Shown piece after piece: positions 1 to 64,000 of a stretch of DNA of 64,000 nt. The notes beneath the pieces were generated by a model. The model did no database searches. It saw only the letters and a program-made list of their open reading frames with translations, and was not told the DNA's origin. Source of the DNA: Trichoplax adhaerens (Eukaryota > Animalia > Placozoa). Position numbers and translations under genes: made by a program. The DNA is taken from contig NW_002060962.1 in NCBI RefSeq assembly GCF_000150275.1, positions 799,205-863,204 of the forward strand. The letters run 5' to 3'. The stretch's first letter is position 1. The number at the start of each line of letters is the position of its first letter.

Positions 1-344
1 TTTAACTAGTTCAATAAAGTTATGCTCATCCATAACAGAATTTTGATATGAATATCAATGATAGCCACATAACATTGCAGTCCATAACCATAATAAGAAC
101 AGAACTATAAAACCTTTAATTTGTGGATGTTATTGAACAATTATAATAATTAGAATACTAGCGTTACTAATCGGTGCATGATGTAGCTCATAAGCGTATT
201 ACAATAATCTATAGTGGCAGACACCACTATTAGCTTGATCATTAGGAGTCACCAATTACTACCGTGGCTGTCGGTTATATCTTCTAATTCATTAACGCAA
301 TAGTCACATAATAAATTCTCCTTTCAAATTAAAATATAACTTAC

Positions 345-3300
345 TTGCTGGAAAGTTACAAGATGGCGATTGAATATGCCGTCATTAATAATTCTCTTTC
401 TTTGAGTTACTGTAAGAAAGAAATGTATGTTGGTAAGAAATTAGCAGTCTCATTAAATCAGATAGCATGCGCTATATAAAAAAGTAGAGATAGCTCAAAT
501 CAGCAGTCTTATAAATCAGATAGTATACGCCAATCAGAAATGTAGATATAGCTCGAATCAGCTGTCTTATAAAATCAGATAGCATGCTCTATTTAGAAAA
601 GTAGATATGCCTCAAATCAACAGTCATATTAAGTCGGATAGTATACGCTATATAGTAGATATGACTCAATTATGAGTAAAAGTCTTATTGTATATAACGT
701 TTATGAGGGAATGATTGGAGTCGTCTCGGCGATATGAAATTAAATGTTTAAACGATTTTGCAAAGATATTGATCCCATTCCCCTTCTACTTCCAGTGCTA
801 TTATTCCTTTGCATGCTATCAGTATCCAGAACTGATTTCTACCGATCGACTTTAGTGCACTAATTCTATGCTATTTCATTTAATCTTTCTTAAACGTTCT
901 AGTCTAGTATTTATTTCCTCTATGGTCAGAGAGATTCNNNNNNNNNNNNNNNNNNNNNNNNNNNNNNNNNNNNNNNNNNNNNNNNNNNNNNNNNNNNNNN
1001 NNNNNNNNNNNNNNNNNNNNNNNNNNNNNNNNNNNNNNNNNNNNNNNNNNNNNNNNNNNNNNNNNNNNNNNNNNNNNNNNNNNNNNNNNNNNNNNNNNNN
1101 NNNNNNNNNNNNNNNNNNNNNNNNNNNNNNNNNNNNNNNNNNNNNNNNNNNNNNNNNNCATATTTCTTTTTTAGCTGTAAGAATAAAGATGATTCATTTA
1201 TTACTTATTTTCATTCCGGTAGAAATAGACGACATTAAAATAGGCATCTAGAATCGTAAGAATATTGACCATTTCTGGTAATAATATTTTACTTGTCATT
1301 CATTTTTCTGTGATTATTATGCACAAGAAAGGACATAGTTGAAAATGCTCTACTTTCGCAGCTACAGTTGATTTATGATTTATTTTTCTATACTTAGTAC
1401 GCACTAGGGAAGGAGAAAACATGTTCGAAAATGTGCTATTACTGTATAAATAAATGATTTATTTCTACGTTTATTTGTGCATTGAAAAAGATGTACAGAA
1501 TCGAAAACGCTCTGTTACTGCAGAATCAAATGAAAAATCGATGAAATATCATTTATTTCCCTGGTTGGTATTTATTGGAGAAGATCAATATAGTATGATT
1601 GAAAGCACTCTACTACTGCAGAAATACCCAATTGAATCATTATTTCATACGATTATTATGGATTGAAAAAGATGAATATGACTAAAAATATTTTACACTG
1701 TAGAATTGTACTGTATAATTTATCAACTATTTTTGTATGATTATTATACATTGAGAAGGATGAATATGACCGAAGATGCTCTACTGTAGAAATTGTTGAT
1801 TTATCATTTACTTTCTATACTTACTAGCTATACGTGTGCTACTCGTCCTACCAACCAATAATTTATCTCCCTAAATTAATTATCTAGCTTAATTTATTCA
1901 GTCTAGCTAATGCTAAAGTTCGCATTATTGCCAAATCTATTCTATTGGACTAGTTTGGCATAGTAGAGAAAGATTATACTATAGTAATGGATTGAGAGAG
2001 ATCAGCATAACCGAAAATTTTTTACTGCTGTAGAAAATGATAATGTATCGTTTACTTTCTGTACCTCACTTATTATACATTTGAAATGGATGAATATGAC
2101 TCAAAATGCTGTAAAATTACAGAATAAGATAATTTATAGTTTATTTTTCATACTTGTTGGGCATTGATAAGACAAACATGATCGAAAATACTGTACTTGA
2201 GCTAAAGTAAATGATTTATCATTTATTACACTGGCTCATATATGTATTTGAAAAAGATAAAAATGATCGGAAATGCTCTACTAGAATAGAAATAAATGAT
2301 TTATCGTTTATTTTTTTTAGCTCATTATGCATTGGAAGAAGATAAACATAATCGAAAATGCTGCACTAATGTAGAAATACAGTAAAATGTACTACATCGT
2401 TTATTTCCTATACATATGATGCAAAGAAAAAGATAAATATAATCGAAAATGCACCAATAAAAGTAAGTATAACACTTATTGATTTTTTCCTAAATACTAA
2501 CTACCAGAATTGGTCTAGGTATTGCAATTATAGTGCGTGAAATAATTTTAGTTTAAAGCAATTCATGATATATTTCCTATGTTTATTATGCTTAGGTAAA
2601 ATCGAATATGACGAAAAATTCGTTTCCAGGAATGAATTATCGTTTCCTGCCTGAATACTTACTACCAGATTTAGTTTCGTTACGGTGATGAGTGTTAGAA
2701 ATGATATTATTTTACAGTTCTATAAAATTGGCTCTAAGCCAAAAGCATAGAATGACTGCATGTTGTTATTATTCTTATTTGTTGATCTTTGAACATTCAT
2801 GACACCTTAATTTAGTTTTAGTTACTTTGGCATTACCCTGACTATCGCGATAATAAAAATGAAACACAACCAAGACTGCTAATATTGAAGGGCTCATTTC
2901 TTAAGCTAGTAAATAGCTCTTTTACTCCTATTCAATTTTCAACTTCAATATGGATCGCAAAGCCAGATAAATAGATAATGCAATTCGCAACAAATGGAGC
3001 AATTTCTTATCATACAAAGTAAAATAATTGACAAAAATGTAACATTGTTTCCTCGATAGCAAGCTCAAATTTCATCTAGAATTGATATTGAATCCATCGA
3101 TCTTCAATTTAATATCATTCATTTTACAATTTAGACTTGCAACGAATAGTTTGCCCTTCAATAAAATGATTACTACCTTGTATCACTATTTATGGCAATG
3201 GCTTAATGTCGATTTTACCATTAAGGAAGTCAAAAATGTCATTTGATGACTTGATTGCTATTAATTTTATCGTTATTATGAAATTTAAACTGGCGCTGAT

Positions 3301-6300
3301 CTTATTTTTGATTTAGTATAGAGTACAGATCGAAATTTTGTTCTTGTTATTTTATGAATGATGTCATTACTTCTGTATGCAGTTCTAAGATCAACGATTT
3401 CATATTTATATTGATAGAGAAGGGGCAAATCAGATATTAAAAATAATGATGACGTCTTTTCAGAGGGCGTCAATATTATCATACCCAAATCGATACACAA
3501 TATTCTGGCACAAATAGACTGATTATTATCCGATAAGAATATCTCAGGTACGTACAGGACATTAGGTCTAATAATAGCATTAAAAAATAGCATTCTTGAC
3601 GATTACTGTGAATGTAATGGCTTTTACTACTGCTATGAAATCTAGCTATCAATGATGTAGGCATTAGGCATGTATAGGACATTGGTTCTACTGCTAATGG
3701 CGTAAAGAAATAACATTCTCAAGAATTACTATGTAGCAACTTTTATTGCTGCTATGGAATCGAACTAAAATATCTCAGGTATGTATACAATATCAGTTCT
3801 ACTACTAAGGACGTGAAGAAATAGCATTCTCGATAAGTAATGCAACTATCGTAGCTTTTATTGCTGCTATGAAATTTAATGATGACATATTATTTGGTCT
3901 TCTTTTTGACATGATATTTAATTTTGCTAATGATGATTAATTTAATTCTTTGCTTAATCAATCTCGTGGGATAACGATTTCATTTGTGGTATGTGAGAAA
4001 TAGATGCAATCAGATGAGAAAATATATATACTAATGTCCTGTGGATGGAAATATGACAATTAATACTGGTATGTGGTCATGCTTGTGGATTAATCAATCA
4101 TCAACGAGTAAATTAATATTACCATTGATTAAACTACTTGTAGTTGGATAGAAGATACGGAGTAAAATTAAGAGAAAGATAGCAGATATTTGAATAATAT
4201 ACAATAGATGAACACTGATGCAAAATTACATCGTAAAGTAAATAAATGTAGAATTAATCCTAGTCTGTACATAACCTATTTCCTTTATGTTGATTCCAAT
4301 AAGGGCTGAATAAATAAAACGGATGTAAGCTTATTCTATAATCATCCCATGTGAAGTAAATAATGGTGAACTATTTAAGTAGAGTTTAGCTATAAAAATT
4401 TGATGTTACTATCAACAGAATAATCCCAATAGAGCATAAATGAAAGAATATCAGAGTATAATAGCATATCCCAAGCAATTATAAATGCCAAATTGCATGA
4501 TATTGAGTACGACTAAATTTGCTGAATAGCCTAGTAAAGGAAATTTTGAATATTAAGTGTAATACTGAATTCGAATTCGATTAAAGGCTAAAATTACTAA
4601 TGTTATCCAATAGTCTAGAAATATATTTTGAAGATAGATCTGTCAATGCTGATACATCATATGCTAAATTATATAGTAAAATGCAGTACTTGCAATTTAT
4701 CCAATAATTCAATAAAAATGTGTTTGAAAAGGATCTCAATATTGCATTTATTTTTGATGAAGATTGTAGGAAGTAGATCCCCAATCTGCGAAATAGCCAG
4801 TCTGGTAAAAATTTGCTTTAAAATAGATATAAACGTTAAATACTGGATTTATTGCTGAAATAGATTCCATGGATATTCCTTAATTAACTCAATGATCCAA
4901 TGGAACTGTATTTCAAAATAGACATCAATGCTGCATTCCAAACTCGAGTACGGTATACAGAAGTAGATCACTAGATCGACCAAACCGTCTACTAAAGTAT
5001 ATTTTGAAAATAGACATTAATGCTAAATTGTGTAACAAGAGAAATATAATCTACATCAGCCTAACACATTAAACTATTCTATGCAGATTGACGAATCCAA
5101 TGAAACTGTATTTTAAAGTAGACATCAATGTTGCATTCTATGCTAGAGTACGGTATATAGAAGTAAGTCAATTAATTCGCCAAACCGCCCACTGAAGTAT
5201 ATTTTGAAAATAGACATTAATACTACATTCTATAAAAAGAAAAACATAAACTATATTAACCTGGCAGATTATGCTATTCTATTGAGATTGACTAATATCA
5301 AAGCTATGCAACTATTATTTATTTATAAATATCATTGTGGATGAAGATCATTAAATAGTATCGATGTAAATATCATTTCTTAAATTTGAAAATATCCGAT
5401 CTAGAAAGTAAAATTGATTTATACTTGATATTGCAAGCAAATGATATGATGTTATTTATATTACAAGCAAATTTAAGTCGTCAAGGTTATTTGAAGGCGT
5501 TCAGAGTATCAACTTAGTGAGAAAATAGGAACCGTTTAAAATGATTAGAAGGATAGAATTAATATTGCAAATAATATTGTAAAGATGGATTATAGAGCTT
5601 TGAATATTGCTTTTCTATTCTAAAGCAATCCAGCTAGAATTGATGGTGCTGCCTGCCATATTGGTAGCTTAAGAATAACTTAAACCTTCTTAGGGAAGTA
5701 TTCATGGTCATAGCAAAAAGAAATGGTGAATTATCTGCGCCTAAGAAACTGATCTTCTTTCCTCATTAGCAGAATTCTACTGGAAATAGCTTGCAATTAA
5801 TTTACTCTCTTATTCAAATCTTTGAAAGCATTTGAAAGTGTTGCGGCGTAGAAACAACTACAGCCGTTTGAACTAATGCAATTTTCTGATTAGTAATAAA
5901 TATTTCTGGCATTAGCATACTATCTAGATTGAGAAAAATAGATCTTCTTGACTTCCTGATAAGATACTACTAAAAATAGCTAGCCATAGCTTAACTCTGA
6001 TATCCAAGCCTTGGAATGAGTTGAAAGAAAAACATATCTACCGCGGCTATTTTAAAACTGTCTAATTTTCAAAACAGGTATGAAAGTTATGCAATAAAGC
6101 GGTAGGAGTAAAATAATTAAAGATGAACACTCGGAACCATCAATAGCTGATATGTCAACTTGAGAAATGCTGAGGAATATCGCTGCTCAAAATATGATCA
6201 TTATATTCTATCATTCTTGCCCTTTTGACTTTTAATTATAGCAGTATGAGCTAATTAGATCATAAGCTATTATTATCACCTAATAATAAAAGATAGCACT

Positions 6301-9045
6301 GGCTTAAAATTAAAGTGATCGCTTATTATATCGACGGTTGACCACCTGCATATTCGAGATTTCAGCCTGATTAACAAGCAATAGGCTAAATAGTTCTAGT
6401 AAATTTTGTAGAAGACGAAATTCATTTTAATCTAGGGATGTATTAGTCAAGGGATCGATAGGACAAAACTCATTACAAAACTAAATGATAGCTACTCTTT
6501 TATGGAAAGTAACTCGAGATCTTTAGTTCGATTGGGAAGTAATTGGTTGGATAGTAGTAGTAACTCAGTAGGAGAAATCAATTATTTGAAATCTATCTTT
6601 GCAACGTGTAGGTGAGAAGAGCAATAAGACAGGATTCATTTGTTGGCTAAACGATAGCTATTCCCCTTGAATATAAAGTGATTGGAGATATTCAACCCGA
6701 TTAAGAAGTAATGGATGAAATAGTTCTTATGACCCTGCAGAAAAGTGGATTTGTTATTGCAATCAATAAGCGAAAGAGACCAATAAGTATATTGGATAGC
6801 TAAACGGTAGCTACTACTTGATAGGAAATGAGGATAAAAATTCGCAGTCTGAATCTAATCATGAAATTGCCAATGCACACTCTATTGAATTGGAAGATTA
6901 TTACGGTAATTTCTATCAGCATGATGCAGAAAAGCAAGAATAGGATAAATAGGTAGAGAATCGATGATGGCAAAGTTTCAATAAAAATTAAAACATTTAA
7001 CAATCCATTGAAAAGAAAATAACTTTTAAACACGTCAAGTTCAATAGATGAGCAAGATAGGCTATAATATTACCTAACAAGTTATCATTCTTACCTCTTC
7101 ATGAAGGCTTAGTAATTGGCTATATCGAACGGATGAATGATAGACTCCGTTAGAGTAGATATTATAGGCCTAGGGAATAGAGAAGATAGAATAGAATAAT
7201 GAACTGATTGGATGCATTGCAGTTAAATAGATTTAAAACATTGTTTTGGTCAGTTATGGAAGTCAATATTAAAGATGAGATTTTATTGATTTCGACGTAG
7301 AACAATTCGTGGGTAAACAAGCAGCGGAATGAACAAAGACTGACGGAATAATCGTCATATGGAAGAGAGCGCAGTAAGAAGGGGAAAAATCCACTTGATC
7401 AACGTGTTTTGTCGAATTAAAATGGAGATCCAATTCTAGCTAGTATTAAACTATCTTGACTAAATAGGCTAGAGAAGTAATAGTATTGTAACTGTCATGG
7501 AGTTGACAAAAAACAAAATAGAGAAAGAAGAGCTTGCACGGAAAATAATGATAGCTATTTCTAATTGTCTGGATAGGTTTACACGCCTTTTCCGCCAAAC
7601 GTAGTGTATGATTAGCTAAACTATAGCTTATTTTATGATTTCTTCAACATCTCTTGTTTGAACCAAGTAATGGTAGAATAAAATAAAAAAATAAAAGAGT
7701 AAAATGCATCGATGTTCATTCTATTCAATGGTGGGTAAATTGGGTTATTTCTTTATGGTCTAGGGTGGATTATTTTCCACATCGATATCAAAATGATCGT
7801 TAAAACGATTTTACGATACTAGTATCCCAATTTTGGGGGGGGGGCATTCATAACGATGAGAGAGGGTGAAAGAAATTGTTTGCCAGGGCTAAGATTTGTA
7901 TGCCAATGAAATTAAGCTTATTTCTTGGTCATTTGATCCCATGTGGTCAAATTTATCACGTAAGCAGTATGTGCAAAAACTTGTCATTAATCTTCAAATG
8001 CTAATCGTTTTTGACAGCTTCTTGTCACAACAGGGAGGTGTTTGATAGAGAAGAAGCCATAACGTAAGAAGAATCAAGCCTTTTGTGTATTACATGGCCA
8101 ATTTATTTTACTCATGGCCATAGTTGAGATGAAATCGTGACTTTACTTGAAAGTTTAGGTTTTAAATTGAATCGATGCGAATCTTTCTTCTTCCTCTTCT
8201 ATTAACGGAAAGACAAACACGACGTCTATAAAATTGGCCTTGATCGAAAACTTCCTACGCGATGATTCTTACATAGATCAATAGTCAGAAGAGTGGGGGA
8301 ATGGTAGGATACACATTATGGATACTTTCAAAGTTTATGCTAGTACTACTCAGATCATAGGGGAACACTTGGTTACCATTTCTCCTGTAAGTTTAGATTA
8401 ACTCCTTCAGAATAAAAATATTTAGACCAGAAAAATTATTGGATGGTATAATGATCTCCATTTAAAGTCGGAATGAATATCTTGTTCATGGTGACAGCCA
8501 TTCCTTTTTCATTTGTTAATAGTCTAATTTTACTGTCGATCGCTCCACTAAATAATCATGTCAAGGATCAGCGTCTACGAATGGAGGGAGTTGCGAGAAA
8601 TAATTTAAATCTCATACCAATAGCAATATTAGCCAGATGAGTCTTTGCCATTTCCGCCATGGATGACACATCTATTTCTTCATCTCTTGAATTGTCAAAT
8701 GCTTCAAGGCAATCCAGACTGTATTTTGAGCCTGTCATTAATAATGGTATAGTGCTTCAACTGGCCTAGTTTACAGTTTTGGATAACTTGATTATTTTAC
8801 GAGAGGGTTGGATGAGAAATAAGATCAAAGTAAAAGGGAGGTGTTGAATTGATCTTTACCCTATAGTCTTGCTCAAGTGGTTGTCATTTTAAGTGGAATT
8901 AAGGAATAGCTTTATCACCCTCTATTCTTATCTATCCTAAACTCTATTCTAATCCAAATAAGCAAGATATTAAGAAAAAACTTACCGTATAATTTTTGCC
9001 ATCTTTATCCTTAAGGGTTTTGATATCAGGCACAGTAAAATACAT
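345..9045 (-). CDS. SNX17: Sorting nexin 17 (SNX17/SNX31 family), N-terminal PX-domain exons; the gene continues left of the window
   Basis: Minus-strand exons: 9045-8986 (MYFTVPDIKTLKDKDGKNYT), 7169-7095 (AYNIYSNGVYHSSVRYSQLLSLHEE), 1174-~872 interrupted by the N gap (LKKKY...ISLTIEEINTRLERLRK), 409-345 (xTQRKRIINDGIFNRHLVTFQQ). These align with the human SNX17 N-terminus as recalled (MHFSIPE...AYNIHVNGVLHCRVRYSQLLGLHEQLRKEY...FSLTPAEVEQRREQLEK...FNSFLRRAQQ). Junctions are GT-AG except the unclear 3' end of exon 3. Confidence 0.88.
440..670. repeat. Degenerate tandem repeat, ~57-bp unit, ~4 copies (SNX17 intron)
   Basis: Recurring gtagatatagctcaaatcagcagtcttataaatcagatag-like units near 484, 542, 601 and 655. 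Confidence 0.8.
938..1158. other. Assembly gap (221 N) inside SNX17 exon 3
   Basis: Run of N with SNX17-like coding sequence on both sides. Confidence 0.95.
1300..2660. repeat. Highly degenerate tandem repeat array, ~80-95-bp unit (SNX17 intron 2)
   Basis: Recurring ttgaaaaagatgaatatgatcgaaaatgctctactgtagaa...atttatcatttattt motif, more than 10 degenerate copies. Confidence 0.75.
4600..5300. repeat. Tandem duplication, ~200-bp unit with internal subrepeats
   Basis: 4894-5090 and 5093-5295 are clearly homologous (atccaatg.aactgtatt...tagacatcaatg.tgcattc...gagtacggtata.agaagta; aagtatattttgaaaatagacattaat). Confidence 0.8.
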
Positions 9046-10359
9046 AATGACAGAAAAATGGCCAACTGACTTACTGGATAGAAAGGATGGGAAAGAAGGA
9101 GCAAATTAGACAAATTGAACTGTCAAAAAGAATATTGGGGAAAAATTGTTTATCTTGGCTGTGTTGTAGGAATTTTTAAGCTAATGTTGCCTGCATGCTA
9201 TCGCTGTGGAAGTGTAAGTAAAATGTTGGAGGGACACTAACTACAGCTAGCAATACAAGTGTAGGCGCTCTACCTCATTCTAGTTAGCAAAATCATTTAT
9301 TATTCTTTTATTAATTATTCGTATTATAATAATTTAAATGTTTCCTCTGACCTAATCAACAATAAAAACATACAACTATACAAATGATAATTGTACGACA
9401 TTGATGCTTTGTTTACATTTCTTGGGCAATGATGGATAAAAATGAATATCTCAAGAAACTTGTTAACGCAATAAATTGAATTCATTAATTGGCGCTAATC
9501 CATGGATAGGACTACGGGTAGTAGTTCATCTTTAGTCAGTTATACTTAAAAAGATAGAATCGATGGGGTCGATGATAAACTTGTCGTGACAGAGCAATTT
9601 CAGGGATATTATAGTAGTGAATTCTAATTTGAGGTAATAATCCAGGGGACAAGTTTCCAAAGTTTCCTTTTATTCCATTTAAGAGTCTTCTTTAGTTATA
9701 TAATAATAGGAGCAAAAGAGAGGGAAGGAAAGTCTTTCCTAGCAATACGGTGAATAGAACTGATGATTGCTGTGATCAATATATTTCTACGAAAGGATGG
9801 CATGGGTAGAATATAAAATAGTTATGACAAACTATTGCAGTTACGTAATAGAAGTACACAAAATGGTGATTGCTTCCAATTTGAGATACTCAGAAAGCAA
9901 CTTCATTGATCTAGTTAAGCATATATGGTATGAATACAATTTACCTCTCAAACAGTATGCAGAACACATCTTTCATATTGATTATGTGTAAGTATATCAT
10001 AATCTGCGGTATATAATGAGGTAGGCCATTTTACGCTATAGTGCGGCATCTTCATTAATAGTGATAGCACTATATTTCTCAATAACTTGATTAATACGAG
10101 TACTATTTAGCTCTCAACAATATGTTAAACACATATCTTTTATATTGGTTTGGTGTAAGTACATCATAATTTACGGTATACAATGCCATGTTAGGCGATG
10201 TTAGGCTAAAATGTGGTACCTTAATATAGTGGTAGCACAACATTTTAGTTACAAAATAAATAATAGATTTAAATATAGATGTATCGTTCTTAGTCGTACT
10301 ATCCCTTGTACACATGAAATAGACGTATGTAGAGATTTGAATCCACTATAATTACTGTA

Positions 10360-11810
10360 TAGAAGGGGGGGGTGATATTTGCAAGTAGCTGGTTTGAATA
10401 GCTACCTTATTTTCTCTTAATAGTCTTAATGAAAACGTTATTATTATTATTAATAGATAGAGAACGCGGATGTATACCTGTAGATCAGCTAGGTAGAGAG
10501 AGAAAAACATTAACTATAAATACGGTAAATAAACAGATAGGCTTAATGATTGTTGTTATAGGTTATTTTCTGCTGGAGGGGAATGGTTGTATGAATGGAT
10601 GATAAAATTGTCATTTCAAAACAATTTCTGATTCTACGTTTTAATTATAAATTAAATAAATATAGAGATAGAAATATTATAATTAGCTATAGTATTACTA
10701 GTATGCGTGAATTATGGAGATTATAATCAACTTTAATCACTACGCGTAAGGACGGTGAATTTTAATTAGAGGGAATTCATGGAAGTAACAGGTTCGTAAA
10801 GCTACATTCTATTCTCTTAACAGTCTTAATGGGGCAATATTATTATTTATAGATAATGCCATCTTAGGCTATAGTGAGCTATCTTCATTATAAAATAAGT
10901 ATAGATATAAATCTATCGTAATTAGTTATTCTACAGCTAGTATGCATGAATTATATGTATGGATCTAAATAATGGCTACACATAAGGACAATAAATTTAT
11001 TTAGAAGGAATTTATGAAAGTAACAGGCTTGAAAAGCTACGTTCTGCTCTCTTAAGAGTCTTAATGGATATTATTATTTATAATAGATAGAAAACGAAGA
11101 TGTATACTGCGGATCAGCTAGGTAGAGAGAAAGGAACATTGACTATGAATACGGCAAATAAGCAGATAGGATTGATGATTGTTGCAGTAATCTAGTTGCT
11201 GCTAATAAGGAATGATTACACGGTAGATGATAAACTCGTCATTACAAAACTATTTTAATTACGTAGCAAGCGTAGTAGATTTAATTAGATAAAGTTCATG
11301 GAAATCACAAGTTCGCAGAGCTGCATAATATTTCCTTTAATAGCACAATACGATTTGTAGATAGAGAGCGGTATTGCATAGATCAATCAAGTAGAGAGAT
11401 AGAAAGTATTTACTATGAATACGTTTAACAGATGGACAGAATGGATAATTGTTTGTAGTAGGCTGGTTTTCAGTTAATTCTTCTAACCGAGGATGATTTG
11501 ATAGGCAGATGACAAAGTTATAATTGTAGGACTAATGTCTTTAGACGAATAAGGACGGCGGATTTTAATTAGAGGCAACTCAAAAAGGTAGCAAGTTTGA
11601 AAAGTTACATAATCATTTAAAAAATTTAATGAACAATATTATTAATAGTTAGAGACTATCCTGATAAAGAGATGGAAAGTATTCACTAACAATAAAATAA
11701 TAATTATAACTGAATGGAATTGACGATTATTTGTAGAAGGTTAGTTTTCGAACAAGTCTGCTAAAGGAGAATGATTGCATGGGTAGAGGACAAAAGTCAT
11801 GATAGGAGAT
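10360..11810. repeat. Degenerate tandem repeat array, ~240-300-bp units
   Basis: Recurring ttaattagagggaattcatggaagtaacaggtt..aaagctac blocks and gatcagctaggtagagaga blocks (e.g. 10483, 11112, 11382). Confidence 0.75.
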
Positions 11811-14800
11811 GCAAGTAACAGATTATTCGATATCTTGCTATCCTTTTATATTGTATTATTTTTCCACATCAGTCTTACATGTATTCGATTGAAACTGTAT
11901 TACGCTATCAACGCATATTCCAATAAAGCTTTGTTTTTCATTCCATATAGAATATATAACAAACTCACTTATTGTAGTTGTAAAAGATGGCAAAGACTAA
12001 TAAATACTTTGCTGATCGTTGATCAATATATTGAGTATTCCTTCGTTCATGACATTAATATATATGATTAGAGTAAAGACTACCGGCAGTTAATTTAATA
12101 CCTAGCTATCAGTCTATGTATGTCACTATACTTGAATCTTATCATCTTTTTTTCATGCAATAGATTGAATTTATGCCCTGCTAACAATGAGCATTCCGGC
12201 AATTATCTAAGGTTTAGTTAGTCAAATGAGAGTAATTCAATTCCCAATTTTTAGATCTTTAGATGGAGAGCTGACTATTGTATGACCTCTTTCTCTTCGG
12301 TGATATAATAAAGTATGAAATGTGGACTACCCCCAGCTATGCAAATGTACGTGCATAGCTTAAATAGTTTAGAATGTAGGCCTTTAGACGCAAAGTCTAG
12401 CTATTGCAAAAATGTACTAGCTTGTATAAATAAAAAATAGGATTAATTAAATATTGGATCACCATTAATATATTCAGAATACTAGTGCTATGTGTTTAGA
12501 AAGATTACTTAGATGAATGTCTTAAACATGGTATTAGAGTGCAGACTATATAAAAGAAATCGCATGATAGTATAAAGTATCTCATTTTTAACTTGGATAC
12601 TAGTATTTACAATAATAACACGCTAACACAAGATTATCGAAGTATTTAGATCAAATTAAAAGGCTAACTTTTGGACTAGAAATAAAATAATATTCCAGCT
12701 GTGTAAGTGTCTACATTAAATCCATTAGCATCTATGAAATAGGCTAATAATTATGTGAATCCCATTAAAATTCATTATTAAAATAAGAATCATTTTAACA
12801 TTAGAATATTTGTCTTCCTGAAATCATCTTTCAAAATAGACAATTCGTCTAGAATCATGAAGGGATTGATATGTTTCATCATAGGTATTTGTTGGCTTGT
12901 CAATAAAATTTTAAATCAATTTTATAGGAAGCATCTACTACTTTTAACTAAATCAGCTACTTTTTAAATATTATTCTCTGCACGTATCTATGTTGATTAA
13001 AGACACTACATTGCTATAAAATACTAATAAGTTACGGAATAAACTGTTTGTGATACTTTTAAAATGGCATTTAAGTAAGCAACTATCGGAAATCATCAAT
13101 TTATACTTACGTCGGCAAGGAACTAGATCGCGTTGTCGATAAAATACAAATTGATTTAACGTTAGAATATTGATATTGTTGCCGATGTCGTAGTAGCCGT
13201 AGTTAAAGTAAGCAACTCACGACTAAGTATTTCTGTTTGTTGGAAGCACTTGTGATAGGCTTGACAATAAAGCAGTTCAATACTAGAAATGAATATTGCT
13301 TTTTGATATCATACGCGTATGTAAAATAAGCAACATTTCAAGGATCATTACTTTATGCTATCCTGCTGAGTGTGAATTATGACATAACCTGTCTGCGGAT
13401 CATTATTCTATCGTAATACAAGATAACTCAGTCGAAGATACGTCCTACTGGAAATTAACAATAAATTAATTAAAATCCGAGTATAAGAGGGTAAAGTTCG
13501 CCAATGATTAAAGGATAAGACGTCGCCTTTGTCCTCTACTAGAATAGAACGTAAATTAGCCGTCGCCTTTACTCGGATAATACTTTCTCATAGCACTTTA
13601 GTTTGATTAAGCAAAAGTTGAGCAATAGCTAGGATTGCATTGAATTCAATATCAGAAAATTTACAATTAGCATGAATTAGAAATAGAATTTATGGACAAT
13701 AATGTATATTCTTTTCATTAGCTACGCCCAGTTATTCAAATCGAATAGATCTACTGTATACCAGCTAGTTACCTCTTGTAATAAATTGTATACTTGTACT
13801 GCTTTGTACCTGGCACAATTTTACTCGCTCTCCGTTCACTGCTTTTGATATTTAAAATATTATACAAGCAAATTGACTAAGGTGAAAATCTGCTACGTTA
13901 ATCGAAAGATTAATGTGTTAAGTAATCATGCTTCAGTCAGGACTGGGTATGTTATAAAGGTTGGCAATTTGAAAATGGGTAAAATAACATGTAGTTTTTA
14001 CCATTCACATTGTCATAATCCTAATACTGTAGAATAAATTAAGTGTTTCATGGCATATTGGATCAAAATGGGACTAGGCTATCAAATTTATCTAATTTAT
14101 ATGTTGGTATGGCCTACCCTGGATAGTTTAGGTACGTAACAATTAATGACAGATATTCCGCTCCAAATCAAAAGTTAATATCCATATTGATAGCTAAGTT
14201 TGCACTGACTATCATCATAGACGAGAATGTCAATGGCTTATAAACAGAGAAAGTACTCATCAAATTATGCTGTTACTTACAGAAAAAATAGGATTTAAAT
14301 TTGTGCGATCTGGATTGATGATATTGATTCATAAGATAGAATCAGAAAAGGTATAAGCAAAAATTATCGAGGCAACATAACACTAGATAATAATAAGCAA
14401 CGTATTAGAATTTAAATTTAACCTTTATCGTTACTTTTATCCTTATAAACTTAATTCCAAGTCTTGGGCAAAAAGGAATGCTGTAAAAGAAACTAGAGGC
14501 GAGATTTTTAAAATAAAGGATCTTAACTACTCTTGACTTTATATTTATATATCTAAATGTGTTAACTGGAATAATTAACTAAGACTGAATGATTCAATAG
14601 GTAGAAAATAATAGACATAAACTGTGTTCAAATTTTAGCCAAGGATACTTTTCTAAATAGATTAAATAGTAAATAAATTTTCCATAACAAAAAATAGAAC
14701 AAGTAGAGATGAAAGCTGAAAATTTTCTCATCGATCTCTTTAAGCAATGAAATTTTTCGAGAAAGCAGTTGATATTTTTTTGCTTTTGAAATACAATATG

Positions 14801-15354
14801 CAATAATATATCAAATATAATGTTGTGATTGTCTTATAGTACAGTGAATAGATAAAAATCTGCACAGAAACAGAGATGAAATTATTGCTCTGATACGCAA
14901 TTAATTGAAAGTATCTGATTTCTTATATGATTAATAAAACAGATTTATGTAGATTTTGGTCGGTAGATTGTTTCTATTCAATTATAGAATACTTTATATT
15001 CAATTATGAGGGCAATATTTAAGTTTCTGCTACTGCAACAATGAAAATTACCAACAATATCTGAATTATCAGCAAATCATACGCGTTAATAATGATAGCT
15101 AAACATCTTCACGATGGAGTCTGATGCTAAATTTTACGATAAATGATTACATTTTTAGACACTTTGTCCAAGGGTATTCGATTAGCGGTAGAACGATATC
15201 TAAAAGCATATCGAAATTATTTTAATAGCGATATCCATATTATTAATAATCATTTACTATGGAGTAGATATTTATTAAATAGAAATAATTTTACCCTCAT
15301 CAATACTTCAATGCACATAACCATAGGATTTTCTATCCAAAAAGTAGTCGAATA

Positions 15355-15700
15355 TGGTATTAATTTCAGCTCTTTTTCATATCTTTTTTAAATTTACCTA
15401 TAGCAAGTTGTATATTATCTTATTATAGATAGCAGAAATAATAAAAATCAACATAATAATCACTCTAGACTGCATTAATGAGTTGGAAACTTCATGTACA
15501 GATCCGCCTATTCCGATAAAAATCTCGATTTGTTTGCATAAGTTTGTTATATTTATTTAAGCGATTATAGAGATAAGATTATTGGCTGGTTGCCGAGATA
15601 AACTCTTTCCAGTCTCGGGCTAATTACAGTCCGGTTGAATATTACTAAAGTTCAGCCAAACAATAGATTATTCTGGCTGGCAAGTTGTTGCAAATTCAAT
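15355..15700 (+). repeat. Dispersed repeat, copy 1 (homologous to 56305-56660)
   Basis: Colinear shared blocks tttcagctc.tttt, agatccgcctatt..ga.aaaaatctc, taagc.attat..agaga and tagattatt.tgg.t. Confidence 0.65.
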
Positions 15701-17830
15701 CTGTGATATAGCGTAATCTCTGCGAGTTTATAGTGCAAATAAATCGTCTGATGACTTTCTGCTAAAATTAATATTTGTGATGATATTTAATAAGCATGAT
15801 GCAATAGCGTTTCTAAATACGTATATCAGTATTATGGCCTCTGGTTATCGCATTTATATTTTTGAGATTATCTAGCTGATATCATTATTGACTGATAGTC
15901 TGGATGCAGTATTTATTTGAAGTTTTCTTTCTGATTACTAAGTGGCGAAGGAAACACGACACTTCAGAAATTCTTTTAGCTAACTAATTATTCATCATGA
16001 GAAAGTCTAAACACGGCTTTGAAGCATAAATTTAGTTAGAACGAAGCCGTGAACTGTTAGTAATTATTAGTCTGATTATGAGCCAGAAGTTTACTATTTG
16101 ATCATTTTAGTATAAACTTCTATACTTATGTAGTTCATCATTTAAAACTACTTAGGTGTATTTGATGAATTTATACTAATATTTAAAGGAAACTCTCGGG
16201 TCAATTAACGGTAAAAAATGCGACAAAATTTACTCTTTATAAAGTATTTGGCTGAACAAGCGTATCAGGCTTTTCTAACAAGACGGTTGCTCTTATTATA
16301 CTCAGTAGGCAGTTATATCACTTTGTATAAATTTCAGCCCATAATGCTTTGTTTGTAATTAAAAAAATTGCTTCGCTTATGCTAGCCGCCGTGTCAAACC
16401 TTGTACTACATTACGTTTATATCTGATTTTACGATTAACAACAAAGCAATCTTAAAAGCTGATATCTACAATTATTTTCGATTAGTTCTATACATTGACT
16501 TTATTAGCGATAAAGTAATTTAATGTTTATAAATATAAAATAGCGCATTGTAGTGTACGGGTTATTAGCCCTAGGTTCGTAATCCTTCAACTCTAAATTC
16601 TGAGTTGTTAAAATGGAGCAAATCCCTAATAGGACACAAAATAGTCAACACCGTATAATTGACTTATAACAGTTAAGTTTATTAACGTCCGTGCGTCGTC
16701 CGTCAGAGAAGAATTCCAATTTCTTCCCCTCATAATAACAGTCGAAAGTGGCTAAGATAAACCGGATAATAGACTTAGCCTCCACGATAACAACTCTATA
16801 CAACTTATACAAATTATCGTCAATTGCTCGTCTACAGTACATAGGAGTCATCAATCACATTAGTACATTGCTTAATAGCACTACTTAATATGGCAATCAA
16901 CTACGGCCTTATATAGGACATACTTTATTAAGACATACAGTTCTACACTACATGCTATCATTCCATTGCCTACACAAAACTACTGTAATTAGCTGAAATC
17001 ACTACACGCATATTGGAATATCCTAGAAAGGGTGCTGGTGTACCTACTCTAACAGGTCTTCCAGTTAATGTGGCTTTACCATAAGACGTGTGTGGCAAGT
17101 CACGGGAGGCACGCACCTAGAGGATAAACTTGTAGTTTATAACTAACTTATTATTACTAAGATTCGGTATTTATAGTTTTGGGTTCTAACATTATACATA
17201 ATAATTACATTTTTATTTATACTTCACAATTAAGTATCGGTTCTCTCTTACATACATATTTACACTCAATTCCTACTGTGAACATATGTGAATTTCTACT
17301 TTAGTTGTTAGGTTGATGAAAAAGACTGTCCAAAAGCTTTTCTGTTGGATTGAGTGCGATAAGATTACTTTAGCATACAGTGAAGTAGATTCTTTACAGT
17401 AATGGATAAGTCGAATTTCTCGCAATATTGAATTCCTAATCTTGGAATAGTCCATTATCTCAGATATTAAAGGATAAGATAAGAAGTCGCCTCTGATGCT
17501 GTGTTATACAACCAATTGTGAATAAACGATGTTATTTCCTTATGACTGATTGATTGTTCGTTTATTTCGTAATATAATATCATACATACCAGTAATTAAG
17601 TTCGTATAGTATGTAATCAAGATTACAGTAATTTTCTTGTCATCAAATCTACTGCATAGAAATGTCAGGAGCTTCATTCATTCTAAAATTATTCCGTTAT
17701 CGTTGTGTAACATACAATGTTGATTTTATAATGCATCCATGCTTTATAAAAGTCGATTACGCAATATGAATACTGTACAATACTGTTCACAGCATGTAAA
17801 TGTTAGTACTACCATTCAATAATATATCTC

Positions 17831-20800
17831 TTATGGCATCATTGCATCTTCTGGTATCTCAAGGTCTCGACACTTTGAATTTGTTATTTCACGGCGAATT
17901 TCACTTGATATCTAATTACAATTTTATATTAGTTTTTAAAATTTGCTAGTTACCTAGCATTATCAATGGGTTATAGCAGCATACCTGATTATGCTTTTGC
18001 ACTTCACAAATATCTAATAATGCAGTCTTTTGATCGCTAGAAATATCTTCTTTATATCTTCAGCCGTTGCAAGAATAAAAACATAGTAATAGATTAATAA
18101 CTGTTGCATAATATAATGATCGTTTAGCTAAGTAATGGCCTATAACTATAAGGCTGTACGGCGTTTGATATACAGTACCTTTGCACGAATGTTAGGAAGC
18201 ACTGGTGCCATAATACTGGCAGCCGTCTTTTCTCTGACCTAAATCTGCAGGAAATAATTTTAAGTAATTACCAAGTCGTCCATTGGGGATAATGAAACAT
18301 TTTAACAGGCTTACCTTAGGAAATGGAATACTAAAGCATCGATAACTTTATATGGCATGGTATAGCCTTTATCAAGTAAAATTCTGATAAAAATACTATT
18401 TGCACCTATATAAAATTCGGAAGAATGATTTATTATTTTTAGCTAATGTCCAAACTTTGATAACCGGTAGGATAATATAGACTGACAAGAGAAGATGTAG
18501 TTTCTCATACATCAAATACCTGTGTATTCCAATTCTGTGAGTTTTAAAATAGCAGCACATGCATGAAGTGAAGTAATACTCGTTTTATTTAAAATACTTC
18601 CAATAATGACAGCTTCACGTAATGAGCAATTTCTAGCCTAAAAATATTTTATTTTTGAAAGTTAATTTCATTTCCTAATTTTATAGATGGCTAATATGTT
18701 AAATTCAAAGGTTAACATTTGTAATTATACGAACCTCACATAACGGAAGTAAAATACCCTTGAAAAACGCCGATGGTTTAAATAGTGCCTTTTTAAGAGC
18801 CTGAAAATAGTGATCTGGTTTAATTTGCTGACATAAATTTAAGAGCAAATCTGAATTTCAATGGAGCAGAAAGTAGTCACGATGATAATATACTAACCAT
18901 GTATAGATGGTAGTTTAAACGTTTATACTCAGCAATATCATCGCGAACTCTCGGTAGTAGTACCAGATTATAGAATCGTTGGACTTTTCTTGCTGTAAGA
19001 TTTGAAGACAAGATTCGAGTCGCTTCGTACATTGCCGCTGCGGTCCAATTTTCAGGCTCGGTAATGCAAACCAGCTACAAGAAGAATTTTAACCATTTAG
19101 ATGTTTACCCAATAGTACAGTAGTAGAATGATAGACATACCAGAAAATGTTGTAACCTTTTTACACTCATTGACGACTGGAATAAAGGTACATAAATGAA
19201 ACAATGACCAATATAATCTTGCTTACCTCTTCCCAGTTTGGAACACAGGCTAAATAATTGAATGGCTTAGGCAAACGTCCAGATCTAAACTTGCTTAGCA
19301 GTTCTCCAACTCTACATTCACAGGTCGTTTAAATTTGACGAGATTAACTTATTGTATTGGAATATTTAGTACAATTCGATCAAATGCTGGTATATTTTTT
19401 CTGTTTTTAGTAGTCGAACATCAAAAGCGTTTAATCGAATAAATTTTAACTCTTACTTTCTGAAGTACATGACTAATTTCTGATCTAGTGGTGCATGCCT
19501 TGTTATTGATCCACTATCTGTCAAAATAGCATGATAAAAACCAATTCCATTAAAAAAGATCTACTTTCTGTACATAAATTTACGTCTGAAATTCTTTCGA
19601 AGAGGTATTTCTATGTTTATTGTTTTCATCAACAACCTGACATTTGGCTTTGGAATTCGATATGTTTTTCGTTAATCTTTTCCTTGATAAAATCACCTAA
19701 AGTCATTCTTTTATCAGGCTCTACTGACATAAATAATTGCAATGCCTTTTCATCCTCCTTGTCTAGTTTCTAAATGTCAAATACATCGTAAGTTATGAAT
19801 CTGTAATCCTGCAAAATCGCCCGATTGACCAAAGATTAATTTGTATATGGTAAAGCGATAACACAGTATAGTACTTACGATCGCTCCGGTTAGGTCTGCC
19901 TCGGAAATTTCTACATCTGATCCTTCGTCGCTATTAGCTTCACCATCAGCTTCACTATCATTGTCGAAATGGTCTCCTAGACTAGTAGTGGGTTGAGGAC
20001 GTTTCTTAATTCGTTTTCTTTGTGCAGGGTGAACATCATCTAATCCCTCCTCGATTTCATCTTGTTGTTCCCTGGCTTGCTGGAGAATTTTGCCAGATAG
20101 TCTTTCTGTAACATACTTTTATTTTAATGATTACAAGTTAGAAAATTGGGGATACTGTGCGTGAGCATTGTCAAAGTAGTAACAACGGTTTGTAAATTGA
20201 AATAGAAATATGTACATGTATTGTAAATTTAAAATTGCGTAGTTAATTGTTAAATAAATGAATTTAGAATCGTGAAATAGGTGAAGTTGGCATTTACGTA
20301 ATTTATTGTGCAAAGTAAAGCGGATTTTATGATATGGAATATAGAGGTCGGTTTCAGTTAAGAGCACTATGAGACTCCTATGATAAACGCATAGCACTGT
20401 ACCTCTTCTACGGTACAACATAGCTCTTCATAGTTATGATGAAGTAACAACATTGCTCTTCATAGTTATGATAAAGTAACCAGAATTGGGGGTAAGTTTG
20501 TCATAAAGTCGTTTTAATAGGCGTTGAAGGTTTAACTATCAGATACTATGTGTGAGGCAAATTAGAGTCATAGAGTAATTCATTTTTTTTCTTCTGATGA
20601 ACTACTTGGCAAAGTTGTAGCTTCATTTTATGCTGTTGATGAACCCAGAATACAATTACATGTTGAGTAAGAACTGTCCTATTGAAAGTTCTAGCCTTGA
20701 GGTAATATGAGCTATCTTTCTTTTGTTAGAAATTGAGGCAGAATTGTTCCATCATGACAAAATACAAATAGCAGGCAGTACTTCGTCGACAATAAAAAGT

Positions 20801-21940
20801 GCAACCAAAAGTTAACAGTGTTACCCGTCTATTGGGAATCTTGGATCAGGTGTCCATTCTGACTAGGGTAAGCCTTTGTAACAAACATTTATTGAAGGTA
20901 ATGCAGGAATACTTCATATCCATACACTGATCGTCAGCATGAACAGTAATGATGGATAAATATGAACTAGATAGCACTGTAGTCTGTTGTCATACACTAC
21001 TAGTGACAAAGTAGTCTGCACACGCTAATGCTTATGAAGAACGCCTCTTACTGACTTAAAGAGGCAAGATTCGTTATATCACCAAATAATTCAGTTCCAA
21101 CGACCGAATACTATAGTATAATGTAGACGAGGTAGTCCGAGATTGATTACTATTTATTACTGAAGAAATCTTGACAACCAAGATTATAGTCTGGACAATT
21201 TAATAGCAATTGACAAACTAGTTGGCTAACTAACCGACTAACTAACTAAAAAGTGGTCTTAATCATTAGAACGAGCTTACGCATCGTAACATCTGTTGAC
21301 TCCGCTACAACGCTACCTAGTGTTAGTTTTCAGCATCTTATAAGGACAGGGGAATGGATGGCTTGCAAGGGAATGATGGAAATAATTGATCAATTGTATC
21401 CAAAATTGTAGTGAATACAAGTGAAAAATTTCATACCTAGGCAGTTGTAATCCTATTGCAATTGCACGCTAATTCATAGAAGATTATGTTATCATTACTG
21501 TTTGTAAGTGGAACCTAGTTGTGATTTGGAGGTCATTCGTCTATATTGTAGAGCACGAATGAGCTGGAGGAATTATCGATCAAGAGCATTTTATAAGTAT
21601 TCAACAGCGAGCTGTTTCATTCTCGTTGCGATCCATGAAGCATTACAGCGAGTTAATTGATTCTAGTTGGCATCCATCCATAGAAAGTTCAACTAGTATG
21701 CAATCTTATACATCTCATGAATACTGAACTAATCTCAAAGTGATATAGATACAATGATCTACTGGTAGGGTAAGAAAGTAAGTCTAAATTGTTACCATCC
21801 ATTGCGCATTGATTGAAGCTTACCGGATCAGTTTTTTCGACACGTTTTCGCCTCTTATTTCTGCCGCTTGGTTTGGCATGCACATCACCAATAATATCAT
21901 CGGCAAGCCCTCGATTTCTTTGCTCTTTCTTGTCACTCAT
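17831..21940 (-). CDS. BYSL: Bystin (Enp1 homolog, 40S ribosome biogenesis), 12 exons, ~434 aa
   Basis: Exons 21940-21824, 20115-19879, 19769-19637, 19517-19457, 19311-19227, 19074-18898, 18800-18735, 18637-18520, 18405-18315, 18244-18179, 18057-17985, 17911-17831; all GT-AG and in frame (1305 nt). Hallmarks: [94 protein letters not shown]. Confidence 0.97.
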
Positions 21941-22139
21941 CTCTTAATCGATGTGTCAATTCGAGTTTAATGATTTTCAGCTGCTGCAATAACTTGGCAA
22001 AAGATCGAAAATGCTCTTGTAGACGTTGTCATTTATTGGTTGGATCTCCTGCTCCCTTTGAGCTGTTGATGGCTTGTAGGTTGAGTATGGGCTGTAGTAG
22101 ACTAGTCAAAACTAGTTCCGAATAGGTAGCACATGTGAG

Positions 22140-23235
22140 CACCTGAAGGTGACATTAATTTTGCAAGCTACATCTCGCTGACATAGGATACTGGTCGCAT
22201 GTACAATGCAGTATTGCAATGAGAATAGGATTAAACTGAATGAAGACTCATGATAGGGTACAATAATAATATCAGCGCCTGTCTCTTCAGTACCATACAG
22301 AACAGTAGTGAATAAAAGTCGGCAGCAGATGCACCTCTGCGAGCACATTATGGTGACATCCATTTTGCCAGCTACCTTGCTTGCTTCTCCTCCTATAGGA
22401 AACAGTACTGCAGCAAGGGTAGAGTTAAGCGTAATGAATTAACCTATCATCCAGTATCAACGTCAGCGACTGTCAATTGGACTTATCCATACCAGACTTG
22501 AAGATGCACGACAGTGCAGTGTAATATATTCAGTGTGAGCAAAAATAATGTCACTATTCCATACTCTTCCATGACAGTCGTACAGTTTGGGAGAACGTCG
22601 TTTACGAGTCACCTTGATCATGATGATATTTCGTCGCAAAATATCAACCACGTCATGGTGACATCCATTTTGCTTGCCATCTGTGTTGCTTTTACTACTA
22701 TACGATACAGTTCTACAGTATATCAAGACTAGGATTACCTGAAATGAATTAACTTTTAAAGAAGATATATTTCAACGTTGTCCATTCAACTGATCCATAC
22801 TACAGTAGATTTGACTATGCACTTGGGCATAGTCATCGTCATATTTCGTCGCAATATATCAACTACGTCATGGTGACTTCGATTTTGCCAGCCATCTCTG
22901 TTTGCTTTTACTACGATACGATACATTACTGCTTCAAGACTAGGATTACCTGCAATGAATTAACCTTTAAGGAAGATATCGTACAATATCAACGTTGTCC
23001 ATTTAACTGATCCATACTGCTGTACAGTACAGTAGATTTGATTATGCACTTCGGCATACTGTAGTCATCGCGTATTTCGTCGTAATATATCAAGCAAGTG
23101 ATGGTGACATCAATTTTGCCAGCCATCTCTCTTGCTTTTACTACCGTATGACATAGTATTACAGTACTGTACATCAAGACTAGGATTGCCTGCAATGAAG
23201 GAAGATATCATTCAGAGTATCTACGTCAGCGTCTG
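22140..23235. repeat. Tandem repeat, ~200-300-bp unit, ~5 copies, in the divergent BYSL/FAM167-like intergenic region
   Basis: ggtgacat..attttgc core at ~22148, 22352, 22658, 22873 and 23103; caagactaggatt.cctg.aatgaa at ~22724, 22936 and 23175. Confidence 0.85.
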
Positions 23236-23251
23236 TCCAATGTCCCGCTGA

Positions 23252-23485
23252 CTGTACTTGGCTGCTTTCTACTACTAAAATGCTTTCCATAAAATCGCAT
23301 CGAGTAGTCCCTGGCCTTTTTCCCTTCAAATATGCAGCCATGACTACAGCAGTAGAGTTGTACTTGGCTGCTTTCTACTACTATAATGCATCGCATAAAA
23401 TCGCATCGAGTAGTCCCTGGCCTTTTTCCCTTCAAATATGTAGCCATGACTACAGTCGTAGAGTTGAACTTGGCTACTTTCTACT
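23252..23485. repeat. Near-identical tandem duplication, ~107-bp unit, ~2.3 copies
   Basis: tgtacttggctgctttctactacta...cataaaatcgcatcgagtagtccctggcctttt.cccttcaaatatg.agccatgactacag is repeated. Confidence 0.9.
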
Positions 23486-23671
23486 GTATTGTGCAGTACT
23501 GTACAGTAATACTGTAGGCTTCTACAGTACTATATACTGTAGTCGACTTTACGTCATGACAAGCAGTCGAGACAGACTGGTGCAATAAAATCGACAGATT
23601 CGGCGAAAGAAAATAAATATTCAAGTTATACAATCATCCACAGTCTGTTTTTTATTGCCAACATTCAAGAA

Positions 23672-25521
23672 ATGCATAAATCCACCGTTGATCCCGGCAA
23701 ATTAAGCTTTGATGAAAGGAAAAGAAATATTGATGACGCTATTAAATGGTTGTGTAGCGAATTTGTAAGTCGTCTAATACTGATCGTTACAATAATAAAC
23801 ACAAGTGTGCAGTAAGCGAGAAGGAAAATTTTTTAATGAATAGGAATAATTGAGCCAAGCTTATTTGCCCTAGTGTCTATATCGATAGACAGTAGGTTAA
23901 ACTAGAGTTTATCATGTCAGCCATCACTTATTTTAAACGGCTTATTGTACCCTGTACGCTGGTACTTTTGCAATTTCTCTTCACCTTATCATAACAACAG
24001 GATATTTTATTTGACTGTAGCACTCTAGTAGTGTACTGTACAGTAAAGTAATGTCTCGCAATTATGAATTATCGTACACTATATTAATAACGATATCAAA
24101 CCTGGTACTGATGACATCCCTTTACTTTTATGATCAATCCATTGACTATGTTCCAACTATACTGTAGATCATAACGAAATCTGTTTTACTGTCAATCCAA
24201 TTCTATTCGTTAATTAAAGACTTTTATATTACAACGATAACTTCCGTGTAGTATGACTTTGGAAAGACAATTCATACGGTACAATACAGTACAGTAATAA
24301 CCCAATCAACAATAAACAAAATGTCTCACCAAATTCAACAGTACTATTCATAATTGACGATGATGGTAAAATGGTAAACCTAGATGAACTACAGCAATAA
24401 TTGACGAATATTTACTGATGGATAAGATATACTATTCAATTAAATTACACGCCAATTAAATAAGCTAACTATTCACGTTGATACTCGTTGACACTTGGTT
24501 CCATTGATTAAAATAGGAGTGCAGTAATTTATTTACGTGTAATCGAAGAGTATGGTGCTAATGTTAGCTAATATGCTCGTATCAAAGTATTCGCATATCC
24601 ACCCCTATCTTGCTACCTGAACTAATTTTCAAATTTCTTATTGCTCGTTAATAATAATGATGTATTAACATTGCGATACTGAAACGGAGCAAATTTCGCT
24701 ACTTTAGAGAGCTTGCCGATTACTTGAAAATGCAAATCGTTGCAGTTTGAATGACACTAGCACTCTTAGTAATAACAAGATTGTGTGTGAGTGTGCATGT
24801 TACAGTACATACGTACTCTGATATGCGAGTACATAAATTAAAAATTAGTAAAAGTACGAGTAAGGTCCATGAGGAACTCGAAATCTTAAATACGCCCGGG
24901 TGCACTAGTTATTATAGAAAATACTGTAGATATGAAATAAAAATTTCACAATACTATTGATTGTATTTCTGATTCATCTACTGGTCAAGATAATAGCAGA
25001 TAAGTAAAAATTCCTAATTTTACGAGATCCTAGGTATTAAGTATATGTATGATATAAACGCTTATAAAGTCCATTTTAGTTGACCTGTATTTTTACAATT
25101 TCATTTGTAACATCAATCTACTGTAGTAGACTTTATGTCAGACACGCAATTACTCAGCATTGAAGTAGATAACACTTCTAACCAACAGTAGAGCAGACGG
25201 TAGATTATGATCTGCTGAGACATCTGGTAACTAATTTTGAGAATATCATTGACGTTTAAGCTTAATTTGATGTTATCTGTCTAGGAATCATTATCGAAAC
25301 AAAGCAGAGATTTAAAGATACAATTTACTAGTTTACAAGCCGATATTGAATGTGAAAAAAAAATTCAACGTAAAGAAAACCGGCAACAACTTACCAAAAC
25401 AGTCTATGAACCATTTAAGGAAGTTGATCTCGATAGTAGGGCAAATAAAGGAAGCAAGTTAACAAGCCCTTCTGGTACTATAAGACGTCAACTAAAGTCA
25501 CGTAGCGTTCTATATAATTGA
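23672..25521 (+). CDS. FAM167-like small coiled-coil protein, 2 exons, ~109 aa
   Basis: Exon 23672-23764 (MHKSTVDPGKLSFDERKRNIDDAIKWLCSEF|gtaagt) and exon 25285-25521 (tag|ESLSKQSRDLKIQFTSLQADIECEKK...SRSVLYN*). The joined sequence resembles the FAM167 core [33 protein letters not shown] as recalled. Confidence 0.7.
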
Positions 25522-27901
25522 GTTCAGTAGAACTATTGACAGTCAACTGAATTTATTCCAAATTTGGTGTCCTGATGATTTATTTATAACTGTATTATGA
25601 GCTAATGCCTGAAATATGAAATATGTTAAAAAATAGATGTAACGGTTAATGACACTATGTAGGTATCTCTTATACGAAAGAGGAGATAGCTTCAGTCTTT
25701 TGCTTCCAACACTTACTAAAAATCTCATTACACTTGGATATGGCTTTAAAATTCTAAATTGAAGTAGCCAACGGTACCGAAGTAACTTGTTTAGTGTGGA
25801 ATTTTTACTTTTTGTAGAGGAAGCCATTTTTCGCTCTCAAAATTTTATATCAAAAGTAATTACATTGTTGATAGAAACTGATTACATTATACGTATATTA
25901 ATTATTTGGGCTTAAATTAAATTCTACTTTGATCGTAATTATACTGATGCTTACATAATCGTAAGTAGTTTTTGAATCCCTCAATATATTGCGTCCTGGT
26001 CGAAAGTCCTTGAATTAATTGGGATCAACACAGATACGTGTGGACGTCCAATACACATGGGTGCATCATGCAGGTAGCGGTTTGCAGAGTGCGTTTTGCA
26101 TTTTTGCTCAAAATGAAAACTTTATGCTTTATAAAGTACGGTTTAAAAAATGAAAATATGTTTGTTAAACAAAGCTATCGATTTTGAATATTTCTTTCAA
26201 CTTTATCAATTTATCTGAATTATAACCTGTAAGGATAATGCATTATAATTATAATAAGTGTACATTTTTTGGAAACTCACGTTGTATCAAAAAAAGTGTT
26301 AAAATGGATGTGTATAAATTTTATACAGTTATAGCTTTAAAGGTCATAAACTATATTTTTTTATTTTAAATGATGCAACAATGCTGTGATATAAATAATT
26401 TGTAAAGGGATATAATTTGAGTATTGTAATTTGCTAGGCATAGCATTCTATGTAAATACTTGGTATATGTCACTAATCATAATTATTATTGTGCTTTACT
26501 AACCACAAAACTCCTATACTGCTATTTATACTACACTAGTAAAAATAAATTTGAAACATTTTCAGCTTTTTATATGCAATAAAATTGGTTACTTGTACTC
26601 GCGATATATATATTGAATAGTGAATAGCTTTTGAAAGGCGCAGATTATAGTAAGCATAACTTTTACTGTACCTTAATTGTTCACAGTCTGATCTAATTTT
26701 AATTTTACAACTGTGTGATAATAATAATGGTGAGGCATAACTATTACTGTGAAATTGAAAAAGGTCATCAAAGGTTTGGATGATAATGAAGGCAACAAAT
26801 GAAGTTAATGAAGTCCTTAACTTAATCCTCATTATTGCTTGGCGTCATGCTGCTTCAGAACTCAGCAGGGAGTATAAAAATTGGACGTAGAATATTTATT
26901 TGACATTTGCCTACTGCTTTAAAATGTTTTTTCTTGATTATAACTATCTCGCATGTTGCTCAATTAAGGGATCTATTATCATCAGAGATAAAATATCACA
27001 CTTAAAATATACAAACATTAACAGACCATAAAGAAATAAAGTAAAAAATCGCATTGTCTGCATGATTACTTTGTACTTTGTTATATTTGTAAGCACGCAA
27101 ACGGTATGCTATGGCGAATATACGACTATCACCGATAGCAAAAATATGAGTAGAAAGAATAACTGTATTTCTCTTTATGCCGAAAAGTGATCATTTCAAG
27201 TTCAGAATTTAATTTATTATATTGAAATGAGATATGCATTGCCCTAAATGCGTTTCTACGGTGTGCAGACATTTCTAGATAATGTATAAAAATATAAGAC
27301 TCCTTTGCATATCATATGCAATAGTAGATTATCGTATTGCAGTTAACCTTGATGAGATATTTGCCTTCGTATTTTAAATACATGTATTGAAACTCAGGGT
27401 ATGATACCATGAAGAAAGAAAATTTTCGTAAAAGAAGGTTAAATTACGTTATCATTAATTTGTTTTATGACACTGTAACTTGCAACATTGAACAATACAA
27501 ATAAATTTCGATAAATTGGCATGATCAGTTTCTGATACAAGAACAATTGGACGCATAATTAATAATTATCTCACGTAGTATAAAAAAATTTTATCCTATA
27601 AATAGGCACTTTACGGTATATTGATAACTGCTTCAACTTCCATCGACTTATCAAATCCTCCGTCATGCTACTACAAAGTGCGGATGAGTTTAGAATATGT
27701 AACTCTACCAGTTAGCAGGAATATTTCCTGTATTAAAATTATATGTGAACGATAGGCTAATCCAGTATTGGTAAAGGATTCCATTTATCTAAGTAAATTT
27801 ACTACTTTTAGTTATCAAACTGTAGATGACGTATAAAATCTTAACTGTAATCATGCAGTATTTTTTCAATTTATCGGAGGTATTGTAATCAAAATGCAGT
27901 A

Positions 27902-30430
27902 TTAATTGTTTGGACTCTGCGCATAAATTTGAACTCCACCAATTGTATTCGTATCATATAGGCTCTTCATGCCATCGTAGAAATCTTGCAAAGAATTTAC
28001 AGTTTCTTCTCCAAAGGATGCACAGTTTTGTGCACGCTCATTAGCAAAAACTTCTGCACGATTTGTAACGAATTTAATCCAGCTTGAGGTAACATTTAGA
28101 ATCTGTTAGATTAAAGAATTATAGATATAATATTCCGTAGTGCTATTAAAATTAGTATTTTCAACCAAGAACTAAGCTATAAATGCGCCATGTTACCTCA
28201 ATATTAATAAATCCAGCATCAACTAGATATTTACGATATTCCTCTATAGTAGGAAGATCGTCAATGAATAATATTTCTCTTTCATTTTCGGTAACGGGAC
28301 CCTTTTGATAAAAGTCTTCTATATAGCTAAAGATAAGGTAAACACAGTTAAGGTTAAGATTTATTTAGTTTTCCTACATTGTAATTTTATATCTTGACGT
28401 ACATTTTCCCACCCTTCTTTAGCATAGTAAACAGTTTTTCGAATAGGCCAGCTTTATCTTCTATATGATTAACTGCCAGCCAGCTAACAGCACAATCGAA
28501 GTAGTTCGAATCTGAAGTCATAATGTCAATAAAAGGTAAAGTATGAGTAGAATTTCGAAATTAAAAATATTTAAAGTGGAAAATTCAGAGCTGTAGTAGG
28601 TCTAATGTTGCATACGTATAAAGTTAATCTTATGGATGTTATAGTATCATGCTGTATATTGTAAAAACGAATTTCCAGTTGCTATTGTGTTTTAGTTTTT
28701 TCCTTATAACCAGTAAAATACAGCACTTGCCATTATTTGGATTATAATTATTACACCAATAAGAACTTAACTTCTACAGAGATACTGATATAAGTAATAA
28801 AGTATTTAGTCTACGAATGCGTAATTTTGATTACTTATTAACTATTCGTTAAAGTATCAACAACATGAAGCTGATACAGTAACGTATTTAAGGTTTTTCG
28901 TAAGAATTATCGACAAGGAATATTTATATGCTATCTAAATTTAGTAACATGGTCTACTTGATATTTTACCTGTGTCCAGTTTGTAAATATCTTGCCTAAC
29001 ATGATCAATTCGATCGGATAGGCCACAGCGATTGGTAAGATCTGCTGCAATTTTATTCAAGTCCTCTTGAATTTCGACTGCCTTAACACGGCAACGACTT
29101 TTGCTTGCAAGGTGACGAGCTGGACCACCAATTCCTGAGCCAAAATCAAGTACTTGAAAGGTTTTACTGCACAAATTAAGTAATGGTTATTCATAATCGG
29201 TTTAAATAAACTTGAGCAGAAATTTTGCAGTATGTTGAATCTAGCCAGTATTTGTAAAGTTTGCTATAAGTAGAGTTAATTTACGAACAATTTACAACCG
29301 TTTGCTATCTTGCTCAAAACTATCATTGAAGTTGCATAGAAATTGATTTAAAGGGGCATCGCAATATTTTAGCAAGTAACATTGATGCGATAGGTGAAAT
29401 TCCTGTTAACAGTCATTCGTATTTTCAGCTTTTATATTAGATGTGAAGTTATAGTGGTGTGATTAATCGATTTTATTACAGTAGTATTATTAGAGTAAGG
29501 CGTAAACGGTACAACGTTCATCTTTTATTAGAAGAGGTGTATTGATTGTTATATTTTTCTTGTCTTTACTAGTATATCTGCGTATCTCAAACATAACTAA
29601 GATTGCCGTTATTCAGTGGCAAGCGTTCTAGAGTCAGGGCCTCAGAGATTACTTAATAAACCTTACATTAAACAATTTTTTTTAAAGTCTCCACTAGTGT
29701 CTAATTGATTTTCACCCCCAAAATTGAAAGAATGAAGATGTTATCTGAAATCTATCTATCGTTCGGTTTGTGAAGCCTACGTCTAAATTCAACTAAAGGA
29801 TAACATCATACTTTATCTGTAATTTTTCGATGCAATCGTCAACAGCTTTAGTACCATAGTAGTGATAATTATCGAACTTTGAGACTTGCTCCACGGTTAG
29901 CTTACTACCAGTAAATCCAGCCTGTAATTAAAGCATTGTATTCAGGTAACTGTACATAGTTTGAAGGAGTGAGTTACGTAAAATGCAGTTCTAAAAACAA
30001 ATGAAAAATTACATTTTCTAGTTGTTTGTAAATGCGGTTGGGATTGAAGTCTAGATTAGAAAATAAAGTGCAATATCTTAATAAAATATCAGATAAGTTT
30101 CCGATAGGATATAACATGTTCTATAGATACATAAATCACTTGATTAAACATATATTGGTACTGCCGATAAATCAATGCAGCCTATTTCGAAAGAGCGTAA
30201 AGTCATGTCGCATTTGCTGTCTATCGAAAGGTGAGCTTTTAAGCTTATGAAGTATCGGTGTACACCTACTAAAGTTAAAAAAACTTTTTATGTTTCAGTA
30301 ACATTAACTATTTCAAGGAGATACAATACTAGTAGTATAAGATTAATGGTCCAAACTTAGCTCGTTCTCACTTACACAGTTTCATGCTTTTAAAGTGAAT
30401 ATCGTCCTCTGCTGTTTTTAAATTCTCCAT
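27902..30430 (-). CDS. Class I SAM-dependent methyltransferase, sarcosine/dimethylglycine N-methyltransferase-like, 7 exons, ~279 aa
   Basis: Exons 30430-30376, 30050-30013, 29921-29812, 29166-28970, 28511-28403, 28326-28197, 28102-27902; GT-AG and in frame (840 nt). Motif I VLDFGSGIGGPARHLA; also SMKLY, FDNYHYYGTKAVD, FDCAVSWLAVNHIEDK and LKKGGKIYIEDF. Confidence 0.9.
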
Positions 30431-31069
30431 AATGCGTGAAAGAAAATGATCACAATTTTGGGGGATAATATCGGAACAATTGATTGTCGTAGGTTAATCT
30501 TTTTTATAGTTAAAATAAACGATGTATTGTAAGCTATACTGATTATTATCTATGATTTACTTATTTTACCACTATTATGATGGTAATATAATTGTATTTT
30601 TTATTCAAGAAAGTCAATGCAGCACATGTTGCTCTAGGTGAATATCATGTCGACATCAAGGACTTGTAATGTTTCGATTATAGTGTATTGGTGTTTAGTT
30701 ACTATAATTTAAGGCTATTTCTAATGTGTACTTTGATAGTTTATACTACTATGATTTAACTTTACATTGCTGTAGTTCTACGAGTTAAACGATTGCATAA
30801 ATCATGGATGGATGATAAATATGCTCACGTACGTGGATATTGTATATTACTATTCTTAAATTAGGTTTTCGGTGTCGTTTTATTTTTTAACAATGAACTG
30901 TATATAAATTAGAATATTAATTACCGTGCATATCTACCATTATATAGTGCACTTGAACTTGGCTTATTTTTCAATTAACAAGTGACTATCACATGACAAT
31001 CTTCCCTTAACGTGTTTTCTCTAATAATTAATTTTTAAGCCTATAATTTTTGCTAAAAGAATTCGGATA

Positions 31070-33660
31070 CTGATACTGGATTTATTGAATTATAGAAAAT
31101 TCTCTTAGAAGTCTCTGATTTAACAAAATAGATACAAAGTGGCGTTCAGCATCTTTTAGGAGGGGGAAGGGAGAGGGAAATTTATACTGTACAATTAACA
31201 CTGGCAATTGAACTTATTACATGCTAAGGGTAATGCCTTGAATGACTCTTTCATAAAGAATTAACTTTCATATATTCATATTCACAAATTAAAGCGCTAA
31301 TTTGGGTAATATTTCATGCTAATAAGGAATTGATGGTTGCTAATTTACCGTAGTTTTGCCTGAATTGATCCCTGATAAGTATAGTTTACTGATCGCGACG
31401 TTATTATGCTACCCATTAGCGTAAATGAGACAACTGTTTTCGAGTGCAAGTATGATAGTTGGCCTTATTATTTGGAAACCATCTTTCTTTAGCCAGTCTC
31501 TGTATTACTATAATAGTATGAATGTATATCGTACAGTACTTCTACTGAGAGTCGATATTTGATTGTGTCAAATGATTCATTACCTCCTTGATGTAAAAAT
31601 TGACTACTGTATGAATAAATCAATTGAATAATAATATACTGTACGTTATTTTAAAATGCGCATTCCGGCTATTCTGTATCATAGCCGGCTAATACTGTAG
31701 GCGTATATAATCATATTAACCTTGACAATTGTAGGATTGTGCTGTAGTATGAGTACGCTAGCCAATCCTACTGTGCTATACTGTACTGTCATANNNNNNN
31801 NNNNNNNNNNNNNNNNNNNNNNNNNNNNNNNNNNNNNNNNNNNATCTGATACTGGATTTATTGAATTATAGAAAATTCTCTTAGAAGTCTCTGATTTAAC
31901 AAAATAGATACAAAGTGGCGTTCAGCACTTTTAGGAGGGGGAAGGGAGGAGAAATTTATACTGTACAATTAACACTGGTAATTGAACTTATTACATGCTA
32001 AGAGTAATGCCTTGAATGACTCTTTCAGAAAGAATTAACTTTCATATTCTGTTTCCGCTATATTGAAAATACCTTTAATTATCGGGAGTAGTTATTCGAG
32101 AGGGATTGTCCTAGAACAGTTAGCACCTGAATCGGCTTATGTTTGATAGGGTTGATGACTGAATGAATAATCATGGAACACCAAAACGATTTTAGTAACG
32201 TTTTTATCAATCCATGGCATACGTTACACAAATCTTCCGTTTCAGTGCTCTGGTATGCACTATACATTAGCTACGAAGCCAGTACAGTAAGTAAAAATGA
32301 ATTTAATGAATACGAACGGTTTACTATAGGGGCATACCAGTGGAATCTTCGCTCGTGATAGTTTAGGTGCTGTACTTGCACTTTCTACTTCACATTATAC
32401 ACATATTACGTACGAATATATAACTGTAACGGTTTGCATAGATTAAAGTCTGTTAGTGGAGCGTGGCTGATGATGAAGTGGTGAAGTACTAATGTAGTAG
32501 CAGTGACTAGTGAGGCTATTACAATAACATATGTGCGAATAATTGTTAAACAAAACGAGAGCAGTTACCACATAGGATCTGCAAACTAATAATTACCGAT
32601 GAGGGATACGAGTTATACAGCGTATTACACTTAGAAATAAATTAGCTCACTATTTCCGAGGGACACTCTTTATTCGCGAATACTATAGAGTGCGAAGTAC
32701 CCAAGTTAATCTAATTGGATAAAAATCAACAATGAAATATTAAGAATAGTAATGTCTAAATAGAAGTTGTCAATATCTCTCGTCGAATCCCGCAAGGGCA
32801 GTAACTAAGAATACTAGACATGGGCTTTAGTAATTGGTAGAGTACCGGATCTACAACAAAAATGAATTCTGCTTGAATAGTCTAGTACCTGCGATCTGCC
32901 AGATGAGTATCAACTTGAAAGTACCTTTCAACTTATAAGGTATAAACTATACGTACGGTATCTCTCCAATATCGCTATCTAAAGTATGTATTTAAAATTT
33001 TCAATACAGAATTTAGTGATGTTTAGTCCAGTTGATCTTCTAACGCGAATGAGTCAATTTATCCTATTAACTACGTCTACTTCATACGCCTAGCTAATAC
33101 ATGCATTATTAAAATGAAATAAATTGGAGCTAATCACAAATTAAAGCACTAATTTGGGTAATATTTCATGCTAATAAGGAATTGATGGTTGCTAATTTAC
33201 CGTAGTTCTTCCTGAATTGATCCCTGATAAGTATAGTTTACTGATCGTGACGTTATTATGCTATCCATTAGCCTAAATGAGACAACTGTTTTGGAGTGCA
33301 AGTATGATAGTTGGCCTTATTATTTGGAAATCATCTTCTTTAGCCAGTCTCTGTATTACTATAATAATATGAATGTATATCGTACAGTACTTCTAATGAG
33401 AGTCGATATTTGATTGTGTAAAAATGATTCATTACCTCCTTGATGTGAAAATTGACTACTGTATGAATAAATCAATTTAATAATAATATACTGTACGTTA
33501 TTTTAAAATGCGCATTCCCCGGCTATTCTGCATCATAGCCGGCTAATACTGTAGGTGTATATATATATATATATAATCATATTAACCTTGACAATTGTAG
33601 GATTGTGCTGTAGTATGAGTACGCTAGCCAATCCTACTGTGCTATACTGTACTGTCATAC
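31070..33660. repeat. Near-identical local duplication flanking an assembly gap; the second copy carries ~1.1 kb of extra sequence
   Basis: 31070-31272 matches 31846-32046; 31282-31792 matches 33135-33658; N gap at ~31793-31843; 32049-33134 is absent from the first copy. Confidence 0.9.
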
Positions 33661-33714
33661 AGTGTAGATCAGACAAGCCTACAAAAATTGTAGGACAATA
33701 TATTACTGTATAAG

Positions 33715-33935
33715 TGTACAGTATATTATATATTTTATTTTATTTTATTAGTATAACTCCATTAGGGTCAATTTATGGTTTTTCAGTGTATATTAAATAT
33801 TTCGTTTTATTTTATTATTTTAACTCCATTAAAGGGTCAATTTATCGTTTTTCAGTGTACTGTATATTATATATTTTATTTTATTTATTACATTATTTTA
33901 ACTCCATTAGGGTCAATTTATGGTTTTTCTGTAGT
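33715..33935. repeat. Tandem repeat, ~65-70-bp unit, 3 copies
   Basis: taactccatta..gggtcaatttat.gttttt repeated at ~33754, 33821 and 33899. Confidence 0.85.
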
Positions 33936-34410
33936 ACAGTACTTCGTACTCTATGTTTTGTACTGTTTACTGTACTGTACAGTACTGTACTTTGTTGCAA
34001 CTTGCAAGTGGAAGGTGCTGTACACAGTACTGTACAGTACATACAGTACAGTACTGTACAGTACTGTACAATACTGTACACTGTACAGTATATACAGTAC
34101 TGTACGTGACATGTACGAAGGGAAATGCGTGGCCATTTTCTATTGGCTCTCACATATAACGTACTTGCGCAGTTTAAACATAACGGACTCTATAGTAGCA
34201 TACTCTACACTACAGTACTGTAGAGTCTACAGTGTACAATGTACTGTACAGTACATTTCAAGTGATTTGCTTGAAATGAAATAAGCAAATCATAGTCGAG
34301 TACGTGGCATTGATGATTCATCCCATGTTTGATTCGTTTGACTCTTTGACCGTACAGTGTAGTGCACTGTATACTGTACACTGTACACTGTACGGTACTG
34401 TACTGTACGT
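33935..34410. repeat. Low-complexity TACTG/TACAG palindromic tract upstream of PDIA6
   Basis: Dense tactgtacagta / tacagtactgta reiterations, which explain the spurious STVQY/CTV ORFs. Confidence 0.9.
34128..34146 (-). promoter_or_regulatory. ER stress response element ERSE-I (CCAAT-N9-CCACG)
   Basis: Plus strand CGTGG-ccattttct-ATTGG is the exact reverse complement of CCAAT-N9-CCACG, ~480 bp upstream of the PDIA6 ATG. Confidence 0.75.
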
Positions 34411-34628
34411 TCCATTGTAACCAGTCATGTCGCCACATCGACTCAAGCTCTAAGGTAAGAGGGTAAAAAGGGCAAAAACTTACTGGTGTGAGCACATTTC
34501 ATCCCCACTTCAAGCCTTAAATTTAGAAACTTGATCCCATTGCCATCGTTGTCAGGAATCCAGACCGTGGATTAACTGTTGCAGGTTTAGATAATTAGAC
34601 TCTAGACTCGAGAACGACTTGAAGGAGC

Positions 34629-37600
34629 ATGCAAATCATATGTAAGTTATTTCGTAAACTTCATCGAGATTGGTTTTGCTTGTTATGGTTCTAAAGTGAA
34701 ATAGTGGGATTTCCTTCTTGGCGTGTAGAGTAGTGTTGAGCAGTGGGGCCAGATCAGCTGGATGTTTTACTGCCAGTGCTTGCTATCGTTCCTAGTGATT
34801 AAATGCTCATACTGGATGTGGATACTCTGAAGCGGCTCTAATGATAGTATTATCATCTGAAGGATGGATGTCATCATTTATNNNNNNNNNNNNNNNNNNN
34901 NNNNNNNNNNNNNNNNNNNNNNNNNNNNNNNTCTGCACCTTTCTACGGTCTAGAGAGTTGTAGAATGTGCAATAGTCGACTACAAGGGCTCACAATCCCC
35001 TAGCAACACCATCAACTACTGTCGTTGTATTAGGATTGTAGAGGTACGATAAGCACTACTACTGTATTCAAAAATAATTTTTCTGTAACTACTAGCCAAG
35101 TGTTAGTTCACTTCTTTGTCGACGGAATGAGCTAAGTGAACTTAATCAGGTATCATAACGCACTGCATAGCGATACCCCACATGCCCTCTACTGTACGCT
35201 GGCTTGTAAAAAAAGTGGCTCCATTGCACCATCATATTGATTTGCCACTGCCCACTGGAAAGTATGTTTACTGTCGAGAAGTACAATGCTGGGGTTGCGG
35301 GAGTGATTGCAAAGTGATCGTGCACTTTTGCATAAATCAACTACGAATTTTATCATTTATTACTCGGTAGAGGATACAAATTTCATCCCATTCAATAAAG
35401 ATAACTGCGTCAATGTTGCATTTTCTAGATTGTACATACTAACAATACGTATAATAGTGCTTGACTGCCAGTTGTGATGGTATTCTAATCCATTATTTGT
35501 GTGATCTTGTCTTATTTAGACGTTCTTACATGTTGCTTACTGATTTCCCTGTCAAATGTTGAGGCTCTGTATGATGCATCATCTGATGTACAGATCTTGA
35601 CTGATGCTGATTTCAGAACTCGTGTTTTACAAAGTGATCAGTTGTGGCTGGTGGAGTTTTATGCCCCCTGGTAAGTAACAGCGCACTATACTCCATCACA
35701 ATGTGTTTAAAAAGTAGTATTTCATCATTATCATACTGAGTAATCCTATTTTCAACGTGCAGTATAACAAGTCAGCTATCAGTACTACGTAATGTATATG
35801 TCACTAAATTCATCATGTCTGATAAAAATACTAACAATAAATACGTTAACTTATGACTGCATCATATTGACGTTCTCTATCACTATTTGTTATTAAGCAA
35901 ACATGTTAGCTATCAGTAGTCCATAGACATTATTACCCAATTGGGGATGCTATCTGATGGAAACATGGGCGACAAATAGCATAATAGACTAGCTTACTTT
36001 TACATTACATCAAAGGCTATTTACGTGTATGATGCTATTAGCCTGTTAGTGTGAGAATGGGTCTGAATTTTTTTAAATCGTAGTCTTTATCATCTGTTCA
36101 TAGTTTCAACCAGAGATATATAGCTCTAACCTTATATCTCAATACATACTGAACGAAAGAGTAGCTAGATTTGAGGTGTATACCGATTCTAATAAAATAA
36201 GCTCATTTAGTAATACACAATTTTTATTATATACTCTTTTAAGAGGAGGTCCTCTTTAGACTAACATACTGTAGAAATGAGCTGCTTGGAAATTCGCTCA
36301 AGACTGAATATCGGTTGTATAGCATTTGTGAGCATATTGGTGTTATAATTATCATTATTACAACTAATGCAGGTGTGGACATTGCCAGAGGCTAGCACCG
36401 GAATGGTCTAAAGCTGCAACTTCACTAAAGGTAGCTATGATGAAGAAGCACAATTTTCTACTTTTACCCTTAGTAGGATTTTGCTGCTTGAAAAAATTGT
36501 TCGGATTAATTTTATCAGAGTATTTTATAGATTTTTTAATTCTAATTATTAAAATTACTTATGAATTGCTTTTGTTTTGTTTCATCAGGGGATAGTAAAT
36601 GTTGGAGCTGTTGACATGGATAAATATCCTTCTGTTGGGGCCCCATACAATGTGCAAGGATTTCCAACTATCAAGGCATGCTAAACTTTTTTGCTATGAA
36701 TTTTAATTTAGATAACATGAAAGTAAAGCTAGTTATGCTCTATTGCAGATATTTGCAGCTGATAAGAATCACCCAAGCGATTATAATGGTACATCTTCAT
36801 TATCACCATGTTTATCGTATTACCGTATTTAAAGGAAACGTAAACTGTAGTCGTGCTCAAAACATGTTCAGAGCTAATTTTATAACGATTTTCTATAGGA
36901 GCTAGAACTTCACAGGCTATCGTTGAACATGCATTCAATGCACTTCGAGAAATGACACAAAAACGTGCTGGCGGTAGTAGTGGTGGTAGCGGTAGCAGCG
37001 GCGGTAGCGGCAGCAGCGGTGGTAGCAGCAGTGATAGCAATGTTAGTAATTATGAAATAGATTATGTACAGCTGTTAAGTGATTTCCGACAGCATTTCTT
37101 ATAGCATTTCTTTATAATTAAAATATAAAGTCCTCGGGATCGAACGATGTAGTTGAAATCACTGATGGTAACTTCGAAGAAAAGATTATCAACAGCAAAG
37201 AGATGTGGTTAGTAGAATTTTATGCTCCCTGGTGTGGGCATTGTAAAAATTTAGCTCCAGAATGGGCTAGGGCTGCTACTCGTCTAAAAGGTAAAGTTAA
37301 CCTGGCTGCGGTTGACGCTACAGCTAATACTATTGTGGCTAATAAGTACGAGGTATGGGCAATTGCAATTGTTATAGCCTTGCAATATTAACCTTAAATG
37401 CCAATTACCTGTGTGTAGTAAGGTAGCTGTTGTACATAACTTACTTTTTGGCGCATTTGGACTTGATTAGGTCAAAGGATTTCCTACTATTAAGTTCTTT
37501 CCTGGAGGCAAGAAAGACTTCAGCAGTGCTGAAGACTATACTGGTGGTCGCACTGCATCTGATATTGTCAATTGGGCTGAAGAGAAATATGCTGAAAATG

Positions 37601-38115
37601 CCGAACCCCCTGAGATCATAGAATTAGTAAACGCAGAGGTGTTCGATGAAACTTGTAAAAATAAACAATTATGTGTAATTTCCTTCTTGCCAAATATCTT
37701 GGACACTGGTGCTAGTGGACGAAATAAATTTCTTGAGCTGATACATGGACTTGGTGATAAATTTAAAAGAAAGCAATGGGGTTGGTTATGGTGCGCTGCT
37801 GGTACACAATCCAAGTTGGAGAGCGCTGTTGGTGTTGGTGGATATGGCTATCCAGCAATGATTGCGCTTAATCCTCGGAAAAGTCTGTTTGCGGAATTGA
37901 AGCTAGCATTTAGTGAGCAGACTGTTAATGAATTTTTAAAAGAATTATCATATGGCCGTGGATCAACTGCAGCCCTTCGTGGCGAAGGACTACCCGAAAT
38001 TTTGACAATTGATAGTTGGGATGGCAAAGACGGCCAATTGCCAGAAGAAGAAGAATTTGATTTAAGCGAACTAGGCATAACTGTAAATGCTGATGATAGT
38101 AAAGATGAATTGTAG
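34629..38115 (+). CDS. PDIA6: Protein disulfide-isomerase A6 (P5), 8 exons, ~452 aa
   Basis: Exons 34629-34641, 35520-35670, 36373-36430, 36589-36675, 36749-36788, 36899-37041, 37131-37352, 37471-38115 (1359 nt). Signal peptide, two [13 protein letters not shown] thioredoxin sites, Gly/Ser linker, P5 C-terminal domain ([14 protein letters not shown]) and KDEL. The 13-nt first exon is less certain. Confidence 0.97.
34882..34931. other. Assembly gap in PDIA6 intron 1
   Basis: Run of N. Confidence 0.95.
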
Positions 38116-41100
38116 AACACACTGCAGATCTAGTACAATTCACGAACAAGATGACTTATAATAGTTTGTTAACAGTTACTCATGTTTGTGAAACTTCCCA
38201 TCGTAAATAAATACTGTACTTTAACAATGAATTAATTCAGAAATCGATCAATTATTAGTTTGATTACGTTTGTTTATCAAAGGATTTGTAACGTCTCATT
38301 AATGCTAATATCATCTCTTTATTCGAAATTTTAATAAACTCTTCCCTAAATAGGAATACTCGTATTTCATTGCTTTATCATACTTACCTTTAACAGTGAT
38401 CGTATCCTAAATGATATATCTCATTTAATATTATTTTACAATTTCGTGATAAGAAGCAATGCTGAATACCTTAAAAAAAGTGAGCTTACAATAATAAATG
38501 CAAATTTCATCAGCAGACTTTGCTCGTAGTTGGAAGGCGATCCGGTTTATCACATAAGTTGGTTGGGCACCTGTGGAAACATGGTGTAACCAATCTTGAT
38601 GTACAGGAGTAATAACAAGCAATTAAAAGTGATAAAGTATTTCATTCTTATAAATTCTTTTGGAGCTACAGTCAAAAAAGGCATGTCATAAATTATATTT
38701 GGTAGCGTTTAGGCAAGCGTTATAAATATGGTCGTATGGCTACGAATATTATTCTTAATACGTCGTCACGTTAATTATAAGCGTGCATATGAGGTTCGTT
38801 ATTTTAAATACCTGAAATTAACCGAATTCCTATGTATCGTAAAGAATAGAATATCATCTATAAATTTATCAACAATTATTAGACCAAGTATTACACCTAA
38901 TCTCGTTATCTACGAGTATCAGACTATAATCGATAGATTATGCTAGTATTATCCATACGACGGTACTTTATACTGTCATGAAATCAAGTTCTTAAATTTT
39001 TGCTTAGAAAAATATTAATAGTGGATGAGATTTCGCAAACCTTGAATTGCGGATTTTGTATTTTGTTTGTTTGCTTATCTAAATTAATGAGACACTTTGC
39101 AAGTGGTTGAAAAACTCGGTAGTAAACCCTAGATAGGATGAATTTTAATTCTACCTTACGATTAAACATTGTAGTCTGTTTATTTTACCTGATTTTGGGC
39201 TGCAATACTGTGAAAATATGCTTACATACAAGAAAATAGAAATTTTGAATTGAATATATGAAAATTTGTTCAGTTTAATAGCGAAATAAGCGAATTTTAG
39301 TGGCCTACGAACTTAATAGTGGTAAGAGAAAATGCTCCTGTAAATGCAAATATTGTACTCACGGCTTTCTTGTTTTCTATCAAAAGAGTCAAAATCGTAA
39401 AGTAATAACTATAGTGCTATGAGCACATTGTATCAAAATTTGTAAGATATACATAAAACAATGTAAAATTAATAATGCTGTTTCTGTTATATTCTAACTA
39501 TTCTACACTAATATTTCTATTATACATATAATATTAACCAAGTGTATCATATCCATTCTGTGTTGTATGATTAGATTTACAATCTAGATTTAGTATCTGA
39601 GATCTTGCGAGAGGAATCGATTCTGGTTATCTATTTATATGAATCAGTAATGTAAAAAGATACGAGAATATGTATCTTACCTGTCAAATTAATTTATTAA
39701 ATCATTCAACACAGTACTCGTGGATAATATCAAGAGAATTTTGCTGAACCTTAGTAATGATCACCATATTGTTACGGTCGTGCTGTGGAAATAATATACT
39801 GTACTCATTAATGACAGCATTTTTGTGATGGCGAACTAAAATTACATCCTGTTGTACTTGGTATACATGAGAAATTAATCCTAGAAATTTCGAGGGTTTA
39901 TCTTGTATTACATCAATACCTTTAGGAAATATAGGAATTTCTGAATGTAGTTTCGTTATCCTTGATCTTAATTAATGCATGAACTATTTCTTTATTTTTA
40001 TTGCTTTACACCTCTCGAAATTGTTAGAAGCAAACAATTTATTCTGTGTACCTGATGTGAAAGCCGAATATTGGCGATAGTGATCGATTCTAAAGACTTT
40101 GTTCTTCATCAAATAGTTGAAAATAAACTAGCTATTGCTAAAAGTAAGCTACAAGTAAACATTAATAAAGGTACTATTCTCGTAAAGAACTTTCCTTGTG
40201 TAATGTAACTTAGTATTGTAATTGTAGACTGTTAGCCATGTTTAGTATAATGTACGGTAGATATTTATCCTAAGAGATATTTGGTAGCCATAACTATAGA
40301 CTGTAGTGGTATAGACTCTATGCTAGAGTACATATGATTATATACGGTAAGGTGTTGCGTTACTAATAAGGTTATAGGTAAAAATAGAACTGTAAATCAT
40401 ATAGTAGGATATGGTTAATGCATTGTACTTTGGCTGGTGTGAATAATGTCTACGTAAATACTGCAGTCGTATCCATATTGGATTAATAATGGTCCGCAGT
40501 AGAATAGTGTTGCTAAGAATAATTTTACTATGTGTAAAATAAGGTGAAAGGTTGCCATGCGGATTGTAGCTGCGAATGCTACGAAAAGTATAAAAGTATG
40601 CAACTTTAGATTATTCTGTTAGTTCGTTCTAGAAGTCTTTAGTAGTAGTATTCGGCTAAAGTAGAGCTGTGTGTAGTTAATCTTTGTATAAGATTCAATA
40701 AAGCCCTTATTTTTCTAAAATTTGGAATTTCGTGATTGGTATATCTCACACCTTGATAGTATTTTTAGGGAAAGTAATTGCTAGGGAGATATTAAAATTG
40801 TAATTTATTAAAAGATAGGTACGGTATCTTAGGGGTAGAGAATTATAAATAAATAAAATGGAAGGATGAACAATGGTGTACGCAAATACTATGAAGCCTA
40901 ATGTATTCTGAATGGGATGCTAAATATACGAGTACTTTAATTACTTCAGCTTGTATAATAATGAATCCGCTATTTTATTTAAAGCAAACTATTTAGGAGA
41001 AATTTTATTAAATCTGCTAACTGTACTCTCTATAGGTGTAGATTATACACCTTTGATAGTCAATTTTTAACAGAAAAAGTTACGCGTGGATATTATTAAT

Positions 41101-42466
41101 ATAGGCGAAAATTTAGTAATATTCGATTAGATAACTCTGAATTTCCATAGTTAGCTTAAAAAAATCGATATTTTAACTACATTGTTTCTATAACGTAATT
41201 CTAATACAACTTGGCAAAATGAATGTCTTCATTTCTTGAAATATCTTGTTGACTACCTTTAGTATTATTGTTTAGCTTAGCTATCCCCAGGTATTAGTTC
41301 TCTTTCATAAATGTTAGCAGCTTTACATAAACTTAAACAATAACTTGCAATATCCTTAAGTAATTACTTATTAACCGTTCTGTAGCAAATTCAAAATGAA
41401 TGATGGTAAAATTAATAAGTAGTTGTATCCTCTGATGCATAATTTACTCGCAGTACTAGGTATCATCTTATTAGCATAGATTGCTATTTATGTAACGCTT
41501 TTATGGCTAGCTGTCATAACGAGCGTTTTTGTTAGAAAGTAGTTTTCTCTTTGAATACGTGCTCTTTAAAAATGCACAAGTCTGTTATTTTCTAAGATTA
41601 CTTTGCCGATTGCTATTCTATAGGTATAACTTGCCCTTACATAAGTAGTAGTAATCAGGATGGAAAACAATACAGTACAAATAATATGAAATTGTCGTCA
41701 CCAAGCACGCAAGATTGCTGATGCGTGGTAAATGTTATAATCAATCTTGGCAATGTCAATATTATGGCTGTTTTAATTACATTAATTCAACATCCCTCTA
41801 ATCAATAATAGATGGCATGTGGATAGTGTTGATTTTTTAGCCATTGAATCAATAAAAATACATTCTATGTAACCTTTAATGGACTAATTTCAAAAGTAAA
41901 AGATATTACATAATTTTTAATAGGGAAAGTAGATTATAATCCATTCCTATAGAAACAACAATAAATTCATGCCCTTATGTCTTCTTACTCTTAAGCTTTG
42001 AATCAGAAATATGGTTGTAAATTGGAAAAAAATTGGAAAGTTAACTACAAATTGTTCTTAATAGAAGCTCTTTCTATTTTCAAGTACTGCATCAAGACTA
42101 CTCTCTTAAAGAAATAAATTGATAAGTTAAGCATCTATAAGTAGCAGTACATCATTACGGGTACTTCTTAGACAGGAATAAGAAAACTAAGATTACCTCT
42201 AAGGCAGATCAATGTAGAGGTTATTTTAATGAATACCATACCCTAGTAACAACTAATACTTTTAATGTAAATTAATAGGGATAAAGCCTATACATATTAA
42301 TGATAAGAATTAGTTATTATCCCTGTATAATTGGAATGAGCATTAGGTGATTTGATATCATATTGAATAATTTATTAGCCATTATCTTTATGGAGCATGA
42401 TTGTATTTGATCACTGAATTAAAATGGAAAATTATGAGGAAGTCTATTTGAGCACTAATGAATCGA

Positions 42467-42749
42467 TGCACCTGTTACCTTAATTGATGATATCAATGTT
42501 ATTTTTGTTCCATGATCCAGATTTGAGACCTGGTCACCCGTCTCTGGAATATAAGCAGATTGCATAAACAATAAAATTTTTATACTTATTGACGTTGGAA
42601 GATTTTGGTCATTAATTTTATATTACAAAGTAATAACATATAAAAGCCATTGATTTACTCTACTTTCTATCAATTATCATTACACATCTGAAGAAATTAA
42701 GCCTTCAGCTTTAAGATAATCGACAAATATCTTGCCTACATTAAAAAGG
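42467..42749 (+). promoter_or_regulatory. Predicted promoter and non-coding first exon of insulin-like gene 1
   Basis: TGCACCTGTTA at 42467, TATAAAAG at 42639, donor G|gtacgt at 42750, acceptor tag at 43085-43087 just before the ATG; same layout in the two paralogs. Confidence 0.6.
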
Positions 42750-43096
42750 GTACGTGAAGGATTTGATTTTTAGCGTAGATAAGATACAAGAAAAAATTTT
42801 TGTCTAGTTATTTTCAACACCGATATTATCTGATATTTGAGCTTAAAAAAGTATTGGTATATTTGTCAGACTCATCATTTTCTCAATTCATATTTCATTA
42901 ATTTTTATAGGTAATGTAAAATTTTTTAGCTAACTAATATAGAGAGCTGATAAAATTTGCATTTTTACTGTAATCGTTAACATCATTGATGATTTAGTAG
43001 GATAACGTGAAAAACTTATTTAAAAGAAACTAGTACTATGGCGTTATATCGAGTTTCACAGAGTGTATTTTGTTATTTTACAATTAGAGAGAAAAA

Positions 43097-43770
43097 ATGG
43101 CCGGCAAATTTGTATCTACACTCGTTCCACTTTTGGCTCTAGTCTGCGTCGCAGCAGCTTTAAGAACCGCTAATGATGATTTTGTTATTGGTCAAGATGA
43201 TTCTAATGTTGTCTTAAATTGTGCTGATTCAAAATCAATTGCTGTTAAATACTGGAATATGTGCGGTCTCAAAATCCAACTGTCATCTTGTCCTCTTCCA
43301 TCTATTACCAAGAGATTTGCTACCGCTGAAGATGATGAGAAATTTTACAACGCTTTGGAAGCTAAAAAGAATCGTGATATCAAATTTGATGGTAATTTAC
43401 TTAGATTATAATTTGTTGACATTGTATTCGATAAATAGCATAGCCATTGTCAATATTACGGGCTCGTAAAAGTTATATTCGATACTTAATGATAGCAGTC
43501 TAATAAGAACTCCTTTTTCACGTTCATTAAGGTATTTTGGAGTCCATCAAGGCGTCGAATACTTTCTTAATGCACAACAAACGCGCTCATAATGCTAAGC
43601 TTCGTAATATCAGGCGTCTCTGTTGTAAGAACACTATTATCCCCAACTGCAATGACCGTAAATTCTTGGAAACATGCCCCGGTGGTTCTAGATTCAAACA
43701 AAATTCATATGATGAAATTATCTTCATCGGTTGCGGTTTGGCAGCTGACGAATTAGCCCAAGAAGGTTAA
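43097..43770 (+). CDS. Insulin-like prepropeptide 1 (8 Cys), 2 coding exons, 177 aa
   Basis: Exons 43097-43391 and 43532-43770 (phase-1 intron). Signal peptide; B-like C-x13-C-x8-C; KR; C-peptide; KR; A-like CC-x7-C-x8-C-x18-C. Confidence 0.85.
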
Positions 43771-43879
43771 ATAGAATGCACGCCATAACTTTGCAGCATG
43801 CGAGCAGGACTATTCAATTTACCCTATTAACTTATTATATTCTTGATGATTGGCTCTCCAAAAAACGTGTAGATTATAA

Positions 43880-43896
43880 GATGTGAAGGCAATAAA
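43880..43896 (+). promoter_or_regulatory. Conserved 3'UTR element with polyA signal, GATGTGAAGGCAATAAA (gene 1)
   Basis: Identical 17-mer also at 52978 and 61447. Confidence 0.75.
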
Positions 43897-46800
43897 AAAA
43901 TGTACAACAAAAACTGTGATACGAGTATCTTTCTTATTGTTCAAGTATTGAATCTTCCTCACTGCTCATATAAAGACTTTCTAATGTGAAGATTAAGCAA
44001 CTTTCATTTTTTCTAGTAAAAAACAATCTGGGTAGATCTATTTTATCTGTTAATTTACGATTAGCTACTGTAATAAGATTGCCATAGACCTTTAGTAGCG
44101 AGTAGACAGTAAAACGAAAATTCATATACAATTTAACGTCCGATGGGTAGATACGGCAAAAAATTTATTCTATAAACGAGATTCCTCTGTAATAATACTT
44201 GAAACTGCCATTAAATGTATAAAGGTCGATATTATAAAATTTTTTGATGGATAACAGAAATCTATAAAATTTAGGATAGATTACAGACACAGTACTTATA
44301 CATATACCGCTTGCTAATTTTCTTACTCCAGTATCTGTGTATCAAAATTATTACAGTCAATGTTACTTTCATATCCAAACATCCAGAAACTAGTTGGATT
44401 GAAAAAAATGACCGCAATGCTCACTAGTTAATCTTTCCATCAGGTATGTATTTAATTTAGTTACATCGTGCTCAGGCAGATACTTAACTGCTACTTTATT
44501 AATTAAACGAGATATTCAAAAGACTGTGTCATAATAGCATGCAATCAGAGTAAGAAAGAATTGTCATAAGATATATATAGATCGAACTCAGATCTCGTAA
44601 CTTCGCAAGATTACAGCCTTAAGGTGATATTGTGAAAATGAATAAAATTACGATCAGTTGAAAAGACAAGAAAATACTTTATTTAAAATCATGTTGATTA
44701 CAGCTATACGGTATAGGTAAATTGCTGTAGAACTGTAAATTTTTGTATCTTCCATTCCATTTTGAGTTCAATTCAGCCGGAAATGGACTACTAAAAATAC
44801 AGAAGTAGCTGTATAGATCCAATTGCAGTAGTATACTATACATTTTTTTTAACTTTAATTTTATTTTGAGTTTATTTCAGCAAGAAATAGAGTATTGAAA
44901 TATAGAAATATATTGTTTCATTGCGTAATAGTCATCTTGAAAGCAAATCAGCATAAAATCATTTCACTATTTCTTATTATATAGCGCAAAATATGATCGA
45001 ATGATCTTAGCAGAATGCATTCATCTTAAATTAATATAACAGCCGGTGCTGGTGCTTTTGCTCGATTTTTTTTTGGCTATGACAACTACATCATGAAAGA
45101 AAAATGCCTAATTATATACTATTACGCTGCTTTTCTTCCGTATTGGCTAATATTTGATGAAAAATATTAGTAAAAGAGCAAATGTAGTATTGAGAAATAT
45201 TAAGAACTGAGTGGGTATCGAATAGATGCTCTATCGTCGTAAACAATATAATTATGATCTTAAGTCTAACCGTATTCAAGATTAAATATCCATATTTTAC
45301 ATTTAATTGGATACCTAGTGGCAAAAGTCATACCCAGAGTCTATAAATGAAGGCAGGAAATGGCTCATTAATGTATTGATTGCTGTGATATATTTTGCAG
45401 CTTTAAACTAAACGTTTGATTTTAATTAATAATATTCTACGTACTATCTTTCAGTTATAATTAGGAGTATATTCAGTAACTGCATATATGTGAATATGAG
45501 TAATATAATAAATACTAAGTATTAAGTACTAAATAATTGAACCCGCGTTTTAATAGTAATATTTTTAGTGGCTAAATGAGGATTGAAGATTATTGTTGTA
45601 AGCATCTTATTTATTAATTAATAGGATAGGCATTTACATCCTTTTCCTGATGGCTTAATTATTACTGTACCATTAACGCTTGCTATAGCAATCTAGCTAA
45701 TCAAACGCCTACTCTTTTCTGTTATAAGCTATTGCTAGGAAAATTTAGGCCACGTGTGGAAGTCTCTGAATGCCTAAAGATAACAATTTTTAGATAGGAT
45801 AACATCCATTACCATTTCAGAAATTTTACTGCTATGACTTCTGTACGCTTTGATTGTTAAGGAATGCATTAACATCGTTAACTTTACCTCAGTCCTATAT
45901 TTTAGTGTTCATTCGATGTAATACAAATATCTCGATAGTTTCAAAACTAATTTATTACCTACATAATGAGTAATGAAATTTCATCAACATTGGGCTTTTA
46001 ATGGTGCGAGAAAAATATTACTTGACATTTGAAATTTTCGATTCATAAATTAGGAAGTAAGAAATTATCCTATTTCTAAGTCAGAATTATTAATGCCTAA
46101 AGCTGACTATCTTACCTGCTATGGTAATAAAGTCTCCAATTAGCTGCAGACTTCGGTTACGTATAATGACAGTAGCAATTTTAAATTTCGATTTAATGGA
46201 TGGTATATATTACCGAAGCAAACATTTTAAACTATCTAGAAATAGTTTTGTTAGGCATTGCAGTAAATATAATTACATAGTATAAATAATTTACGAAACA
46301 ATTAGTAAATAAATTATAATGATTCATGATTAAAGTAATGCTTCATGATTATTTATTACCAATTTTATCAGTTTAATAATAAAGTCAGAAATGGTTCCCA
46401 ATTTAAACACATATTAGAATAGAGACTATAATACGTATTGAGTAATATACTTAATTATGTTTCATTAAAGCTTAGAACTGTGGTTTATATTTTTGGACGT
46501 AGAATGTAGATCTGATATTATATCATTATCATTATTTTGATTTGATGTCAGTTACTATCGTGATCTTTCCAAATATCACTTTGTCATAACTATCCAGATA
46601 ATATAAAGTTACAGGAATATATTCGTATCTTTTCTATTGTTGACACCTCTAAAACTACCCCTCTGTAGTTGCCTTGCTAACTACTAATCGTTACTAGAGT
46701 CTCAAAAATAATTGCTCAAAACAACTATTAAGGTTTTACTTACAAATAGATTATTTTTAGGAAGGACTCGCTCTCACAGTAACAAAATGGAACTCATTTA

Positions 46801-49396
46801 ACTTTATTTTACTCATCATTTTTTGGATTATCCCTCTACAGCATACGAACTTAAAGATAAGATTATAAAAAGTAACCTAATAGGAGGCACCGGTATCTAA
46901 ATATAGGACGACAATTCTCAAAAAATTTTTTATACATGATATCAATTTAGCACAATCAAAGTCTATTCTTGACCTAAATTGAGAAGAATTGATCAAAAAT
47001 CAAAATAAAGCTTTATGCATAAGCTTATCTTCCATTCTTCTTGAACAGACAGACATTCTATCTCAAAATTAATAAACTACTGCCATTTAATATTACTGAC
47101 GGAATACCTACAAATGCCTATTTAATAAAATAATAGACGTGAATAAACAACAGTAGCATATATGATTTGCTAGTGACGGAAAATGTAGTTTCGTTACAAG
47201 ACTATATAAAACTTTCTGTCACAGCCATAAGAAGTATTTATACTTTTAATAAAGACTTTATTACGTGAATTAAGATAGAAATTAACTGCGATATATAGAA
47301 ATCATTAGTGCAAGCATTAAGCTTATTTACTGATAGTTACACCTTATTGTAGATAGCATCGTATTATCAATACACACTGTATAAATATTATGAATAGATC
47401 CGAAAATATATAATGCTCAAATATTTATTGTCGATTGCAGATGCTTTATAAGTGATCGAGACAGTTTTAGAAATTTAATGTCGTAGAAGCTATTAATGAC
47501 GTGAAATGTCATTTAACGTGCATTCAAAGTTCCTATATAATGCCATTTTAAGAATAAAATCTAGGTCAATTTAGTAGGCGTGGGTTAAAATGTGATTAAT
47601 AGTTTACGCTAAGAAAATAAGATTAAATTTGCTGCTTTAATTTTAAATTATAGCATTATCATAAATCATTAGTAACTGAAGGGAAAAAAGTTATCAATTA
47701 ATAGCAAATCTGAAATTACTCCGTAGTCTACTTTTAACAGCGACAGCTGCAAATCCATCTTAGAAGATTAAAAGTTGCTGAATTAAACTTTCATGAACTA
47801 TAATGGGCAGCGATATACTCTTTAGATATGATGATAAAATGAAGTATGATATGACTGAACTTTCATTACTAGTAAACACACAAATATAAAGCCTTTTAAA
47901 TTAAGCCATTAACATACTGAATACATCAGTCTCGTATATTATAATTTTGCAACCATCACTATAGTACGGTTTATATGGATAGCAGAATCAAAGTAGCTAG
48001 GCAAAGACACAAATTACTGGTTATAATTGGACACTTCAATATTTGCTATATATGAGAATAGCCAAATGAATTTTATGAGATAAAGCACTTGATCAGATAA
48101 TCCATCAATCAATGTATCAATTAATCTTGTTTAAAATGATTTTATCTATTATTTATTATTTTGGAAATTGGCTATTAAATTCGTGAGCAATATTACTTGC
48201 TGCATATTTTATTATTAATTAATCCGCGTAGCCATGATGCATCCTAGATATTACAAAAAAATAATAAAAAACAAGACGATATCATTACGAAGGGATTGCT
48301 CGAATTTAAGCTAAACCTTATCAAATTCATATAGATTGAATAAATTGCAATTTAATAGAGACGCCATTTAGTCATCTACCTAGTATGGGGTACAGAATAA
48401 ACCATGATGCTAATTTAAAAATATCAAAATCATTACAGTCCTCCAGGATCTCTTGTGTACTTTATAATGATAATTTCGTTTTCAATCAATATCATTTCTA
48501 CTCTTGCTTCGATTAGGTTAATAAAGAAAAAGTATTCAATATAATACATTCAACATTCTATGTCTTATCTATGTGAAGGAATTGATAATAAAACATTCGA
48601 TTGCTGTTGTAAATCATGAAATTCGTATCAGCCAACAAATTGTAGAGTTGCAACGTTCGGATTTATATTTTAAATACTGTACTTAAACTGCTCTGCTAGA
48701 TACGACAATAGAGTCTGGTATTAAAGTATGAATAGTTTAAACTAGCTAGCTGCAAGTTTAAAAATCAGTCGACCGCGAATTAATGTTATTTTTCTATCTC
48801 AAAATAAACAAACTATTAAAAACATTATTAAATATTCATTTATTTAAGGCAAATAAATGAAGTCGACCTACTTCTATCAATTCAATTACATTATGTCCTT
48901 GTAACAGTATAAGATGGTCTTAAGAAGGTGATACTAAACAATCTGTTGATTAATTCAAGTTTATTGGGATTTATATATTACACCGATTGAGCTGAGTGTT
49001 GGTAATTTTACATGGAGACACTATAGCTTGATTTGAATGTTTGTAGCTTCCTTCCGTAAGTCCTCATCATAGAGTGAATTTTAGAGGAATAAATGATTAT
49101 CTGATGAATATAGAGGATATTCGAATAGGTTGCATGAATATGAATCGATATCTGTAATTTTCAAGTTTAGCTAACGAGATGGTGTATCAAATAATCAACA
49201 GTTACTATCCATGATAATGCTACTAAGACCAAAAACGAGGTCAATGAATTAAATTTTTTGATTGTTTATCCAGTTCGAATATTGCATAAAATTTTGATGT
49301 ACAACTCTTGATTGACTTTTACTTAGAACCTTCTAATAGCTATAGGAAATGCATAAATTATACAATAGTTCCATTAATATTCTACAGAATGAGATT

Positions 49397-49593
49397 TGCA
49401 CCTGTTATTTTATGATATTTATTTGTTAATTGAGCTCGGTATATTTCTTGTTAACAATAGAGTTATTAATGTTATATGGCTTGCGGAAAACCTTTAAAAG
49501 CTTAAGGATTGACGGCTTAAATTATTGTCTTTGCTTTTCTGGAGGATTGCAGCTTCAGCCAGAAGAATTATTCCACCCATCTTTTACCTACAG
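49397..49593 (+). promoter_or_regulatory. Predicted promoter and non-coding first exon of insulin-like gene 2
   Basis: TGCACCTGTTA at 49397, TTTAAAAG at 49493, donor cag|gtaccg at 49594, acceptor tag at 50884-50886; block conserved with 59670-59873. Confidence 0.6.
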
Positions 49594-50896
49594 GTACCGA
49601 TAATCTTCAATTTTAGCATAGTTTCTACTAATACTTATGCTATCTAGCTTGGTTTATTTGGAAGATGGTTGTAAATTGTAACTTGCTACATGTGATTTAC
49701 AAATACGATGACAATTTATAGTAAAATAGTGTTAAACGAGATACTTTGTAGCTTATTTATCTGCCAGTTACTAAACTGGTATTTTAATGTATTACAATTT
49801 TATTACTTTCGCATAGTCCTATTTCTGCTTTGATTGCCATGATTACAAAATAAGATAATAGTTAGTAGTAGGATGTTGCTAAAACAGAATAACTTACATC
49901 GTAGCGTATTTATCTGTCAGTTACTTAATCAATTTAAGAAGGTATTCTATTATTATAACTTTAATGGAATGCTACTTCCAGCTTGACTACTACAATTACT
50001 ATAATCAGTAAAATAAGATAATAATTTTAGTATATTGTCAATTATTTAACCGGTATTCTGATTAATTATAATTTTATAACATTAATGTAGTACTACAGTT
50101 TGGCTACTAATATTAGTAAAATATTAGGAGGATATGTAGCAAGATGTTGGTAAAATGAGGCACAATATAAGATAGTCTAGTCATCGGCTAAATAATCAAT
50201 CAATATTCTCAAGCATCTTAATTTTATGATTTTAATGTAGCACTACTTTTGATTCGATTACTATAATTAGCAAATATATCGTGACAATTTGCAGCAGAAT
50301 GTCGATAAAATGAAGTCATTCTTGTACATATATGCGCCTGCCAAGTAATCGATCGCTATTTTCTTGCATTATTCATCCTTTTATAATTTGAATACTACTT
50401 CAAAATGTTCTAAAATACTGTATTAGCTCGAAGCTTATATTCAAATTGTTCGTAAAATAGGTGAATTTTGTGCGATAGCTAGTCCATTTAGGCTGTTTTT
50501 AATATAGCTAAGGAAATCCTTTATAGAAAATTCACAGATATTTTCTAAAATATGTACTAATTAAGTTGTGCTAATAACCACTACTTCATTTCTTTTCAAT
50601 CAACTATTAACTGCCGATATTAAGTAATTTGCTCTTATTGCTACCAAAGCCTTAATATCTACGCAAAATATTCATTCCTCATGTTATTAATACACAACGA
50701 CCATAGTTAGTGGTTCTCAATTTAATAAGTCAATTTGAAAATCATACTTGAAAAAGAATTAACAGTTCTATTGCTATAGTCCATTAATATTGTTTTATAA
50801 ATCAGTTACCAATCATTTGTTTACAATTATAAACTCGCTGCTTAAAAATTTACACATTGCTATTTCATCTACTCTAGTTACTATAGGCATATAAGA

Positions 50897-52879
50897 ATGG
50901 CCAAATTGAATGTTTTATCGTTGATTGCCTTTTTGGCTGGCTTAGTCGTTGTCATTGAAGGAACGGATTTTATCATCTTTAATGAAATCCCGCCTACTAT
51001 TCACGTATGCGGCGATCAGAGGCTACAGATTTTAGATTATTGGGCAGAATGTGAATTGAACGTCCCCTTTGATGACTGTCCACTCAAGCGTCGCCGATCA
51101 GTTGATGTAAATCTCATTTCTGATTTCAACAAAGAGCCATCTTATAGCAAATTTGATGACCGTAAGTATAAGTCATAATTACTGCTAAATTCTTACTAGT
51201 TGTTATTATTCCAGACGAGGTAAACTTGGATATGGTTTCCATGAGTAGTTGCCTTGATAATGAATTTCCAATTCAATTTCAAGATGGTTTAATAAAACTT
51301 ATTAATTAACTGTATTTTTCTGTTTGTTTAATTATGCATTTGCTACTATCTGTATTAGAGAAAAAAATTAGCAGTGTTTGGCCATTCCATTTTATGGATA
51401 GCAAATTTTGTCTCATTTCTTTATAACATGTTATTAATCGTTCATTAGAAATATCTCTTACAAATTGATATTAGTTTAATTTAAAATATGAGTACGGCAT
51501 AGTCTTTCATTTAATTTCCAGTATACACGGTACGGTATAAAGTTACAGAACCTCTGTTAAATAGCTAAAAATGGAGAGTTACTGTAAGATTAGAGAAATG
51601 CGGTATGTATATCAGTATATGTCATATACTCAGGCTTTATCAACCAATGTACAAATGCTGTAGTCGTTACTACTACACAGTACACGGTATAAAGTTACTG
51701 AACCTCTGACAGGTCTACGACAAATGGTAATACTATCTGTTAAATGAGCACATTATCGTAAACCGTCAGCAAAGCGACGGGAGTTTGCACTAGTAATAAT
51801 ACGAAGTAAAGCACATAGGACGTATAACAGTCAGTTATACTAAAAGACTAAATATAGATGATAGTAAATAAGTTCTTTATTGGAGTCATATACTGACATG
51901 ATTCTTAATTCCTGGGTAGAATATTGTAAAGGAATATTTAATCATTTTATGTATAAGTTTTATGGAATGATTAATCTAGAGTTTACAGTAAGTTAGTATA
52001 ATTATCCAGTTTATCTTGATCGTTTCCAACTGTTCCTATGAGGAGAAAAGGAGTGTAATATTCTCCGATTGACAGACTTGAAAAATGTTACTTTTAAGGT
52101 TAAAAAGCGGTCTTGATAATCAAATTAGGGAATTATTCTGTTTAACAACTTAAATCTTGAGTTAGAGGATCGAAAACCTTACTGGTTAAAAATTCATCCA
52201 TCAAGATTACTTACGCAATGCTTGATTAGATTAATTTGTTATATCATAGAGGCAGCAATGTAGCCTTTAAAAGTTACCAAGGCCTTTACGTGATTTGAAA
52301 TGACATCTTCACTCGACGTGTTCATTAAATACTTTCGGTATATTGCAGTTGTAAATTCAATTTAGCACCCTTACATTTTTAAATCCATTTCTTTTATATA
52401 TGTATGTATTTATTTATACGTATTGTCATAAGAAATATGTATCCATATATAGTAAAGCATACAGTACATTCTAAGAAGTAATTTATCAATCTTAAGCAGA
52501 GTTTGCTTGATAATTCCGATTCCTGATGGATATTATTTAACATATAGCTAACATTTACAATTTTATAGTTAATTTATGTAGGTGCAGTCGTATAATTAAT
52601 ATTTTTGATTTATCGCTGATATGTATCATTTACTATACAGGATTGATTGAAGCTGACAACGTTAATAATTTCTTAAAATTTGGAAAAACTTTATATGCGC
52701 GTCTTCAACCTTTGAATCTTGAAAAAATAGACGAGAAATGCTGTATGCCAGCACCCAATCCAGCGACTGAATGTGGTATGTTGCCTGATTTATGTCCTGG
52801 CGGTAGCATGTTTGATGAAACTACCAGAGAACAAGTTATTATAGGTGGTTGCGAAGTTTTTATTGAAGAAAATCTATAA
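50897..52879 (+). CDS. Insulin-like prepropeptide 2 (8 Cys), 2 coding exons, 167 aa
   Basis: Exons 50897-51161 and 52641-52879 (phase-1 intron). Signal peptide; HVCG..C-x13-C-x8-C; KRRR; CC-x9-C-x6-C-x18-C. Confidence 0.85.
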
Positions 52880-52977
52880 TTTTTCTCGCTATCAATCGTT
52901 GATTTAAGTAAGCAGAACTATCCAATTTACTCCCTCAAAGTATGATTGCTTACTGCGATCAAATATGTAGACTGCAA

Positions 52978-52994
52978 GATGTGAAGGCAATAAA
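52978..52994 (+). promoter_or_regulatory. Conserved 3'UTR element with polyA signal (gene 2)
   Basis: GATGTGAAGGCAATAAA. Confidence 0.75.
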
Positions 52995-55900
52995 GATGAT
53001 GTTATAAAATCGATTCTTGAATTTCGCTTTATTTATTTTTGTTCCGTTGATTTAAATTTTGGATCATGAGGCTATTTATTTTAATAATAGAGCCTTGAAA
53101 TAGACATGTTCCATTTCTATTCAGACTTAATCTAAATTAGACTAGTGTAACTAACAGATTATGCAAGTTAAATTGAAAGCTATTGCTGTAGTTTGTACAA
53201 CAATAAAGTTTAGCTTGCTAAACTTTATTGTACAAAAGTAGATTCGACTGCCAATATAGAGAAAAAATTTCTTGACAGTTGGGCAATCTCAGCTTTCGTG
53301 CTTGATGACTGCTAGAATTTCTCGCGGACACAGTAGGTAATTTTTAAGTTCTATATCTATTAGTATATTGTAAATTAAATTACCATAGGAAGAATAATAC
53401 CAATAAGAAGAAATAGGTCAAATTTGTGATACTGTCAATAAAACTATATTGCGATAATATTCTAATATACCTATCTTATTTACTGTATATGTACGTGTAT
53501 CTAAGTACAGTATATGAATTATGATCGTCAACTACCCAGTATAAAAATACTGTTGTGCATTATTTTGCTAGCTGGGATCATAAATTGTGAGGTTGATAGA
53601 TAAAAAATCTTCAAAACTTTAGAAAATATAAGATTTATTGAACAAAACCTCGTTTACGAAGATACAACGTAACCGATTAGCTGAGGACCTCTAACGAGAA
53701 AGAACTTTCTTACTATACTAGACTACTCGCTTAATACTTTTCCGCGTTTACAGTCTTAGCACCTTACTTACTACACACTTCAGTATTAGCATCTCAAATA
53801 CAGACTAGTTTACATCTTTCATGTGAAGCTCTAGTGTGAGCACTGTAGCACTCCTCTTCAAAAGGATTACAGTTACTAAGCTAGCTATATTTAATGCTTA
53901 AGCCTCGAACGAGAATATCTATCACATGTTGAACACAACGCCTACGGTAGACATTACTAAATATATCATCAACTTAGAATACAATATTACACTGTCTTAT
54001 ATAAATAAACCCGTATGATAGTTAATAGCCTCTGTTATTGTAGCATACTTTCCCAAAATCTTTTTAATAGTAGTTATTGTATTATATTTATTGGTATATG
54101 TTCATCTCAGTGACGAATAGGAATCTCACGTCATTTCACATTATCTAACATCGCCAATAGGCCGTAAATTTATCTCCTGCAGCTTATACCATAACTAATA
54201 GATAATTACCATCAAAATTGCCGTTACTTTTCTCTTATAACATGTCATACATAGTATAAGACCAGCTGATTTATTAGTTTCCTCTACTAATAAATTGGTA
54301 ATGTTACACTGATTATGTATATTCCCTCTATATTCCAGTAAAATGGGTAATTTTGTCTGTAGGTGGGGGCTACTTTTACTCTCACGTTGTTTTATATCAT
54401 TATCATATTATTTCTTAGTATTTCAGAGCACAAGTATAAATATATAGAAGTAAAAATTTTAGTAATAACTCTCGGAATAGCATATTTTCAACATTGTGGG
54501 TTTGAAGTCTAGCTATAGTAAGAATAATGAAATTCATTTCTGAATATCTCTATTCTGTCATTTGCAAGGTGACTCAATCATAGGTGTATGCTATTAAAAA
54601 TTGAACTTCTGAAATTTTGAATCGGCCTAATCAATGGTATTTGTTCTTTGCTATCGGTCGATAAACATAGTAAAATCTTAGTGCATGTTAGTAATTTGCA
54701 TTCAATTACTATTAATGAAATAGACATTTCGGAATCGTGCGTTTTTAAAGTTATGGAATTTAAAAGCCTAAATTTACTAATCATTTAGGGATAAATTGTG
54801 GGATTATATTCAACTGATACAAACTTAAAATAAATCTATTTTCCGCATAGAAAGTAGTTGCTTGTATAACTTTAATATGATTGATTATAAGAAGGGTACG
54901 GTAGTAACTATGAACTTATTTAATCGTATTTTGATAATAAAAACTATAGTCTTTGCCTTAAAAGTATCATAACGAGTCTTATGCCTGATAATGGTAAGCT
55001 CAAGCTGAAGCGTTATATTTGTGAACTACGTTGGATAAATTTTTACTAACTTTAGCTATAGGTAAGAGCGTAAACAGATTAGTTTCAGAGGACATATATC
55101 ACTTTATTAATACGCGAAAAGATTTGAACTTTTAAAAGAATGACTTTATAATATTGTAGTATAGCTTCCTTATGCTAGTATGAGGAGAATTACTCGCCTT
55201 ACATCAAGCTAAGTAATATTAAGCAACATCTAAGAATTTAAACTGACCTTAATCGGTGCTTTAATCTTGATGTTCGAGGTGAAATGCTCATTAAAATTAG
55301 AGCCTATTTAAGAAAGTTAAATCGAAATTTTAATATTCTAAATCCGTAATCACGCTTTGATTCTGCCTTTATATAGACAAAAGTGTTAAAATCTGCAACG
55401 ATAAAGACTAATTGGTTTAATTGATGCGACACATTAGGCGTGCGCTATATTTAAATTTTCGGCTAATTATATTTTCAGACGGATTAAATTGTAAATAAGC
55501 TCTCCGCGAACAAAAGTAGTAGAATAAATAGAGATGAGAGCAATAAAAATGCTAGCAAGTCATATTCTTTTAACAGATAACATCATATAAATAGTGAACT
55601 GATATAGCTGAAATTAGCATAGAATCAAACTAGAAGGAATCCAGTTTAGTTTCTAACTCAAGAATGATTACTATTAGACATGATACGTTGAAACAGCTAA
55701 CCGTTATGCAGCATAAAACTCATCGACGTAAAATAAGCAATCGAAAATTTCGAAATGCGGGCTAATATTTTCTAGTTAATGCCACGCAATAATTAATTAG
55801 TAGCGTTATTAATTAATTATCACTTTCTAGATATAATGCTGTCGTTAAATTTATAAAGATAACCGGTAACCAGTATTGCTCTTAATGATAAGTAATATTG

Positions 55901-56304
55901 TTTCTATTTCGTAATATAAAGCGTTCATGTCCTATTATATAAGAATGCCAATTTTTAAATCATTACCTGCGTAAGAGTGTTGAGATACAAAATGAAAATT
56001 ATTATGATTTAACTGCGGACAAATTAATAATACCGGTACTCTTCAACAATAGCTAAATTTTCTTATGGCAAAGCAATAGATTAAATTTTAGCATGAATCT
56101 TCGCTTTGCAATAAATTTGCAGATAATTCAACAGCTAAGAAAACAAGGACATTCAGAAGGAAAACTTACTATTTTAATAATGGTTTCTATATTATGATAG
56201 TAATAAATTATTAGCAACATGCTCTACATAAATACGGATATCTAGGAAATGGAATTGCTTCGGATATTAGGTAATATAATTATATTCATTTGAAAGCATT
56301 CAAG

Positions 56305-56660
56305 CATGGTATTATTTCAGCTCCTTTTGGAATATTTTATCTTTATGACACTCTTACAGATGATCTTCATCAGAATTCTAAACATTGCTATAATAGCCTT
56401 ATCAATATAATTACTTCTCTCGCTCTGATTTAATGAGTTTAAAAATTCAGTAGAGATCCGCCTATTCTGACAAAAATCTCTATTATCTACATGGCTTAAT
56501 TATTAAATATATCATTTTAAGCATTATTACAGAGATTATTGACTAATATCAAGTGCTGTAAGTTCATCAATTAATTATCGCCTAGCTATTTGCTGCTAGA
56601 GTTCAATTATGTAGTAGATTATTTTGGTTAGAAAGTGGCTACAAACTAGATTTACAATAA
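56305..56660 (+). repeat. Dispersed repeat, copy 2 (homologous to 15355-15700)
   Basis: Same colinear blocks as copy 1. Confidence 0.65.
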
Positions 56661-59600
56661 AGCTGGTATGATTTGAGTAATGAATATATGCCACAGTACT
56701 GAGCGCTACTTTTAGCAATCCGAATTATTAGCCTTAAGGATGTGGCGTTAATGTTAGTCTTGGGAACTGAAATATCTCTATGTTTGTGCTTTATTTTTCT
56801 ATCAGAGGTAATTGTATATGGTAATCATTAAGCATCTTACAGCACAATAAAATAAATCATTCAACTGTTTTAAACTTTAATTCGTCGCTCAGACAATATG
56901 TGACAAAATTCTGCTAACATCAATATCCTGCACCTACGACGGCGACACTAATCATAACATTTCATGTTACGCAGATAGTTCATAATTATCATCAATTCTG
57001 CAAGCTAAAGAATAGTCTGATTGGATATCTGAAATCAAATTATAACAAAATTATAATACGTAGGTACCACCTTTCAACTGAAGTATCTTCATAAATGATT
57101 TATAACGTTGGAGTACATGGACCAATACTTTAAAATGCAAAACGTATCAGTAAAGTTTAATCACTACTATAAGTGTAAATTTCTATCATGAAATTTGTAC
57201 ACTATATTAGTCAAATTGGATATTCTTTCATGATTATAAGAATTTTTGTATAGCTTTAACAAATATTTACTACACGAATTCAAGTGAAAATTAATGACTA
57301 TGTCTGGATGCTATAGAGAACTTATGACTATACGTCAGAACAGAGGGTAGGAAGTTGATCTAAGAATTACATCATTTATTTATGGCCTATTGTTTATTTC
57401 TATTTCATTTACACTTTGGCCATTCGATACTGCTACCTGCATTAAGTGCAATAGAAGACGTCAACGTAAAATATAATATTAATATGCCGTCAAAAATTTT
57501 TACTACATGATACATTATTAACAATGGAATACCAGTACAAGTTAAATTTATTTGAAATGTGTTAATAGGCGTAGTAAAAAATTAACACTAAGAATAGTGT
57601 GTTTTAATTTTCAGCTTATTAATTTTCACAGTGTTATAGTGCTAACAAAACGACAGGAAACATACTATATAGGATATAGAGCTATTAAATAATAATTGAT
57701 TTGGTCTTACTCCTTAGTTGAATTCTGATTCTGGCAGCTGTAATTCTGTGATTGGAAATGAAGATTTGATGAATTAAATTTTGATGAATTATAGAGATTA
57801 TCGCGATGAACTTACTACACGTTTTAAGATAAAGAAATACTTTATAAAAGGTTTTTCGTGGACAGTAGATATGAAGTTGACTGTTTCTCTATTTTACTGT
57901 GTCCAGTATATCAATCTAAATTACATTATTGCTAAGAATTTGCTGTATTACGATAGTTCATAGGATTAAAAGGTCAATATGAGTACATGCAAATAAAAAT
58001 TACTGAATATAATAATAAACTAATGCGCTAATACGATATTTTATATCTACTAGAATAAAGTTTGATATTTATTCATCAATAGTTAGATAAGCCAATTTAT
58101 CAATCAATATATCAATTAATCTTGTTTAAAAATGATTTCATTCATTATTTATTCTGCTTGAAGTGACTTATTGGATTCCCAATGGAAGGCACTTAGTGCT
58201 TAGTTGGTGTATAATTATCTAGATAGAAATAAAGGTGCATCCTAGGTGTTTCAAACAAATAGTAATATCATTGCTACGATATTATTCGATTTCTTGGCTA
58301 GACAATATTTATCAGATTCATTTAGACTGGATTGCTTAGACATAAACAGGGATAGTGCTATTATCTATAAAGCATTAATTATTGAAAAAATCCGTCAAAT
58401 TAACTTAAAACTAAACAGCGTTACTAATACGCTAAGGCGTCCCACTTCCTATTGTTACATTTTCCTTCATAAGCCAATGCAATATCTATTTTTGACTACG
58501 TAGCAATTGAAATGTTACTATCAACATTAAAAATTTATCTTATTAATCAAACGAACTGATTATTTTTATATTAAAAATAGGTTTATTATTTTTTAAAGTG
58601 CACAGCATATCGATTAACCATTGCATATAACTGATAAACTCTTTTGGTACTTAATTATTAAGCTTTGCTACCTAGCGCATTACTTCAATGTTTAAGATTA
58701 TTAGTCATCCTTTATTGCAAAAATTAAATGTATCACTAGCCACTCTTCTTAATCGAGATTACGTAACTGTATTAAACATTTCGTTTCTCTGTTTAGCATC
58801 TTTATAAAAGTCTATTTCGATACATTTGCATTGCCAAAATATTATATTATTCAGTTGGTATTTGTCATCTACGCTAATTTTGTACATCATCTTATAAAAT
58901 TTGAACTCTTGTAATACATAGATTGTAGCAGTTGAATGGCTTAACTAGATAGATGATGCAATATTATATACTTCGGTATGGCGTTAAGGCAAAAGGTGTT
59001 CAAGTCTACCCAAGCGAAAACTTTAATGGTGATCACTCACTCAAGTGTGGAGTGATATGTGTCATTTTATATGTCATCGTAATCAAAACATTATTGAATA
59101 TTTATAAATTTACGGCAGCTATAGGAAATTGATCAAATTCTATCGATCATATTACTCCAATTGAATATAAACATAACGCCTTAGGGCGAAAAGAATTTTA
59201 AAACAAATTATTGATTTGTTAAAGTCCGTACGAGATTGATACTTTTATCACGTTAGATATTCGAAGCGATTTTATGTAGAGTTTATATATCTTGGTTGAT
59301 ACAATAGAGCTTCTTCTAGAAAGTTCTCTGCATCTTAAAATGAGGTATAAAAAATAGGATAACTATCTAAGGAATGTAATAGGAATCTAAATAACACGAC
59401 ACAGTTATCAACACCGTTAGTTATCCAAGTGGACTGACGATATCGAATTAAATGATTTACAATTCGAATGATGATGAGACCAAGGCACTAAAATATTAGT
59501 TTCGAAATAAATTTCTTGATTGTTTATTTCTGAATACGTAATATTTTAATATTCATTTCCCTATTGGCCTTTAGTTGGAACAGTCCTAATAATTATAATC

Positions 59601-59669
59601 ATTATAATCAGAAGGAAATCCATAAATTACAAAACAAATCGATTAATATTCGACAGGACAGGAAGATTT

Positions 59670-59873
59670 TGCACCTGTTATTTATGATATTGGCGAATAT
59701 GCTAATTGCGATTGATCCACTTCTGTTATTAATAGAGGCCATTAATTTTGCATGCCGATAGCTTAAGGGCAACCTTTAAAAGCTAGCGGATTAACGGTTT
59801 TACGTTATTGTGTTTGCTTGTCTGGAAGATTGCAGTTTCAGTCAAAAGAATATTCCATCCGCTCTCACCTAAG
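59670..59873 (+). promoter_or_regulatory. Predicted promoter and non-coding first exon of insulin-like gene 3
   Basis: TGCACCTGTTA at 59670, TTTAAAAG at 59775, donor aag|gtaatc at 59874, acceptor tag at 60385-60387. Confidence 0.6.
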
Positions 59874-60397
59874 GTAATCTTTAGTTTTAGCGCACTTTCC
59901 ATTTGCATTTGTACTATGGAGTCCTTGTCTGTGCTATAATAGACAAAATAGAATGATAATCTGCAGAATGCTATCAATTGAATAGGGCTATAGGTGTATG
60001 TATTTTGATTTTTAAATTTTACTCCTACTTTGCATAGCCTTAAATATACTAGTATAATATTCAATAATCTATATTCAAATAGTTAATAAAGCATATTAAT
60101 ACAACAGCAACTTTACTCAGTGCAATATTAGTTTAATCAAATCTTGATAATGTAGAAAATTTACTCGTAATCTTCATATTATCATTGAGTTAACTTACAG
60201 CTACTAGAGTACTTAATCTCTAAGCAAAGTAAAATCGAATACCAAATAGTGTTTTATGTTATTAAGATATCATGTAATAGTTTTACTTGAAAAAAGAAGG
60301 ACTATCATAGCAAAGTCTATTCAATGGTAGAATAAATTGGCTTGCCAATATTTTGTATTTAAATTTTATATGTAAAAATTATTTTAGGTAGATAATA

Positions 60398-61349
60398 ATG
60401 GCCAAATTGAATGTTGTATCTTTGGTTGCCTTTTTGGCTGGCTTAGTCGTTGTCATTGAAGGAGGAGATTTCATCATCTTCAATGAAATTCCTCCTACTG
60501 TTCACGTTTGCGGTAATCAGAGGCAGCAGGTTTTAGATTACTGGGCAGAATGTGAATTAAACATTCCCTTCGATGAATGTCCACTTAAACGACGTCGATC
60601 AGTTGATGTAGACATTGTTACTGATTTCAAGAAAGAGCCATCTTATACCAAATTTGACGACCGTAAGTATAAGTTGCAACTGAAAGATACTACGGCCTCA
60701 ATGATAATTGGGCTGTATACTTTATATTTATTTAACATCTATCTAATAATATCGCCAAAACTATAATTCCTAGATAATGTGTATATCAACTAGGCATTTC
60801 TACCTCAGATGATGCATATGTTGATAGTGTCTTTCATTGTTAGAAAATTATTGATCTATCAATTTAGTAACAGAGATTGGTAAATGGACATTAATTCAAT
60901 TTTATTTCAAATTAATATACAAATATAATTGTTCTATTAGCCTACTTTAGAACATCTACCCAAAAAAGTATTTAATAATGTAGAAATTGAATAGCCAAAT
61001 CATTTTAATTCTTACTAGTTGATATGCAACATCTTGCCAGTAACTTATATACAATTCTTGATTTTTCAAGGGGATAGCGGATAATAACTTCTTTCTTTAT
61101 TATGTAGGATTGATTGAAGCTGGTCACCACACTAATAACTTCTTGAAATTTGGAAAATCTTTATACACCCGTCTTCAAGAATTGAACCTTGAAAAATTAG
61201 ACGAGAAATGCTGTATGCCTCCACCCATGCCTGCCAAGGAATGCGAAATGTTGCCTCAGCTATGTCCTGGTGGCAGTATGTTCAATGAAGCCCTTAAAGA
61301 TGATATCATTAAAGGTGGTTGCGAAATTTTTATCGAAGAAAATCTATAA
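60398..61349 (+). CDS. Insulin-like prepropeptide 3 (8 Cys), 2 coding exons, 168 aa; close paralog of gene 2
   Basis: Exons 60398-60662 and 61108-61349 (phase-1 intron); ~78% identical to gene 2 by manual count, with the same Cys frame. Confidence 0.85.
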
Positions 61350-61446
61350 TTTTCCCCTCTCCCAATCATTGATATGAAGTAAGCAGAACTATCCAATTCC
61401 TCCCCATGCTATGATTGATTGCTGTGATCAAATTTGTAGATCATAT

Positions 61447-61463
61447 GATGTGAAGGCAATAAA
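61447..61463 (+). promoter_or_regulatory. Conserved 3'UTR element with polyA signal (gene 3)
   Basis: GATGTGAAGGCAATAAA. Confidence 0.75.
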
Positions 61464-64000
61464 GATGATGTTGTAAAAGCATTTCAATACTGCGTAGTTG
61501 TTTGTTTCTATTCTATTTCTAATCAGGGTCATTGGTCCATTTGTCGAATGCAGTTTTGAAAGAACTGGAGTTAAAGTGTAGTTTCACATTACTTAAATCT
61601 TAATTAGCGCAGGCTGATAAATTTATAGATTGAACTGATTTTCGTAATAATTGTCTATGCTATAATGAAGTTTCATAAAGCTAAATTATACTAATCAAGG
61701 TTTATCTCCCTGCTACAAAAAGCTACTGCTGCGAAATAATTTTGAAAGATGCGCGTAATTATTAGTAGTAATCACGTCTATTATCTGTACCAACATAGTG
61801 TAATTGACCCTTTTTTAATCTACGATATTTTTTAGCACTCTAGTAGCCTTAGCTAGGTGGAAATATTACCCTACACCGTGTACTGAGCTAATAGTGGGCC
61901 TTAAGATAAATATGGTTGCCCGTAACTGAGTTGATATGTTTTGTTCCATTTTAGTGCATACTTTCCTAAGATTACTGTCATTAATGAAATTTATCGTAAA
62001 TACAGGTGGATTTATACCTTTCTGATAGGCGCTAATCTCTCATCCATTCGGCGCAACTTATAGACTTAGATTAATTTTATATATATGTTACGGTTAAAAC
62101 CCGATATTAACCTATATATAAATGATAATACTTTCATTTAGCAAATTAGTCGTAAAGATATACTGTAGATGAGTGGATGTATACCTTATCTGGTAGGTTA
62201 TAATCTCTCATACATTCGATATAACTCATCAATGCGAATCGATGTAACTGTCGACTCAGAAAAGAAGATAATTTTGCATGAGTATATGCCTATAACTGTG
62301 TCTAACGGTAAGTTATCTGGATATAATACTCATAAAATATAGGAATCTGACTAAAGTTTGAGAGTGTCTTTCATTCAGTGCTATTTTCATGTAGACATTA
62401 CTCCAACTTATCTAATCAGGAGCTAGTGTGATAGAGTGGAGAGTTTTTGTGAATGAGAAGGTAGTTTGGCTATGTAAATACGTGCTGTTTCGCTTTTGTG
62501 GAGCAGGTGCAATATGATTTTATATGATATCTAGGAAATATCCTGATAATGGGTTTATCTGTAATGCATATATATTTTTATAGATAAGTGAGTACTTTAA
62601 AAATTATACAAATATTGATAGCGGATGTTTAGGAAGCAATACTACGTCAATTGGTAGACTTTTATTGAAGTTTAAACTTAGCTTATCTGTAGATACTTAT
62701 AGCTTATCGTAATTTCCTGACGATAAAGAGATTGCAAGTATTTAGAGTCGTACTATACATGGATACTGAGAGGTTAAAACTTACACAAGATAGTCTTTAA
62801 TTTAGTGATTATAGTTAATTTTCTAGCTACAAATTTCGATTTGTACTCATATATCATTCTCAAGCCTATCAACCTTACTATGCTAATAATGGAATAGAGT
62901 AAAGGATAGCACAATATAATTGCTGCTTGTAGTTACTACTCTAGATAAGCTTTTCTAAAACTATGCTTCGAGATTGCGCATCCCTCAAAGTCATTCTTTC
63001 AACTATTAAAAATTAAATGTTGGTACTATGAAAAAAAAGCTAACCCATCATGAGTTTACTTTCAGGTTTATCCTCTTTAATAATTGCATACATTACGATT
63101 CCATACTGATTTTTATCAGCTAGAGACCATAGTAATGTTACAGAACTACGTTTCCGATATTAAGGTTGTGTTATGTCCGTAATTTATGATACGTAAGACG
63201 ATTGAGTCATTACGTAGGTGTAATAGAAATTCTAATGTCCGTAATTTTAAATGACAGTAGATAAGATACATTTTAGGCAGGAATTCTTGCCTAGCTCATA
63301 CTATGAGCTATATTTTTGAGTTAACATGTAATAATTCTTATAGTACTTAAGTTAATAATACGGTTCGACTAAGTTACAATCTATCATGTTTGTAAGGCTT
63401 TAATTGCGTTGACCTCCTTTAATTGGATATCTGTTGTTCACTTGCTTTATACAATCTTATTTTAAGTCTAGGTATAAAAGCAAGTTCTTGTAAATTGTTA
63501 CTGCTCTTTCTTTTTTCTTTTTATTATAGATTGCTAGTGAGAACTACTAAAATAAAGTCGTAACCTAACGTAAGTTGCACTTTTTACGACTATTCTTTTG
63601 AGTATATCTAGGAGGGCAATTCTAGATAGTTTATGCTACTTAGACAGTTGTGACAAGTAACTACAAGTTTCTCTTGAAGTAAATCATGAACCCAATTTTA
63701 TTAAAAAATCAACCCATTCATGCGTCTCGCTAAGTAAAATTAACCGTCGTTACTGGTATTATGTAAACAGGCAGTTATTTATACAAATAATTAAAATATC
63801 ATAGATAAAATGGTTATCTGTAAATTTCTAGATCAGTTATCTAATGGTAACTACTACCTGTTCCGGGTAATTAAATAAAAAAAATTGCTTTGAGGTAATA
63901 ACTAGTACAAATTTAATTTCATTCCTTTGAAAATTTAGACAATTATTCAACTATTGCATGATGGATAATCATAGCAAAGGCAACCTGTAGGCATATTAAT

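What the first reader, a model, noticed from the sequence alone, without database searches (positions are those of the whole stretch)
42467..60397. All three peptide genes share a promoter module: TGCACCTGTTA E-box, ATGATAT, TATA and a 5'UTR intron
Seen: the identical 11-mer TGCACCTGTTA (E-box CACCTG) lies at 42467, 49397 and 59670. Each copy is followed within ~10 bp by ATGATAT, then a T(A/T)TAAAAG box (42639, 49493, 59775), a similar leader (tctg.ag.a....cttcag.), a splice donor ~100-110 bp after the box, and an acceptor 9-10 nt before the ATG. Flanking DNA of gene 1 is otherwise unalignable by eye with genes 2 and 3. Established: vertebrate insulin genes have a 5'UTR intron and depend on an E-box bound by bHLH factors (NeuroD/E47); CACCTG/CAGGTG is bound by achaete-scute/E-protein and Snail-type factors. 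Inference: a conserved bHLH-driven programme for a hormone-secreting cell type, and a three-exon insulin gene plan that may be very ancient.
Basis: partly seen in the sequence, partly recalled or inferred. Interest (0 to 1): 0.8.

Follow-up and report, generated by a model that had tools for sequence, protein, structure and literature searches.

The report
Conserved E-box in placozoan prohormone promoters
A short DNA word (GCACCTGTT, an E-box) sits in front of all six genes of a Trichoplax peptide-hormone family and has not changed in distant placozoan relatives, so it is very probably the switch site that turns these genes on in hormone-secreting cells.

Summary
TGCACCTGTTA lies at 42467, 49397 and 59670 (0.05 copies expected in the window). 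The genome (Trichoplax adhaerens-like, 105.6 Mb) has only 36 copies against 30 for a control word, so the word is neither common nor enriched overall. A fourth copy lies in front of a fourth paralogue just outside the window. Two more paralogues carry one-base variants, so all six share GCACCTGTT on the sense strand, 96-202 bp upstream of a TATA-like box.

An unbiased k-mer test finds this as the only word shared by the five independent promoter lineages (0 of 1000 shuffles). It is identical in orthologues of genes 1, 2/3 and 6 from two other diverged placozoan lineages, where introns and flanks are at background identity.

ATGATAT and the "similar leader" are not conserved or not beyond chance. 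The 5'UTR intron is well supported by conservation and splice signals but was not seen in transcripts.

Published single-cell data (Najle 2023) place genes 1-3 in one peptidergic cell type (beta). Which factor binds (bHLH or Snail/Scratch) is open. Insulin identity is not supported here: the canonical Trichoplax insulin genes lie elsewhere and lack this word. The scan's other notes cover this same stretch only.

The parts
42436..42443 (+). Gene 1: GAGGAAGT (GGAA/ETS-like word) 24 bp upstream of the E-box
   Evidence: Conserved in orthologue L040. Related AGGAAAT occurs upstream of genes 2, 3 and 4, and ACTTCCTC downstream of the gene 6 E-box. Noticed post hoc; no significance test run.
42467..42477 (+). 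Gene 1 E-box 11-mer TGCACCTGTTA (core GCACCTGTT)
   Evidence: Identical in orthologue L040 and in Trichoplax sp. H2.
42487..42493 (+). Gene 1 ATGATAT; really the spacer region of an inverted repeat TTGAT-nnn-ATCAA
   Evidence: In L040 the arms are kept but the ATGATAT word is not.
42639..42646 (+). Gene 1 TATA box TATAAAAG, 172 bp after the E-box
   Evidence: Lies in a 50-nt run invariant against L040. The spacing is 173 bp in L040.
42670..42749 (+). Gene 1 predicted non-coding exon 1 (start inferred about 30 bp after the TATA box)
   Evidence: 90-93% identical to L040, above the coding exon. Identity drops at the GT donor at 42750. No ATG in the leader.
42750..43087 (+). Gene 1 predicted 5'UTR intron (GT 42750, AG 43086-43087)
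   Evidence: Identity to L040 is 0.40-0.67, the background level. The acceptor is 9 nt before the ATG at 43097 and 10 nt before it in L040.
49344..49360 (+). Gene 2 conserved block AGGAAATGCATAAATTA, about 50 bp upstream of the E-box
   Evidence: AGGAAAT and CATAAATTA are invariant in genes 2 and 3, L036 and L038.
49397..49407 (+). Gene 2 E-box 11-mer
   Evidence: It is part of the longest invariant run (12 nt) in the four-way alignment.
49493..49500 (+). Gene 2 TATA-like box TTTAAAAG, 96 bp after the E-box
   Evidence: Second-longest invariant run, CTTTAAAAGCT. The spacing is 96 bp in L036 and L038.
49523..49593 (+). Gene 2 predicted non-coding exon 1
   Evidence: Conserved against gene 3, L036 and L038 up to the donor. 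No ATG in the leader.
49594..50886 (+). Gene 2 predicted 5'UTR intron, enlarged by a degenerate 120-153 bp repeat array
   Evidence: The acceptor AG at 50885-50886 is 10 nt before the ATG at 50897.
59613..59629 (+). Gene 3 conserved block AGGAAATCCATAAATTA
59670..59680 (+). Gene 3 E-box 11-mer
59775..59782 (+). Gene 3 TATA-like box TTTAAAAG, 105 bp after the E-box
59805..59873 (+). Gene 3 predicted non-coding exon 1
   Evidence: Conservation island at 59770-59860 against L036 and L038, with a drop after the donor at 59874.
59874..60387 (+). Gene 3 predicted 5'UTR intron
   Evidence: Background identity. The acceptor is 10 nt before the ATG at 60398; it is 10 nt in L036 and 9 nt in L038.

Best explanation
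The three genes in the window, plus three paralogues outside it, form one placozoan family of secreted 8-cysteine prohormone genes. Najle et al. 2023 label genes 2 and 3 'hypothetical prorelaxin'. Each gene carries the non-palindromic E-box GCACCTGTT on the sense strand, 96-202 bp upstream of a TATA-like box. Four of the six have the full TGCACCTGTTA. This is the only word the paralogue promoters still share, and it is unchanged in orthologues from two other diverged placozoan lineages. It is therefore a transcription-factor site inherited from the ancestral gene and kept by purifying selection. The most likely mechanism is that a class-A bHLH dimer (an E-protein plus a cell-restricted partner) binds it and activates the TATA-directed promoter in peptidergic cells. 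Transcription would start about 30 bp after the TATA box and give a 40-90 nt non-coding exon 1. An intron of 0.23-1.3 kb would then be spliced to an acceptor 7-10 nt before the ATG. The choice of cell type (genes 1-3 in type beta, gene 6 in type eta) must come from the other, paralogue-specific conserved blocks. Shown here: presence, rarity, strand, spacing and conservation. From the literature: expression. Inferred: the factor, activation, transcription start and splicing.
For: The 11-mer occurs 3 times in the window against 0.05 expected. Genome-wide there are 36 copies against 30 for the control word, and 4 of them lie within 32 kb in front of paralogues. Genes 5 and 6 carry one-base variants. 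GCACCTGTT has 312 copies genome-wide against 260 for the control, and 6 of them are these promoters, all on the sense strand. It is the only 7-, 8- or 9-mer shared by five independent promoter lineages; 0 of 1000 shuffles give any shared 9-mer. It is exact in orthologues L036-L040 and L060-L062, with E-box-to-TATA spacing kept at 96, 172/173 and 173-188 bp. It is part of the longest invariant run in the gene 2/3 four-way alignment. Promoter plus leader are more conserved than the coding sequence, while the introns sit at background. No leader contains an ATG, and donors and acceptors are kept in orthologues. Genes 1-3 are markers of peptidergic type beta with peptides seen by mass spectrometry, and gene 6 of type eta (PMC10580291 Table S5).
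Against: No transcript, CAGE or ATAC data could be read here, so the transcription start and the 5'UTR intron are predictions. No binding data exist. The invariant flanks (9-11 bp, asymmetric) fit a multi-zinc-finger Snail/Scratch protein at least as well as a bHLH dimer. Gene 6 has the same E-box but is expressed in a different peptidergic type, so the word alone does not set the cell type. Orthologues of genes 4 and 5 were not obtained. In gene 6 the acceptor near the ATG is not conserved.
Confidence: 0.7

Rival explanations
1. The conserved word is a Snail-box. A Snail or Scratch C2H2 zinc-finger protein binds AACAGGTGC, either repressing these genes outside their proper cells or sharing the site with a bHLH activator.
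For: All six sites contain ACAGGTG on the antisense strand and match 8 of the 9 positions of the CES-box CAACAGGTG (PMC2699517). The invariance extends beyond the hexamer on both sides and the orientation is fixed, as expected for an asymmetric multi-finger protein. Trichoplax has one snail and one scratch gene (PMC2688512).
Against: Snail-type factors are mostly repressors, whereas this is the one element common to very highly expressed cell-type markers. The first CES-box position is T or G here, not C. No binding or expression data for the Trichoplax proteins were available. The two readings are not exclusive.
Confidence: 0.3
2. The E-box/TATA block is a distal enhancer or the promoter of a separate non-coding transcript. 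The protein-coding mRNA starts just upstream of the ATG, so there is no 5'UTR intron.
For: No transcript evidence was obtainable. In gene 6 the AG near the ATG is not conserved in orthologues.
Against: The last 30-60 bp before the ATG is at background conservation and has no TATA box. The upstream block has a TATA box at fixed spacing, a conserved ATG-free leader and a conserved GT donor where conservation stops. An AG preceded by a T-rich tract lies 7-10 nt before the ATG in genes 1-5 and in orthologues.
Confidence: 0.08
3. The shared word has no function. It is chance, a neutral relic of the duplications, or a product of gene conversion.
For: The word is not enriched genome-wide. Genes 2 and 3 are recent duplicates.
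Against: No shuffle in 1000 gives a 9-mer shared by five lineages. The flanks are diverged beyond alignment while the word is exact in 13 sequences from three placozoan lineages. Gene conversion tracts of 9-11 bp with unrelated flanks on two contigs are implausible.
Confidence: 0.02

Closest known systems
Vertebrate insulin promoter E-box/A-box unit (NeuroD1-E47 with PDX1) and the three-exon insulin gene plan (from my own knowledge)
   Same: A peptide-hormone gene with a promoter-proximal E-box upstream of a TATA box. TAAT-type words lie nearby. Exon 1 is non-coding, and a phase-1 intron separates the N-terminal and C-terminal cysteine domains.
   Different: The E-box subtype is CACCTG, not CATCTG. 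The TAATTG/ATTGAT words near it are not beyond chance in this AT-rich DNA. The proteins do not test as insulins. Homology of the regulatory plan cannot be shown.
Snail-box ACAGGTG and CES-box CAACAGGTG of Snail-type zinc-finger factors (PMC2699517)
   Same: A perfect ACAGGTG in all six sites, with an extended conserved flank. Such sites are known to be shared with bHLH factors.
   Different: The first CES-box base differs. The role would be repression or sharing rather than simple activation. No placozoan binding data exist.
Placozoan regulatory-element and motif lexicon (Najle et al. 2023, PMC10580291)
   Same: The same genes are listed there as peptidergic markers. bHLH-type motif archetypes (Neurod, Olig) and homeobox codes are reported for placozoan cell types.
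   Different: The text and tables I could read describe no gene-family-specific E-box and no element at this locus.
Canonical Trichoplax insulin-like genes TrIns1-4 (Nikitin 2015, as cited in PMC12702675 and bioRxiv 10.1101/360925)
   Same: Tandem cluster of secreted two-domain cysteine peptides. CACCTG E-boxes lie on the sense strand near them.
   Different: They lie on another contig (C1408:4170430-4187000) and have the CC-4X-C-8X-C signature. There is no GCACCTGTT within 40 kb; their E-boxes read CACCTGC[CT].

Membership tests
E-box cis-element (class-A bHLH site) | CANNTG core | tested here: met
   CACCTG is present in all six paralogues and all orthologues.
E-box cis-element (class-A bHLH site) | Evolutionary constraint on the site relative to its flanks | tested here: met
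E-box cis-element (class-A bHLH site) | Bound by a bHLH dimer present in the expressing cells | not testable with these tools
   The only available data are that Ptf1a is expressed in peptidergic progenitors and that Neurod/Olig motif archetypes are reported (PMC10580291).
Snail-box / CES-box | ACAGGTG heptamer | tested here: met
   The reverse complement of CACCTGT is present in all six sites (definition from PMC2699517).
Snail-box / CES-box | Nine-base CES-box CAACAGGTG | tested here: not met
   The sites read TAACAGGTG in five genes and GAACAGGTG in gene 5, so 8 of 9 positions match.
Snail-box / CES-box | Snail or Scratch factor encoded in the genome | not tested
   Reported as one snail and one scratch gene in Trichoplax (PMC2688512). 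I did not search for them myself.
TATA-box core promoter with 5'UTR intron | TATA-like box at a conserved distance, followed by an ATG-free leader, a GT donor and an AG acceptor just before the ATG | tested here: met
   In gene 6 the acceptor position is uncertain.
TATA-box core promoter with 5'UTR intron | Transcription start and splice junction seen in RNA | not testable with these tools
   No transcript contigs were found.
Insulin/relaxin superfamily (Pfam PF00049) | Profile match | tested here: not met
   No Pfam family matches at E up to 10 for P0001, P0002 or P0005. No PDB sequence match. The genome scan with PF00049 was uninformative because nothing scored in the controls either.
Insulin/relaxin superfamily (Pfam PF00049) | Cysteine signature: B chain C-x11-C, A chain CC-x3-C-x8-C | tested here: not met
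   This family has C-x13-C-x8-C, then CC-x6..9-C-x6..8-C, plus one more cysteine.
Insulin/relaxin superfamily (Pfam PF00049) | Insulin fold | tested here: inconclusive
   The AlphaFold2 model has mean pLDDT 57. Foldseek gave no match. The best VIA score is Z 3.3 with no insulin among the hits. The ESM Atlas gave nothing.
Insulin/relaxin superfamily (Pfam PF00049) | Precursor plan: signal peptide, N-terminal domain, dibasic site, connecting peptide, C-terminal domain, with an intron in the connecting part | tested here: met
   Connecting-region peptides were seen by mass spectrometry (PMC10580291 Table S5). This plan is not specific to insulins.

The most novel reading that the evidence does not exclude
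The unit of E-box (possibly with a homeodomain site), TATA box, 5'UTR intron and phase-1 connecting-peptide intron may be homologous between these placozoan relaxin/insulin-like prohormone genes and bilaterian insulin-family genes. That would mean a regulatory programme for an endocrine cell type older than nervous systems. The evidence here does not exclude this, but nothing here shows homology rather than convergence on common promoter parts.
Probability: 0.08. Interest if true: 0.8.

Novelty: new member of a known kind. Interest (0 to 1): 0.5.

Why it matters
Placozoans have no neurons but many peptide-secreting cell types, and it is not known how each type selects its hormone genes. This work defines one sharply bounded 9-11 bp site. 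It is shared by a whole prohormone family, unchanged across placozoan lineages, and tied by published single-cell data to defined peptidergic cell types. That makes a concrete target for testing with existing ATAC maps, DAP-seq or yeast one-hybrid assays of the few candidate factors (E-protein partners, Ptf1a, Snail, Scratch). It also shows that the canonical Trichoplax insulin genes use a different E-box flavour, which argues against a simple 'insulin E-box' story.

Tried and rejected
Transcript evidence. The protein word searches returned only genome-derived models and exon read-through ORFs, and look-ups of the full-length proteins gave only genomic loci. The start site and splicing therefore stay predicted.

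ATGATAT as a module part. Rejected because it is not conserved in orthologues and is absent from genes 4-6.

'Similar leader' between gene 1 and genes 2/3. Marginal by local alignment. The best local match is instead GTYATTAATKTTATAT just before the TATA box, and that is not kept in L036 or L038.

TAATTG/CAATTA next to every E-box. It is the only 6-mer shared by all five lineages within 80 bp, but shuffles give 0.46 such words on average. I kept it as a lead only.

Two 11-mer copies 8.7 kb apart on C1414. Their contexts are unrelated and no peptide gene is nearby.

Other genome copies of the 11-mer. None has ATGATAT, and only two have a TATA-like word within 300 bp.

Insulin identity. Pfam, PDB sequence search, a structure model with Foldseek and VIA, and the ESM Atlas were all negative or inconclusive. 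The PF00049 genome scan was uninformative.

Joined exons. They were used exon by exon by reference. Full-length proteins were taken only from the database (P0001, P0002, P0005, P0007).

The big representative-protein search was not used. No contig looked human.
Full report
WHERE THIS IS. The window is G000:C1395:799205-863204 of a 105.6 Mb, 1414-contig, roughly 30% G+C genome. The proteins encoded here are carried in public databases as TRIADDRAFT_64323 (Trichoplax adhaerens) and TrispH2_010965 and TrispH2_010967 (Trichoplax sp. H2). The organism is therefore a placozoan of the T. adhaerens type.

THE OBSERVATION.
- TGCACCTGTTA occurs exactly three times in the window, at 42467, 49397 and 59670, all on the + strand. 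Shuffles give a mean of 0.05 copies and never three.
- Each copy is followed by ATGATAT (3-9 bp later) and then by TATAAAAG or TTTAAAAG at 42639, 49493 and 59775.
- A GT donor lies 99-111 bp after that box, and an AG acceptor lies 9-10 nt before the ATG.
- The coordinates and the description are correct.
- Genes 2 and 3 are recent duplicates. Their promoter and first exon align at high identity while most of their introns do not. They count as one lineage.

IS THE WORD COMMON?
- No. The whole genome has 36 copies on both strands, against 30 for the same word read backwards.
- The 9-mer core GCACCTGTT has 312 copies against 260 for the control.
- There is no genome-wide enrichment, and one copy per about 3 Mb is what the base composition predicts.
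- Four of the 36 copies lie within 32 kb of contig C1395, all on the + strand. By my own arithmetic, about 0.01 copies are expected in such an interval.

MORE PARALOGUES, ALL WITH THE WORD. Searching the genome with the database proteins found three more family members.
- Gene 4 is at C1395:874.5-875.2 kb, about 11 kb beyond the window end.
- Gene 5 is at C1395:883.7-885.6 kb.
- Gene 6 is on another contig, at C1411:3.3446-3.3475 Mb.
- The fourth genomic copy of the 11-mer lies 577 bp upstream of the gene 4 ATG.
- Gene 5 has TGCACCTGTTC and gene 6 has CGCACCTGTTA.
- All six genes therefore carry GCACCTGTT on the sense strand.
- In each gene a TATA-like box follows, at 172, 96, 105, 180, 202 and 173 bp for genes 1-6.
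- A GT donor follows the TATA box by 70-120 bp.
- An AG lies 7-10 nt before the ATG.
- None of the six predicted leaders contains an ATG.
- All six also have a phase-1 intron between the N-terminal and C-terminal cysteine domains.

AN UNBIASED TEST.
- I took the 400 bp upstream of each TATA box for five independent lineages (genes 1, 2, 4, 5 and 6) and listed every k-mer present in all five on the same strand.
- The only 7-, 8- and 9-mers found are pieces of GCACCTGTT.
- In 1000 dinucleotide-preserving shuffles, none gave any shared 9-mer and three gave a shared 8-mer.
- ATGATAT is absent from genes 4-6 and is not kept in orthologues.
- The core promoter plus leader of gene 1 against genes 2 and 3 scores only z of about 2.

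ORTHOLOGUES.
- The word-based protein search found exon-level ORFs 69-80% identical in ENA and Logan assemblies, and their contigs were fetched.
- They fall into two further lineages, which I could not name. Their upstream and first-exon DNA at the gene 2/3 locus is 68% identical over aligned positions.
- The 11-mer is exact in the gene 2/3 orthologues (L036-L039) and in the gene 1 orthologue (L040). The gene 6 variant is exact in L060-L062.
- The E-box-to-TATA spacing is kept: 96 bp for gene 2/3 orthologues, 172/173 bp for gene 1, and 173-188 bp for gene 6.
- In the four-way gene 2/3 alignment the longest invariant run in 434 columns is TTGCACCTGTTA. Next come the TATA box CTTTAAAAGCT, then CATAAATTA and AGGAAAT.
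- Identity profiles for gene 2/3 show two islands, one covering the E-box with its upstream block and one covering the TATA box with the leader. Everything else, including intron 1, is at background.
- For gene 1 the promoter and leader (0.73-1.00) are more conserved than the coding exon (0.60-0.83), and identity drops at the predicted donor.
- Gene 6 has a 95-bp stretch conserved in three lineages: invariant runs of 37 and 59 nt separated by two variable bases. It contains a perfect CRE (TGACGTCA), CAATTA, the E-box and ACTTCCTC.
- This is classic phylogenetic footprinting. The word is under purifying selection.

WHAT THE GENES ARE AND WHERE THEY ARE EXPRESSED.
- Table S5 of Najle et al. 2023 (PMC10580291) lists TrispH2_010965 and TrispH2_010966 (genes 3 and 2) as 'hypothetical_prorelaxin'.
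- It also lists TrispH2_010967 (gene 1), without a name.
- All three have their top expression in the peptidergic cell type 'beta', with fold changes of 456, 7.2 and 601.
- Peptides from the connecting region were detected by mass spectrometry.
- Gene 6 (TrispH2_003786) is a marker of type 'eta'.
- The three window genes are thus co-expressed in one hormone-secreting cell type, which fits a shared switch.
- The same E-box in a gene of another peptidergic type shows that the word cannot set the type alone.
- The same paper reports that each peptidergic type has its own homeobox factor, that Pax2/5/8, Jun and Fos are pan-peptidergic, and that Ptf1a marks peptidergic progenitors.
- That fits the paralogue-specific conserved blocks, which include TAAT-type words, GGAA words and a CRE. 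I did not test those links.

ARE THEY INSULINS? This is not shown.
- No Pfam family matches at E up to 10, and there is no PDB sequence match.
- An AlphaFold2 model built on an exon-wise family alignment reached only pLDDT 57.
- That model gave no Foldseek hit and a best VIA Z of 3.3, with no insulin among the hits.
- The cysteine spacing differs from insulin's.
- The four predicted Trichoplax insulin-like peptides in the literature have CC-4X-C-8X-C, and one ends in CPIH-amide (PMC12702675; bioRxiv 10.1101/360925).
- Using that peptide end, I located this canonical cluster at C1408:4170430-4187000.
- It has no GCACCTGTT within 40 kb.
- It does have six sense-strand CACCTG sites, four of which read CACCTGC[CT]. 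One lies 25 bp before the TATATAAGG box of the gene whose ATG is at 4181924.
- E-boxes may therefore be a wider theme of placozoan peptide genes, but the 11-mer belongs to the 'prorelaxin-like' family only.

WHICH FACTOR?
- CACCTG is a class-A bHLH site.
- The reverse complement AACAGGTGC contains the Snail-box ACAGGTG and 8 of the 9 bases of the CES-box CAACAGGTG. Snail-type and bHLH factors are known to share such sites (PMC2699517).
- Trichoplax has one snail and one scratch gene (PMC2688512).
- The invariant, asymmetric flanks and the fixed orientation suit either a heterodimer or a multi-finger protein.
- I favour an activating bHLH because this is the one element common to very highly expressed markers. 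The Snail/Scratch reading stays at about 0.3, and the two are not exclusive.

LIMITS.
- The transcription start, the splicing of the leader and any binding are inferred.
- No RNA-derived contigs were available.
- Orthologues of genes 4 and 5 were not obtained.
- In gene 6 the AG near the ATG is not conserved, so its acceptor may lie further upstream.
- Spliced proteins for genes 4-6 and the orthologues were not assembled.

VERDICT.
- The finding is a real, selected cis-regulatory E-box/Snail-box shared by a six-gene placozoan prohormone family. It comes with a conserved TATA promoter and a very probable 5'UTR intron.
- The bHLH reading is plausible but unproven.
- The insulin and deep-homology readings are not supported.
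- It is a new, well-defined example of a known kind of element and is of moderate interest.

Noticed in passing
L008:1501-2805 (G000:C1395:873903-875207); L053/L054 (C1395:883190-885579); L049/L058 (C1411:3343860-3347484): Three further paralogues of the window's peptide genes lie outside the window. Two continue the tandem array and one is on another contig. Each has the same exon plan and the E-box core.
   Followed up: yes
L049:656-752 (gene 6 promoter), aligned with L060 and L061: A 95-bp block conserved in three placozoan lineages, made of invariant runs of 37 and 59 nt separated by two variable bases. It holds a perfect palindromic CRE (TGACGTCA) 36 bp upstream of the E-box, CAATTA, and ACTTCCTC. 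Jun and Fos are reported as pan-peptidergic factors.
   Followed up: partly
window 49344-49360 and 59613-59629: AGGAAAT(G/C)CATAAATTA about 50 bp upstream of the E-box is invariant in genes 2 and 3 and two other lineages. It looks like a GGAA (ETS-like) site plus an ATGCAT-AAAT (POU/homeodomain-like) site. Genes 1 and 4 have GAGGAAGT and GAGGAAATG at similar distances.
   Followed up: partly
The arms, but not the spacer, are kept in the orthologue L040, which suggests a dimeric binding site.
   Followed up: no
L066-L069 (G000:C1408:4166500-4206499): The canonical Trichoplax insulin-like cluster: four tandem genes with B chain C-x11-C and A chain CC-x4-C-x8-C, one ending in CPIHGK. Six sense-strand CACCTG sites are present, four reading CACCTGC[CT], and one lies 25 bp before a TATATAAGG box.
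   Followed up: partly
window 49709-50309: Intron 1 of gene 2 holds a degenerate direct-repeat array (four 57-nt register copies spaced 121-153 bp, 65-72% identical). This accounts for its length of 1303 nt against 524 nt in gene 3. Gene 2 is also reported as much more weakly expressed than gene 3 (fold change 7 against 456).
   Followed up: partly
window 43097-43391, 50897-51161, 60398-60662 and the last exons 43532-43770, 52641-52879, 61108-61349: All family members share DF(I/V)IFN after the signal peptide, a KRR(R)S dibasic site, and a C-terminal CC...C...CPGG...GC domain. The coding intron is phase 1 in all six.
   Followed up: partly

What the first reader, a model, noticed from the sequence alone, without database searches (positions are those of the whole stretch)
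43097..61349. Tandem cluster of three atypical 4-disulfide insulin-like hormone precursors
Seen: six short ORFs splice (GT-AG, phase 1) into three same-strand secreted precursors with a signal peptide, a 3-Cys B-like segment, a basic cleavage site, a Cys-free linker, and an A-like segment with CC plus three more Cys. Shared residues include YW..C, CPL, KFD, N.FL, CPGGS.F and I.GC. Established: insulin-family precursors are signal-B-C-A with B = C-x11-C and A = CC-x3-C-x8-C, and typically carry a phase-1 intron in the C-peptide. Here the spacing is stretched (x13; x7 or x9), and an extra Cys on each chain suggests a fourth disulfide pinning an extended C-terminal tail to the B chain. Inference: a divergent insulin-superfamily signalling locus in an early-branching animal that standard insulin motif searches may miss. 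Insulin-like precursors have been predicted in Trichoplax before, so the genes may not be new, but the organisation and shared regulation may be undescribed.
Basis: partly seen in the sequence, partly recalled or inferred. Interest (0 to 1): 0.88.

Follow-up and report, generated by a model that had tools for sequence, protein, structure and literature searches.

The report
Placozoan 8-cysteine two-chain prohormone gene cluster
Three neighbouring two-exon genes of Trichoplax sp. H2 encode secreted precursors laid out like insulin, and published mass spectrometry shows one of them is cut after its N-terminal cysteine block, but no sequence-profile or fold search links them to insulin, and the genes are already in public gene and peptide tables.

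Summary
The window is Trichoplax sp. H2. The six ORFs join through phase-1 GT-AG introns into three annotated proteins: TrispH2_010967, the TRIADDRAFT_64323 protein, and TrispH2_010965. RNA-run contigs show the gene 2 junction.

The three genes are part of a family of six. Five lie in a 43-kb same-strand array that runs past the window end; one is on another contig. All six keep C-x13-C-x8-C, then a basic site, a Cys-free linker holding the intron, then CC-x7-9-C-x6-8-C-x16-18-C.

Najle et al. 2023 (Table S5) already list the genes as markers of the 'peptidergic beta' cell type. They label genes 2 and 3 'hypothetical_prorelaxin' and report peptides released from the linkers.

Insulin membership is not supported. 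Pfam and PDB profile searches found nothing at E<=10. A profile search of 1.84 billion representative proteins found only family members plus one repetitive, probably spurious hit. Two AlphaFold2 models matched no solved fold (best Z 3.5).

Best reading: a family found so far only in placozoans that yields a disulfide-linked two-chain hormone. Its layout resembles insulin; I put true homology at about 0.3. An unchecked scan note (s1-771359) reports similar 8-Cys precursors elsewhere in this genome.

The parts
43097..43391 (+). g1 (TrispH2_010967) exon 1 CDS. Holds the signal peptide, the 3-Cys block (C42, C56, C65), a KR site at aa 72-73, and the first half of the linker. It ends on base 1 of codon 99.
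   Evidence: Linker residues 74-92 were found as a free peptide with an N-terminally trimmed ladder in PMC10580291 Table S5.
43392..43531 (+). g1 intron: 140 bp, GT..AG, phase 1.
   Evidence: An in-frame TAA at 43528-43530 lies directly before the acceptor. The detected peptide at residues 100-114 therefore has to be reached by splicing.
43532..43770 (+). g1 exon 2 CDS. Holds the rest of the linker (KR at aa 115-116, RR at 126-127) and the 5-Cys block (C129, C130, C138, C147, C166), then the stop codon.
   Evidence: Residues 100-114 were detected by MS, followed in the protein by KR.
50897..51161 (+). g2 (protein identical to TRIADDRAFT_64323; listed as TrispH2_010966 by gene order) exon 1 CDS. 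Holds the signal peptide, the 3-Cys block (C38, C52, C61), KRRR at aa 64-67, and part of the linker.
   Evidence: An RNA-run contig covers 50933-51162 at depth 661-1326, against 7-30 in the intron.
51162..52640 (+). g2 intron: 1479 bp, GT..AG, phase 1. It carries a dispersed repeat at about 51560-51800.
   Evidence: The joint 51161->52641 is seen in runs X4, X7 and X1. The repeat has at least 473 first-look candidate matches in the genome.
52641..52879 (+). g2 exon 2 CDS. Holds the rest of the linker, with no dibasic site, and the 5-Cys block (C122, C123, C133, C140, C159), then the stop codon.
   Evidence: RNA-run contigs start at 52641 and extend to about 53010-53325, which covers the 3'UTR.
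60398..60662 (+). g3 (TrispH2_010965) exon 1 CDS. Holds the signal peptide, the 3-Cys block, KRRR, and part of the linker.
   Evidence: A 12-residue linker peptide starting 4 residues after KRRR was detected by MS.
60663..61107 (+). g3 intron: 445 bp, GT..AG, phase 1.
   Evidence: The join agrees with public protein P0001.
61108..61349 (+). g3 exon 2 CDS. Holds the rest of the linker and the 5-Cys block (C123, C124, C134, C141, C160), then the stop codon.

Best explanation
The three genes are members 1-3 of a six-gene family of peptide-hormone precursors, found so far only in placozoan sequences.

Proposed mechanism:
- The precursor enters the secretory pathway through its N-terminal signal peptide.
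- The N-terminal 3-Cys block (one helix between Cys1 and Cys2) and the C-terminal 5-Cys block (a helix ending at the CC pair, a Pro-rich loop, a short helix, and a long C-terminal helix) fold onto each other and are locked by four disulfides. This step is inferred.
- A prohormone convertase cuts at the basic site directly after the first block. This is shown for g1.
- In g1, g5 and g6, a further cut is made at a second dibasic site 2-14 residues before the CC pair. A cut at the KR 12 residues before the CC pair is shown for g1.

The products would be a disulfide-linked two-chain molecule plus free linker peptides. In g2-g4, which lack the second site, the linker would stay attached to the second chain.

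The genes are made in one endocrine-like cell type, 'peptidergic beta'. The layout works like insulin/relaxin, but the family cannot be filed in the insulin superfamily on present evidence.
For: Gene structure, splicing and species.

Family of exactly six genes, each hit on both exons, five of them in one same-strand array.

Invariant 3+5 Cys framework, a basic site after block 1 in all six, and a phase-1 intron in the linker in all six.

Purifying selection on every segment (omega 0.07-0.33), strongest on block 1.

AF2 models:
- Both Cys blocks are modelled with confidence: pLDDT 71-90 for g2, 70-85 for g1.
- Both models share the same four core helices.
- In g2 the linker is low-confidence (pLDDT 33-47). 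In g1 only its centre is (40-47); its first half is a helix at pLDDT 74-80.
-.

Published data (PMC10580291 Table S5):
- Top expression is in peptidergic_beta for all three genes.
- A signal peptide is flagged for g1 and g3.
- The free g1 peptide at residues 74-92 is bounded by KR and by R.
- The free g1 peptide at residues 100-114 is followed by KR.

Restricted distribution: 6 hits in 1.84 billion proteins, of which 5 are family members and 1 is a repetitive, probably spurious protein. Copies at 66-73% identity occur on contigs of other public assemblies.
Against: - No Cys-containing chain has been observed by mass spectrometry, so the two-chain product and its disulfide map are inferred.
- g2-g4 lack a second dibasic site.
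- The linker is itself conserved (KFD and N.FL motifs; omega 0.13-0.33), which a discarded spacer would not need.
- The AF2 models rest on only 13 rows and have mean pLDDT 62-64.
- No receptor is known.
Confidence: 0.7

Rival explanations
1. The proteins are true, very divergent members of the insulin/relaxin superfamily. They would have the three-helix insulin core and the canonical A6-A11, A7-B7 and A20-B19 disulfides, plus a fourth bond tying Cys3 of the B-like block to the last Cys of a C-terminal A-chain extension.
For: - The order is signal, B, basic site, linker, A.
- A phase-1 intron lies in the linker in all six genes. Insulin-family genes carry one in the C-peptide (my own knowledge).
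- The helix positions mirror insulin (my own knowledge): a helix between the first two Cys, and a helix ending at the CC pair.
- g2, g3 and g6 have C-G at the first Cys.
- Diamond-based labelling in PMC10580291 called g2 and g3 'hypothetical_prorelaxin'.
Against: - No Pfam hit at E<=10 on exons or on full-length proteins.
- No PDB chain at E<=10 with the family profile.
- No insulin-like protein among the hits of a profile search of 1.84 billion proteins.
- No insulin, IGF or relaxin structure among the fold matches.
- Spacings are x13 instead of x11, and CC-x6-9-C instead of CC-x3-C.
- The Gly after Cys1 is not conserved across the family.
- The genome is annotated with a separate insulin-named set, TrispH2_004495-004497.
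Confidence: 0.3
2. The signals are the linear linker peptides. The two Cys blocks would serve only as a folded carrier or sorting domain, as neurophysin does for vasopressin.
For: - Apart from one low-confidence hexapeptide from the g3 C-terminal block, only linker peptides have been detected by MS, several with high scores and many spectra.
- The linker is under purifying selection.
- The linker keeps the KFD and N.FL motifs between paralogs that are only 28% identical.
Against: - The Cys blocks are at least as constrained as the linker (omega 0.07-0.16 for block 1).
- The detected peptides carry no amidation or pyroglutamate.
- They show ragged N-termini, typical of by-products.
- Peptidomics without reduction would miss disulfide-linked chains in any case.
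Confidence: 0.2
3. The products are secreted proteins that do not signal, for example antimicrobial or digestive accessory proteins.
For: RNA contig depth is high. The fold is Cys-rich, small and unclassified.
Against: Expression peaks in a peptidergic cell type, not in lipophil, gland or epithelial cells, and the processing is of the convertase type.
Confidence: 0.05

Closest known systems
Insulin/relaxin superfamily (Pfam PF00049), including the four-disulfide variants I recall from nematode, mollusc and crustacean insulin-like peptides (my own knowledge, not tested here)
   Same: - Precursor order: signal peptide, Cys-bearing N-terminal chain, basic cleavage site, Cys-free spacer with a phase-1 intron, C-terminal chain starting its Cys set with CC.
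- A helix between the first two Cys and a helix ending at CC.
- Tandem gene arrays.
- Endocrine-type cell expression.
   Different: - No detectable sequence-profile or fold similarity.
- C-x13-C instead of C-x11-C.
- CC-x6-9-C-x6-8-C instead of CC-x3-C-x8-C.
- A further 27-30 residues with a long helix and a fifth Cys after the A-like core.
- A third Cys on the first chain.
- The spacer is conserved, and in three of six genes it cannot be excised at a dibasic site.
Trichoplax insulin-like peptides TrIns1-4 (Nikitin 2015, as reported in PMC12702675 and bioRxiv 10.1101/360925). PMC10580291 Table S5 lists an insulin-named set TrispH2_004495-004497; I assume but did not check that this is the same set.
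   Same: Same animal. Both are secreted Cys-rich precursors expressed in peptidergic cells and arranged in tandem.
   Different: - TrIns1-4 are reported with a CC-x4-C-x8-C signature; the present family has x6-9.
- The insulin-named genes have different gene numbers and different cell types (gamma-like, mu, iota-like rather than beta).
- I could not retrieve their sequences for a direct comparison.
Orthogroups OG_4552 ('hypothetical_prorelaxin') and OG_4553 (unnamed) in Najle et al. 2023, Table S5
   Same: These are the same genes: TrispH2_010965 and 010966 (g3, g2) and TrispH2_010967 (g1). That table is the source for their cell type, expression and peptides.
   Different: - The table splits the family into two orthogroups.
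- It does not list TrispH2_010963 or 010964, the numbers g4 and g5 would carry by gene order.
- It gives only an automatic similarity label.
- I found no description of the 8-Cys framework, the five-gene array or the two-chain model in the paper's text.

Membership tests
Insulin/relaxin superfamily (PF00049) | Significant match to the family profile | tested here: not met
   hmmscan against Pfam-A at E<=10 gave no match to PF00049 for the six exon products (the only row, for g1 exon 2, was DUF5769 at E 0.044, below its cut-off) or for P0001, P0002 and P0005. The six-frame genome search with PF00049 gave no match anywhere and is uninformative.
Insulin/relaxin superfamily (PF00049) | A-chain signature CC-x3-C-x8-C | tested here: not met
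   CC-x7-C-x8-C (g1), CC-x9-C-x6-C (g2-g4), CC-x8-C-x8-C (g5, g6), and x6 in a g1 orthologue. Only the x8 of g1, g5 and g6 agrees.
Insulin/relaxin superfamily (PF00049) | B-chain C-x11-C, with Gly after the first Cys | tested here: not met
   C-x13-C in all six genes. Gly follows Cys1 only in g2, g3 and g6.
Insulin/relaxin superfamily (PF00049) | Three-helix insulin fold | tested here: inconclusive
   The AF2 models have a B-like helix, a helix ending at CC, a short helix, and an extra long helix. No insulin, IGF or relaxin entry appears with Foldseek PDB (0 hits) or VIA-align wide (best Z 3.5 and 3.4, unrelated helical proteins). Small two-chain folds are hard targets for these aligners, so this does not exclude the fold.
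Insulin/relaxin superfamily (PF00049) | Disulfide connectivity A6-A11, A7-B7, A20-B19 | not testable with these tools
   Model coordinates are not returned. All paralogs keep all eight Cys, so there is no gain or loss pattern to use.
Insulin/relaxin superfamily (PF00049) | Precursor layout signal-B-C-A with convertase sites flanking C | tested here: met
   Met in full for g1, g5 and g6. g2-g4 have only the first site. Use of the KR after the first block, and of the KR 12 residues before CC, is shown by MS for g1.
Insulin/relaxin superfamily (PF00049) | Phase-1 intron inside the C-peptide coding region | tested here: met
   Present in all six genes. This is weak evidence, because phase-1 introns are common in secreted proteins.
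Insulin/relaxin superfamily (PF00049) | Signals through an insulin-receptor-type kinase or a type-C LGR | not testable with these tools
   No receptor data. No long open frame (75 aa or more) suggesting an LRR-7TM receptor within about 25 kb of g6; short LRR exons would have been missed, so this check is weak.
Convertase-processed peptide-hormone precursors (general class) | Signal peptide, cleavage at basic sites, peptides detectable in tissue, expression in peptidergic cells | tested here: met
   Sequence features. Published peptides and cell type. RNA junction and exon-restricted contig depth.

The most novel reading that the evidence does not exclude
The six genes encode a previously unrecognised class of four-disulfide, two-chain hormones of Placozoa. 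The class would be either the most divergent known branch of the insulin/relaxin superfamily or an independent invention of the same precursor logic. It would be released by the 'peptidergic beta' cells and read by one of the animal's many orphan LGRs or by its insulin-receptor-like kinases.
Probability: 0.3. Interest if true: 0.7.

Novelty: new variant of a known kind. Interest (0 to 1): 0.45.

Why it matters
Placozoans have no neurons and coordinate behaviour through secreted peptides. Most of their roughly 900 GPCRs, including dozens of relaxin-receptor-like LGRs, have no known ligand.

This family is strongly expressed, restricted to one cell type, and processed by convertases. Its members are folded two-chain ligand candidates rather than short amidated peptides, so they suit those receptors.

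If homology to insulin/relaxin were shown, the known sequence range of that superfamily would widen, and its diversification would be dated before the cnidarian-bilaterian ancestor. If homology were excluded, this would be a clean case of convergent precursor design.

Either way, motif and profile searches miss the family, so current counts of 'insulin-like' genes in early animals may be incomplete.

Tried and rejected
- Pfam on exons and full-length proteins: nothing relevant.
- PDB sequence profile search: nothing.
- ESM Atlas: best score 0.77, unrelated bacterial clusters, no structure held.
- PF00049 six-frame search of the genome: no match anywhere, uninformative.
- Two DNA patterns meant to locate the published TrIns3 gene (an A-chain ending in C-P-I-H-G): 0 hits. 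I therefore could not fetch the animal's insulin-named genes for a profile-profile comparison.
- Nikitin 2015 is not held in the library.
- Searching papers by gene identifier: 0 papers in main text. The hit came only from supplement text.
- Foldseek against PDB and BFVD, and VIA-align wide on both models: nothing above noise.
There is no verdict.
- A look for a linked LGR receptor within about 25 kb of g6: no long open frame suggesting one. Short LRR exons would have been missed.
- Rfam on the intron repeat: nothing.
The spliced forms I searched and folded are the public database proteins P0001, P0002, P0005 and P0008. g4, g6 and the H2 copy of g5 were handled exon by exon, and their joined products were not searched or folded.
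Full report
**What is in the sequence**

The interval holds six ORFs on the + strand. Read against the DNA, they pair into three two-exon genes with GT..AG introns in phase 1:
- g1: 43097-43391 and 43532-43770
- g2: 50897-51161 and 52641-52879
- g3: 60398-60662 and 61108-61349

A protein search with the exon 1 ORFs returned the public spliced products:
- P0005, TrispH2_010967, 177 aa: 100% identity to the g1 query.
- P0001, TrispH2_010965, 168 aa: 100% identity to the g3 query.
- P0002, TRIADDRAFT_64323, 167 aa: 83% identity to the g3 query. Its sequence is that of g2.

The window is therefore Trichoplax sp. H2, and the genome search places it at contig C1395:799205-863204. The joined lengths I derive from the DNA equal the database lengths.

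Every spliced sequence I searched or folded is one of these public proteins. Genes without one were handled exon by exon, and their joined step was left out.

**Transcript support**

Contigs of two RNA-Seq runs (X4, X7) and of run X1 carry a joint from 51161 to 52641. It skips 1479 bases with GT..AG ends. Run X2, whose depth is flat like DNA, lacks it.

Contigs over the g2 exons have word depths of 550-1326. Most intronic contigs have 5-80. These are contigs with a 29-letter overhang at the joint, not raw reads, so the support is moderate. It does repeat across at least two studies.

For g1 the support comes from published peptidomics (see below). A detected peptide starts at the first full codon of exon 2. 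An in-frame TAA lies three bases before that exon, so the frame can only be entered by splicing.

**The family is larger than the window shows**

Searching the whole assembly with exon products, and then with a family profile, gave exactly twelve hits: six genes, each hit on both exons.
- Five genes lie on the same strand of C1395, starting at 842301, 850101, 859602, 874480 and 883690.
- g4 and g5 are 11 and 20 kb past the window end.
- g6 is on contig C1411.

All six share the following:
- a phase-1 intron in the Cys-free linker;
- a conserved motif right after the signal peptide (DFIIFN in g2-g4 and g6, with variants in g1 and g5);
- C-x13-C-x8-C in the first block, with a basic site 2-6 residues after Cys3 in g1-g4 and g6 (in g5, after an extra fourth Cys);
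- CC-x7-9-C-x6-8-C-x16-18-C in the second block.

The distance from CC to the fourth Cys of that block is constant (15-16 residues between them), while the Cys in between shifts position. g5 has two extra Cys.

A second dibasic site lies 2-14 residues before CC in g1, g5 and g6 only.

**Distribution**

A profile search of 1.84 billion representative proteins gave six hits at E<=0.001:
- g2 itself;
- the g5 product;
- three single-exon ORF calls;
- one repetitive, probably spurious protein.

The single-exon calls sit on contigs of other public assemblies (Logan and ENA). Those contigs also hold the partner exon where they are long enough, at 66-73% identity. This fits the orthogroup spread over four placozoan species reported by Najle et al. 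I saw nothing outside placozoan-like sequences.

**Selection**

Nei-Gojobori estimates between paralogs and between putative orthologues give omega 0.07-0.33 in every segment. The first Cys block is lowest (0.07-0.16). The linker (0.13-0.33) is also constrained. Synonymous sites are saturated in several comparisons, so these are rough values.

**Published data on these genes**

The supplement of Najle et al. 2023 (PMC10580291, Table S5) lists:
- TrispH2_010965 and 010966 as 'hypothetical_prorelaxin' (OG_4552; four species);
- TrispH2_010967 without a name (OG_4553);
- 'peptidergic_beta' as the top cell type for all three.

The label comes from sensitive diamond searches against a neuropeptide collection. 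The paper's text does not mention relaxin or insulin.

Their mass spectrometry found the following peptides:
- g1, residues 74-92. This starts right after KR and ends before R, and comes with a ladder of N-terminally trimmed forms.
- g1, residues 100-114. This is followed in the protein by KR.
- g3, a 12-residue linker peptide.
- g3, one low-confidence hexapeptide from the C-terminal block.

Cleavage after the first Cys block, and at the KR 12 residues before CC, is therefore shown for g1. No disulfide-bearing chain has been observed.

The same table lists different genes (TrispH2_004495-004497) under insulin-type names, in other cell types. A review describes the TrIns1-4 signature as CC-x4-C-x8-C (PMC12702675). 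I take the present family to be distinct from TrIns1-4, although I could not retrieve those sequences.

**Test of insulin membership**

Sequence tests:
- Pfam found nothing relevant at E<=10 on exons or full-length proteins.
- A family profile found no PDB chain at E<=10.
- The ESM Atlas gave nothing useful.

Structure tests: AlphaFold2 on 13-row alignments gave mean pLDDT 62 (g2) and 64 (g1).
- Both Cys blocks are confident: 71-90 in g2, 70-85 in g1.
- Both models share the same four core helices: one between Cys1 and Cys2, one ending at CC, a short one before the fourth Cys of block 2, and a long C-terminal one holding the last Cys.
- In g2 the linker is low-confidence (33-47). In g1 only its centre is low (40-47); its first half forms a helix at 74-80.
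- Foldseek against PDB gave no hit.
- VIA-align against 48,161 chains gave best Z 3.5 and 3.4, to unrelated helical proteins.
- BFVD gave nothing.

Small two-chain folds are poor targets for such searches, so the fold test is inconclusive rather than negative. No positive evidence of an insulin fold emerged, and both diagnostic Cys spacings are not met.

What remains in favour is the precursor layout, the intron phase, the position of two helices relative to the Cys, and the automatic 'prorelaxin' label.

**Reading**

I commit to a placozoan family of convertase-processed precursors that yield a disulfide-linked two-chain product plus free linker peptides, made in the peptidergic beta cells (confidence 0.7).
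- Shown: gene structure, expression, cell type, cleavage after block 1, and the g1 cut at the KR 12 residues before CC.
- Inferred: association of the two blocks, the four disulfides, and the signalling role.

True insulin/relaxin homology is possible; I put it at about 0.3. The alternative that the linker peptides are the signals, with the Cys blocks as a carrier, cannot be excluded (0.2). The linker is conserved, and apart from one low-confidence hexapeptide its fragments are the only species seen so far.

**Novelty**

The genes, their expression and their linker peptides are public. In the searched library I found no text describing:
- the family as a whole;
- its invariant 3+5 Cys framework;
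- the five-gene array plus a dispersed sixth copy;
- the split into genes with and without a second cleavage site.

I rate it a new variant of a known kind, of moderate interest.

An unchecked scan note (s1-771359) reports 8-Cys insulin-like paralogs on another piece of this genome. That may be g6.

Noticed in passing
G000:C1395:874480-875207 (L017:1276-2003) and G000:C1395:883693-885582 (L018): Two further family members, g4 and g5, continue the same-strand array beyond the window end. g5 has 10 Cys instead of 8; its spliced product is public protein P0008.
   Followed up: yes
G000:C1411:3344641-3347487 (L019:4642-7488): A sixth, dispersed family member, g6. It has a 2.4-kb intron, KRRKR after block 1, and KR before the CC pair. 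No long open frame (75 aa or more) suggesting a receptor gene was seen within about 25 kb.
   Followed up: partly
window 51560-51800 (inside the g2 intron): A dispersed repeat of about 120-240 bp with at least 473 first-look candidate matches in the genome, some 98-100% identical. It gives very deep, many-ended contigs in sequencing runs and accounts for only a small part of the length of the g2 intron. It has no Rfam match.
   Followed up: partly
window 50897-50965 versus 60398-60466: The signal-peptide codons of g2 and g3 have much lower synonymous divergence (dS 0.13) than the rest of the genes (0.46-0.89). This hints at gene conversion or a constrained 5' region. Only 23 codons are involved.
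   Followed up: no
window 37639-38112 (+): An exon matching the PDIA6-like C-terminal thioredoxin domain (PF24541, E 5e-7). A protein disulfide isomerase gene therefore lies about 5 kb upstream of the first gene of a disulfide-rich hormone array. This may be coincidence.
   Followed up: partly
L027:~500-800 (G000:C1411, about 3320500-3320800): A stretch of N (masked or withheld) in the assembly, about 24 kb upstream of g6.
   Followed up: no
PMC10580291 Table S5, row TrispH2_010966: The H2 gene model for g2 is flagged as lacking a signal peptide and shows about 60-fold lower expression than g1 and g3. Yet the window encodes a product identical to TRIADDRAFT_64323 with a clear signal peptide, and RNA-run contigs are deep. 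The H2 model may be mis-built, or reads may be shared with g3.
   Followed up: no
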